Assembly: GCF_902713615.1 (NCBI RefSeq)
Contig: NC_052146.1
Span: forward strand, 23,550,234 to 23,614,233
Length of the DNA stretch: 64,000 bases
Direction of reading: 5' to 3'
Source of the DNA: Scyliorhinus canicula
Lineage: Eukaryota
The notes beneath the pieces were generated by a model. That model searched no databases. It was given only the letters and a program-made list of their open reading frames with translations, and was not told the origin of the DNA. Each line of letters starts with the position of its first letter. Position 1 is the stretch's first letter. Position numbers and translations under genes: made by a program. This document shows, piece by piece, positions 1 to 64,000 of the stretch.

Positions 1-3000
1 GTCCTTGTCCCGGTCATATGAGCCCTATGCAGTACCTTAAACTGTATGAGGCTAAGCCTCGCACACGAAGAGGAGTTCACCCTTTCTAGGGCATCCGTCC
101 ACGTCTCCTCCTCAATATCCTCACCCAGTTCCTCCTCCCATTTATCTTTCAGCTCCTCCACCGAGGCCTCGTCTACCTCCTGCATCACCTGGTACACTTC
201 CGAGATCCTCCCTTCTCCAACCCATGCCCCCAAGAGCACCCTGTCCTGGACCCCACGCGGCGGCAGCAGGGGGAACCCCGCCACCTGCCGCCTGACAAAC
301 ACCCTTACTTGCATGTACCTAAAGGTGTTCCCCGGCGGGGAGCCTGAACTTCCCTTGCAGCTCACCCAGGCTCCCAAACTTCCCGTCTATAAACAGGTCC
401 CCCAGCCTCCTGACACTGCCCTGTGCCAACTCAGGAATCCGCCATCAATTCTCCCTGGAACAAACAGGTGGTTCCCCCGTATCGAGGACCCCATCGAGGC
501 CCCCACCTCCCCCCTGTGCCGCCTCCATTGCCCCCAAATCTTGAAGGTAGCTGCCACCACCGTGCTCGCGGTATACCTCGTTGGAGGGAGCGGCAGCGGC
601 GCCGTTGCAAGTGCTTCCAGGCTCGTACCCACACAGGATGCCATCTCCAGCCTCTTCCATGCCGCCCCCTCCCCGTCCATTACCCACTTACGTGCCATCG
701 CTGCGTTGGCAGCCCAATAATACCCACAGAGGTTGAGCAACGCCAGCCCCCCCCCCCCATCCCTGCCCTGCTCCAAGAACACCCGTCTCACCCTTGGAGT
801 CCCGTGTGCCCACACAAACTCCGTAATGCTCCTGTTATCCCGAAGGCCTTTTTCAGGCGGGTTAAGGATGGGGAGGCACTGGAACAGGAACAGAAACCTC
901 GGGATCACCGTCATCTTGACTGACCGCACCGTACCCGCCAAAGACAGCGGCAGCATGTCCCACCTCTTAAAACTCCTCCTCCATTTGCTCCACCAGCCTT
1001 GTGAGGTTTAGCTTATGCAAGGCCCCCCCAGCTCCTGGCCACCTGAACCCCCAAGTACCTGAAGCTCCTCTCCGTCCTTTTCAGTGGGAGCCTCCCAATC
1101 CCCCCCTCCTGGTCCCCCGGGTGTACCACAAACAGCTCGCTTTTCCTAAAGTTAAGCTTATACCCTGAGAAATCCCCAAATTCCCGGAGAATCCCCATCA
1201 CCACCGGCATTCCCCCCAACGGGTCCGCCACATACAACAATAGGTCAGCCGCATAGAGCGACACTCGGTGCTCCTCCCCACCCCAGACCAGCCCCCTCCA
1301 ATCCCCCGACTCCCTCAGCGCCATAGCCAGGGCTTCAATTGCCAGCGCAAAAAGTAGGGGGGACAGCGGACACCCCTGCCTCGTCCCTTGGTATAGTCGA
1401 AAATGCTTCGACCTCCTCTTATTCGTGGCCACACTCGCCATCAGGGCCTCCTACAACAGCCTCACCCAACTGACAAACCCCTCTCCAAACCCAAACCTTT
1501 CCAGCACCTCCCACAAGTACCCCCACTCGACCCTATCAAAGGCCTTCTCCGCATCTAGCGCCACCACTATCTCCGCCTCCCCTTCCACCGCCGGCATCAT
1601 AATAACGTTCAAGAGCCTCCGTATATTAGTGTTCAGCTGCCTCCCCTTCACAAACCCAGTTTGATCCTCGTGGATAACCTGCGGCACACAATCTTCTATC
1701 CTCGTGGCTAAGATCTTTGCCAACAACTTGGTGTCCACATTCAGGAGTGAGATCGGCCTGTATGACCCACACTGCAGGGGATCCCTGTCTCGCTTAAAGA
1801 TCAAGGAGATCAGCGCCCGAGACATCGTCAGGGGCAAAGCCCCCTCTCCCTCACCTCGTTGAAGGTCCTAACCAACAGGGGGCCCAGCAGGTCTGCATAC
1901 GCCTTGTAAAATTCAACCGGGAACCCATCCGGCCCCGGCGCCTTCCCCGACTGCATGTTCCCTATCCCTTTAACCAGCTCCTCAAGCTCAACTGGCGCCC
2001 CCAGACCCTCCACCCGTCCCTCCTCCACCTTCGGGAATCTCAGCCGGTCCAAAAAGCGCCCCATCCCCCCCTTCTCCGCTGGAGGTTCGGACCGATATAG
2101 TCTCTCATAAAAGTCCCTGAAGACTCCATTAATGTCTACCCACCTCCGCACCACATTTCCTCCCCGGTCCTTAACTCCACCAATCTCCCTAGCCGCATCG
2201 CGCTTACGGGGCTGGTGTGCCAGCATCCTACTCGCCTTCTCCCCATACTCGTACACCGCACCCCAAGCCTTTCTCCATTGAGCCTCCGCCTTTCTGGTGG
2301 TCAACAAGTCGAACTCAGCACGAAGGCTGCGCCGCTCCCTCAGCAATCCTTCCTCCGGGGCCTCCGCGTACCTCCTGTCCACCCTCACCATCTCCCCCAC
2401 CAATCTCTCCCTTTCTCTCTGCTCCCCGTGGGCTCGAATGAAGATCAACTCCCCCCGAACCACCACCTCCCAGACCGTCCCCACTCGGACCTCCCCATTA
2501 TCGTTGGCCTCCAGGTACCTCTCGATGCATCCTCGAACCCACCCCCTCACATCCTCCCCCACCAGCAGCCCCACCTCCAAGCGCCACAACGGGCGCTGGT
2601 CCCTCTAATCCCCCAGCTCGAGGTCCACCCAATGCGGGGCATGGTCAGAAATGGCTATCCGTCTACTCAGCGTCTATTACCCCCGCAATCAGCGCCCTAC
2701 TCAAAACAAAGAAGTCGATCCGGGAGTAGGCCTTATGCACATGGGAGAAGTATGAAAATTCCCTGGCCCTCGGCCTCGCGAACCTCCAAGGATCCACCTC
2801 TCCCATCTGGTCCATAAGCCCCCTCAGCACCTTAGCCGCCGCAGGCCTCCTACCCGTCCTGGAACTGGATCGATCCAGTGGCGGATCCAGCACCGTGTTG
2901 AAATCCCCCCAATTATCAGGACCCCTACCTCCAAATCTGGAATCCGTCCCAACACGCGCCGCATGAAACCCGCATCATCCCAATTCGGGGCATATACATT

Positions 3001-4908
3001 GACCAGCACTACCCGCTCCCCTTGCAGCTTGCCGCTCACCATCACGCACCCTCCGCCGCTGTCTGCCACCACACTCGACACCTCAAACGACACCCTCTTC
3101 CCCACCAGGATCGCCACCCCCCTGTTTTTTGCATCCAGTCCCGAATGAAACACTTGGCCCACCCACCCCTTCCTCAACCTGACCTGATCCACCACCTTCA
3201 GGTGCATCTCCTGAAGCATAGCCACGTCCGCCTTCAGCCCCCTCAGGTGCACGAAGACGCGGGACTGTTTGACCGGCCCATTCAGTCCCCTCACATTCCA
3301 GGTGATCAGCCGGATCGGAGGGCCACCTGCCCCCCTCCCCCGTCGACTAGCCATCACCCTTCCGTAGTCCGCCACGTGCCCGCGCCCCCCGCTCAGCCCG
3401 TTCCCCACATCGACAGACCGCCATCCTGATCCCCTCTGCACGCTCCAGCTCCTTCTTGGCCATTCCAGCAGCAGCCCAGTATCCCCCCCCCCTCTCACCC
3501 CCCCCCCCCAACTCTCCCCATCTGCCCCCCAAGCTAGGGCACCCCCTAGCTGCGTAACTCCAGTCATTGTACTTCCGTAAGTCAGCTGACTCCTGCTGAC
3601 CCCGGCTGCTCCCGCCACCCCAATTACCCTCCCCAGCGTCCCCCAACCATTTCCCCAATGCCGACCCTGCCCCCTGCTTCTCCAGCACGGGAGAAGGGCC
3701 CACCCGCCCCATCCCAAGCCCCGCCCCCTGACCCAAAACGCGGGAAGACAGGCACATGACCCAACAGGGCCGCGAACCCCACCCAAACCCGTAACCAGTG
3801 AAATAATAAAAATCCCAACATGATATGATAAAACACCCAAGTAAACAGATAACAGTCCCGAAAAGCAGAAAAGAAAAGGCAAGACAGCAAAAAAAAACAT
3901 TGTCCAATAGAACCAAAAAGAGCAAAAGGATATCAACGTCAAAGCCTCCGGGCTGCGTACAACGTTCCCCAGCCCCCATACCTCAGTTCAAGTCCAGCTT
4001 CTCTGCCTGGACAAAAGTCCAGGCCTCCTCCGGGGAGTCAAAATAAAGTTGGCGGTCTTTATAAGTGACCCACAGGCGTGCCGGCTGTAACAGGCCAACC
4101 TTGACCCCCTTCTTGTGGAGCACTGCCTTCGCCCGGTTAAACGCAGCCCTTCTCTTCGCCACCTCAGCACTCAGGCCTGGTATATCCTGATCTCCGTATT
4201 CCCCCACTTACTACTCCTCTCCCTCTTCGCCCAATGAAGCACACACTCACGGTCGACCAAGCGTTGAAATCGGACCAGCACCGCCCAGGGTGGCTCATTA
4301 GGCCCAGGCTTTCGCAGTCGCACCCGATGGGCACTCTCCAGCTCCAGGAGTCCCCGGAACGACCCCGCGCCCATCAGCGAGTTCAGCATCAGGACCACGT
4401 GGGCCCCCAAATCCGAAACTTCCCACTTCTCCGGGAGGCCCAAAATCCGCAGATTCTTCCGGCGGGAGCGGTTCTCCATCTCCTCCATCCTTGCCAACTA
4501 TTTCTTGTGAAGCGCCTCGTGCGACTCCACCTTCACCGCCAGGCCGAGGAGTTCGCCCTCGTTCTCCGAAGCCTTTTGCTGCAGCTCCCGAATCTCTGCA
4601 GCCTGAGCCATCTGAGTCGCCCGAGCCTGTCCAGCGATGCCCTCAACGGCTCCAGGATCTCAGCTTTTAGCTCCTGGAAGGAGCACAGCGGCAGCTCCTG
4701 CTGCTCCCTCGCCCACTGCTGCCACGCTGCCGGTTCCCCGCCCGCCGCCATCTTGTCCTTTTTGCCTCGCACCTTCTTCTGCTGCAAAGTTGATTTTCTG
4801 GTCGCTCCACTTCTAGTCCAGCCCATCCACTGGCCGCCAAGCGCCGAGGCTGCGTTCCCACCTGGGGAAAAATCAAATCAGCGCCGTTGCGGGCCCTTAA
4901 AAGAGCCC
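1..4908 (-). mobile_element. L1/Tx1-like non-LTR retrotransposon, degenerate; ORF1 ~4826-3983, ORF2 from ATG 3354 running off the window at position 1
   Basis: Minus-strand ORF pieces carry L1 ORF1p motif ENRSRRKNLRILGLPE; APE endonuclease motifs LITWNVRGLNGPVK, VAMLQE, VNVYAPN; RT motifs GKAPGPDGFP, YRPISLLNVD, GTRQGCPLSPLLF, LYAAD (decayed YADD). Multiple frameshifts and stops. Confidence 0.93.
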
Positions 4909-5193
4909 TTGGTGAGATCTTTTCCAGATCTTTTACCAGGCTTTTTGAACCTCTGCTGCTAGAATCCAGCTTTCACAAGGGCCCTCAGGTCAGCTTGAAG
5001 CCTCTAACACAGCCCTTCCCCCACCTGCATGCTGAATAGGCTTTTGTCTCTCTGCTGCAGCCCCAGCCAAATCCTACACTGTTTCTGCGGGACTGGAAAC
5101 CAAGAAACAGATCATTCCTGGGGGAAAGTCCTCCTCCAACATTCACCTATACTTTTTCATAAAAATTCCACTCCATATTGCTTAAAGCAATAT

Positions 5194-5328
5194 TGTGATC
5201 TTAGCAGGAGCTGCCGTGTGTATCACCACTCACTCCATGGTGCAAATCGGAAGTCCCTCTTTTCTGTGATCTTAGCAGGAGCTGCTGTGTGTGTGACCAC
5301 TCACTCCATGGTGCACACCAGAAGTCCC
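5194..5328 (-). repeat. Tandem duplication (period 71 nt) of the L1/Tx1 5'-terminal motif GGGACTT...CACCATGGAGTGAGTGGT...CAGCTCC
   Basis: Units 5194-5257 and 5265-5328 are directly visible. The same motif precedes L1 ORF1 remnants at 15121 (+) and 44993-45036 (-). Confidence 0.75.
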
Positions 5329-5339
5329 CAAGTTGTGAA

Positions 5340-6675
<1,336 letters not shown>

Positions 6676-6767
6676 AAGTCTATAGACTAAACCGAGCAAT
6701 GATTGCGCCAATTATGTTCCTTAGCTCTAACCAAATTGGTCTGTCCTTGAATCGTCTGGGACATCCT

Positions 6768-6985
6768 GCTTCTCCCCATCCCCATAACCCCACCTAAGCT
6801 GCACAGGGGCAATTTTAGCATGGTCAATCCACCTAATGTGTACACCTTTGGTCTGTGGGAGGAAACCAGAGCAGCGAGGAAACTCACAGACATGAGAGAA
6901 GGTGTAAACTCCACACAGGCAGTCATCCAAACCTTTAATTGAATCAGAGTTCCTGGTGCCATGAGGCAGCAGTACTAACCACTGT
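6768..6985 (-). mobile_element. Diverged HE1-like SINE fragment
   Basis: Reverse-complement match to the SINE core (GGCAATTTTAGCATGGTCAATCCACC, GGAGGAAACC). Confidence 0.7.
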
Positions 6986-7583
6986 CGATGGACTTTAGCA
7001 AAACACCCCACAAGGAACTTTTACTAACTTATTATTTTCTATACTAGTGCTTTCTGTATTTTGTGCATGATTTTCATTTCATTTCCAATAGACTGGCAAG
7101 CCTTATTCAGTCGCATCTAGCATGATTTCCATCTGTTTTTGCATATCTGCCGAGTTAGTTTAAAGCCTTCCCAAAAGTATTAGAAAAACGTCCCACAGGG
7201 AACTCTGTCACAGCTCTGCTCAGATGCAACCCATCCAACTTGTACAGGTGTCATCTCCACCAGAACCAATTCCACAACCCTCCCTCCTGCAACATCTTTC
7301 CAACCACTCATTCATCTGCCTTATCCACCTATTTCTGTACTCGCTTTCACATGGCACCCCCAACAAATCGTTGAAAGTATACATGCCGCAAAGGAAGTTG
7401 ATTGTGGCTGTCAGAGGCCAGTCAACTCAGCCTGACAACATCGCTATGTCAGTTCTTTGGCAGTGTCCTAGCCCCAACCATCTTCAGTTGATTGATTTAA
7501 TAAACTTCCTTCCACCATAAAGGTCAGAAGTGGGAATACTTACTCCTGAATGTTTAGTTCCATTTTCAACACCTCAGACAATA

Positions 7584-7950
7584 GGGCAGCACGGTAGGGT
7601 AGTGGTTAGCACTGCTGCCTCACGGCGCCGAGGACCCAGGTTCGATCCCAGCCCTGGGTCACAGTCTGTGTGGAGTTTGCACATTCTCCCAGTGTCTGTG
7701 TGGGTCTCACCCCCAACAACCCAAAAACAAGTGCAGGGTAGGTGGATTGGCCACGCTAAATTGCCTCTCAATTGGAAAAAAAAATTGGGTACTCTTAATT
7801 TATTTTTTTTAAATAAACAATTTTCTCCCCGTGTTTGTGTGGGTTTTGCACCCACAACCCAAAATGTGCAGGCTAGGTAGATTGGCCACTCTAAATTGCC
7901 CCTTAATTGTAAAAATAAAATGAATTGGGTACTCTAAATTTAAAGAAAAA
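7584..7950 (+). mobile_element. SINE with A-rich tail, followed by a tandem second copy of its 3' half
   Basis: Head at 7584; tail AATTGGGTACTCTTAATT at ~7787; core and tail repeated at ~7826-7950. Confidence 0.8.
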
Positions 7951-8126
7951 TTCTAAACAAACAATCAAAGTATGTTGCATTAAAAGGGAAAGGAAGGGCA
8001 AACAAAATGCAGAGCTCCCTCGACAATAAAGGAGATAAAAATTAAGATAAAGAAGAAAAAGTGATATTAGGCAAAGCCTCCTGTAATGCCCCACATTATC
8101 ACCCCTCCTTCCTTGAGCAGTGGAGT

Positions 8127-8415
8127 TCATAGAATTACTACAGTCCAGAAGGAGGCCATTCAGCCGATTGTGTCGGCCCTGACCCTCTGAAAGACCACCC
8201 TAACCAGGCCCACACCCCCACCCTATTCCCATAACTCAGTAACCCCACTTATTGGACACTAAGGGGCAATTTAGCCTGGCCAATTCACCTAACCTGCACA
8301 TCTTTGGACTATGGGAGAAAATCGGTGCATCCAAAGGAAATCCACGCAGACATGGGAAGAATACGTAAACTCCACACAGACAGACAGTCACCCAAGGCTG
8401 GAATTGAGCCCGGGT
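8127..8415 (-). mobile_element. HE1-like SINE
   Basis: Begins with reverse-complement tail CATAGAATTACTACAGTCCAGAAGGAGGCCATTC; core and B-box follow. Confidence 0.8.
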
Positions 8416-9072
8416 TATATTTATTAACCACCAATCTGCTGGGACCTTTCTAGGAAAACCATAATTGGTACAGATATAATCAACACTTGCTGCTCCTTGC
8501 ATGCTCTACTGTACTTTTGTTGAGCCAGGGTCTTGATGACAATTGTAGAGTGCAAGGGATAAGCCAGAAAACAAGGTTACAAATTGTGGTTGGATACACT
8601 TGTGCTGATGGCCCATGAATGTCCAGTTTTGAACTGTTCTGAATCTCTTCCATTTAGCACAGTTAGTGTCACGTGACATTCTGGAGATCAGCTGTCTCAA
8701 GACCAGATTTTGTTTCCAAAGTATGATGCAATGGTCGTTTCTTCTAATATCATAGATAGACATGGCTGACAAGTTGAAAATTTTTCTTCTTCAACTATAT
8801 GAAGCAAACCTAATCTGGCAGCTATGCCTTTCAGCGTTGAACCAGCTCAATCATGATGCTCCTAAAAATTCAAAGTCTTCCATCAAGAGTACCTTTGATG
8901 CGCTTGCTGTTCTCAAGTGGTGTTCAACGTATAAAGAGTGCTAATTCAGCCGGAGAGCTGAATGATAATCAGCAAGAGATTTCCTTGCCAACTTTTGACC
9001 TGATATTACACGATTTCATGGGGTTCAGGGTCAATGTTGAGGACATTAGGGCCACTTTGTCCCAATTGTATA

Positions 9073-9294
9073 TGTAGTAATCCACGGGAGGCAAGAGTTC
9101 CGTCACCACACCAATATTTATTTACAATAACGATATTACAGGAGCAGCTACAAACAGTGCTGCTAGCAGTCCAGTCAACTTAAGACTGCTCACAAAGCCT
9201 ACACAGGTGATTATATGGCCCCCTCAATGAGTTATCATTGAGGGAGCTCATACTTCAATTGGCCAACCAATAAAGCCAATTGGAGTTCAATACA
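9073..9294 (-). repeat. 3' LTR of Gypsy element 1 (222 bp)
   Basis: Direct repeat of 13444-13666; 7 substitutions and 1 indel by manual comparison. Confidence 0.95.
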
Positions 9295-9726
9295 CCCCCC
9301 CCCCCCCCCAAGGTCCGAGGAATTCCTGCCAGCTGGAATTCCTCTGAGCTTCTTCATGCTCCTCATGTCTGGGCCTGTCACCTCTGTGTCGTCCGCCGGG
9401 TCGTTCTCCGAAGTGGGCGGGGTGTACCTTATAGGTGCCCGTCTTTTCCTTGACGACCTCCTTGGAAGTTGTTCTTCCTCCTCCTCGGGGAGAGGTGTCG
9501 CGGCGGCCTCGTCGAGTGTGTCCATCTCCAACTCTGATGACTGGATGACGGGGTCTGGAGAAATTGCTCGGGGCTGGGGTGTGGGTATCCTTTCCGTCTG
9601 GGCTATCCCAGCTTGAGGCGGTCCTGCTTCGCCTGCCTCCAGGTGTGGTTCCGCTGCCCTTATTTGGTCTAGGTGTTTCTTCAGCACCCTCATAGGATAT
9701 GGTCCCTGTTTGGGACTCTACCATGC

Positions 9727-11178
9727 CTATGACCCACATTGGTCCATTCCTATAATTCTGACCCAAACCGGTGCCCCCACCTGGAAATGTCTCTGCTGCC
9801 GACTATTATCATGCCCCCTGCGTTGGGCCTCCTGTTGTTTCTCCACTTTCCCCGTTAAATTTCGGAAAAGGACACTCAGCCTCGTTCGCAGCCGCCTTCC
9901 CATTAAGAGTTCAGCTGGCGGTATGCCCGTTTTGGAATGCGGTGTGGTCCTGTAATCAAACAGCCAGCGGGAGAGCTTTGTGTCTATTGACGCTGCCGGC
10001 TGCTTCTTGAGTCCCGCTTTAAGTGTATGGACCGCTCTCTCTGCCAGGCCGTTGGTCGCTGCATGGTAAGGGGCCGTTTTGATGTGACGGACTCCGTTTT
10101 CCTTCAGGAATTTTCCAAATTCCCCACTTGTGAATGCCGTTCCGTTGTCCGACACCAATACCTCCGGAAGTCCATGTGTTGCAAACGAGGCCCTGAGCTT
10201 TTCAATTGTCGATGCTGTGCTTGCCGTGTTTACCTGGTGGACGTCCAACCATTTGGAGTGGGCGTTCACTATCACCAAAAACATTGAGCCCATGAAAGGG
10301 CCAGCGTGGTCAATATGCAGGCAGGTCCATGGTCTGCCTGGCCATTCCCACGGGTGCAATGGCGCCGCTGGTGGCACTCTTTGCCCCTGTTGGCACTCCT
10401 GGCACCGACGTACCAAGGCTGCTATGTCTGTGTCCAAACCTGGCCACCAAACGTAGCTTCGAGCTAGCATCTTCATTTTAGACACCCCTGGGTGTCCGTG
10501 ATATAACTCAGTTAAGATTGCCTGACGGCCCTGAGCTGGGACAATTACCCGGGCTCCCCATAATAGGATACCGTCTTCTACGGTTATTTGGTCCCTTCTG
10601 CTCCAGTATGGATGCATCTGGGGCTCCACTGGTCTTTCCAGTTCCTCTGTTAGCAGTAAATGCTTCATCTTGGCTAAAACTGGGTCTTTTTGCGTCCACA
10701 ACCGAATATGTTGTGCATCAACTGGTAGGGTGTCCAAAAAATTGAGAATCATTACTGTCTCCTCTACTTTTGGTATTTGCGGTGGAGTGTCCGGGAGGGG
10801 AAGTCTGCTCAAAGCATCTGCATGTGCTACTCGCGTTCCCGGTCTGTGCTCCAGAACATATCTATATGCCGCCAGTAGCAACGGCCAGCGTTGGATTCTA
10901 GCTGATGCAATCGGGGGTATTGACTTGTCTTCTTTTAATAACCCTAATAACGGCTTATGGTCCGTCACTATGGTGAATTTCCGCCCGTACAAATACTGGT
11001 GAAATTTATTTACTGCGAATATCACCGCCAGTCCTTCCTTCTCGATTTGGGCGTACTTCCTCTCAGCCATCGCCAAGGTCCTCGAAGCATAGGCTATTGG
11101 CCGTTCTTCCCCATTCCTTCCTCTAAGGGCTAAGACGGCTCCTATCCTGTAGGGGGATGCATCACAAGTGACCACCAA
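9727..11178 (-). pseudogene. Gypsy pol RNase H + integrase
   Basis: CDAS..GAVL, YAQIEKEGLA (RNase H); H..H..C..C zinc finger; HIDHAG, SDNG, NGLAERAV (DDE integrase). Confidence 0.93.
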
Positions 11179-11265
11179 CTCCTTCCTTGGGTCATAATGC
11201 TCTAGGATATTTTCGGATGACAGCTGTTCCTTAATGTCCCTAAATGCTCGGTTTTGGCGGGTGGA

Positions 11266-13368
11266 CTATTTCCATTCTTGCCCCTTTTTTAGTAGCTGGT
11301 GGAGGGGTTCTAGGATGGACGCCCTATTTTCAATAAATTTTCCATAATAGGTTACCGGTCCTAGAAATGATCGTAACTCCTGGACCGTGGTGGGAGCTGG
11401 GGCTTCTTTTATTGCCCTTACTCTGTCTTCTAATGGATGTAAGCCTGACTCGTCTACTTTATATCCCAGGTACGTTACTTGTGGGGCCAGAACAACACAT
11501 TTTTCCCTTTTTAGCCGTACGCCTGCCATTGCGAAACGCCGGAGCACTTCCTCCAGGTTCCTTAAGTGTTCCCTGTTTGTCCTACCCGTGATTTAAGACA
11601 TCGTCCAAATAAATCGCCACCTGCGGTAGTCCCTGAAGAATATTTTCCATCGTATGCTGGAATATAGCGCAGGCTGATGACACTCCGAAAGGTAGCCTAG
11701 CATAACGAAAAAGGCCCTTCAGGGTGTTGATCGTAGCGAACTTCTGGGAGCCCTTGTCCAGTTTTAACTGAAGGTAGGCGTGGCTCATGTCTAGTTTCGT
11801 GAACAAAAGCCCACCTGCCAATTTGGCATACAGGTCGTCTATTTTCGGGATTGGGTATTTGTCCAGCAGTGCGTATTTGTTTACTGTCTGTTTGAAATCT
11901 CCACAGAGACGTATCGAGCCGTCTGGCTTCACAATTGATACCACCGGCACTGCCCTTTCCGAGAATTGTACTGGTCTGATAATGCCGTCGCGCCGTAACC
12001 TTTCTATTTCGTTATCTACTTTCTTCCTTAATGCAAAAGGTACCGGCCTGACCTTACAAAATTTCGGAAGGGCTTCTGGGTCCACGTGCAAAGTTGCTTT
12101 GGCACCTATGATTTCCCCCAAACCTTCCTGGAAGACCTCTGGGTATTTTTGGAGTACTCCACTCAACTGCCCGCTTCCACTCTGGAAAATTTTCATCCAA
12201 TCTAATTTTAGGTCTTTCAACCAGTTCCGTCCAATTAAGCTCGGTCCGGAGCCCTCTACAATCGTCAACGGTAACCTGAGCAATTGTTTCTCATATTCCA
12301 CAGGTACACGAGTCGTGCCTAGAACTTCCAGGGGTTCCCCCGTGTAGGTTTTAAGTTTTGTCGATGTTTTTGTTAGGGTTAGTGGCTGGAGTCCATCTTT
12401 GATTTTTCTAAATGCTGCCACTCCCATTACTGATACGGCCGCACCCGTGTCTATTTCCATTATTGTCGGCCGCCCGTTCACCCGTTGGGTAATCCTAATG
12501 GGTTCAGCTTTCTTCGTTGTAATATTATATAATTGTTCCCCTTCGGAGGAGGATGGGGCGTCTAGGTTGTGTACTTCCCTGCGTCCCCACCTGCTATTCC
12601 TCTTTTGCCACCTCCTTCTAGGGTTTCTGTCGTTGTTACCCCACTCTGTCTGGTGCCAGAAACGGTCCTTCTCTGTTGGGGGAGCCTCAGCCGGTACTTC
12701 CCTCTGTCTCCAGTTCGTCCTGGCAGATTTGGGGGCATTTCTGGGGTTTTCCTTTTTCCCTCTATTCCTCAGGTTTTTCCTGAGAGCGGCTATCTGGTAG
12801 CAGAACCCGTTGTGGTAGTCCCTCTCACAGGTATCTACCTCCATTGGCATGCCCTGTAGTTCCTGCGCCCCACTTGCTGCCTTTTCTAGGGACAGTGCGA
12901 GCTGTAACGCCTGCCTGCAGTCTAGCTCCGTTTCCGCCAACAGGCGTTTCTGTATTGTGAGGTCATTTATACCACACACTAACCGGTCCCGAAGCATTTC
13001 ATTTAGAGTCGGGCCAAACTCACATTTTTCCGCCAGCCTTCTCAGGCGGGTCAAGAAATTTGTGACTGACTCCCTGTCTTCCCGCTTCGCTGTGTAGAAT
13101 CTGTACCTACGCAAAATGAGGGATGGTTTTGGGTCGTAGTGCTCTTTCACCAATTCCGTTACTTCTTGGAAAGTTTTCGTGTCCGGCGCATCGGGATAAG
13201 TCAGACTACGTATCATGGCGAAAGCGGAGGGTCCGCACGCCGACAGCAGGATCAGCTGTCTCCTTTCGTCCGTCAGTATATCATTTGCCCAGAAGTAGTA
13301 ACACATTCTCTCCACCTACTGTCCTCAATAGCCGGGTCGAATGCCTCCAACCTCCCAAAAAACGGCAT
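11266..13368 (-). pseudogene. Gypsy gag + aspartic protease + reverse transcriptase
   Basis: Gag MLRDRLVCGI; protease EIDTGAAVS; RT IRLCGDFK, LPFG, YLDD. Frameshift near 11592, stop at 11266-11268, N-terminal deletion after ATG 13368. Confidence 0.93.
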
Positions 13369-13443
13369 TTTTAAAATGGCACGGCTTACCCTCCAAGTGC
13401 GGCAGCTGGTCTCCGCAAAATTCGTAGTTTACCTCGTCGCCAC

Positions 13444-13666
13444 TGTAGTAATCCATGGGAGGCAGGAGTTCCGTCACCACACCAATATTTATTTACAATA
13501 ACGATATTACAGGAGCAGCTACAAACAGTGCTACTAGCAGTCCAGTCAACTTAAGACTGCTCACAAAGCCTACACAGGTGATTATATGGGCCCCCTCAAT
13601 GAGCTATCATTGAGTGAGCTCATACTCCAATTGGCCAACCAATAAAGCCAATTGGAGTTCATTACA
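13444..13666 (-). repeat. 5' LTR of Gypsy element 1 (223 bp)
   Basis: Direct repeat of 9073-9294, adjacent to the PBS. Confidence 0.95.
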
Positions 13667-13689
13667 GTATACCACTGGTGATGTAGGCT

Positions 13690-14380
13690 GAAAGGGATAA
13701 TTCTGTGAGTGTGACTACATGCATGCAGGAACAGAGGGACCTGGGGGTATATGTGCATAAATCACTGAAAATGGCAGGCCAGGTTGAGGAAGCATACAAG
13801 ATTCTGGGTTTTATAAATAGAGGCATTGAATACAAAAGTAAGAACATTGTGATAAATCTGTATAAAGTACTGGTTACTCCTCTAGAGTATTGCAGCACAC
13901 TTTAGAAAGGATGTGAAGGGTGCAGAAAGTATTCATGTGAACTGTTCCAGGGATTAAGAACGTCAGTTATATGAATAGATTGCATAAACTGGAGCTGTTC
14001 TCCTGGAAGACGGTTGACAGAAGACTTGATAAACGTATTGAAAATCACAAGTGGTCTGGATGGAATAGATAGGGAGAAAATGTTTCCATTGGTGCAAGTG
14101 TCTAAAACCAGAAGACACCAATTTAAGGCAAGTGGCAAATGAAGCACTGGCAACAGGAGGGAAAATCAGCTAGTGGTTCGGATCTGGAAAGAACCGCCTC
14201 AGTGTGTGGCTGGCTGAGCCAGATTCAACTGTGACTTTCAACGGGAATCGGATAATTATCTGAAGAGAAAAGATTTGCAGGGCTATGAGAAATGGCAAGA
14301 GAATGGAATTTGGCGAGTTGCTCTTGCAGAGCCAAAATGAACACAACTTCCCTTCCGTGCTGTAACCATTCTGTGATGTC
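13690..14380 (+). mobile_element. Old CR1 LINE 3' remnant
   Basis: QRDLGVYVHKSLK..GFINRGIEYKSK..LYKVLV matches the C-terminus of the intact CR1 RT at 43430-43620. Confidence 0.75.
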
Positions 14381-14715
14381 ATGTCAGGCTGTTGCTTGAC
14401 TCATCTGTGAGGAAGATCTGCCACTTTTGACAGAAGTTGTCCCCGATCATAGTGAGGACATTGCAGGGTCGAATTGGGTGGCTGCATCTTTGCAGCATGT
14501 GACACCTAGGTCAAGTTGTACCAAATAAAAAGATGGACCAATCAGCATGGACCAGGTATCAGATTCAGACACAAAATGGACACAGTGTAGTTGACAATTC
14601 AAAACCATCCTCACTTATATCTGGGGACTTGTGCAAAGATTGGGAGACCCAGCACGCAGGCTAGTCAAAGCTGACAGTCATACCCATCAAATTATTTGCT
14701 GGCTCAGGCCTCTCA

Positions 14716-15050
14716 GGGGTGGCACGGTAGCACAGTGGTTAGCACTGTTGCTTCACAGCACCAGGGTCCCAAGCTCGATTCCCGGCTTGAGTCATTGACT
14801 GTGCAGAGTCTGCATGTTCTTCCCATGTTTGCGTAGGTTTCCTCTGGCTGCCACCTCCCACCAGTCCAAATATGTGCAGGTTCTGTGGGTTGGTCATTGT
14901 AATTGCCTTTAATGTCCAAAAGAAAGGTTAGGTGAGGTCACTGGGATAGGGTGGAGGTGTGGGCTTAAATAGGGTGCACTTTACAAGGGCCAGTGTAGAC
15001 TCGATGGGCTGAATGGCCTCCTTCTGCACTGTAAATTCTATGGTTCTATG
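14716..15050 (+). mobile_element. HE1-like SINE
   Basis: Head, core and CTGCACTGTAAATTCTATG tail. Confidence 0.85.
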
Positions 15051-15120
15051 AACATCCTATCCCACTGGCAAGTAGCCCACCAAATTCCAGAATTATACCA
15101 AATTCAAACATGACAGACAA

Positions 15121-17130
15121 GGACTTCCAGTGGCAACCATGGTGTGAGTGGTCACACACAGGGCAGCTCCTGCTTGAAAGCAGAGAAAAGAGCTCTTTTT
15201 ACCCGATATTGGGTGCAATTTCGACAGAAAGGTGTGGTTCAAGGTCGGAAAAGTAGTTTCCCCGGGAGTAATATGTCCGGTGGTTACCAAACCCGGCAGA
15301 AAGTGAAATACCTGGCCAGTTCGAGAAGGCAGAACCTGCAGATGGTGGGCCTGCCTAAGGTGCGAATGCCACGAGGTATATGTAGAGGATGCTGGCGGGG
15401 CTAGTGGCGGAGCAGGTGCCGGATAAGGACCCTGAAGTGGACAGTGTGCACAGGTCTCTGAGGCAGAAGCCCAGATCAGGGGAGCAATTGTGGGCAGCGA
15501 TTGTGAGACTCGAAAGTTTGTGGAGAAAGAGAAGATCTAGCAGTGGGCCAGGGAGAAGCGCAACTGTGAATGGGAAGAGAACAAGGTCAGAATATATCAG
15601 GACATTGGAGCTAAGCTGGCAAAATGGCGTACAGGGTTCAACAAGGCCACGGTGGTGCTATATCGGCAGCAGATCAGGTTTGGGGTGCTTTACCCAGCAA
15701 AATTATGGGTGATGTATGAAGGCCAGGAATATTACTTTGAGACTCCAGATGCGGCAGAGAGGACTTCATCAAGGAGCATAAACTGGGGGAGAACCAAATT
15801 GAACAATTCTGGGAGACTGAGGTGCTTTGAAATGATTGGGAATACGGTAGAGTGGGGGTGGGTTCTTTTCCTCTGATCTGGAGGGGGTTCTTTTTCGTGT
15901 TTGTTATTTACTGTTGGGTTGACAAAGTGTAGCAAGGTTGAAAAGTTTGTGGGGGGATGGCTGTCCCCATTCCCCCCTCTCCTGTTTCCTAGGGCTGTGT
16001 GTGTTTTATCTCTCTCTTGTTTGCTTGCTTTTGGGGAAGGTGACCTGGAGTTCAGCAGGAGTCTTTGTTTGGGTGGGGGAGGGCATGGTCAGCGGGGAGC
16101 CTTCTTCACTGAGCAGAGTCGGGGGGGGGGGGGGGGGGGGGGGGGGGGAAAGAGAGAGAGAGAGAGAGCCTTTGGGCAGGGGCAGCCACGCTAGCAAGTA
16201 ATGCTGGTGAACGGAAGTGAGGTGGGGGGGAATGCCAAGAGAGGTGGCCATCGGGGACGAGGAGGGAAAGAGAGAGAGGGGATAGGCAGGGCGACGCAAC
16301 GAGGCAAGGTGGGAAGAGACATGGTCACGGGCCGAGAAGGGGGCCATCTTGGAAGGACCGAGCACTGGGTGGAATTAATGGGGCTATAGCTAGAAGGGGA
16401 GGATGACAGATGGTAGACAGCAATGGAGAAGGAAGCCTCTGGGAAGGCTGATAACGTGGAACATGCGAGGGATCAACGGACCAGTTAAAAGATCTCGGGT
16501 TTTTGCGCACCTCAGGAACTTTAAAGTGTATGTGGTCTTTCTGCAGGAGACACACCTTTGTGTGAAGGACCAGGTTAGACTAAGGAAGGGATTGGTTGGT
16601 CAAGGTTTCAACTCGCCATTTGTTCAAGGTTGCGGTGGTTGGCAATTTTGATGAGCATGAAAACAGGGTTTGTGAGCATGAAGGAAGTGAGGGACCCAGG
16701 CGGGAAATATGTGATTGCGCGTGGGGTATTAGAAGGGACGCCGGTGGTGTTGGTGAATGTGTATGCACCTACCAGCCTCCCCGAACAGGCGGCAAAATGT
16801 GGCGACTAGGGGCTTTTCACAGTAACTTAATTTGAAGCTTACTTGTGACAATAAGCGATTTTCATTTTCATTTCATTTTTCACCTACTTGGGATGATGTA
16901 GGTTTTATGAGGGGATTTCTGGCAGTAATCCAGGACTTGGTCATGCACCAGTTGATTATGGGAGGGTATTTTAACTGTGTCCTAGAGCCGAGGGTGAATA
17001 GGTCGAGCCCCAGGTCGATGGGTAGGATATGAATGCCGAAGAAGCTGGGTGAGCTTATGGATAAGGTGGGTATGGTGGACCCGTGGCCCTTCAAAAACCC
17101 AGGGGGAAGGGAGTATTTATTTTTTTCACA
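15121..17130 (+). mobile_element. 5' part of an old L1/Tx1-like LINE (5' motif, ORF1 remnant, spacer, endonuclease start)
   Basis: 5' motif at 15121; FGVLYPAKLWVMYEG (ORF1 C-terminus); RLITWNMRGINGPVKRSRVF, VVFLQETHL, IMGGYFNCVL (endonuclease). Confidence 0.8.
16762..16880 (+). mobile_element. 3' part of a second SINE family ((CATTT)n tail), inserted in the L1
   Basis: CCAGCCTCCCCGAACAGGCGGCAAAATGTGGCGACTAGGGGC...GATTTTCATTTTCATTT; other copies at 26719-26868, 56120-56215, 60360-60560. Confidence 0.75.
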
Positions 17131-19589
17131 TTTATACACATTTCAGTCAAATTGCAAACCACTTTAAATTATAACAGAAATTCTTTCCTGGCTGTGAAAT
17201 GCTTTGACATTCCAGTAACATTTGACTATCAAATGATTCTATCTTCGAAGGCCAATCATTATTTGCTTAGTGACTCAATTAATTCAAATTTAGAGGTGAT
17301 TTAGAGGCTGTGATGGAGTAAAATGGAGGTAGTTAGGCAAAAGTGCGGAGCTGCTTTGCCGATGAATATGCATCTCAGGTAGTTTATCTCGGGGGAAACG
17401 TGGAACCCACCCGCTGGCAGCTGGGAACTAACCAAGGTGGATAATTAGGAAATTCTAACAGCAATCTTCCACCAACTTCACATTTTGGTAACTCAGAGGA
17501 GTTTACTGTTGGTGAGAGGTTGGAATGCCAATTCAAGGGTTTCCAATCTTAAATGGCAAAAAAATGGCACGGTCGATGTCTTCGGCTGGCAGAGGCTTGC
17601 CATTGTGAGAACCTTCTGGAGACCAATGCCTCCAATAAACCTGAAGTGATGCAGTGGTTGTTATATTCTTGATAGCTAGTTGGTAAAGGAAAACTCACAG
17701 CCAGTCTTTATTTGAAATAGATTTATTCACAAAGTGAAACATGACAGGTATGTCTACTAACTCCACCGACCCTTGCATCAGTACGTCTCTTTATATGTGC
17801 TCATGTCACCATTCAATCAATGCCCTCAACTCAATTAATACAATTAACAACTATATTCAGACTGATCAGGCTGTCATCACATCTCTCGCAATCCTGCTGC
17901 ATTCCCCTTAGTAGCACTCATTGCTGATAATGAAAGCTGTTAGTTGCCCTTTCAATGGGGAATTGACCTCATGATTCCGTAGGCTGCTTGCCACCCCTAA
18001 TTGGATGGCAATCCAGAGATGGGTTCTTAATTGTTTTCCTTCTGGAAGAATAAACTGACCTAAATCTGCTGCTGTAAAATGTGGCAAGGACCAAAAAATG
18101 AGTCTGCTGGCTGAAATATTCTGCCTTCTATCACTGATGGTCAAGCCATTGTGATACACATTAGAGGTATTTTTTAAAGTTTGTGCTTAGGGGAAATCGC
18201 ATCCATAGGATTAATACATGTCTTCCATAGATATGGTAAAAGTGTTAAAGGAGGATCCTGCTACAAGAATCTGCATATTTCCTCAATACGTCAATTCTCC
18301 AAGAAGTCAAAGACAAGGTAAACGTTACTTCATTACTCATTTATAAGTTGTGGGCACAAGGCCAGCGTTTATTGCTGATCTTTGATTACCCTTGAGAAGG
18401 TGCCTTCTTGAAGCGCCGCCGTCATACTTTGTGTGATGAAGGTTGACCTATATTGAAAGTGCTGCTAGGGACGGAGTTCAAGGATTTTGACTCAGTGACA
18501 GTGAAAAAAATTACAATATATTTTCAAGTCAGAATGGTGTGTGACTTGAAGATTACAGAGCTCACTGCTCTTCTTCTTAGTGGTACAGGCCACGGGTATA
18601 AGATTTCCTATAATGTACTTTGTAGATAGGAGGCGCTGGTAGTGAAGAACGATTGCTTAACGTGGTGGGTGGTGCCTAACTGTGGAAGGGAAGTTAATGT
18701 GAGGATTAGTTGCCCGCTTAGAGAATACATTAATATTAGTTCCTATTAAAGAAAAGACACTTGCTAACGCACGCTTGACTATATTTTAACACTGCTTTTG
18801 AATGAAAATAAGGTCAGGTAACGTAAACAAAATACTGCTTAGTATTTTGGACTCTGCCTTATTATGATAACACATTGTCCTCTGAAAGATAACAAATGTG
18901 TACGAGAATTGTTTTTAAACCAAGGGCAAAACATTCACATTCATATTTCCTCATGCGTATGTTCCCAAAGTTTTATCTCTTCAAAGTTAGTGTGAATATT
19001 TCACACTAAATATAATAGTTTACAACTGTATAATTCAGAGTACTGTGGAATGGCTATTTAGCCAGACTACGGCCCTCTCTGCAAATATTTGTGTCAAATA
19101 AATTTCCCGAATCGAAGCTCGAAGAATTTGTCTTTATTATAATTTCCACGAGACAAACAAATACATTTCTTTGCCCTGGATAATGTTGAGTTCTGAAGAG
19201 TTGAACCCAACCAAGTGGAAATTATTCTATTACACTCCTGATTTGTGCCTTGTAGATGGTGGGAAGGTTTTCTGGTGTCAGGAGTTACCATGGAATACCT
19301 AGCCCCTGACCCATTCTTACTTCCGCGGTATTTAGTCGAAAAAGTATAGTTTCTAAATCAATGATAACCACCAAGATGTTGATGGTGGGGAAATTCAATG
19401 ACGGGGACGCTGTTTTGAAGATAAGAAATCTAACAATTTTCTACATTTAACACAAATAAAAACTTGATGAAATTGCTTACATGAGAGGCTGCTGGGAAGT
19501 TCTCTCAGCCAGAGTCAGACAGGGCACACAGGGCCTTGAGGCCGAAGCTGCGACAGAATGGGCCACTTTAAGTACTGATCATTTGGCTT

Positions 19590-20974
19590 CACAGCTTCCA
19601 AAGGAATGAGGGGGTCCTGGAATGGGCCAAGAAAGCATCAACTGGGATGGTAACCCGGTAATAATTTACCAAGACAATGGCATGGAACTCGTGAAGCAAC
19701 GGGTGGCTTTAATAAGGTGAAGACGTTCCTTTCAATTGAGGAGTCCAGTTTGGGGTGGTGTACCCAGCAAAGCTAAGAGTCACGTTTGACTCAAAGGACT
19801 TATTATTTTGATACTCCGGAGCAAGAGGGTGACTTTATCACAAATCAAGAGCTGGGCATGTGAGGGATGCAGTTTGGCTGTTGGATGGTTGAGGTTTAAA
19901 TATTTTATTTTCATTTTGTTACGAGTTGAGTTGGGGTAATGGTAGAGCTGTTTGGATGGGGGTGTATCCTCTGTTCTGTTTTTCATGATTATCCTTCTGG
20001 AGTAGTCGTTTGGACAGTGGGGGGGGGGGGGGGGGGGGACGACTCGAGGTTGAATTACACACGTCTGGTGGAGATCAAGGCGGCCTGCAAAGATAGGACA
20101 GTCTCCCATTATCCCTGGTGGGCTGAGTAGAATCAGTTAAGATGAACATCTTGCCAAGATTTTTATTTCAGTGCCTGCCTATATTCCTGCCCAAGGCGTT
20201 CTTTAAAGAGATTGACCGGCTGGTGACTGATTTTATTTGATCTGGTAAGGGCCAGAGGATCAGGGGGATTGTATTCTAGAGGGAGACACAAGTAGAGGGC
20301 TTGACGTTGCCAAACTTTCAATACTACTACTGGGCAGCTAATGCTGAAAAGGTGCTAGAGTGGTGCAAGGATTCAGAAGGGCTTTGGGTCCGGGTGGAAG
20401 CAGACTCTGAGGGGGACAAGCCTAGAAGCATTGGTAAAAAGAAATACTCGACTAACCCGGTGGTAGTAGCCACGTTAAAAATTGAGGGATGGGGTGCAGC
20501 GGTTAGCACTGGGACTGCAGCGCTGAGGACCCGGGCTCGAATCCCAGCCCTGGGTCACTGTCTGCGTGGAGTTTGCACATTCTCCCCATGTCTGCGTGGG
20601 TTTCACCCCCACAACCCAAAGATGTGCTGGTTAGGTGGATTGGTCACGCTAAATTGCCCCTTAATTGGACAAAAAGAATTGGATACTCTAAATGTTTTGT
20701 TTTTTTAAATGGAGGCAACACCGTCAACATTTTAATTGGAGCACTGCCTCAAGGCCTTATCTGTGGAAACCAGCTATTGGAGTCTGCTAGGTTGCACGCG
20801 AGGTTTAGGAGTGGAAGGAAACGTGTTTGGAGAAGGTGGGAGACTTAGAGGGTTGGTTTGGGAGCCTGGGGGAACTGAAGGAAAAATATGGGCTTACAGA
20901 CGCTGATGGGTTGAGGTATCTCCAGGTACGTAGTTGGGTCAAAAAATAAGCAGCCTTCTACCTTGCTCAAGAGG
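19590..20974 (+). mobile_element. L1/Tx1-like LINE fragments with an A-tailed SINE inserted at ~20490-20710
   Basis: ORF1 C-terminal and RT-downstream motifs (LTLPNFQYYYWAAN); SINE head and tail visible. Confidence 0.7.
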
Positions 20975-21474
20975 NNNNNNNNNNNNNNNNNNNNNNNNNN
21001 NNNNNNNNNNNNNNNNNNNNNNNNNNNNNNNNNNNNNNNNNNNNNNNNNNNNNNNNNNNNNNNNNNNNNNNNNNNNNNNNNNNNNNNNNNNNNNNNNNNN
21101 NNNNNNNNNNNNNNNNNNNNNNNNNNNNNNNNNNNNNNNNNNNNNNNNNNNNNNNNNNNNNNNNNNNNNNNNNNNNNNNNNNNNNNNNNNNNNNNNNNNN
21201 NNNNNNNNNNNNNNNNNNNNNNNNNNNNNNNNNNNNNNNNNNNNNNNNNNNNNNNNNNNNNNNNNNNNNNNNNNNNNNNNNNNNNNNNNNNNNNNNNNNN
21301 NNNNNNNNNNNNNNNNNNNNNNNNNNNNNNNNNNNNNNNNNNNNNNNNNNNNNNNNNNNNNNNNNNNNNNNNNNNNNNNNNNNNNNNNNNNNNNNNNNNN
21401 NNNNNNNNNNNNNNNNNNNNNNNNNNNNNNNNNNNNNNNNNNNNNNNNNNNNNNNNNNNNNNNNNNNNNNNNNN
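20975..21474. other. Assembly gap (500 N), followed by a C-rich low-complexity tract at 21475-21610
   Basis: Run of N counted from coordinates; the round size suggests a scaffolding placeholder. Confidence 0.99.
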
Positions 21475-21609
21475 CTCCCTCCCCTCCCCTCCACGTCACC
21501 TCCTCCCCCACTCCCCCTCCCTACCCCCCCCTCCCCTACCCTCCCATCCCTACCCTCCTGCCCCTCCTCCTCCCTCCCTCCCCTCCCTCCCTCCCTCCCC
21601 CTCCCCCAA

Positions 21610-22710
21610 GCGATGGCGGGGAAATAGAAAATGCGCTAGTGGTAATTTACCAAAATTCGCTGGACTCTGGGGCGGTCCCGGCAGATTGAAAACCGCAAAT
21701 GTTCAGGGTAATGCATTAATTGATAGAGGATTGGTTAACTAACAGAAAGCAAAGAGTGGAGATAAATGGGGGGTTTTCTGGTTGGTGATCAGTGGCTAGT
21801 GGTGTGCCTCGGGGATCAGTTTTGGGACCAAAATTGTTTACAATTTACATGGATGATGTGGAGTTGGGGGACCAAGTGTAATGTGTCAAAGTTGGCAGAT
21901 GACACTCAGATGAGTGGTAAAGTGTGCAGAGAACACAAAGTTTCCAGAGTTTAAGTTTGTGGGCAAGGGTCTGGCAGATGGAGTACAATGTTAGTAAATT
22001 AGAGGTCATCCATTTTGGAATAACAGCAAAATGGACTATTATTTAGACGGTAAAAAAATTGCAGCATGCTGCTGTGTAGAGGGATCTACGTATCCTTGTG
22101 CATGAATTGCAAAAAGTTGGTTTGCAGGTGCAGCAAGTAATTAAGGCAAATTTAATGTTGTCCTTCATTGCTAGAGGGAGGGAGTTTAAAATCCGGGAGG
22201 TTATGTTGCAGCTGTATAGATTTCATAGAATAGAATTTACAGTGCAGAAGGCGGCCATTCGGCCCATAGAGTCTGCACTGGCTCTTGGAAAGAACACCCT
22301 ACCCAAGGTCAACACCTCCACCCCATCCCCATAATCCAGCAACCCCACCCAACACTAAGGGCAATTTTGAACACTTAAGGGCAATTTATCATGGCCAATC
22401 CACCTAACCTGCACATCTTTGGACTGTGGGAGGAAACCGGAGCACCCGGAGGAAACCCACGCACACACGGGGAGGATGTGCAGACAGTGACCCAAGCCAG
22501 AATCGAACCTGGGACCCTGGAGCTGTGAAGCGATTGTGCTATCCACAATGCTACCGTGCTGCCCTTAACAGGGTGAGGGAGCTGTATAGGGTGCTGGTGA
22601 GGCCACACCTGGAGTAAGGTGTACAGATTTGGTCTCCTTGATTGAGAAAGGATGTACTGGCACTGGAGGGGTGCAGAGGAGATTCACTAGGCTGTTGAGA
22701 GGATTGGCTG
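21610..22710 (+). mobile_element. CR1 LINE RT fragment interrupted by an HE1-like SINE (~22222-22566, minus strand)
   Basis: IYQNSLDSGAVPAD, SKLADDT, MLSFIARG..MLQLYR motifs; GCTGTATAG occurs on both sides of the SINE. Confidence 0.8.
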
Positions 22711-22729
22711 AATGATGATCATCTTTATT

Positions 22730-23185
22730 AGTGTCACAAGTAGGCTTACATTAACACTGCAATGAAGTTACTGTGAAAATCCCTTTGTCGCCACACTCCA
22801 GCGCCTGTTTTGGTACACTGAGGGAGAATTTGGAATGTTCAATTCACCGAACAAGCACGTCTTTGGGCGGCAGGGTGGAGCAGTAGTTAGCACTGCTGCC
22901 TACGGCGCTGAGGACCCGGGTTGGATCCCGGTCCTGGGTCACTGTTTGTGTGGAGTTTGCACATTCTCCCCATGTCTGCATGGGTTTCACCCCCACAACC
23001 CAAATATGTGCAGATTAGGTGGATTGATCACGCTATATTGCCCCTTCATTGGGAAAAAAAAATAATTGGGTACTCTTAAGTTTATTTTTTTTAAAACAAG
23101 CACATCCTTTGGGACTTGAGAGGAAACCGGAGCGCCCGGAGGAAACCTATGCAGGCAAGGGGAGAACGTGCAGACTCTGCACGTT
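22730..23185 (-). mobile_element. SINE containing a nested plus-strand A-tailed SINE (22868-23094)
   Basis: Near-identical flanking duplication AACAAGCAC(G/A)TC(C)TTTGGG at 22850-22867 and 23095-23113. Confidence 0.8.
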
Positions 23186-25260
23186 TGTAACATGGAAGGT
23201 ACGGGGACTGATCGGGCCGGTGAAGAGGTCCCGAGTCTTCGCGCACTTGAGCTTGAAGCCAGGGATGGTCTTTCTGCAGGAGATGCATCTCCGGGTGAAG
23301 GATCAAGTTAGGTTGAGAAAGGGATGGGCTGTTCAGGTATTTCCCTTGGGGTTTGTTTCAAAGTCGTGGTGGTGGCCATCCTGAGCAAAAGGGTGGGGTT
23401 TTTAGGTGCCAAGGAAGTGCGGGATGCAGGTGGGAGATTCGTGAGCGGGGTGTTGGAGGGGATGCCGGTGGTGTTAGTGAACGTTTACCCACCGAATCCG
23501 GACGACATTGGGTTTGTGAAGAGGTTGCTGAGAATGATTTTGGACCTGGACACACATCAGTTGATTATGGGGGGTGATTTTAATTGTGTGCTAGAACTGA
23601 GATTGGACAGGTTGAGCCCTAATTCAGTGAGAAGACTGAGGATGGCGAAAGAGCTGTGAGGATTTATGGGAATGGTGAATCTGTGGAGGTTTAGGAACCT
23701 GAGGGAGAGGGGGTACACGCCAGAATTGATGTTTTTGTAGTGAGCCGAGCAGTGTGGTGAGGGTGGAGTATGCGGGAATCGTGATCTCAGATCATGTGCC
23801 ACACTAGCTGGAAGACAGGCTTAGTTCAAATCAGAAGCTGAAGCCGGAATGGAGGTTAAATTCGGGGATTTTGGCGGACAAGGGATTTCTGTGAGAAGGT
23901 GCAGTCAGTGATCAGAGACTATGTGGAGTTGAATCAGAATGGGGAGGTAACCTCGTTCAAGACGCACAGAGATAGGAGGGAGGAGTATGGACGGTTGTTG
24001 GACGAGATAGTCTAGGTGGACAGGAAATATTTGTGTGCCCCCACCAGGGAGGGGAAAGGTTACGGGGCTGATCAATAGGTTGATGACTGGGAAGGAAGTG
24101 AGGCAGCTATAGAGGGCGAGGGTGCAGTATGAATATGAAGAGAAGGCGAGCTGTATGCTAGCCTATTAGCTACGGAGGTAGGCCGCATCCAGGGAAATTC
24201 TGAGTGTATGGACAGGGAAGGGGGAGGTAGTATTGGAGCCGGGGAAGATTAACGGGGCGTTCGGGTAGTACTATGAGAAGTTATATAGGGCTGATCCGGG
24301 TGGTGAGGTAAGGGATATGGGGTGGTTTATGGATGAGTTGGAATTCCCAAGGCTGGACGATGAGAGCAGGCAGGTGCTGGAGGAATCACTAGGGGTGAGA
24401 GATGTGATGGATAGTATAAAAGGGATGAAGTCGGGAAGGTCCCGGGGTCGGATGGTTACCCGGCGGAATTCTATAAGGAGTTCATGACGGAATTAGCATC
24501 ACATTTATTTGGGTTGTTTGGCGAGGCGCTGGAGAAGGGGGAGTGCTGGAGACACTAACCCAGGCGCGATCACACTAATCCCGAAGAAAGGGAAGGACCC
24601 GTTGGAGTGTGGGTCATACAGACCAATATCAATGTTAAACACGGATGTGAACGTTGGTGGCAGGGAGGAGGAAGGATGTGTTCCTGGGGTTGTCGTGGAG
24701 GACCAAACGGGTTTCATAAAGGGCAGGCAGCTTTCCAGTAACATTAGGTGGTTATTAAATGTGATTGTGACCCCGTCGAAGGGACGGGTGCCGGAGGTAG
24801 TGGTCTCTGTGGACACCGGCTTTTGACTGGCTGGATACACTAGAGAGGTTCGGAGTTTCTCGGGCTATAAGCGGAATGTCAGAAAGAGTGAGGTATTTCC
24901 GGTTAATGCGGCGGGTCAGGGAACCAATATTGGGGTCTTGCCATTTAGGGTTGCTAGGGACAAGTTTAGATTTATCGGGGTTCAGGTGATGGAGGAGTGG
25001 ATGACGATGCACAAATGGAACCTGACAAAGTTGGTGGAGGAGGTTAGGGAGGACTTTAGGAGATGGGATACGTTACACCTGACGCTGGTGGGGAGGGTCC
25101 AGGTGTTAGGTAAAAATGAACGTTCTGCCAAGGTTCCTGTTGCACTACTGCTGGGCAGCGAATGCAAAGAAGGTGAGGCGGTGGTGGGAAGGAGAAGGGT
25201 TAGAGTGGATTAGGATGGAGGCGGAGTCGTGGAGGGGGTCAAGCCTGAGGGCGTCCGCTG
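23186..25260 (+). mobile_element. Degenerate L1/Tx1-like ORF2 (endonuclease to RT)
   Basis: TWKVRGLIGPVKRSRVF, VNVYPPNPDD, GGDFNCVL, YRPISMLNTD, DQTGFIKGRQL. Confidence 0.85.
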
Positions 25261-25269
25261 TCACCATGG

Positions 25270-26670
25270 CCTTCATTGGGGGAGTGGGCCTAGGAGAGTG
25301 CTCTTTCAGAGGGCCGGTGCAGACTCAATTTGCCGAATGGCCTCCTTTGCGCTGTAGGGATTCTATGGAGATATGATGGAAGGGTTCAAAATAGAGCTCT
25401 GGACAGAGTAGATAGAGAGAAACAGTTCCATTGGTGGAAGGATTGAGAACAAGAGGACATAATTTTAAGCCGATTGGCAAAATAAACCATGGCGGAATGA
25501 GAACCTTTGTACACAGCAAGTGGTCAGGATCTAGCATACACTTCCTGAGGAGAAGAGTCCATCGTGGTTTTCAAAGATGGGTCATTATCTGAAGAAAAAC
25601 CTTTTGTTGGGCTATGGGGAAAAGGCAGGGGAATGGCTTTAGGTCAGTTCTTGCAGAGTCAGCATGAACACATTGTGCTCCTAAGCTGCCTCGTCTGCTG
25701 CAACCAATGATTCTATGGCTCTTCATTCAATGACTATGCTGGAAGTGTCTTATGGGTGAATACATCTTTGAAGGTAGCTAGTCCAGTTTAGAAAATTCTT
25801 TGAAACGGCATGAGGGATTCTTGGGTTTGTTTATAAAGGCATGGAGCACAAAAGCAAGAAAACTAGGCTAAATAAAGCACTGATTAGATCCTAGCTGGAG
25901 TATTTTGGTCAATTCTGAATACCACACTTTAGGAAGGATATGAAGACATTGAGAAAGTATAGAGGAGATTTGCTAGAATTAAACCATAATGAAGGACTCA
26001 GTTATGTGGATGGACTGGAAAAAGTATACTTGTTTTCATTTGAAGAGAGAAAGTTGAAGGCATATTTGATAGAAGTGTTCAAAATCATGAAGAGCTTTGA
26101 CAGAATAAGTAATGAGAACATTTTTTTAAAATTCATGTGAGCATCGATGGCTGGGCCAGCATTTATTGCCCATCCTGAATTGTCCTTGAACTGAGTGGCT
26201 TGCTGCCCATTTCAGGGGCAGTTAAGAGTCAATGACATTGCTGTGGGTCTGGAGTCACATGCAGGCCAGACTCATTAGACTTTTCATTTCAGATTTTTAT
26301 TGAATTCAAATGTCACCATTTGCCATGATGGGATTTGAATCAGAGTCCCCAGTGCCATCTCTGGATTACTAGTCCAGTGACAACCCCTTCCCATCCTGTT
26401 TCCAGTGGCAGAAGGTTTGATAACAAGAGAACACTAATTTAAGGCAATTGGCAGAAGAACCAGAGGTGACACAAGGGAAAGACTTTTGTAACCAGTTGTG
26501 ATCTGGAATGCACTGCCTGATGGTGTTGACTGATTCAGACTTAGAAAAATAATTGAAGTGGAAAAATCTGCATGGGGAAAAAGCTGGGGAATGGAGACTT
26601 TGGATAGCTCTTTCAAAGAGATGCCACAGGCACAATGGACCAAATGGCCTCCTCCTACACTATGAACTGT
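25270..26670 (+). mobile_element. Cluster of SINE tail, CR1 3' remnants and a LINE-tail fragment
   Basis: HE1 tail at 25320-25375; LFSFEERKLKAYLIEVFKIMK (CR1 RT C-terminus) at ~26030. Confidence 0.6.
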
Positions 26671-26718
26671 GTTCAGTTAGAATGCAAGTGGCTAAAATTA
26701 AGTTAATATGTGCGTCAT

Positions 26719-26868
26719 GAAATGAAAATCGCTTATTGTCACGAGTAGGCTTCAATGAAGTTACTGTGAAAAGCCCCTAGTCGCCACATTCCGGCTCCTG
26801 TCCGGGGAGGCTGGTACGGGAATCGAACCGTGCTGCTGGCCTGCTTGGTCTGCTTTGGATGGTCAAAT
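26719..26868 (-). mobile_element. Second-family SINE ((CATTT)n tail)
   Basis: GAAATGAAAATCGCTTATTGTCACGAGTAGGC...GGGAATCGAACC (B-box on minus strand). Confidence 0.8.
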
Positions 26869-26984
26869 TTTGGTAACTGGCATAGTCGTTTAAATGAATG
26901 CATTTCCTTGAATATTGTCTGATGTTGGGGTTCTTTCTGTCGGTGCTGTGTGTGGTTCATGTGCCATGTTTAATCTGTCCACAG

Positions 26985-27125
26985 GATGACGTGAATAAAG
27001 CGGTGAAGGCAGCAAAAGATGCATTTCGATTTGGATCGCCATGGCGAGTAATGGATGCATCACAACGAGGGGTCCTTATAAATCGCCTAGCTGATCTAAT
27101 TGAACGTGATAGAGCATATTTGGCA
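26985..27125 (+). CDS. ALDH2: Aldehyde dehydrogenase 2-like, exon equivalent to human exon 3 (141 bp): [47 protein letters not shown]
   Basis: ACAG acceptor and GTAAGT donor, phase 0/0; peptide closely matches ALDH2 [47 protein letters not shown]. Confidence 0.93.
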
Positions 27126-28315
27126 GTAAGTTCTCTGTGTAAGAAACTGGCTTTGTTGAACTTTGGAGCCCACTTTACTTTTTCTATTGCTGTAATGTTT
27201 TGCAGAAGCTTTGTCAAAACTCTTTTTATCAGTGTGTTCCCAAATTATGTCCTAAAGTTCCTTCAGGTATATTAACCTCTTTTTTTTTGTCAACGTGGCT
27301 TTTCTGCCCCCCACCCGAAGAGTAAACAGGGAGCCTGTCCTGCTAAACAGTCAGAGGGGAGATTTTCACCCTCAGCTGGGTGGAAAGTCACACCTTAGAG
27401 GTGCCAACACCACTATGGGTTTGAGCAGTGGCCATTGCTGGGACTGGAGGCAGTGCTCAAAACAGATCATCTAATGGAGGCTGGACTCCAGGTACATTTG
27501 GGTATTGGTGGGCCTAGCTGGCAACCTCAGCAAGGGTGAGTTGGGATGGAGGGAGCTGGGGTTGAGGGGGAGAGATGGATGGAGGGGGGTGGAGGTGACT
27601 TTGTGTGGAGGGGTAGGTGGGATGCTTCTGATAGGCCCAGTGGACCCCAAAGGAGGTTCCCATCCACCCCTTGCCCAACAGCAGCCCTTTTGGTAAAAGC
27701 TGCTGAGCTATTCACCTAGCATGGATCTCCTCTGCCACAGGTAAAATAAGAGCAGGAACAGGATGAGGTACTTAAGAAGTCATAATTTATTGGCCATTCA
27801 GCGCCCTCGCAGATCACATGACGCCACCTCTCATTGTGTAATAGGAGGTTGGGGTGGACAGGCCATACGCTGCATTATACAAACCACAACCATTCTGCCT
27901 TTAAAACAAGCGGCAGGGTGGCGTAAAGTTTGTCCCATGTGTAGTGATCATAATGCAGGTGCATGTTATTGCTAGTAAAAATTCTCGCCTGATTTTCAAA
28001 GGAGTAATATGGTTTGGCGATAGCTGAATGATTTTTACTTCCTTGTACCTAGACATGAAGGCGAACCATTATCACTGAGTAACATGGATTGGTTTAATAA
28101 TCTTCTGTTAATCTTACACGCTTTTTTTTAAGCTATACTTTGAAGTCAGTTTGAAATTATAATGTAACTGATTAGTCATTTCTCAAATGCTGGTTAAGGT
28201 TATACGGTTTAACACATTGAAGATTTGTTCTACAACCTGGGCTAAATGTTAAAATAAACTAACATGCATACTTTTCATTTCAATCACTTAAGTTTGTATT
28301 CGGCCCAGTCATATA

Positions 28316-28590
28316 GGGGAACATGGTAGCACAGTGGTTAGAACAGTTGCTTCACATCTCCAGGGTCCCGGGTTCGATTCCCGGCTTGTGTCACTGTCTG
28401 TGCAGAGTCTGCACGTTCACCCCGTGTCTGCGTGGGTTTCCTCTGGGTGCTCTGGTTTCCTCCCACAGTCCAAAAATATGCAGGTTATGTGGATTGGCCA
28501 TTCTAAATTGTCCTTAATTTCCAAAAAGGTTAGGTGGGGTTACTGGGTTATGGGGATAAGTTGGACTGCACTGTAAATTCTCTGATGTAG
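28316..28590 (+). mobile_element. HE1-like SINE with internal deletion
   Basis: Head, B-box, core and truncated tail. Confidence 0.8.
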
Positions 28591-29056
28591 GATGAAATTA
28601 TCTCCTTGATGCTCATAAGATTCTTAAATTGAATGAATTTGGATAGTTTTAATCCTGATCCCAGCTTGGGAACTTCAACAACAGCTTGCATTTATATAGG
28701 ACCTTTAACATCCACGGCACTTCATAGGAGCTTTATCAGATTTACACTGTGGTGGAACGGGTGCACAGAGTTTTGTCAATGAGGTAAGCTTTAAGCATCT
28801 TAAAGGAAGAAATTCCAGAAACTATGGTCCAGCCAGTGGTGGACAGATAAAAATTGGGGATGTGTATGAGACCGCAGAATTGGAGGACTGTAGATATCTT
28901 GGGGAGTTGGGGAGGTACGGCTGGAAAAGAGTATTGAGCTCAAGAGGGCAAATTGAGTTATGCTATCCAGGTGTAAGACAGTGAACCCAGGGATGGATGG
29001 GATGGGATTTAGTGCAAATGCGAGTACAAGCAGCGGAGTTTTTGATGACTTTAAGT

Positions 29057-29150
29057 CAATGTTTTTCAAACTTTTTTTCCCCGGAACCCACTTTTACCGA
29101 CCAGCGGAATTTGGGACCCATGTTCATGATTCACGCTGGCCGACCTTCGC
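29057..29150 (+). mobile_element. hAT (Charlie-type) terminal fragment
   Basis: CAATGTTTTTCAAACTTTTTTTCCCCGGAACCCACTTTTACCGACCAGC matches the reverse complement of the hAT end at 6625-6675. Confidence 0.65.
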
Positions 29151-29284
29151 GACATACCATTATTGCTTAACTTGTTGCAACAGGTGATCCTGCTTGGTCC
29201 TCATGATCTCATTTAGTTGGTCTCACGGTCTCACTTGCTTCGTCGTTCAATGCTGCATTTCTAATAATAATCATCATCTTTATT

Positions 29285-30090
29285 GTCACAAGTAGGCTTC
29301 ATAGAATCATAGGAATCATAGAATTTACAGTGCAGAAGGAGGCCATTCGGCCCATCGAGTCTGCATCGGCCCTTGGAAAGAGCACCCTACTTAAACCCCA
29401 TGTCGCCACCCTATTCCCTTTATCCCCATAACCCAGTAACCCCACCTAACCTTTTTGGAAATTAAGGACAATTTAGAATGGCCAATCCACATAACCTGCA
29501 TATTTTTGGACTGTGGGAGGAAACCGGAGCACCCGGAGGAAACCCACGCAGACACTGGGAGAACATGCAGACTCCGCACAGACAGTGACACAAGCCGGGA
29601 ATCGAACCTAGGACCCTGGAGCTGTAAAGCAAATGTGCTAACCACTGTGCTGCCCACTGCAATGAAGTTACTGTGAAAATCCCCTAGTCGCCACCCTTTG
29701 GCGCCTGTTCAGGTGCACTGAGGGAGAATTCAGAATGTCCAAATCTTTTATATTTATTAATTTAGAGTACCCACACATAAATGGGGAGAATGTGCAAACT
29801 CCAGATGGACAGTGACCCAGGGCCGGCATCAAACCTGGGACCATGGTGCCATGAAGCAACAGTGCTAACCACTTGCGCCACAGTGCAGCCATAAAATGTC
29901 CAAATTACCTAACGGCACGCCTTTCGGGACTTGTGGGAGGAAACCGGATCCGGCACACGGAGGAAACCAACGCAGACACGGGGAGAATGTGCATTCTGCG
30001 CACAGACAGTAACCCAAGCCGGGAATCGAACCTGGGACCCTAGAGCTGTGAAACAACAATGCTAACCACTGTGCCACCATGCTGCCCGCA
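29285..30090 (-). mobile_element. Three nested SINEs: a host SINE containing an HE1-like SINE (~29322-29657) and an A-tailed SINE (29745-29894)
   Basis: Host sequence resumes after each insert; TSD AATGTCCAAAT at 29734-29744 and 29895-29905. Confidence 0.8.
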
Positions 30091-30240
30091 TAGCAATGAA
30101 CTGATGTGGACATTTTATTATTGTAGCGTTGATTTGCCTGTTAATTGGAAACATGGTGGGACCTAGCCCCTAGGGCCCAACAGTGGCTAATTTTTGATCT
30201 GATGATAGTGACTTAATTGTAATTCTATTCTGTTTTTCAG

Positions 30241-30320
30241 TCACTGGAGACATTGGACAATGGGAAACCATACCACATAGCCTTCATGGCAGACCTAAAT
30301 TTGGTTATCAAGTGTCTCAG
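30241..30320 (+). CDS. ALDH2: ALDH2-like exon equivalent to human exon 4 (80 bp): [26 protein letters not shown](R)
   Basis: TTTTTCAG acceptor, GTATGT donor, phase 0/2; [10 protein letters not shown] is typical of ALDH2/ALDH1B1 rather than ALDH1A. Confidence 0.93.
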
Positions 30321-31564
30321 GTATGTGTTGTAAAAAGTCGTTACTCTTTGCCTCATGATCCAGAATGGTCTGAAGCCGTGATGATAAAGAAACCACCAAT
30401 GTCTAACTTGAAGCAATACTGATTTATTGAATCATGATTAAATTAAATAGAGCTATCACTATATTAATAAAGTAAGACCGAGTCTGTTAAACGATAATCT
30501 ATGATTAAGTATTAACTAATGAAGTCCATGTGCTACTTCTCTAATCTAAACTAGTTCTTGAGTTGTGATCTATCTCTCTCCTCTGCTAACACTACCCAAG
30601 ATTCCCTGATCTTTCATATTTATACTGGGAACTGGTGGTGCCCGCTAATGTTTGAATTACACTGAGATGTAAACTTTTACTGTTATGCCTATATACATAT
30701 CATTACACATGCATTACTCTATATACCCTCACCACTTTGTTCTTTGAATTTATATAATAGTGTTGCCTGACTATGTAAAGATTAGTATTCTCCACAAAAT
30801 TTAGTGTTCCATTTTGCTTCATAAGTACTGGACTCTTTTACTAAGTGATTCAGCCACTGATTTGTAAAAATGCTATGTCCTGTTTACGCTAAACATTCTG
30901 CCTTAAATTCTTTTAAAATCAGTTTCTGAGTTACGTTTGAAAATATTGGGCAGAATCTTATCAGCTTACAAGATTCTTGGATGTCAGGATTGCGGATCCC
31001 TACCCCGATGGTGTCTTAAGTCCTGTCTGCCTGTGCAATCTTCCAGAGGCTGCCAATTAAGCTGTCTCCAGGAGGCTTGTCCAGTTGGGGATGGTGGACA
31101 GGCTCTGCAATCAGTGCAGGGCCAATCAGTGCTGAAGGCTGTGGGACGCAGGCAACTCCACAGGAAGAGTTCGGCACTATCGATGTAGGTGAGAGATTGT
31201 GAGGAGGCCTTAAAATGGATGGCTGAATCAGTAAAATTGCTGGGAGGTGGGAACTTGTTAGGTATACAGCCTGACGAGCAACTTACAAGAACTTCCCACT
31301 TCAAAGCTGCCTCCATGTGGATTTCACCAATGGTGTCTAAAAACATTTTGGTTCTAAGAAATTCTTTCATGATTGTATTTTTGGCCTTTGAGGGACAAAT
31401 GGATACTTCGGAAAAAATATACAAAATGTTGCTGTATCAAAAATCACTGATTATTACTGTTTGGGTATTTGAAGGTCATAGCTATTCTAGTATCAGTTTG
31501 ACCTGAGAAAGATAACTGTTTCAAATTTGAACTGCAATATTTGTTTGACACAGTGGAAGTCTTT

Positions 31565-31868
31565 TATAATAATAATAATCTTTATTGTCACAAGTAGGCT
31601 TACATTTACACTGCAATGAAGTTACTGTGAAAAGCCCCTAGTCGACACATGCTGGTGCCTGTTCGGGTACACAGAGGGAGAATTCAGAATGTCTAAAAAA
31701 CCTAACAGCACATTTTGTAGGAGGAAACCGGAGCACCCAGAAGAAACCCATGCAGACACAGGGAGAACGTGCAGACTCTGCACAGACAGTGACCCAGGCT
31801 GGGAATTGAACCTGGGACCCTGGCGCTGTGAAGCTACAGTGTTCCCCACTGTGCTACCATGCCACCCC
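31565..31868 (-). mobile_element. SINE with (ATT)n tail
   Basis: AATAATAATAATCTTTATTGTCACAAGTAGGC...GAATTGAACCTGGGACC...GTGCTACC. Confidence 0.85.
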
Positions 31869-32305
31869 ATAATCTGAGCAGATTATGTCCATTCCATATT
31901 TGCTACAAATAGACTTGCGTTGACTTGGGTATTTTTTGGATTTGAATGTAGTGAGGAATTTGGTAGAGAAGTTACAGAAGCTGTTACAATAGTTAATGAT
32001 GCTGAAAACACAAGAAACATTATTTGGAGGGTGCTGGGCACCACACTTTAAAAAGGATGTCAAGATCCTGACTGCAGACTCCACCTGGACAGGTGAGGCA
32101 GTTTGGTTCCTGTCAGTGTTCAAGGGGCAGTCGCCATTACAGTTGGATGTGGCGTACAGGAGAACACGACCAGCTCAATGCGGGAGAGAAGCTCATTCTA
32201 CAGTTAAATCTCTCACCCGAGCACTGAGGCGAAGCCAAGTCAGTCCACTTTAACCTGCATTTGCTCAGAAAGAACAACGTATTCACTTCTCGATTAATAT
32301 CCTTT

Positions 32306-32665
32306 GGGCAGCACGGTAGCATAGTGGTTCGCACGATTGCTTCACAGCTCCAGTGTCCCAGGTTCGATTCCCGGCTTGGGTCACTGTCTGTGCGGAGTCT
32401 GCACGTTCTCCCCGTGCGTGCGTGGGTTGCCTCAGGGTGCTCCGGTTTCCTCCCACAGTACAATGATGTGCAGGTTAGGTGGATTGGCCATGCTAAATTG
32501 CCCTTAGTGTCCAAAATTGCCCTTAGTGTTGGGTGGGGCTACTGGGTTATGGGGTTGTATAGGGATAGGGTGGAGGTGTGGGCTTGGGTAGGGTGCTCTT
32601 TCCAAGAGTCAGTGCAGACTCGTTGGGCCGAATGGGCTCCTTCTGCACTGTAACTTCTATGATTC
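32306..32665 (+). mobile_element. HE1-like SINE
   Basis: Full head, core and tail. Confidence 0.9.
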
Positions 32666-32730
32666 CCTTGTGTTATATAGATATTATAGATATTATAGAA
32701 TTGTCACAAGCAGGCGTGAATTGTATGTTT

Positions 32731-33070
32731 AAGAACATAGAACAATACAGCACAGCACAGGCCCTTCGGCCCTCGATGTTGTGCCGAGCAATGATCACCC
32801 TACTGAAGCCAACGTATCCACCCTATACCAGTAACCCCCCCCCCCCCCCCCCCACCCAATTAACCTTATTTTCCAGGACACTAAGGGCAATTTAGCATGG
32901 CCAATCCACCTAACCCGCACATCTTTGGACTGTGGGAGGAAACCGGAGCACCCGGAGGAAACCCACGCACACACGGGGAGGACGTGCAGACTCCGCACAG
33001 ACAGTGACCCAGCCGGGAACTGAACTTGGGACCCTGGAGCTGTGAAGCATTTATGCTAACCACCGTGCTG
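32731..33070 (-). mobile_element. SINE with the same head/core but a tail matching the CR1 at 44068-44123
   Basis: Tail matches the CR1 3' end at 50 of 56 positions by manual alignment. Confidence 0.85.
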
Positions 33071-35249
33071 CCCCAGTTTGAGACACTAACTCCAACATGG
33101 TGATATACACTACAGTCTCCGGGATTGAAGATTCTCCTGAAATCACGAGCATTGGAATGGTCAATGGTGCCCAAATAGGTTATAGGGGCAGGTAATATCC
33201 CCTGCTGTATTCCCAGGCAGTAGTTCATCATGAATCTTTTGATGTGGAATTCTACCAGATATGGTGAACACACATTGAAACATTGCAAAGGAGAATCTGG
33301 ATACGGTAATGAAGGTCACAAACCAGGCATCTGGAATCTACCTTTTTCAATGGAAGTGGTCTGTTGAGGTTACTGAAGGCAGCTCCACTAAGAGATGGGT
33401 GCAATTTGGATTTGATGGAAAGGACTATATTAGTTTAGAACCAGGCAATCAATCACATTGCAGTGAAGACTAAAGATAAATGGAATTCTGATCAATCCTA
33501 AGGAATGGAGAGGTAATGTCTGAGACACTATCCTTGGGGGTTTGAATGAACCACGATGGAACCCATCAGATCCAGAAAGAGATTGAAATAAATGCTGGGG
33601 ATGAGGATCAATACTCTGCCAAATTGAACACAGCAGCCTAGCAGAGACCCAAGCTCTATCAGTGGGATTCACCAAGTGTGGCATACACAACAGCTCAAAC
33701 ATCTGACATCCCGGTTCTGGAACCTTCATAATTTACTTCTGATGTCTTCATAATTTACTTCAGATTCAATTGAACAGTGGATCACAAATCCATCAGGTAC
33801 GGATCCTGATTCTTCAATTGAGACTTTCTGAACTCTCATTTCTATCCAGTATCGGCAATGTGACAGCTCTCTCATTCGGAGGGATCTTCAGGGATGGTTT
33901 TTCCCTCGCATTTTCTTATCTTCACCAATTTGGTTGGGTTGAGTGCTTAAACTGAACTTAGTAAATGTATTGAGGATATTTAGCCACATTCTATATTGAT
34001 AAAAACTGGTCTTGCAAACAAGTGTTGACCGTTGCACCTTGACGACAAACCTGGTGTTCTTGTTTAATAAGGGGATTTCTTGATTGATTTAGGGAATCAG
34101 GGGCTATGGGGAGACGGCAGGAAAATTAGGATTAGTAACATATCATCCTTAATCGAATGGTGGAGCAGACTCGACAGGCCGAATGGCCTAATTCTGCTCC
34201 TATGTCTTATTGGTCTTAGTGAGGTTGCAGAAGAGATTTACTGCAGTGATACTTGGAACGAGCAACTTCACTGTGTGGTGAGATGACAAAAACTAGAGTT
34301 GTTGAGTTTGTAAAGCAGAGAAAGTTAAGAGGAGATTTGATAGACTTGTTCAAAATCGTAGCATTTTAATGGAGTAAATACGAAGAATCTGTTTCCAGTG
34401 GCAGAGGTTCAGTAATCTTCCAGACATAATTCCAGAGGTAAAACATCTATTTTACTCAGCAAATTATGGTGATATGCACTGCTGAAAAGCAATGGAAGCG
34501 GGATCAAAAGGGAATTGAATGGAAGAAATTTGCATGACACTGTTTTCCCACACCAGATGGACTAAAGCAGATCAAAAAGACATCTCATCACCACCTTCTC
34601 TAGGATAATTAGTGAAGAGCAAACAAATGCTGACCTTGACAGTAATGCTCCTATTTCATAACCTTTTTCTAAAGAACAGTGGAGTGGTATTAATTGGACA
34701 GCTCTACTAAAGCAGGATAGGCCAATGGGTCTGATTCTGTGTTATATCATTAATTCTATAATATATACTGTAATGTCCTGCAATTTGCAACTTCATCTTT
34801 GCGGTTTATCCACGCAGATGTCTTGTATGGCAGATGCCGTTTGAGGGCCCAAATGTTAGTTTACAATAAGAAAGAAAAACCGCCTGAATCAAAACAAAAG
34901 AGGGAAGGTGTTGTGGCGTATCAAGTAATAGGAAGCGTGTGCATCATCTATCACCGTTTGCACATGGGTATTCCTTGCTGTGAATTAATGCCTGATCACA
35001 GCACAGTATCTGGGCAATCTTTATTCCCATCCAGTTCTGTATGGGAAAATGAGCGAGTCAGAACCAAGTAGTGAATATCCTAGAAAAGTGATGACACTTG
35101 TCCAAAAAGTGACAATATTAGACTGAAAAATGGTGCACATGAATAGTGTCAATATTGTTTTTCTTTATTTGCTTAATTTATTAAAAATAATTTTCATTGC
35201 TTTCAACCCTTGCGTGTCAAATTTTAGGATGGCTGCAATCTATTTAATT

Positions 35250-35960
35250 GACTTCCATTGTAAAGTATGTCCGTCGGACACCAAGCTGTTCCAATACAAC
35301 TACAACACTGGCACCTACCCAGCAATATGGAAAATAGCCAGGTTGTCCTGTACACAGGAAACAGGATAAATCCAACCCAGCCAATTAGTGCTCCATCAGT
35401 CTACTCTTGATCATCAGTAAAGTGATGGAAGGGGTCATTAACAGCAATAACCTTACTGCCGAAAGGGGTCAGCAATAACCTCACTGCCGCTCAATTTGGG
35501 TTCTGCCAGGATCGATCAGCTCCTGACCTCATTGCAGCCTTGGTTCATAGAACGTACCGTGCAAAAGGAGCCATTTAGCCCATCAAGTCTGCTCTGACTC
35601 ACTTAAGTCCTCAATTCCACCCTAATCCCCTAACCCCTCCTAACCTTTTTGGACACTAAGGGCAATTTAGCATGGCCGATCCACCTAACCTGCACGTCTT
35701 TGGACTGTGGGAGGAAACCAGAGCACCCGGAGGAAACCCACACAGACTCCGCACAAACAGTGGCCCAGCAGGTTCAAAGATGGGCAAACAAGCTGAACTC
35801 CAGAGGTGAGGTGAGAGTGACTGCACTTTACCAATGTACGGCATCGAGGAGCCCTAGCAGAACTGGAGTCCAGTGGGAATCGGGGGAAAAACCCTCTGCT
35901 GGTTGGAGTCACACAGGAAGATGGTTGTTTTGGCTGGAGGTTAATTGTTGTATATGTCCA
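35250..35960 (+). mobile_element. Old CR1/L2-superclade LINE RT fragment interrupted by a truncated minus-strand SINE (~35546-35757)
   Basis: Similar to the LINE family at 55540-56560; SINE core visible. Confidence 0.55.
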
Positions 35961-38900
35961 ATTCAGCTACTTCGACCAGTGTATTAATCAAAAGTTTTCC
36001 AGGTGCCCTCATTTGCGAGATGAACAAAGCACAAAACAGGTTCAATGCCATTTTATTCACAATCTCTCACTCAACAAAGTATGACTCGGACTCACAGCTG
36101 AGCTCTAGGTTTTTTCAAAAAACGTTTTAGTAAGGCTTTTGTAATTTTTTAACAACAATTTTAAATACAAACATAGCACAGTGAATAACAAACCCCCCTG
36201 GGCGAACTTGATCTTCTCAAGCCTGAGAAACCTGGTCATGTCACTAACCCAAACCCCCGATTTCGGGGGTTCCGCATCCCTCCATGCCAATATCCGTCTC
36301 CAGGCTACCAGGGAGGCAAAGGCGAAAACTGCAGCCACTTTTGCCCCCTGGACTCCCGGGTCTTCCGACACTCCAGAAATCGCCACCTCTGGACTCTGAG
36401 CCACCCTTGTCTTTAGTACCGGGGACATGACATCGGCAGATCCTTGCCAGAATCCCCTAAGCTTCGGACATGCCCAAAATATGTGGACTTGATTCGCGGT
36501 CCCTCCCGCTCACCACCCACAGTCAAGGGTGCCCGGTGTACCACCTTAAATTGTATCAGGCTGAGCCTGGCACACAATGAGGACATGTTAACTCTACTCG
36601 GAGCATCCTCCCACAGACCTGCCTCTAGTTCCTTGCCCAACTCAACCTCCCATTTACACTTTACCTCCCCTATCTGGGTTCCCTCCCACTCCATGAGCTC
36701 TGTATACATTTCTGTGACCTTACCCTCCCCCACTCCCGTTTTTGAAACTACCGTATCCTGTATCCCCTGATGCGGTAGAAGCGGAAAGGTCGAGACCTAC
36801 CTCCGTGCAAAGTCCCTCGCCTGAAAATACCGGGACCCATTCCCACCTGGAAGCTCAAAAGGCTCCTCCAAGTCCCCTAACCGCTCAATCCATCGCTGCC
36901 GCCTCCGAAACCCCCATCTAGCCTCCTCAGCACAAACTGGTGGTTCCCACAAATTGGAGTCCATACCGACGCTCCCTCCACTCCCAAGTGTCTCAGCCAC
37001 TGTCACTGTGCCCACATCCTCAAAGCCGCGACTACCATCAAGCTTGTGGAGTACCGAGCTGGCGAGAACGGCAGAAGTGCCATTACCAGTGACCTCAAGC
37101 TTGTACCCTTACATGATGCCACCTCCACCCACTCCCACACCAACCCCACTACCCACTTCCTGATCATAGCTATATTTGTCACCCAATAATAGTTCCTAAA
37201 ATTTGTTCTGGCCAAATCTCTTCCCCTGCCTCCTCGCCTGCATCACAAATACCTCACTCGTACCCATATTCAATTTATACCCCGAAAAGTGGCCAAATTC
37301 CCCTAGGATCCTCGCAATCTCTTCAATCCCCACAGCGGGTCAAATATATATAGGAGTAGGTCATCCGCGTATAACAAGACCCTGTGTCCCCCCACCCCCT
37401 GCCAGTCCTTTGATACTCTCAGCGCCATCACCAGTGACTCTATAGCCAAGGCAAACAGACTTGGGGAGAGTGGACATCCCTGCCTCGTCCCCCGGTGCAG
37501 CCGAAAATATTCCAAGCCCACCCGGTTTGTCTGCATGCTCGCCACCAGTGCCTGGTGCAACAACCGGACCCAGTCCACAAAGCCGCGCACAAATCCAAAC
37601 AACCCCAGGACCTCCCACAGGTATTCCCACTCCACCCAGTCAAAGGCCTTCTCTGCATCCCTACCCTCAGGAGGGCATCATAATCACATTTAAAAGCCTC
37701 CTGATGTTGGCAGTCAACTCCCTCCCTTTTACAAACCCCGTCTGGTCCTCCCCTATCACCCCTAGCACACAGTCCTCTATTCCCGAGGCCAAGATCTTGG
37801 CTAGCAATTTGGCGTCCACATTCAGAAGGGAGATTGGTCTGTATGACCCGTATTGTTCCAGGTCCTTCTCCTGTTTCAAAATCAGGGAAATTGAAGTCTG
37901 TGACATCGTTGGGGGAAGAACACCTTGCTCCCTCGCCTCATTAAACACCCTTTCCAGCAAGGGCCCCAGCACCCCGGAGAACGTCTTGTAAAATTCCACT
38001 GGGTACCCATCCAGCCCCGGGGCCTTGCCTGACTGCACAGCCTCCAGTCCTTCCACCACTTCCAACCGCCCAATTGGGGCCCCTAGATCCTTTTCCCTCG
38101 GAAACTCCAGCCCTTCCAAAAACTGCCTCATCTCCTCCACCCTAACTGGGGGTTCCGACTCGTACAGCCTATTATAAAATTTCCTGAACATCCCATTTAC
38201 TCCCGTTGGGTTCAAGGTCGTGTTTCCCCCCTCTAGCCTTCACTCTTCCTATCTCCCTAGCCACCCCCCATTCCCTAAGCTGGTGTGCTAACATCCTGCT
38301 GGCCTTCTCCCCATATTCATACACTGCCCCTCTCGCTTTTCTCAATTTCCCCACCGCCTGCCCTGTAGATAACAAACCAAACTCCATCTGCGGCTACTGC
38401 CGCTCCTTCAACAGCCCCGCTTCCGGGGCCTCCGAGCATCTCCTGTTGTCTACCTGAAGAATCTCCCTAACCAGCCTGTCCATCTCTGCCTGCTCCACCT
38501 TCTCCCTATGTGCCCATAACAAAATAAACTCCCCTCACCCCCCCCCCCCCCAACTACTGCCTTCAGCGTTTCCCAAACCGTTGCTGCCAAATCCTCCCGT
38601 GTTGTTTATCTCCACATAATTCCGAATACCCTCCCTCACCTGCACACACCACCTCCACCAGCAGTCCTACATCTAATCTCCAATCCGACACTACAATCGC
38701 GAATACTCGGCGTCTACCATCCCCGACAGCAAAGCCCTTTCCAAAACGAAAAAAATCGACCTGTGAGTACACTTTGTGAACATGGGAGAAAAAAGAAAAC
38801 TCCTTTCGATCGCGGTCGCCCAAACCTCCACGGAACCACCCCTCCCATCTGCTCCATAAACCCCTTTAATTCCTTTGCAGCTGCTGACACCCTCCCTGAC

Positions 38901-40213
38901 CTCGAACTCGACCGATCCAGCCTTGGATCCAAAACAGTGTTAAAGTATCCCCCATGATAGCCGATGCGAGTCCAGATCAGGAATCTTCCCCAATACCCAC
39001 CTCATGAACTCCACATCATCCCAGTTTGGTGCGTAGATGTTCACTAATACGACCGGCATCCCCTCCAGCATCCCACTCACCATAACGTACCTATCCCCCG
39101 AGTCCACCACTATGCTTCCCACTTCAAATGACAGCCGCTTATTAATCAGAATCGCTACCCCCCCCCCCCCCCCCTAGTTTTAGAGTCTAGTCCCAAATGG
39201 AATACCTGCTCAACCCACTCCTTCCTCAGCCTAGTCTGATCTACCACACTTAGGTGTGTCTCCTGTAGCATTGCCACATCCGCCTTTAAACACTACAGAT
39301 GGGCCCTCTTGACCGGCCCATTCCGCTCTCTCGCATTCCATGTGATCAGCCTGGTCGGGGGGCACCCCCCCTGCCGATCAACCATAGCCCTTCCTAGGCC
39401 AGCCTCCAGCCCGCACCCTGCACCTCTTCAGGCCTGTCCTCGGACGGTCACCGTCATTGGACCCCCCCCACCTTATAGTCATTCGCCAATCCCTCCCCTG
39501 TCAGCAGATCTACACCTCCCTCTTCCTTCCTCCCCCCCAGCCCCATAACTGTATAACAATCCTAACCCCCATCAACAAACTTATCAGCTGCTCGTCCTCC
39601 ACTGCGCTTCCGCGAGCTAGCCCACCCAGCTAGTCTGGTAGCTACCCCAAGCATCCTACCCCCCAGCTCAACCAACGTAAATAAACAAACATTACAATCC
39701 CCAGCAAACGGAAAGAAGAAAAATCAACCCACCATCCCCCATTAAGAACAAAGAAGTAACAAAGTAAACCGACAGGCAAAACTAAGCAACGGCTCCAAAT
39801 ATAGTGCAAAAACGGTTCATACGAACCAGAAGAAAAGCAGTTTTAACAAAGGTTTTAAAACATAAACACTCGCTCCAACGTTCAATGTCCTTCATCTCCT
39901 GCCAGTCCCTTGTCCCTGACAAAGTTCATCGCCTCCTCTGGCTAAACAAATTAAAGTGTTTGTTCAGCAGAGGGCAGCAGAGCAGAGCTTCTGATTGGCT
40001 GTTCCGGGGAGATTTGCATACGTGCAGTACGGTCAGCGTAAGCTGAAGGTGGTTTGTGAAGGGGCTGTTCTCGAGTGACAGCTTTACCCGAAACACTACT
40101 TACGTTGTGGGTCCCACCCATCCTCCTCCTCTAACCAAAAAAAAGTTCTGTCCGTTGGATTGCTAAACTAACAAGTTTTTTTTTTAGTTTTCAGTAGTTG
40201 GGAAGTTAGTTCA

Positions 40214-41154
40214 GTGGGAATGGAGGCGAGGGCAGTTGAATGTTCCTCCTGCAGAATGTGGGAGGAAAGGGTCACCTCTAGTGCCCCTGCTGACTACATC
40301 TGCGGGAAGTGCACCCAACTCCAGCTCCTCGAGAACCGCGTTAGGGACCTGGAGCTGGAGGTGGATGAACTTCGGATCATTCGGGAGGCGGAGGAGGTTA
40401 TTGAGAGGAGTTATAGGGAGGTAGTCACACCTCAGGTAAAAAAAGAAGGTAGATGGGTTACCGTCAGGGGAGGGAGAGGGAACCGGCAGGCAGTGCAGGG
40501 ATCCCCTGTGGTCGTTCCCCTCTATAACAAGTATACCGTTTTGGATACGGTTGCGGGGGACGACTTACCAGGGGTAAGCAATAGGGCACAGGTCTCTGGC
40601 ACAGAGTCTGTCCCTGTTGCTCAGAAGGGAAGGGAGAAGAGGAACAGAGCACTTGTCATTGGGGACTCCATAGTTAGAGGAACAGACAGGAGGTTCTGTG
40701 GGAACGAAAGAGACTCACGGTTGGTGTGTTGCCTCCCAGGTGCCAGGGTTCATGATGTCTCTGATCGTGTTTTTGAGATCCTTAAGAGGGAGGGTAGCAG
40801 CCCCAAGTTGTGGTCCACATAGGTACCAACAACATAGGTAGGAAGAGAGATGGGGATTTGAGACAGAAATTCAGGGAGCTAGGGTGGAAGCTGAGAGCTA
40901 GAACAAACAGAGTTGTTATCTCTGGGTTATTACCCGTGCCACGTGCTAGCGAAGTGAGAAATAAGGAGAGAGAGGAGTTGAACACGTGGCTACAGGGATG
41001 GTGCAGGAGGGAGGGTTTTGGTTTCCTGGATAATTGGGGCTCATTCTGGGGTAGATGGGACCTCTACAAACAGGATGGTCTTCACCTGAACCAGAGGGGT
41101 ACCAATATCCTGGGGGGGAGATTTGCTAGTGCTCTTCGGGGGGGTTTAAACTAA
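40214..41154 (+). pseudogene. CR1 ORF1: Cys-rich finger, coiled coil and SGNH esterase; one frameshift near 40800
   Basis: CSSC..CGKC; LENRVRDLELEVDEL; VIGDSIVRG, VHIGTNNIG, DGLHLN. Confidence 0.9.
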
Positions 41155-41270
41155 TTCAGCAGGGGGATGGGAACCTAAATTGTAGTCCCAGTGTACAGGA
41201 TGTTGAGAGTAGTGAGGTCAGGGATAGGGTTAAAAGTTCGAAAGAGGGCACCGGCAAGCAAGACGCTGGT

Positions 41271-44038
41271 TTGAAGTGTGTCTACTTCAACGCCAGGAGC
41301 ATCCGGAATAAGGTGGGTGAGCTTGCAGCATGGGTTGGTACCTGGGATCTCGATGTTGTGGCGATTTCGGAGACTTGGGTAGAGCAGGGACAGGAATGGT
41401 TGTTGCAGGTTCCAGGATTTAGATGTTTCTGTAAGAACAGAGAAGATTGTAAAAGAGGGGGGGGGGGGTGTCATTGTTAATCAAGGAAAGTATTACGGCG
41501 TTAGAAAGGACGTTTGAGGATTCGTCCACTGAGGTAGTATGGGCCGAGGTGTGGAACAGGAGAGGAGACGTCACCCTGTTGGGAGTTGTCTATAGACCTC
41601 CGAATAGTTCCAGAGATGTAGAGGAAAGGATTGCAAACATGATTCTCGACAGGAGCGAGAGCAACAGGGTAGTTGTTATGGGGGACTTTAACTTTCCAAA
41701 TATTGACTGGAAATACTATAGTTCGAGTACTATAGATGGGTCAGTTTTTGTACAGTGTGCGCAGGAGGGTTTTCTGACACAGTATGTAGACAGGCCAACA
41801 AGGGGCGAGGCCGCATTGGATTTGGTACTGGGTAATGAACCTGGCCAGGTGTTAGATTTAGATGTAGGTGAGCACTTTGGTGATAGTGATCACAACTCGG
41901 TTATGTTTACTTTAGCAATGGGCAGGGATAGGTATATACCGCAAGGCAAGAATTATAGCTGGGGGAAAGGCAATTATGATGCTATTCGGCAAGATTTAGG
42001 ATGTATAGGATGGGGAAGGAAACTGCAGGGGATGGGTACAATCGAAATGTGGAGCTTTTTCAAGGAACAGCTACTGCATGTCCTTGATAAGTATGTACCT
42101 GTCAGGCAGAGAGGAAGTTGTTGAGCAAGGGAACCGTGGTTTACTAAGGAAGTTGAAGCACTTGTCAAGAGGAAGAAGAAGGCTTATGTTAGGATGAGAC
42201 ATGAAGGCTCAGTTAGGGCACTCGAGAGTTACAAGTTAGCCAGGAAGGACCTAAAGGGAGAGTTAAGAAGAGCGAGGAGAGGACACAAATAGTCGTTGGC
42301 GGATAGGATCAAGGAAAACCCTAAGGCTTTCTATAGGTATATCAAGAACAAAAGAATGACTAGAGTAAGTTTAGGGCCAATCAAGGATAGTAGTGGAAAG
42401 TTGTGTGTGGAATCAGAGGAGATAGGGGAAGCGTTAAATGGATATTTTTCGTCAGTGTTTACACTGGAGAAAGACAATGTTGTCGAGGAGAATACTCAGG
42501 TTCAGTCGACCAGGCTAGATGGAATTGGGGTTCAAAAGGAGGAGGTGTTAGCAATTTTGGAAAATGTAAAAATAGATAAGTCCCCTGGGCCAGATGGGAT
42601 TTATCCTAGGATTCTCTGGGAAGCCAGGGAGGCGATTGCAGAGCCTTTGTCCTTGATCTTTGTGTCGTCTTTGTCGACAGGAATAGTGCCGGAAGACTGG
42701 AGGATAGCAAATGTTGTCCCCTTGTTCAAGAAGGGGAGTAGAGACAACCCTGGTAATTATAGACCTGTGAGCCTTACTTCGGTTGTGGGTAAAATGTTGG
42801 AAAAGGTTATAAAAGATAGGGTTTATAATCATCTTGAAAAGAACAAGTTGATTAGTGATAATCAACACGGTTTTGTGAAGGGTAGGTCATGCCTCACAAA
42901 CCTTATTGAGTTTTTTGAGAAGGTGACCAAACAGGTGGATGAGGGTAAAGCGGTTGATGTGGTGTATATGGATTTCAGTCAGGCGTTTGATAAGGTTCCC
43001 CACGGTAGGCTATTGCAGAAAATAAGGAAGTATGGAATTGAAGGTGATTTAGCGGTTTGGATCAGTAATTGGCTAGCTGAAAGAAGACAGAGGGTGGTGG
43101 TTGATGGCAAATGTTCATCCTGGAGTTCAGTTACTAGTGGTGTACCGCAAGGATCTGTTTTGGGGCCACTGCTGTTTGTCATTTTTATAAATGACCTGGA
43201 AGAGGGTGTAGAAGGATGGGTTAGTAAATTTGCAGATGACACGAAGGTCGGTGGAGTTGTGGATAGTGCTGAAGGATGTTATAGGATACAGAGGGACATA
43301 GATAAGCTGCAGAGCTGGGCTGAGAGGTGGCAGATGGAGTTTAATGCGGAAAAGTGTGAGGTGGTTCACTTTGGAAGGAGTAACAGGAATGCAGAGTACT
43401 GGGCTAATGGCAAGATTCTTGGTAGTGTAGATGAACAGAGAGATCTCTGCATCCAGGTACATAAATCCCTGAAAGTTGCCACCCAGGTTAATAGGGCTGT
43501 TAAGAAGGCATATGGTGTGCTAGCCTTTATCAGCAGGGGGATTGAGTTTCGGAGCCACAAGATCATGCTGCAGCTGTATATAACTCTGGTGCGGCCGCAC
43601 CTGGAGTACTGCGTGCAGTTCTGGTCACCACATTATAGGAAGGATGTGGAAGCTTTGGAAAAGGTTCAGAGGAGATTTACTAGGATGTTGCCTGGTATGG
43701 AGGGAAGGTCTTACGAGGAAAGGCTCAGGGACTTGAAGTTGTTTTCGTTAGAGAGGAGAAGGCTGAGAGGTGACTTAATAGAGACATATAAGATAATCAG
43801 AGGGTTAGATAGGGTGGACAGTGAGAGTCTTTTTCCTCGGATGGTGATGACCAACACGAGGGGACATAGCTTTAAATTGAGGGGTGGTAGATATAGGACA
43901 GATGTCAGAGGCAGTTTCTTTACTCGGAGAGTAGTAGGGGTGTGGAACGCCCTGCCTGCAACAGTAGTAGACTCGCCAACTTTAAGGGCATTTAAGTGGT
44001 CACTGGATAGACATATGGATGAAAATGGAATAGTGTAG
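41271..44038 (+). pseudogene. CR1 ORF2 endonuclease + RT; frameshift at G-run ~41460, stops at ~42122 and ~42288, then an open 580-aa RT frame
   Basis: YFNARSIRNK, AISETW, VYRPP, GDFNFP, SDH; KSPGPDG, YRPVSLTS, QHGF, GVPQGSVLGPLLF, FADDT. Confidence 0.93.
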
Positions 44039-45230
44039 GTCAGATAGGCTTCAGATGGTTTCACAGGTCGGCGCAACATCGAGGGCCGAAGGGCCCGTAC
44101 TGCGCTGTTATGTTCTATGTTCTAAAGTTCCTGGCCCGTGTACTTGACCCACAAAACCCGCTGGGTATGACATGCCAAACTTCACCCCCTTCTTAAAGTG
44201 GGCCGATTTTTGCCTTATTGAAGCTCGTCCTTTTGGCCAGCTCTGCACCCAGGTCTTGGTAGACAAGAAGCTCTCTGCCTTCCCATGTGCAGCGCCTTGT
44301 CTGCCTGACCCACCTCAAAATCTGTTTCTTATCCAGGAACCAGTATCTCCGTCGTCCTCGGCGGCTCGTTTCTCTTCTGCTTCCTCATTAGTGCACCATG
44401 CCCACTTCCAAGGGCCGAGCAAACGCTCCTTCACCCAGCAACTTCTAAAACATTCATGCCACATATGCACCGGCGTCCACTCCCTCACTGCCCTTGGGAA
44501 GGCCCATGATCCTTCGATTCTGCCTACGTGATCTATATTCTAGATCCTCCACTTTGTTCTGCAGTCTCTTCTGATGGTCTCATCAGCCCCATGCAAGCTG
44601 TTCATCATGCTCACCCACCACCTCCTCTACCTTCTGGATCGCCTGGCCCTGGGTTTCTCACCTTAGTTCCATGCAGTCGATCCCCACCACCCTGGCCAAG
44701 TCCTCCGGATACACCTTCCTCTGCTGAGCAAATTTCTCATGCAGAAACGCCACAAGTTGATCCTTCGACCACTGGGCCGGCAGACTCCAACCCTGACCCT
44801 CCACCATCTTTCCCTGTGTCGCAGGCTCCAACCCTGATTTCGACGAACGCTCTCTTTTTAGACCACTTCTGGTCCACGAGTCTATAAACCGGTGGGATAC
44901 TCTCTTTCACCTGACCAGCACCTTGTACTGTCACTCAGTTCCACCGTAAATTGGAGGAAAAGGTCCAAAAAGTCCACCATGAGCGGGAGCCACCAAATGT
45001 GTGACCACTCACACCATGGTTGCCACAGGAAGTCCCTAAGCTCCAGATTTTACTTGCTCTAGGTTTTACCTTGGTGAAGAAGGCTAGCCAGGCTACGATC
45101 ACACTTTATGGATGTCTTCTCTGGGCTTTGAAACCCAAGGTTCCTTCTTCTTGCGATGGTTGTCCCTGAGGGACTCCTAGGTTATTGCTGAAGATCTGTT
45201 CCAAATGTTTCTTCCTTTATCCTAGAATAA

Positions 45231-45822
45231 ATAAAGAACAAAGAAAATTACAGCACAGGAACAGGCCCTTCGGCCCTCCCAGCCTGCGCCGATCCAGATC
45301 CTTTATCTAAACCTGTTGCCTATTTTCCAAGGTCTACTTCTCTCTGTTCCCCACCCATTCATATATCTGTCCAGATGCATCTTAAATGATGCTATCGTAC
45401 CCGCCTCTACCACCTCCGCTGGCAAAGCATTCCAGGCACCCACCACCCTCTGCGTAAAAAACTTTCCACGCACATCTCCCTTAAACTTTTCCCCTCTCAC
45501 CTTGAAATCGTGACCCCTTGTAATTGACATCCCCACTCTTGGAAAAAACTTGTTGCTATCCACCCTGTCCATACCTCTCATAATTTTGTAGACCTCAATC
45601 AGGTCTCCCCTCAACCTCCGTCTTTCCAATGAAAACAATCCTAATCTACTCAACCTTTCTTCATGGCTAACACCCTCCATACCAGGCAACATCCTGGTGA
45701 ACCTCCTCTGCACCCTCTCTAAAGCATCCACATCCTTCTGGTAATGTGGCGACCAGAACTGCATGCAGTATTCCAAATGTGGCCTAACCAAAGTCCGATA
45801 CAACTGTAACATGACCTGCCGA
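45231..45822 (-). mobile_element. 5'-truncated CR1 3' fragment
   Basis: ORF 45303-45812 MLQLYRTLVRPHLEYC..LFSLERRRLRGDLIE; CR1 tail at 45231-45300. Confidence 0.9.
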
Positions 45823-46922
45823 CTAGTATGCTAAAATTGAGTTATAGGTCTACGCCCACAAATGGCCATTGTTGCATCCAGACCCCAACTCATTAATGAG
45901 AAAAACAGGATACTCCTGTTTATCCAGGGTGATTCAATCAACGCCCTTTGTCCTCTGAAACACCCTCATCTGACCAGCCATCAGCTTGTTATACAGTCAG
46001 AGAGGTTTGCAGCATGGAAACAGGCCCTTCAGCCCAACTTGTCCATGCCATCCAGTTTTTACCACTAAACTAGTCCCAATTGCCCGCATTTGGCCCATAT
46101 CCCTCTATACCCATCTTACCCATGTAACTAAATGCTTTTTAAAAGACAAAATTGTACCCGCTGTAATTATATGTATTGTGCCTGTGTAGTAAAGGGTTAA
46201 CATCTGAAACTGTGTGCAAATCAAACACTAGATGGCGTTACTAATTTATTGTATATAAGACAACATCTCAAGGAATTCTGAGAGAAGCTGAAGAGAACAT
46301 GATGAGAAGCTGAGGAGAACAGAGTGAGAATTGATTGTAGAGATATAGTACAAAGTCAAGTCATTGTGTTGTTTATTAGTTAGATAGAATGTTGATTACT
46401 GTACTACAGATTTAGTATTATTAGTTTAGTAGCTGTTACACTACATATCTGACTATCTTGGAGGAAAAGGCAAGGAATATGACATGGTACCAGGATATTG
46501 CTGAAGTTATCCAGGTTAGACAAAAACTAGCATGCGACTCAGACTTCGAAAACACAACTCAGACTTCGAAGAACAGACTGCTTACAGACCTGCCACTTTT
46601 AAATGCAGAAGAATCCCAAACTCGTGGAGAAAGTGCAATCTCTACGATAGCTCAGGATATCTGGTAAAATAGATGTAAACTGGAAAGTTTTTAAACAGCA
46701 GTTTCAGTTATATCTGTCTGCATTTGTTTTAGACAGTGCAAGTGATAATCGGAAACCAGCATTATTCTTAACGATGGCTGGTCCACAAGCCATAGAACTG
46801 TATAACTCCTTTCAATTCTCAACGGGCGAAGATAAAACTAAATATAATGTTGTCATTGAGAAATTTGATCTGCACTGCAAGACTCAACTAACTGAAAGAT
46901 TTATCTTTAAGAAAAGGATGCA

Positions 46923-47145
46923 GGACGACATGTGGCGCAGTGGTTAGCACTGGGATTGCGTTTCTGGGGACCCGGGTTCGAATCCCGGCCCTGGGTCACT
47001 GACGTGTGAAGTTTGCACATTCTCCCCATGTCTGCGTGGGTTTCACCCCCACAACCCAAAGATGTGCAGATTAGATGGATTGGTCATACTAAATTGCCCC
47101 TTAATTGGAAAACAATATTGGGTACTCTAAATTTATATAAAAAAA
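46923..47145 (+). mobile_element. A-tailed SINE in Gypsy-2 gag
   Basis: 14-bp TSD AAGAAAAGGATGCA at 46909-46922 and 47146-47159. Confidence 0.9.
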
Positions 47146-48558
47146 AAGAAAAGGATGCAAAAAGATGGGGAATCTATTGATTGCGTCATAACAGATTTGA
47201 AACTCAAAGCTAAAACATGTAATTTCTCCATACTATCTGACTCTATGATCAGAGACCAAATTGTCTTTGGAATCATAGATGAAAAGCTCAGGGAACGTTT
47301 GCTAAGACAAAAAGATCTAAAGCTAGAAAATGCAATTGAAATGTGTTGAGTAAATGAATTGTCTAAAAGTCAGTACTCTGAGTTTCTGAAAAATGAAAAG
47401 GGCTCGAAACCGAGCCTCGAGACCGACTGCATTGGAGCTGTGGCACAGTACAGGAAAATGTGTGTTTAGGACAGCAGTCATATTGTGCATGTGCATTCCT
47501 GACCTGAGATGGAAGAAGACCGTTCTGCGCATGTGTGAAGACACTTTGCTTGTGACGAAATAAATGTCATGATGTGGGGACGCTGTGGACACATCCACCC
47601 ACATTAAAAATGCTCTGCATTTGGAAACACTTGCTCAAAATGTTTCAAACTCAACCACTTTGCTGTGTAATGCAGAACTTCCACTTAAAGCAACACAATT
47701 TAAATCTGCAAATCTACCAAAGACACACATGAACATAAGAAGTGTAGACACAACTGAAGAAACTGTTAAATGTGATAACACTACTTGATGCTTATTGCTT
47801 AGAAGATTCCTTCTTTGTAATAATAATTGAAAAATTTGACTACTATAGATGTTACTTTCAAATAGTACAATCTATTAACATTGAATCCGAATGGAACACA
47901 CCGCTTAAAGTAAATGGTTCCGAAAATCATTTTCAAGCTGGACATAGGAGCTTCCGCGAACTTGATAAACACACATGACCTTTCACAACTTTGTCAACCT
48001 ACTAAAATACAGAAAACAGATAGTCTATTGTGCGATTATAATGGCAATGCAATCACCTCATTGGGATCTTGTTGTGACAAATCATGACACCGTCACTTCC
48101 TTACAGTTTGAGATTGTTGATTCCAATCAATCTTCGCTATTAGGTGCACAAACCTGTCAGGATCTTCACCTAGTTCAAAGAATTTATAGCACAAGTACAC
48201 CTCTTCCACCTGTTCAGGAATATATTCAAGGAATTCTTGATCGCTTTCCTCACTTCTTTGAAGGTATGGGTACTCTTCCATTTCAATATAAAATACAATT
48301 GAAACCAAATGCCAAACCAGTGGTATACCCTCCTAGAAGAGTTCCTGTTCCGCTTCATGAAAGATTAAAGCAAGACCTTGCATGCATGCAGAAACTTGGC
48401 ATCATCTCCAAGATTACAGCACCGACTGATTGGGTCAGTTCAGTGGTGTGCGTCAAGATATCATCTGGAGAATTAAGAATTTGCATAGATCCAAAAGATC
48501 TAACTAAGAATATAAAGCATGAACATTATCCAATACCCAAGTCTGAAGAGATTACCAT

Positions 48559-48695
48559 AAGACATAGGAGCAGAATTAGGCCACTCGGCCCATCGAGTCT
48601 GCCCCGCCATTCAATCATGGCTGATATTTTCTCATCCCCATTTTCCTGCCTTCTCCCCATAACCCCTGATCCTCTTATTAATCAAGAACCTATCT
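48559..48695 (-). mobile_element. CR1 3'-tail fragment inserted in Gypsy-2 RT
   Basis: CATAAGACATAGGAGCAGAATTAGGCCACTCGGCCCATCGAGTCTG interrupts the RT between KSEEIT and NIFSKLDA. Confidence 0.7.
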
Positions 48696-51002
48696 GTCAG
48701 CGAAACGGTGAATGCAAACATTTTCTCTAAACTGGACGCCTTCAGAGGATTTTGGCAAATGCAGTTGATTCTGGCAAATGCAGTTAGATGACACGAGCAA
48801 GAAATTGTGCATGTTCAACACACCGTTTGGTTGATACGGTTTCAACAAATTACCATTTGGTATTATTTCAGCATCAGATATTTCATCAAGCAATGGAACA
48901 AACAAGTGACTAAAGGCATCGATGGAGTACGAGTTTACGTGGATGATATCATCGTCTGGTCATCTGCACGTCAAGAGCATAATGCAAGGCTAGTGCAAGT
49001 CTTCCAAAGGATACACAAATTTGGTTTAAAACTAAACTGAGCCAAATGCAATTTTGGTGTATCAACTTCAAAGTTCCTAGGTGTTCAAATCTCAGAACAT
49101 GGTGTGCAACTTGACGAAGACAAGATTGCTGCCATACAGAAGATGACAGTCTCAGAGGACAAGAAAGCAGTGTTCAGATTCCTAGGCGTTGTAAATTTTC
49201 TTGGAAAGTTCATTCCAAACCTCTCCCAACTTTGCGTCATCTCATCAAGAAATCTACGACATTTTCATGGACTGATGAGCACCACACACAATAGATGGAT
49301 CTAAAGTCAACATTCACTACTGCACCTGTTCTTTCCTTCTTTGACCCTGACAGAGAAACAAAAATCTCAACGGATGCAAGTCAATTGGAGCAGTTCTTTT
49401 ACAAAGAGATGATGATTCTTGTGGACACGCATTGCTTATGCATCGCGATTGATGACACCTACTGAACAACGGTATGCCCAGATAGAAAAAGAATGTTTAG
49501 GCTTACTTACTGGAATTCTCAAGTTTCTCGACTATGTCTATGGCCTACCAACATTCACGGTCGAAAATGATCACTGACCACTAGTTCACATAATTCACAA
49601 AGATTTGAATGACATGGCTCCTAGACTACAGTGTATTCTCATGAAGTTAAGACAATATGATTTTCAATTTGCCTATGCTTCAGGCAAAGATTTGATAATT
49701 GCTGATATATTATCTCATTCTATCAACTCAGAAGAACGACCACCAGAGTTCATTCAGCACATTGAAGCTCAAGTGCAGCTTCGAGCTGAAACCCTACCTG
49801 CATCAGATGACTCAAACTCATCAGAGATCAGACCAACAAAGATGAAATGTTGCAACGTGTCATTAACCATTGAACAATGGTTGGCCAAAAGGACACTGTT
49901 ACAAATACAGAAACAGTCAATCTGAACTCACAGTTGTTGATGGTATTTTACTATGTCTCGATCGCATAGTGATTCCTATGACACTTCGACCCATGATACT
50001 ACAAAAAAATACATGAACGTCATCTAGGCTTAGAGAAATGCTAAAGAAGAGCGAAACAGGCAGTATATTGGCCAGGTATCAACAAGGACATCACAAACCT
50101 GATTCTTGAATGTGAAACATGTCAACACAACCAATCAACTCAATCCAAAGAAACACTTGCACCACATGATCTTGAAAAGACTCGATGGTAAAAGTTGGAA
50201 TCGACTTATTTCACTTTTATGGTCATGATTATATTCTAATCATTGATTAGTTCTCAAACTATCCTGAAATCACCAAAGTGTCTGACTTAACTGCTAAATC
50301 CATGATCAAGGCTTTGCAAGAAAGTTTTGCTCGACATGGGATCCCATGCAAAGTCATGACAGATAATGGACCTTGTTTTGATAGTTATGAATGGACAGAA
50401 TTTGCTAAAGCATATAATTTTGCTCACATAACAAGTCCTCTGTATCCACAATCGAATGGAAAAGTTGAAAAAGGGGTTCACATCTTGAAACAACTTTTCA
50501 AAAAATCTCTTGATTCTGATTCTCACTTTACTAAATTACAGAACTACTCCTCTTGCAACTGGTTTACCTCCTGTTCAACTATTGATGAACAGAACATTAC
50601 GCACAATTCTTCCATGCATTAGACTTCCTGATCCAGATCTTCAGCCAGTCAGCAACATCAACAAAGCATTCAGTAGAAATACTACAATCAACATGCGACG
50701 CCACTGGTACCACTGAATCCAGATGATCAAGTGAGGATTTTTATTCCCACTAGAGGATGGTCTGCTATTGCTAAGGTAATTTGTCAAGCAGCACCTTGTT
50801 CATACATCATTCAAACGAATGACGGTTCGATTCTCAGAAGAAATCGAAAATCACTTCTGAAAATTCAATCTCCAGCATGTTATTTCCTAATCTCCAAATG
50901 AATGAAAGTTTATTTCATACTTCATTAACATCTTCCAAGATACCAGAAGACGTTCAAGACTTCTGACACTCCACCTAGTGCATTGAGAAGATCATCCAGA
51001 AT

Positions 51003-51330
51003 AGGGCAGCACGGTAGCATTGTGGATAGCACAATGGCTTCACAGCTCCAGGGTCCCAGGTTCGATTCCGGCTTGGGTCACTGTCTGTGCGGAGTCTGCA
51101 CATCCTCCCCGTGTGTGCGTGGGTTTCCTCCCACTGTCCAAAGATGTGCAGGTTAAGTGGATTGACCATGATAAATTGCCCTTAGTGTCCAAAATTCCCC
51201 TTAGTGTTGGGCGGGGTTACTGGGTTATTGGGATAGGGGGAGGTGTTGACCTTGCGTAGTGTGCTCTTTCCAAGAGCCGGTTCAGACTCGATGGGCCGAA
51301 TGGCCTCCTGCACTGTAAATTCTATGATAA
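51003..51330 (+). mobile_element. HE1-like SINE in the Gypsy-2 3' region
   Basis: Full head, core and tail. Confidence 0.9.
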
Positions 51331-51797
51331 GAAGAAAACCGAACAGACTTAACTTGTGAAGAATCACAAATGAACTGTTTGATTAATTTTTTTTCTTACT
51401 CACTTGTTAATTTAATATACATATCATGTATTCTGTGACAATGTTATACATTTTTTTTCTTTTAGTCATGTAGAAAATAAATGTCTAAAACAAAAAAGGG
51501 GGGGAATGTAATGATATGTATACTGCCAGTGTAGTAAAGGGTTAACATCTGTAACTATGTGTCAATCAAACACTAGAAGGCATTACTAATTCATTGTATA
51601 TAAGATACCATCTCAAGGAATTCTGAGAGAAGCTGAAGAGAACATGGTGAGAAGCTGAGGAGAACGGAGTGAGAATTGATTGTAGAAGTACAGCACAAGG
51701 TCAAGTCATAGTGTAGAATAGATAGAATATTGATTACTGTACTACAGATTCAGTATTATTAGTTTAGTATCTGTTACTCAGTAAAGTGCGAACCTAG

Positions 51798-52522
51798 GGG
51801 CGAAATTCTCCCCCCCCCCCACGACGGCTGGGAGAATAGGGGGAGGGCCTTCCCGACTTTTTTGGCGCCCTCCCGCTATTCTCCCCCCCCCCCCGCCGAA
51901 ATCCCGACACGAATCGCTGCCGCCGTTTTTTTACGGCCGGCAGCGATTCACAGCTGTTAGAAGGGCCGAAGTCCCAGCCCTTTACGACCTTTTTACGAAC
52001 GGCAAACACACCTGGTCCTGCCGTTCGTAAAAACGTCGTGACCACCTGGAAAAAAATAACCATGGCACCGATTGGCACGGCAGTACCACGGCCGTGCCAA
52101 GGGTGCCATGGGCCCACGATCGGTGCCCACCGATCGCGGGCAGCGGGCCCGATGCCCGCGCACTATTTGTCCTTCCGCCGCCCCGCAGTATCAATACGCG
52201 GGGCGGCTGAGGGGCAACCCGGACCGCGCATGCGCGGGTTTCGCGCAAAAACGCGATGACGTCACCCGCGCATGCGCGGGTGGAGTCTTCCCGCCTGCGC
52301 ATGCGCGGCTGACGTCATATGACGCGTCAGCCGGCGCTAAGTCCGACAAGCGGGCTTAACGATTTTCGTTAAGCCCGACTTGTCGGAGCCTCCGACGTCG
52401 GGCTGCTAGCCCCGACGGGGGACCAGAATCGGTCCCCCGTCGGGAAGGGGCGCGATGCCGTAAAACCCGCCCGGGTTTTACGGCAGTTTGACAATTTCTC
52501 CCATTTTGGGAGAATTTCGCCC
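51798..52522. mobile_element. Non-autonomous DNA transposon (MITE), PIF/Harbinger-type, CpG-rich
   Basis: Perfect 15-bp TIR GGGCGAAATTCTCCC / GGGAGAATTTCGCCC; 3-bp TSD TAG at 51795-51797 and 52523-52525; no coding capacity. Confidence 0.88.
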
Positions 52523-52525
52523 TAG

Positions 52526-54261
52526 GTGTTTGTAGTGCGCCCGGGTGATCAGGAGGAGGGAATTGGTAGGCTCCCGTTTAAGAGGGCAGTGAAGAGTTTT
52601 AGGTACCTGGGGGTGCAGGTGGCCAGGAGTTGGGGGACTCTCCACAAGATTAATTTTACCAGGCTTGTGGAGCAGATGGAGGAGGAATTTACAAGGTGGG
52701 ACATGGTGCCGGTATCGCTGGCGGGTAGAGTGCCGTCTGTCAAAATGACGGTGCTCCCGAGGTTCTTGTTCCTTTTTCAGTGTATGCCCATCCTTATCCC
52801 TAGGGCCTTTTTTGGAGGGTGACTAGCAGCATCATGAGCTTTCTTTGGGCGAGGGTGAAGAGGGTCTTCTTGGAGCGGGGCAGAGATGGTGGGGGGCTGG
52901 CGTTACCCAATCTCTCGGGGTATTATTGGGCAGCCAATGTGTCGATGGTGCGCAAGTGGGTGATGGCGGGGGAGGGTGCAGCATGGAAAAGGTTGGAGAT
53001 GGCGTCCTGTGGAGGCACAAGCCTGGGGGCCCTGGTAATGGCGCCATTGCCGCTTCCTCCTACGAGGTATACCACGAGTCCGGTGGTGGCGGCTACCCTC
53101 AAGATTTGGGGGCAGTGGAGGCGACATGGGGGGGAAGTGGGGGGCTCGATGGAGGCTCTGCTAAGGGGGAACCATCGGTTCGTCCCGGAGAACATTGATG
53201 GGGGGTTCCTGGGGTGGCACAGAGCGGGCACCAGAAAGCTGAGGGACCTGTTCATTGACGGGAGGTTTGCGAGCCTGGGAGAGTTGGAGGAGAAATTTGA
53301 GCTCCCCTCGGGGAACACATGTTCAGGTACCTGCAGGTAAAGGCGTTTGCTAGGCGGCAGGTGGAGGGATTCCCTTTGCTGCCCGCGAGAAGGGTGAGGG
53401 ACAGGGTGCTTTCGGGTGTCTGCATCGGGGTTGGGAAGGTATCTGATATCTACAAGGTAATGCAGGAGGTGGAGGAGGCTTCAGTAGAGGAGCTAACGGC
53501 TAAGTGGGAGGGGGAGCTGGGGGAGCAGATCGAGGATGGGACATGGGCGGATGCCCTGGAAAGGGTTAACTCTTCCTCCTCATGTGCGCGGCTTAGCCTC
53601 ATCCAATTCAAGGTGCTGCACCAGGCCCATATGTCCGGGTCTAGGATGAGTAGGTTCTTTGGGGGCGAAGACAGGTGTGTCAGGTGTTCGGGGAGTCCAG
53701 CGAACCATGCCCATATGTTCTGGCCATGCCCGGCACTGGAGGAGTTCTGGAAGGGGGTGGCGAGGACGGTGTCGAGGGTGGTAGGATCCAGGGTCAAGCC
53801 AGGCTGGGGACTCGCGATTTTTGGGGTTGCGGTGGAGTCGCGAGTGCAGGAGGCGAGAGAGGCCGGTGTTTTGGCCTTTGCGTCTCTAGTAGCCCGGCGG
53901 AGGATCTTGCTACAGTGGAAGGATGCAAGACCTGGATCAATGACATGGCGGGTTTTATTAAGCTGAAGAAGGTCGAATTCGCCCTGAGAGGATCGGTACA
54001 AGGGTTCGTTAGGCGGTGGCAGCCTTTCCTCGATTTTCTGGCTCGACGATAGGGAGCTAGGTCAGCAGCAGCAGACTATGTTTATTTTATTTTATTTATT
54101 TTCAAGTTCTCTTGTTGTTTACCGGGGGTGGGGGGGCTGTTATATATGTGCTGTTACGGTATTGGGGGTGTTATGGTTTTATGTTGTTTTATTGTACTTT
54201 GTTACTGTTTGTTGTTACATATTTTGTAAAAAATTTTTAATAAAAATTATTTAAAAAAAAA
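52526..54261 (+). mobile_element. 5'-truncated L1/Tx1-like LINE inserted in the Gypsy-2 3' LTR
   Basis: FRYLGV, CVRC..NHAHMFWPC motifs; ORF2 end at 54052; AATAAA and poly(A); 17-bp TSD AGTAAAGTGCGAACCTA at 51780-51796 and 54262-54278. Confidence 0.93.
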
Positions 54262-55539
54262 AGTAAAGTGCGAACCTAATCAAAGTTAATAGTGTAAAAT
54301 AAATTAGTTTTGATTCAAACTTCTTATTTTTATATTCTTTGTCAACACTAGATATCTGACTATCTTGGAGGAAAAGGCAAGGAATATAACACCTGCATCT
54401 ACTACTGCTTCTGGCATCTCATTCCAGACACTCAACACCCTCTGTGTGGACAAAATTGGCCCTCTGGACCCTTTTGTATCTCTCCACTCTCACCTTAAAC
54501 CTATGCCCTTTAGTTTTAGACTCCCTTCCTTTGGGAAAAGATGTTGACCTTATCTATGTCCCTTATTATTTTATAGACCTCTATCAGATCACCCCTAAGC
54601 CTCCTACGCTCCAGGGAAAAAAGTCTCAGTCTCTCCAGCCTCTCCTTATGACTCAAACCATTAAGACCCGGTAGCATCCGAATAAATCTTTAGTGCACTC
54701 TTTCTAGTTTAATAATATCCTTTCTATAATAGGGTGACTAGAACTGTACACAGTATTCCAAGTGCAGCCTTGCTAATGTCTAGTACAACTTCAGCAAGAC
54801 GTTCCAACTCCTGTATTCAATGTTCTGACGAATGAAACCAAGCATGCTGAATGCCTTCTTCACCACCCTGTCCACTTGTGACTCCACTTTCAAGGACCTA
54901 TGAACCTGTACTCCTAGATCTCTTTGTTCTATAACTCTCCCCAACATCCTACCATTAACTGAGTAGATCCTGCCCCGATTCAATCTACCAAAATGCATCA
55001 CCTCACATTTATGTAGCTTAAACTCCATCTGCCCACTGGCCCAATTGATCACAATCCGAGGTAACAGCCTTCACTGTCCACTATGCCGCCAATCATGGTG
55101 TCATCTGCAAACTTACGAACCATGCCTCCTAAATTCTCATTCAAATCGTTAATATGAAAAACAAACAACAGTGGACCCAGCACTAATCCCTGAGGCACAC
55201 TGCTGGTCACAGGCCTCAAGTTTGAGAAACAACCCTCTACAACCACCCTTTGTCTTCTGTCGTCAAGCCAATTTTGTATCCAATTGGCTACCTCACCCTG
55301 GATCCCATCTGCTGGCTTCTTTTGTCTGTCCTTTGTCCTGCTGCAAAGTTGATCATCTGTGTCTGGAAATTCGTTACGTATTCATAGCATGGTCTTGTTC
55401 TTTTGTGCAAATGTGAGTGGGTAAATCACAAAGTCCATATAGCGATAACAAGTTTGTATTGACTTGCATGCTCTTGTAGATGACCAGTATCGATTCCAGC
55501 CAGGGCCTCATGTAGAAGTTTATGTTCCTAGCCTATGTG

Positions 55540-56560
55540 TATCTTCTCCACCTGTCTTAGGCCCAACCATCTTCAGCTGCTTCATCAATTACCTTTTTGT
55601 CATCATAAAATCAGAAGTGGGGAGGTTTGAACCATTCACTACTCCTCGAACACTGAAGCAGTCTATGTCTAAATGTAGCAAGACCTGGACAATACCTCGA
55701 CTTGAACTGAGAAGTGGCAAGTAACTTTCACGCTAGGTGACAGGCAATGACCATCATCTTACAAGAGAGCATTTAACCATCGCCCCTTGACACTCCTTGG
55801 CAATGCCATCGCTGAATCCCCCACGATCAACATCCTGGGGGTTACCATTGACCAGAAACTGAACTGGACTAGCCATATTGGCTATAAAAGCAGTTCGGAG
55901 GCCAGGAATCCTATGACGAGTAACTGACCTCCCTACTCCCCGAAGCTTATGCACCATCTACAAGGCACAAGTCCAGGGTTTGATGGAATACTCTGCACTT
56001 GCCTGGATGAGTGAAGCTCCAACAACACTCCAGAAGCTCAACATCATCCAGGACAAAGCAGCCTGTTTGCTTCGTACCCAGAAACATTCAATCCCTCCAC
56101 CACCATTGAACAGTGGCAGCAGTATTATAATAATAATCGCTTATTGTCACAAGTAGGCTTCAATGAAGTTACTGTGCAAAGCCCCTAGTCGCCACATTCC
56201 GGTGCCTGTTCGGGGAATGTACCATCTACAAGGTGAACCACAAGAACTCAACAAGGCTCCTTAGGCAACACCTTCCAAACCTATGACCACTACCATCTAG
56301 AAGGGCAAAGGCAGCAGATACCTGGGAATATAATCACCTGGAGGTTCCCCTCCAAGACACTAACCAACCCGACTTGGAAATACATCGCCGTTCTTTCACT
56401 GTCGCTGGGTCAGAATCCTGGAATTCTTTCCCTAACAGCATTGTACATGTACCTATACCTTAAGAGGTCGGCTGCACACTATCACACCAGCTTCTGGAGG
56501 ACAACTAGGGGTGAGCAATAAATGCTGACAGAACCAGCGACATCCACATCCTGTAACCTT
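55540..56560 (+). mobile_element. Old CR1/L2-superclade LINE 3' part, with a second-family SINE fragment at ~56120-56215
   Basis: IYKAQV..MEYSALAWMS..PTTLQKLNIIQDKAA-type RT C-terminus; tail GAGCAATAAATGCTG. Confidence 0.65.
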
Positions 56561-56779
56561 TTTTTAAATGGCAGGCATTTACTGTTCTCAAGTATATAAC
56601 CTTTTCTCAGTAATCTGGATTCAGCTTATCGATTTTCGATGGAATTCTTCTCTGCTCTTCCAACTTTATTGCTTTGTCAGTGATTTGGATCCTGGGAAGG
56701 ACTGATCTGATGGAGGGGGGGTGTTCAAGGTGTAATCTACCAGCAACGCTGTGCCTGATCAGCAGTGCGCCACTGCGCA

Positions 56780-57190
56780 ATGTGGCTGGTAAATGCCGGG
56801 AGACCTCGAGCCCACGATCTACCCAGCTCGTCACGAATCACGAGATCTAATGCTATGTCACTAGACGTCACAATGTGAAGCCCGCCCATTGTGGGCAGGG
56901 TCACATTTTAGCAAATCTGCATATTAGAACGGGCTAGCTAGTCTCACTCTAATATGCATTCCCGAGATCTAGCCAAGGCATGGGATCTATCCCCTTCGCC
57001 TCAGAGACCTCGTGTGAGCGCCGTTCGGTATTGGTCTCCCCAAACTGGGACCAGATGGATCGGCACTCGTGGGGTCTTCCATTGGATCAGAGGCCCCCAG
57101 GATGCCAGCCTGGCACTGCCAATGTGCCCAGGTGACACTGCCAGGGTGCTGGGCATGCACTGCCATGGTGCCAAGCTGGCATTGTTTGCT
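56780..57190. repeat. GC-rich interspersed repeat fragment, probably an older non-autonomous DNA transposon
   Basis: CpG-rich with GGCACTGCC/GTGCC reiterations resembling the MITE interior; no TIR pair found. Confidence 0.4.
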
Positions 57191-57463
57191 CGGTGAGTTG
57201 TTGTGTTTTGGTTCTTGTAGATTGGTATATAAGCAGAAAGAGGCTGTAAAGAGTTTGGGAATAGGCGCCGAAGCCAGGTCCGCTGGCACAACGTTCATGG
57301 TGCATAACCAGGGAGCAGACAGATAGTTCACACAGAACATTCTGGAAACGGACAAGACTATGAAAGAGAAAAGGCTGATTCATCTTTCGAGCAGGGTGTA
57401 TGGTGACTCTTGAGTCTGTGTATTTGGATTAATCAGCAATTGTGCCAATCTGCGAAGACACTA

Positions 57464-57832
57464 ATGGCTGCAAAAAGTATTATTCAGTCCAAGCAGGCTG
57501 CAGAAGCTTTTGATGGAACCCTGACTGAGGTTGTGTGCACAGTGTTCAATGATTACATCTTTGTGGTGGTCACACAGTATGGCAAAATGGGAACATTGAT
57601 CTCTGCAACACCCTACAGTGTGGGAAATGATATCAGCAAACCCACATTTAGCACAAAGAGTCTAATGGAAAAGGATGAGCCTCTCATCCATGTCTATGCA
57701 AAGCACCTTGTGACTTTTGTTTCTGAGGAATCTGGGAACAAATTGGTGCTACTGGCATTGGCCTTGAAAGACGCAAATGTGGACAGTATTAAATCTATCA
57801 AACAGCTGATTCAAAGCTGCCGACTCTGGTGA
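57464..57832 (+). CDS. PSMG3: Intronless proteasome assembly chaperone 3 (PAC3) copy, 122 aa, intact ORF; probable retrocopy nested in ALDH2 intron 4
   Basis: VVVTQYGKMGTL, DISKP, KDEPLIHV.AK.LV.FVS.ESGN..VLLA..LKD and terminal C..W align end to end with vertebrate PSMG3 (122 aa); no intron; AATAAA at 58267 followed by an A-rich tract. Confidence 0.88.
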   Translation: MAAKSIIQSKQAAEAFDGTLTEVVCTVFNDYIFVVVTQYGKMGTLISATPYSVGNDISKPTFSTKSLMEKDEPLIHVYAKHLVTFVSEESGNKLVLLALALKDANVDSIKSIKQLIQSCRLW

Positions 57833-58266
57833 GATTCATTGACCAGCTGAGTCTAGTGAATAATGTATAAAAGAGTAACATGACTTCTCTTCGTTCCACA
57901 AGGGCAAAAATATCACAATGAAAATCAAACTTCTTAACTCTGGCATGAATGTTGCTGAATGGAAATCGAGGAGCAACTTTACTTTGTCTTTTTGATGCAG
58001 GGGTCATTGAACTGGAAAGCTAGTGTTTGTACTCAGTTGAGAAACATAATTGCAGCATATTTTAGACTATGCATACTCCCAAGGCAATCGGCACCCTTGA
58101 TGTTAATTAAGGCTGAAGTTTGATTTTTAAGGTAAAGATGGAACATTAGTGAAGGGAACACTAACTAGATTTTACATTCCATTCTTGAGTGTTCAGGCTG
58201 AAGCGAGGCAAGTAGTTAATGCAAAGATAGTGATTGGAGAAATGTAAATTGTGAGAAATGCATTGC

Positions 58267-58302
58267 AATAAAGTATATGAAAATTTTTAAAAATGTAAAA
58301 AA
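58267..58302 (+). terminator. Poly(A) signal and decayed poly(A) tract ending the PSMG3 copy
   Basis: AATAAA at 58267-58272, then GTATATGAAAATTTTTAAAAATGTAAAAAA. Confidence 0.55.
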
Positions 58303-58339
58303 CTATGAACACAAAGCTTAAGTAAGACTGAAACTAGTA

Positions 58340-58660
58340 AGCACTCTCCAGAAACCATTAAAACTAGATGGAAATCGATGGTGGTACTGAACAATTCACT
58401 ATTACGATGTGAATTTGACCTAAAACGAAAGCCAACCTCATTAGTCTGTCTGCTTTTCAAAAACTGCACGTGTAGCAGAAATGCGCTGATCAGCCAAGGG
58501 TGCTGGTGTACTTCAGAACAAGAACAATGGAGACCTTCGGTGTATGCAAACCTGTGCTCTCCATAGCAGACATGAGGCACTATTTCATATTGTAGACATG
58601 GACCTTGACTCCATCCTTGGAGCAGATTCATGTTAGCTCCTGAATTTAATCGAACAATTA
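58340..58660 (+). mobile_element. Ty3/Gypsy aspartic protease remnant
   Basis: Across frames: WKSMVVLNNS.., KANLISLSAFQKL, VY..T.ETFGVC, LFHIVDMDLDSILGADSC*LLNLIEQL; parallels Gypsy-2 protease (WNTPLKVNG..ASANLI..FEIVDSNQSSLLGAQTCQDLHLVQRI). Catalytic DTG is decayed. Confidence 0.62.
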
Positions 58661-58782
58661 TGTGTCCCAGAAGATGGCTGCCCAGCTGAATACTTCACAT
58701 CCCTACAGGATATTAGAGTGTGCACGATTTATGATGATTCAGAAGAAATCCAGGTGGAGGACGACAAATCAGACAGAGACAG

Positions 58783-59160
58783 AAGAGCCAGCGAGCATTC
58801 TGCAATTCTGGTTAACAATCTTCAAGAATGTACATGTGCTCAGTGGCGTGATACAGAGGCATGACGAGCCCATTTAAAGCATCTGCAAGGTGTGAATGTT
58901 AAATGGACAGAGCATGAGAAGCCGTGGAGCTTCACTCTGGAGTTTAAGTTCGAGCCAAATGAGTATTTCACAAATGAGGTAATAGCGAAAGTATATCAGA
59001 TAGATTTGTAGCCTCTTGAATCTTTCTGTGGTGAAACAGAAATCCTGGAATGCACAGTCTGTAAGATCGACTGGAGGGAGGGCAAAAAATGTAATGGCGA
59101 AAACGATTCAAACAAAACCGAAGCACAAAGGTCGAAGCACTCGCAGAACAGTTACAAAAG
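58783..59160 (+). pseudogene. NAP1L1: Intronless, diverged nucleosome assembly protein 1-like fragment (NAP1L1/NAP1L4 family; paralog not resolvable); 2 frameshifts, 1 stop
   Basis: ILQFWLTIFKNV..LS..IQ.HDEPI/LKHL..V.VK...SFTLEF.FEPNEYFTNEV..K.Y..*..EILEC..CKIDW..GK/NV..KTI..K.KHKGR...RTVTK matches the NAP1L core. Confidence 0.85.
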
Positions 59161-59564
59161 CAAGAAACTACGGCATCGCCTTCACAAAATAAAGAGAGGA
59201 AAGAAGAAAAGACTTGGAGAGCTAGCTCATCCCACTAACAAAACCAGAATTGGGAACAACGGGAAGCAGCAAACAGCGTCAAGCCAGGAAGTGCAAAAGA
59301 AAGAGTCTAGTGACACGAGCATAGCAATCAGAGACACAAGCCTTCCAAAGGCACAGAGCAAAGTGGAAAATAAACAAGAGGTCGGCACATAAACCAGTCT
59401 TCGAAGAAGCTGGCAGCAGCTCGAATGATCACAGAGGTGATCCTGTGAGGGAGGCACAATGATTTATGCAAAACAGACGGACACTGGCCAGGCATTACAT
59501 GTTTATGGACACCCTAGTAAAGCTCATTCAGTTAAAAGATCAATGTTGGCTGTAACAAATCTTA

Positions 59565-59790
59565 ATGTTTTCTGAGGAAGGGGGATGTGGTGATATGCCT
59601 GTAAGAACTGTATAGGTGGATGGTGTGCGACCTCCAACCAGTAGGTGATGGTGCAGACACACCATGGAGTCTCAAGACTGTGGTCATGTGACCAAAAACT
59701 CCACTAGAAGTAGGGATACATTGGCCATCAGCTGATAGTTGTAGGAGATGGCAGTAAGACATACAAGTGAACCGTCGTGCTAGGTGTAGT
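59565..59790 (+). mobile_element. Probable Gypsy integrase C-terminal remnant
   Basis: LRKGDVVI ... W..KTVV ... LIVVGDGSKTYK.NRRA resembles the Gypsy PL..GD.VR / W..A.VV / SY.V...DG..YRRNRRHL pattern. Confidence 0.45.
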
Positions 59791-60359
59791 TCCAGAGAAG
59801 TACAAAGAAACTCCATGATAACTTGCTCAGTAACAGATCGCTATGTTACCATGTGTGATTCAGTAAAGATCTTGGTTTGGACAATTCCAGGTTTTTGGTG
59901 AATTCCTTTGCAAGACATCAAAAACCAAGCTGTGCAGTAATTGCAGAGCGTGTGCCAAGGTTTGTGATCCACTGTATCCTTGCCATCAGCTTCACACAGC
60001 ATTGGGGCAGGAGTCTGAGGGACTCCTTTTCTGCTCATACTGTCCATGAAGCATTTATCTGAGAGCAGTATCAACAGCCACAACCCAATTCTCCATTCAC
60101 CACACCTTACCTCACCTCTGTCGTTGACCAGTAAGATTCTGTGATGGTCACAATACAAAAATAAAAGCAATCACAAAATAAGCCAGCGTGGCATCATGGG
60201 ACCTTCACTTTTTTTTTGTCCATACTTACAAATATGGCAGGAAAAGCAAGCTGTGCAGCTGGTGGGCTGCACTCCACTTCTCCCACATGTGTTCACACTT
60301 GAAAAAAAGATGAGAAAATTCTGCTCCGTGTATTTGTGTTTCCAAAGGTGAAGATGCCA

Positions 60360-60560
60360 CATGAAATGAAATTAAATGCAAACTGCTTATTGTCACAAGT
60401 AGGCTTCAAATGAAGTTACTGCGAAAAGCCCCTAGTCACCACATTCCGGCGCCTGTTCGGGGAGGCTGGTACGGAAATTGAACCTGAATTGAATGCTGCT
60501 GGCCTGCCTTGGTCTGCTTTCAAAGCCAGCGATTTAGCCCAGTGCTCAACCAGCCCCATA
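60360..60560 (-). mobile_element. Second-family SINE, full length
   Basis: (CATTT)n tail through head GGGGCTGGTT.AGCAC.TGGGCTAAATCGCTGG. Confidence 0.8.
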
Positions 60561-61379
60561 AAAGGTAATTGCGAAAGAGAAGAGCTCATGGTTTTGTTGG
60601 TGATTATATTAGCATGGATAGAGGAGGAAGATTGGCTAACTAACAGGAATTAGTGAGTCATAATAACTGGGTCATTTTCATCTTGGCAAACCGTAACTTG
60701 TGGCATGGACAGGGATCACTCCTGGGCCTCAACTATAATGTCGGAACCCTTTTTTTGTTTGCTGTGAAATAGGTACGACCACAGAAATCAAATGTAAACT
60801 AGTCTTTTCTAGTTATATCTATGCATGTATTAGGAAGAGGCACACAGTCACACAGTACATTCACGAGATACATTGCCCCCTCACATTACTACCCCTGGCC
60901 AAGCCACCTTCCCATGGCCCCTCAACATTAACCCCTGAAAAGAATGCACAATCTTAAAAAGTTATCTTATTAAAAAAATATTTAAGTCATACTTTTGCCA
61001 TTTTTAACGGGAGAAGTGATGCTGGAAAACTAATACTCCTCTCAGGGACATGCAGCTCTCTCTCCCTCTCACACACTCGCTTCTCTCTCACACGCACATG
61101 TTTCCCTCTCTCATTCACTCACGCACACACACACATCTCCCTGCCTTTGGTATGAAAATGAAAATCGCCACATTCCGGCGCCTGTTCGGGGAGGCTGGTA
61201 CGGGAATGGTTATGGAGGCTGGTATGGAGGGCATTATCTATGAGGAGAGGTTGGAGAAACTTGGTTTGTTCTCACTGGAATGATGGAGGTGAGGGGTGAC
61301 CTGATAGCAGCCTACAAGATAATGGGGAGCCTGGACAGAGTGGATAATGAGAAGCTTTTCCCCCAGGTGGAAGAGTCAG

Positions 61380-61562
61380 AATGTGCAATTCACCTAACAA
61401 GTACGTCTTTCAGGACTTGAGAGGAAACTGGAGCATCCGGAGGAAACCCACGCAGACATGGGGAGAACGTGCAGACTCTGGACAGACAGTAACCCAAGCC
61501 AGAATCGAACCTGGGACCCTGGCACTGTGAAGCAACAGTGCTACCCACTGCTACCATACTGC
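61380..61562 (-). mobile_element. SINE 5' half
   Basis: GGAAACTGGAGCATCCGGAGGAAACCC...GAATCGAACCTGGGACC. Confidence 0.8.
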
Positions 61563-62136
61563 CACAAATCAAATCCGCCTTCATGGAATTGGGACTTCTG
61601 AAATATTCTCCAAGATGGATGCATCCTATTTGCGTGAACTGCTCCAGTGTCGTGCTGACCCCCTGTAAGGGCCCGAATTGCTGATCCTGAGGCCGTGTTG
61701 ATGCCGTCGAGAAACGCGACAGTGTTTCCGACGGCGTCAGCACTTAGCCTCAGGATCACCGAATCCTGCCCACCATAACTCTACAGACACTGCTAGCTTG
61801 CCCGTCTTGTTTACCACCCACCCCACCAACTCCCTTTCATAGCAAAGCATTCCGCTGTCTTGGCCCTGAGATCTGGCATCCGCTGCTTACACCTCTCCTC
61901 CTATTTAAAAATCTTCCTTAAAATCTACATCTTTGATAATGAATTTGATCTCTGCCTTAATCTGTGCAAGTTGGCGCAATGTCCAGTTTTGTCTGATTAT
62001 GTTTCTCTGAGGCAGCTTGGGACATGAGGCACTGTACAAATGTGTTATATTGTGAAATGTAGACCAGCTTTTCTCATGACTTGTTTTATGACATTACTTG
62101 AAAAAATATCTCAACCCTTTTCTGAATTTTTCATAG

Positions 62137-62248
62137 GTACTATGCCGGCTGGGCTGATAAATATCATGGTAAGACCATTCCCATGGATGGAAACTACTTC
62201 TGCTACACACGTCATGAGCCAGTTGGTGTGTGTGGGCAAATCATCCCG
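62137..62248 (+). CDS. ALDH2: ALDH2-like exon equivalent to human exon 5 (112 bp): (R)[37 protein letters not shown]
   Basis: TTTTTCATAG acceptor, GTGAGT donor, phase 2/0, compatible with the 30241-30320 exon; KYHGKTIP matches ALDH2. Confidence 0.94.
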
Positions 62249-62799
62249 GTGAGTGAACAGTAAAAAAAATCAACTGAGGAAGTTGAGGGACAAATGAAAA
62301 GGAAAGACTGCTTTCCATTTTGACTTAACTTATTAGGTTCTCAAAATGATTTGGTTGAAGCATACCCTTTCAAATGGATTATGTAAACTTAATTAAGTGA
62401 CATGCTAGAAATGTTTATGGGGTTGTCCAATGTAGTGAACCTTAATGTGATTGGTGATGTGAAAACTTGTATCTTCACTGGTTTGGCTGCATGTCTGTTG
62501 AATCGTCACTGCATCCTGCACCACCTGGCTGGCACTGCCAAGGGTCAGGGCCTGGGGAAGCCATGCCCTGAAAGGAGGGTGGGAGTGCAGGGTAGGTATG
62601 AATCAGTCTCCGGAAGGTTGGGAGGGGTGAGGGGCAGGGGTCCTGGAGGGGAGGCTATGAAGGGTGGAGGATCGATATGAAGCGGCCTTAGGAAGGGTGG
62701 GGGTCCGGGGTGGGTGGTGCGGGGTAGATATGAAGGGGCCTCTGGAAGGTTGGGAGGGGTGAAAGGTGGGTGTCCTGGGGAGGAAAACCTGGAAGAGGG

Positions 62800-64000
62800 T
62801 GTGAGAAAGCTTGAGGATGTGGGCTCTCGCCAGTTGGGTTAGAGGAACTGGTCAAGGGACTAGGGAGCATGCTGGCGGGGAAGGCACCAGGGCCAGATGG
62901 GTTCCCGGTGGAATTCTACAGGAAATACGTGGACCTGTTGGGCCCGCTGCTGGTTAGGACTTTCAACGAGGCGGGGGGGGGGGGGGGGGGGTGTCCTGCC
63001 CCCGACGATGTCTAGGGCGCTGATCTCTCTGATTTTGAAGCGCGACAAGGACCCTTTACAGTGCGGGTCTAATATGGTGATTTCACTTCTCAATGAGAAC
63101 CCACATTAAGCGGGTTCACAGGAGTATTATGGGGTTTGTGTGGGGTTTGATGGTGGAGGGGGAGGGTGGGAAGGGTGTTTCTGGGGGGGGGGGGGGGCTG
63201 GGGCTGGCGTTGCCTAACCTGCGGGTATTAGTGGGCTGCCAACGTGGCGATGGTACGCAAGTAGGTAATGGTGGGGGAGGGGGCGGCATGGAAGAGGTTG
63301 ACGATGGCGTCCTGTGTGGGCACGAACCTGGGGACGCTGGTGACGGCACCGCTGCCGTCCCCTCCGATGAGGTACACTACGAGCCCGGTGGTGGCAGCGA
63401 CCCTCAAAATCTGGGGGCAGTGGAGACGTCACAGGGGGAAGGGGGGGCCTTGGTGTAGTCTCCAGTACGAGAGAACCATCGGTTTGCCCCGGGGAATATT
63501 GATGGGAGGTTCCAGAGCTGGTACAGAGCGGGTATTAGGAGGACTGGGGACCTGTTCATCGACGGGAAGTCTGCAAGCCTTAAGGGACTGGAGGAGGAGG
63601 AGGCCTCGGTGGAGGAGTTAAAAGGTAAGTGGGAGGAGGAACTGGGGGAGGAGATCGATGAGGGTACGTGGGTGGCTGCCTTGGGAAGAGTAAATTCTTC
63701 CTCCTTTTGCGCTAGGCTCAGCCTTATACAATTTAAGGTGCTGCACAGGGCGCATATGACCGAGGCAAGGCTGAGTCGGTTTTTTGGGAGTGAGGATAGA
63801 TGTGCGAGGTGTTCGGGGGGGTCCAGCAAACCATACCCACATGTTCTGGGCATGCCCAGCGTTAGAGGAGTTCTGGAGGGGCGTAGCGAGGACGGTGTCA
63901 AGGATGGTGAATTCCAGGGTTAAGCCAGGCTGGGGGCTCGCAATATTTGGGGTGTCGGATGAGCCGGGAGTGCAGAAGGCGAAAGAGGCCGGTATTCTGG
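62800..64000 (+). mobile_element. Internally deleted L1/Tx1-like ORF2 fragments, running off the window
   Basis: GKAPGPDGFPVEFY, LALPNLR, ARLSLIQFKVLHRAH, CARC motifs. Confidence 0.88.

Follow-up and report, generated by a model that had tools for sequence, protein, structure and literature searches.

Elements with long terminal repeats (LTRs) are known to capture host genes. LTR-mediated retrocopies in metazoans consist of a partial, spliced host mRNA carried within an LTR element (Tan et al. 2016, PMC5131818). Such retrocopies are described there as in frame and able to re-transpose non-autonomously, and the element presented here is like them in both respects. Maize Bs1, as outlined in the same source, is also similar: it is a non-autonomous LTR element with captured host exons and with switch points common to all copies (PMC5131818). 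The crocodilian elements CrocERV31-nectin3 and CrocERV29-KIT-ligand offer a further likeness: they captured host mRNA, and their cargo is reported to be under purifying selection (Chong et al. 2014, PMC4299795). What appears to be new in the catshark Scyliorhinus canicula, judging from sequence, is a Gypsy family with a captured and selected nucleosome assembly protein (NAP) domain. The literature full texts consulted hold no Gypsy element with a NAP domain and no such catshark family, and a prior annotation in Repbase or Dfam is possible; the main text of PMC3597677, on host genes in transposable elements, makes no mention of nucleosome, histone or NAP1.

The stretch of DNA analysed here (the window) comprises 64,000 nucleotides of contig NC_052146.1. 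Near its 3' end lie one copy of the element and, directly upstream, a retrocopy of PSMG3:

57200 to 58284, + strand: PSMG3 processed retrocopy (Pfam PAC3 E 8e-26; three-exon parent)
58298 to 58365, + strand: gag-protease linker, where the element, truncated on its 5' side, now begins at an A-run (this copy lacks the 5' LTR, the primer site and the greater part of gag)
58366 to 58680, + strand: remnant of a Gypsy protease, with frameshifts (D-[ST]-G motif absent from the subfamily of the window copy)
58681 to 59159, + strand: NAP1L1 (earmuff domain), captured in spliced form, interrupted by private frameshifts and stops, its 3' end cut
59159 to 59160, + strand: internal deletion junction, about 1.05 kb (sibling copies have 1035-1549 nt there)
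59160 to 59573, + strand: last part of the acidic/basic tail ORF, with basic clusters, plus the 3' untranslated region
59574 to 59585, + strand: polypurine tract (PPT)
59586 to 59936, + strand: 3' LTR, TG...CA, about 350 bp (repeated in sibling copies about 1.3 kb upstream of the protease)

The window copy is a dead, broken fragment. Five private frameshifts lie near 58420, 58580, 58775, 58875 and 59085, and the deletion of about 1.05 kb, also private to this copy, removed the C-terminal third of NAP and most of the tail. A second (5') LTR is found neither in the window nor in the 10 kb on either side, and the preliminary description lacked an LTR pair for this reason. Three window frames match Pfam NAP (E 6e-8, 3e-12 and 6e-18), and positions 58719-59158 are 68% identical to the host NAP1L1 coding sequence and cross three host exon junctions. 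The intronless NAP1L fragment first proposed at this site is therefore real, with a start near 58680 rather than 58783. The protease reported beside it stands by virtue of its relatives: taken alone, the remnant has no match in a Pfam search of the window frames and only weak tblastn matches to Gypsy proteases (E 0.02-0.08), but its DNA matches that of sibling copies at about 80% identity, and the protease of those copies aligns with Gypsy polyproteins. The sequence at 59160-59570, once set down as unassigned and purine-rich, is the 3' end of the element's tail ORF together with its 3' region, joined to NAP by the deletion. A candidate integrase C-terminus at 59565-59790 was rejected, since the PPT and 3' LTR occupy that region and four Gypsy integrase-bearing queries gave no + strand tblastn match inside it at E<1.

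The surroundings of the copy include an aldehyde dehydrogenase exon at window positions 62141-62250 (+; Pfam Aldedh E 9e-8), and the element and the PSMG3 copy likely sit in an intron of this gene, on the same strand. Elsewhere in the window, a direct, LTR-like repeat of about 280 bp (88% identical) occurs at 46162-46439 and 51507-51777, 5.3 kb apart, and 47 bp beside the first repeat copy are found again at 54345-54391. The repeat is possibly another old LTR element with nested insertions.

The PSMG3 copy adjoins the protease remnant, as the preliminary description had noted, and is a LINE-type retrocopy independent of the element family. It has lost its introns, retains an intact 123-aa ORF (57461-57832, +), and ends with AATAAA at 58267 and a short A-tract after 58284 that meets the A-run of the element. 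The parent gene has three exons (G000:C15:48567038-48573747), all of them represented in the retrocopy, and is 92-95% identical to it. No target-site duplication was seen for the retrocopy, and the missing 5' part of the element beside it is consistent with a deletion at or after insertion. Retrocopy and parent differ by a K2P distance of 0.03-0.06, about a third of the distance between the window element and its nearest siblings (0.14-0.20), so PSMG3 likely inserted later. The suggestion that PSMG3 was a second cargo was rejected, because this is a single copy, younger than the element and absent from all 39 sibling element copies.

A DNA search of the animal's own genome with window positions 58250-59600 yielded 1,515 first-look candidates (40 scored), and a Pfam NAP search yielded 2,050 (144 scored; intronless, covering profile positions ~60-266); both totals are candidate tallies rather than copy numbers. 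The family likely comprises one to two thousand copies. All 39 other fetched loci have the protease-NAP1L junction in common, and it recurs in many dispersed copies with flanking LTRs. The first of two options raised beforehand, a non-autonomous Gypsy derivative with a captured histone-chaperone mRNA, is borne out by this recurrence.

The full element is about 4 kb long and consists of an LTR, a tRNA-Leu primer site, gag, protease, spliced NAP1L1, tail, PPT and a second LTR. A single frame reads gag-protease-NAP1L1-tail, replacing the usual gag-protease-RT-RNase H-integrase. The LTRs are about 300-350 bp long with TG...CA ends, and 25 of 76 copies passed a paired-LTR filter. Target duplications of 5 bp match at 4 or 5 of 5 positions in 13 of the 20 two-ended copies (6 perfect), against a mean of 0.24 and a maximum of 3 in shuffled controls. 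G000 has a tRNA-Leu(TAA) gene whose 3' end is complementary to the primer site, and an exact 24-mer spanning the PPT-LTR boundary occurs 80 times in the genome and not once in the reversed control. Internally deleted copies arise readily, giving elements of 2.1-3.3 kb. One 5' LTR (L032, G000:C6:129361500-129369000) is preceded by a PPT and the end of a tail, so this locus has two tandem elements with a common LTR.

Three ways of choosing loci give the same order of parts. All 20 loci picked by NAP have gag or protease upstream, and at least 17 of the 20 picked by gag have NAP downstream (among the other three, one is cut by a LINE). At 40 of the 80 PPT-LTR loci, NAP was found within 6 kb in 24, tail in 35, gag in 16, and stray pol-like matches in three. 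Two of these pol-like matches are far upstream, and the third (L173, G000:C4:50799740-50806190) is an RT/RNase H piece that adjoins a NAP remnant in the same direction. This piece is 28-35% like the references, and L173 may be a nested insertion of a distant Gypsy piece or a recombinant of such a piece with a NAP remnant. RT, RNase H and integrase are absent between the LTRs of family copies. Without RT, placement in a clade by that domain is impossible, and the assignment to Gypsy rests on gag-protease and the cis signals: the family has a Gag with a CCHC knuckle and an aspartic protease homologous to Gypsy. The protease has a Pfam E of 0.0015, which falls below the cut-off, as does that of the intact Gypsy L142 (0.007).

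The tail lies 3' of NAP, is about 330 aa long and acidic, and has basic clusters. It has no Pfam match. Its A-versus-B similarity is weak (E 0.012), and a comparison with 100 kb of the host gene gave no convincing match in two of three copies and only short, repeat-like matches in the third.

Element copies have also entered protein databases. The ORF of L083 (G000:C2:101771367-101772110) is the NCBI protein P0003, named nucleosome assembly protein 1-like 1. Its reading as host NAP1L1 was rejected, since it belongs to an element copy; in three raw RNA runs this one old copy is close to silent, with a depth of 0.4 at most. A Scyliorhinus torazame gene model, P0213, has the same kind of gag joined to NAP, so the capture likely predates the species split. 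Fused gag-NAP proteins in the databases are P0213 and P0003 only, in searches that by their nature do not tell whether other sharks lack such forms.

NAP1L1 is the donor. The host gene, which has introns, lies on G000:C20, and element copies cross up to eight of its eight exon junctions. NAP matches begin near residue 130 of P0001. A query with the N-terminal 100 aa of NAP1L1 matched host genes only, two of them (4 matches from 13 candidates), and the NAP dimerisation helix (domain I) is accordingly absent from element copies. The captured piece, to go by these alignments, is the C-terminal two-thirds of a spliced NAP1L1 mRNA. The second option raised beforehand, a Gypsy lineage with its own nucleosome-assembly gene, thus holds for a domain that is in frame and under purifying selection, but not for a complete gene. 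The 5' junction is mid-exon and falls within 2 nt of one host position in all eight old copies examined. This point is a few codons after the protease, where RT starts in intact relatives. Protease and NAP are spaced by 192 nt in 10 of the 20 copies that could be scored, with old and young subfamilies both represented, and the others differ by small indels. One copy, L117, retains a natural uninterrupted frame from zinc knuckle through protease to NAP. At its 3' junction NAP fades into acidic repeats. The donor element's own sequence was not found. The NAP junction has neither a poly(A) nor a duplication of its own.

A tree of 66 copies, built after 11 had been dropped for short alignments, is a ladder in which subfamilies G1 to G6 lead step by step away from the host; the window copy belongs to G5. 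The two LTRs of a copy differ by 0.19-0.20 in G1 (n=3) and by 0.09-0.18 in G5 (n=11), which makes every sampled copy old. Two copies, L077 and L104, are near G1 in NAP and have long branches and a mosaic look; they are possibly recombinants between subfamilies. The protease decays along the ladder. Among eight readable G1/G2 copies the motif is DTG in five and DMG in two, and none of 34 readable G3-G6 copies has D-[ST]-G. For G6, a sibling subfamily, a retropepsin fold is predicted for the protease; in the first fold prediction the protease half had a pLDDT under 50, with an alignment that contained no protease relatives.

The NAP domain retains its fold and loses its acidic surface. The earmuff fold (domain II) matches Pfam NAP at E 5e-62 in L023, and the G5 domain is predicted to adopt an earmuff fold like that of human NAP1L1 with a pLDDT of about 90, in predictions that lean on alignments of intact relatives. 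Hydrophobic positions in G5 are kept at 0.91, and its basic hairpin has 7.7 K/R against 9 in the host. Acidic positions are kept at 0.78 in G1, 0.55 in G5 and 0.43 in G6, and net charge moves from -4.4 to about 0. Acidic histone-contact residues are kept in G1 and lost in G2-G6: the equivalents of C. elegans NAP1 D125 and E129 are present in 10/10 and 8/10 copies of G1 and in 2/35 and 7/36 of G5, and the acidic stretch ahead of the last helix has disappeared. In the sections of PMC9128123 consulted, these two residues matter for histone binding, NAP1 binds histones as a dimer, and the basic hairpin is the nuclear localisation signal of yeast Nap1. The acidic face of human Nap1 chaperones a basic viral protein, HIV-1 Rev, according to part of PMC13255070, which makes clients besides histones possible.

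Selection was measured from net divergence (between-group minus within-group), a quantity that isolates the copying lineage with no consensus built; L021, L049, L077, L100 and L104 were excluded from the groups as long-branch or mosaic. Intervals are codon bootstraps in which the tree is not modelled. The net dN/dS of the NAP core from G1 to G5 is 0.22 (kappa 1) or 0.36 (kappa 3). It is 0.13-0.55 on steps wholly inside the derived clade, and 0.27-0.40 on the G1-G2 step, when the protease motif was intact. Because the ratio within groups is already 0.5-0.8, NG counts put the excess constraint at about two-fold. A transversion-only test, comparing second with fourfold positions, gives 0.21 (0.06-0.62) for NAP, 0.04 for capsid and 1.25 for protease between G1 and G5, with 0.33 for the NC-linker; NAP constraint exceeds that of NC-linker and protease for G1-G5. 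The tail, which has no known fold, gives 0.4-0.6 in this test, mostly not significant. From G5 to G6 the NAP transversion test is not significant (0.51, 0.17-1.67), and the catalytically dead protease is still constrained (0.22). Amino acids turned over at 12 of 93 positions conserved among 34 cellular NAP1 proteins and at 26 of 91 variable ones (p=0.011). Choosing copies without regard to NAP score gives a similar picture: 24 copies picked by PPT or gag have a ratio of 0.41 (0.26-0.66) and a transversion-only ratio of 0.15 (0.06-0.45), against 1.0-2.8 in shifted-frame controls. These patterns indicate that the captured NAP domain evolved under purifying selection between subfamilies.

Low ratios could also be borrowed from the host, through repeated re-capture or conversion by NAP1L1 mRNA. 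The ratio between host and G1 (0.20-0.29) and the mosaic L077 and L104, near G1 in NAP, would suit such an origin, which is nonetheless improbable. The 192-nt spacing is equal in old and young subfamilies, the tree is a ladder with older LTR pairs in G1 than in G5, and ratios below 1 also hold for the G2-G3, G3-G5 and A5-A6 steps, which are distant from the host and have in common derived residues that cellular NAP1 lacks. Coincidence at a single locus, whereby independent L1-type retrocopies of NAP1L and PSMG3 fell into a decayed Gypsy or PSMG3 was itself cargo, is barely credible. The single copy, poly(A) signal, A-tract and A-run junction fit this account for PSMG3 only. The NAP junction is mid-exon in 39 of 39 copies with neither poly(A) nor its own duplication, and PSMG3 is both younger and present in none of those 39.

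A different question is what the selected domain does. It may be no more than folded filler, kept because misfolding would harm Gag and because a long open frame is needed, with no chaperone or targeting role. An open frame that reaches the 3' end would escape nonsense-mediated decay and keep cis-packaging. Retention of hydrophobic positions while acidic positions erode step by step and net charge approaches zero is what such a filler would show, and the constraint on a dead protease from G5 to G6 points the same way. This account is unlikely, though it deserves serious weight. NAP persisted across the whole ladder (net dS 0.5-0.8) although deleted copies arise readily, it is more constrained from G1 to G5 than the NC-linker and protease, and the constraint was already there on the G1-G2 step, while the protease motif was intact. 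The balance tips modestly toward a pol-less Gypsy that kept NAP as a folded, nuclear-targeting and, early on, histone-binding module of its particle, with RT and integrase from a helper. The element likely used the host-derived domain for its own spread, the role of NAP here being an inferred one. Against this account are the dimerisation helix, never captured, and the acidic contacts, lost after G1. The only two-fold excess of constraint, the non-significant G5-G6 transversion test, the comparable ratios of the tail, the near-silence of L083 and the failure to find a true helper also weigh against it.

Under this preferred account of NAP as a particle module, host NAP1L1 mRNA would have been captured by template switching inside a particle. 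The Gag-protease-NAP-tail protein of the element would package its own RNA in cis, and RT and integrase would be borrowed from a helper Gypsy of a lineage with the same PPT, LTR ends and tRNA-Leu primer site. The protease of G1, still active, would free NAP-tail within the particle with its acidic surface intact, and NAP-tail may then shield basic proteins or handle H2A-H2B at the integration site. In later subfamilies, including that of the window, fold and basic hairpin would carry the role of NAP, because the canonical acidic surface is eroded. The window copy is dead and was likely hit later by the PSMG3 retrocopy. A more elaborate version is tentative and rather doubtful: the protease dimer, later dead, would replace the NAP1 dimerisation helix, particles would carry a nucleosome-handling and nuclear-import module to the integration site, and the pol-less element would out-compete its helper.

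The intact autonomous Gypsy L142 (G000:C5:181992500-182000500) has the same PPT, LTR start and end, and primer site as the element. Its family is young, with an ORF of 1433-1449 aa, LTRs 99% identical and at least 36 near-complete copies. The interior of its LTR does not align with the element, and its gag has 56-58% DNA likeness. Given its youth and its distance from the element, L142 cannot itself be the helper. A helper search with P0121 queries found intact young Gypsies and two older ones (L140-L142), none of which aligns to the LTR interior or tail of the element.

When LTR elements capture host genes, the outcome is usually a low-copy accident; the catshark cargo was carried over a long period by a successful master lineage, constrained at the protein level. 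This amounts to domestication in reverse, in which a transposon retains a host chromatin domain. The subfamily ladder records the remodelling of that domain (the dimerisation helix was left behind, the acidic surface went, the fold and basic hairpin stayed, and the protease became inactive), and it offers a natural series for testing the use of the cargo to a pol-less element. The family also adds about 2,000 NAP-like matches to the genome, as well as NCBI gene models (P0003, and P0213 in S. torazame), and its copies are a trap for shark gene-family counts.

Among known systems, K02A2.6-like Gypsy elements (P0121-P0123; L142) align with the catshark element through Gag, zinc knuckles and protease (residues 1 to ~400), and L142 has its cis signals (PPT, LTR ends, tRNA-Leu primer site) in common with it; unlike them, the element has no RT, RNase H or integrase between its LTRs. 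With NAP1L1 and other NAP chaperones it shares the earmuff domain, the basic hairpin and the start of the acidic C-terminal region. In contrast to cellular NAP, its version has no dimerisation helix, lost its acidic contacts after the oldest subfamily, and is followed by a tail of about 330 aa. The retrocopies of Tan et al. (2016), as characterised in PMC5131818, are mostly young and low-copy, whereas the catshark lineage is long-lived, with about 10^3 copies, successive subfamilies and a selected cargo. Maize Bs1, in the account given in PMC5131818, has one to five copies and three donor genes; in the catshark, an animal, one donor domain replaces RT, RNase H and integrase. The crocodilian captures described in PMC4299795 are retroviral, number 6-9 copies, and carry a cargo that replaces env or forms a separate ORF, whereas the catshark element is a Gypsy in which a chromatin domain is fused to gag-protease and pol has been lost.
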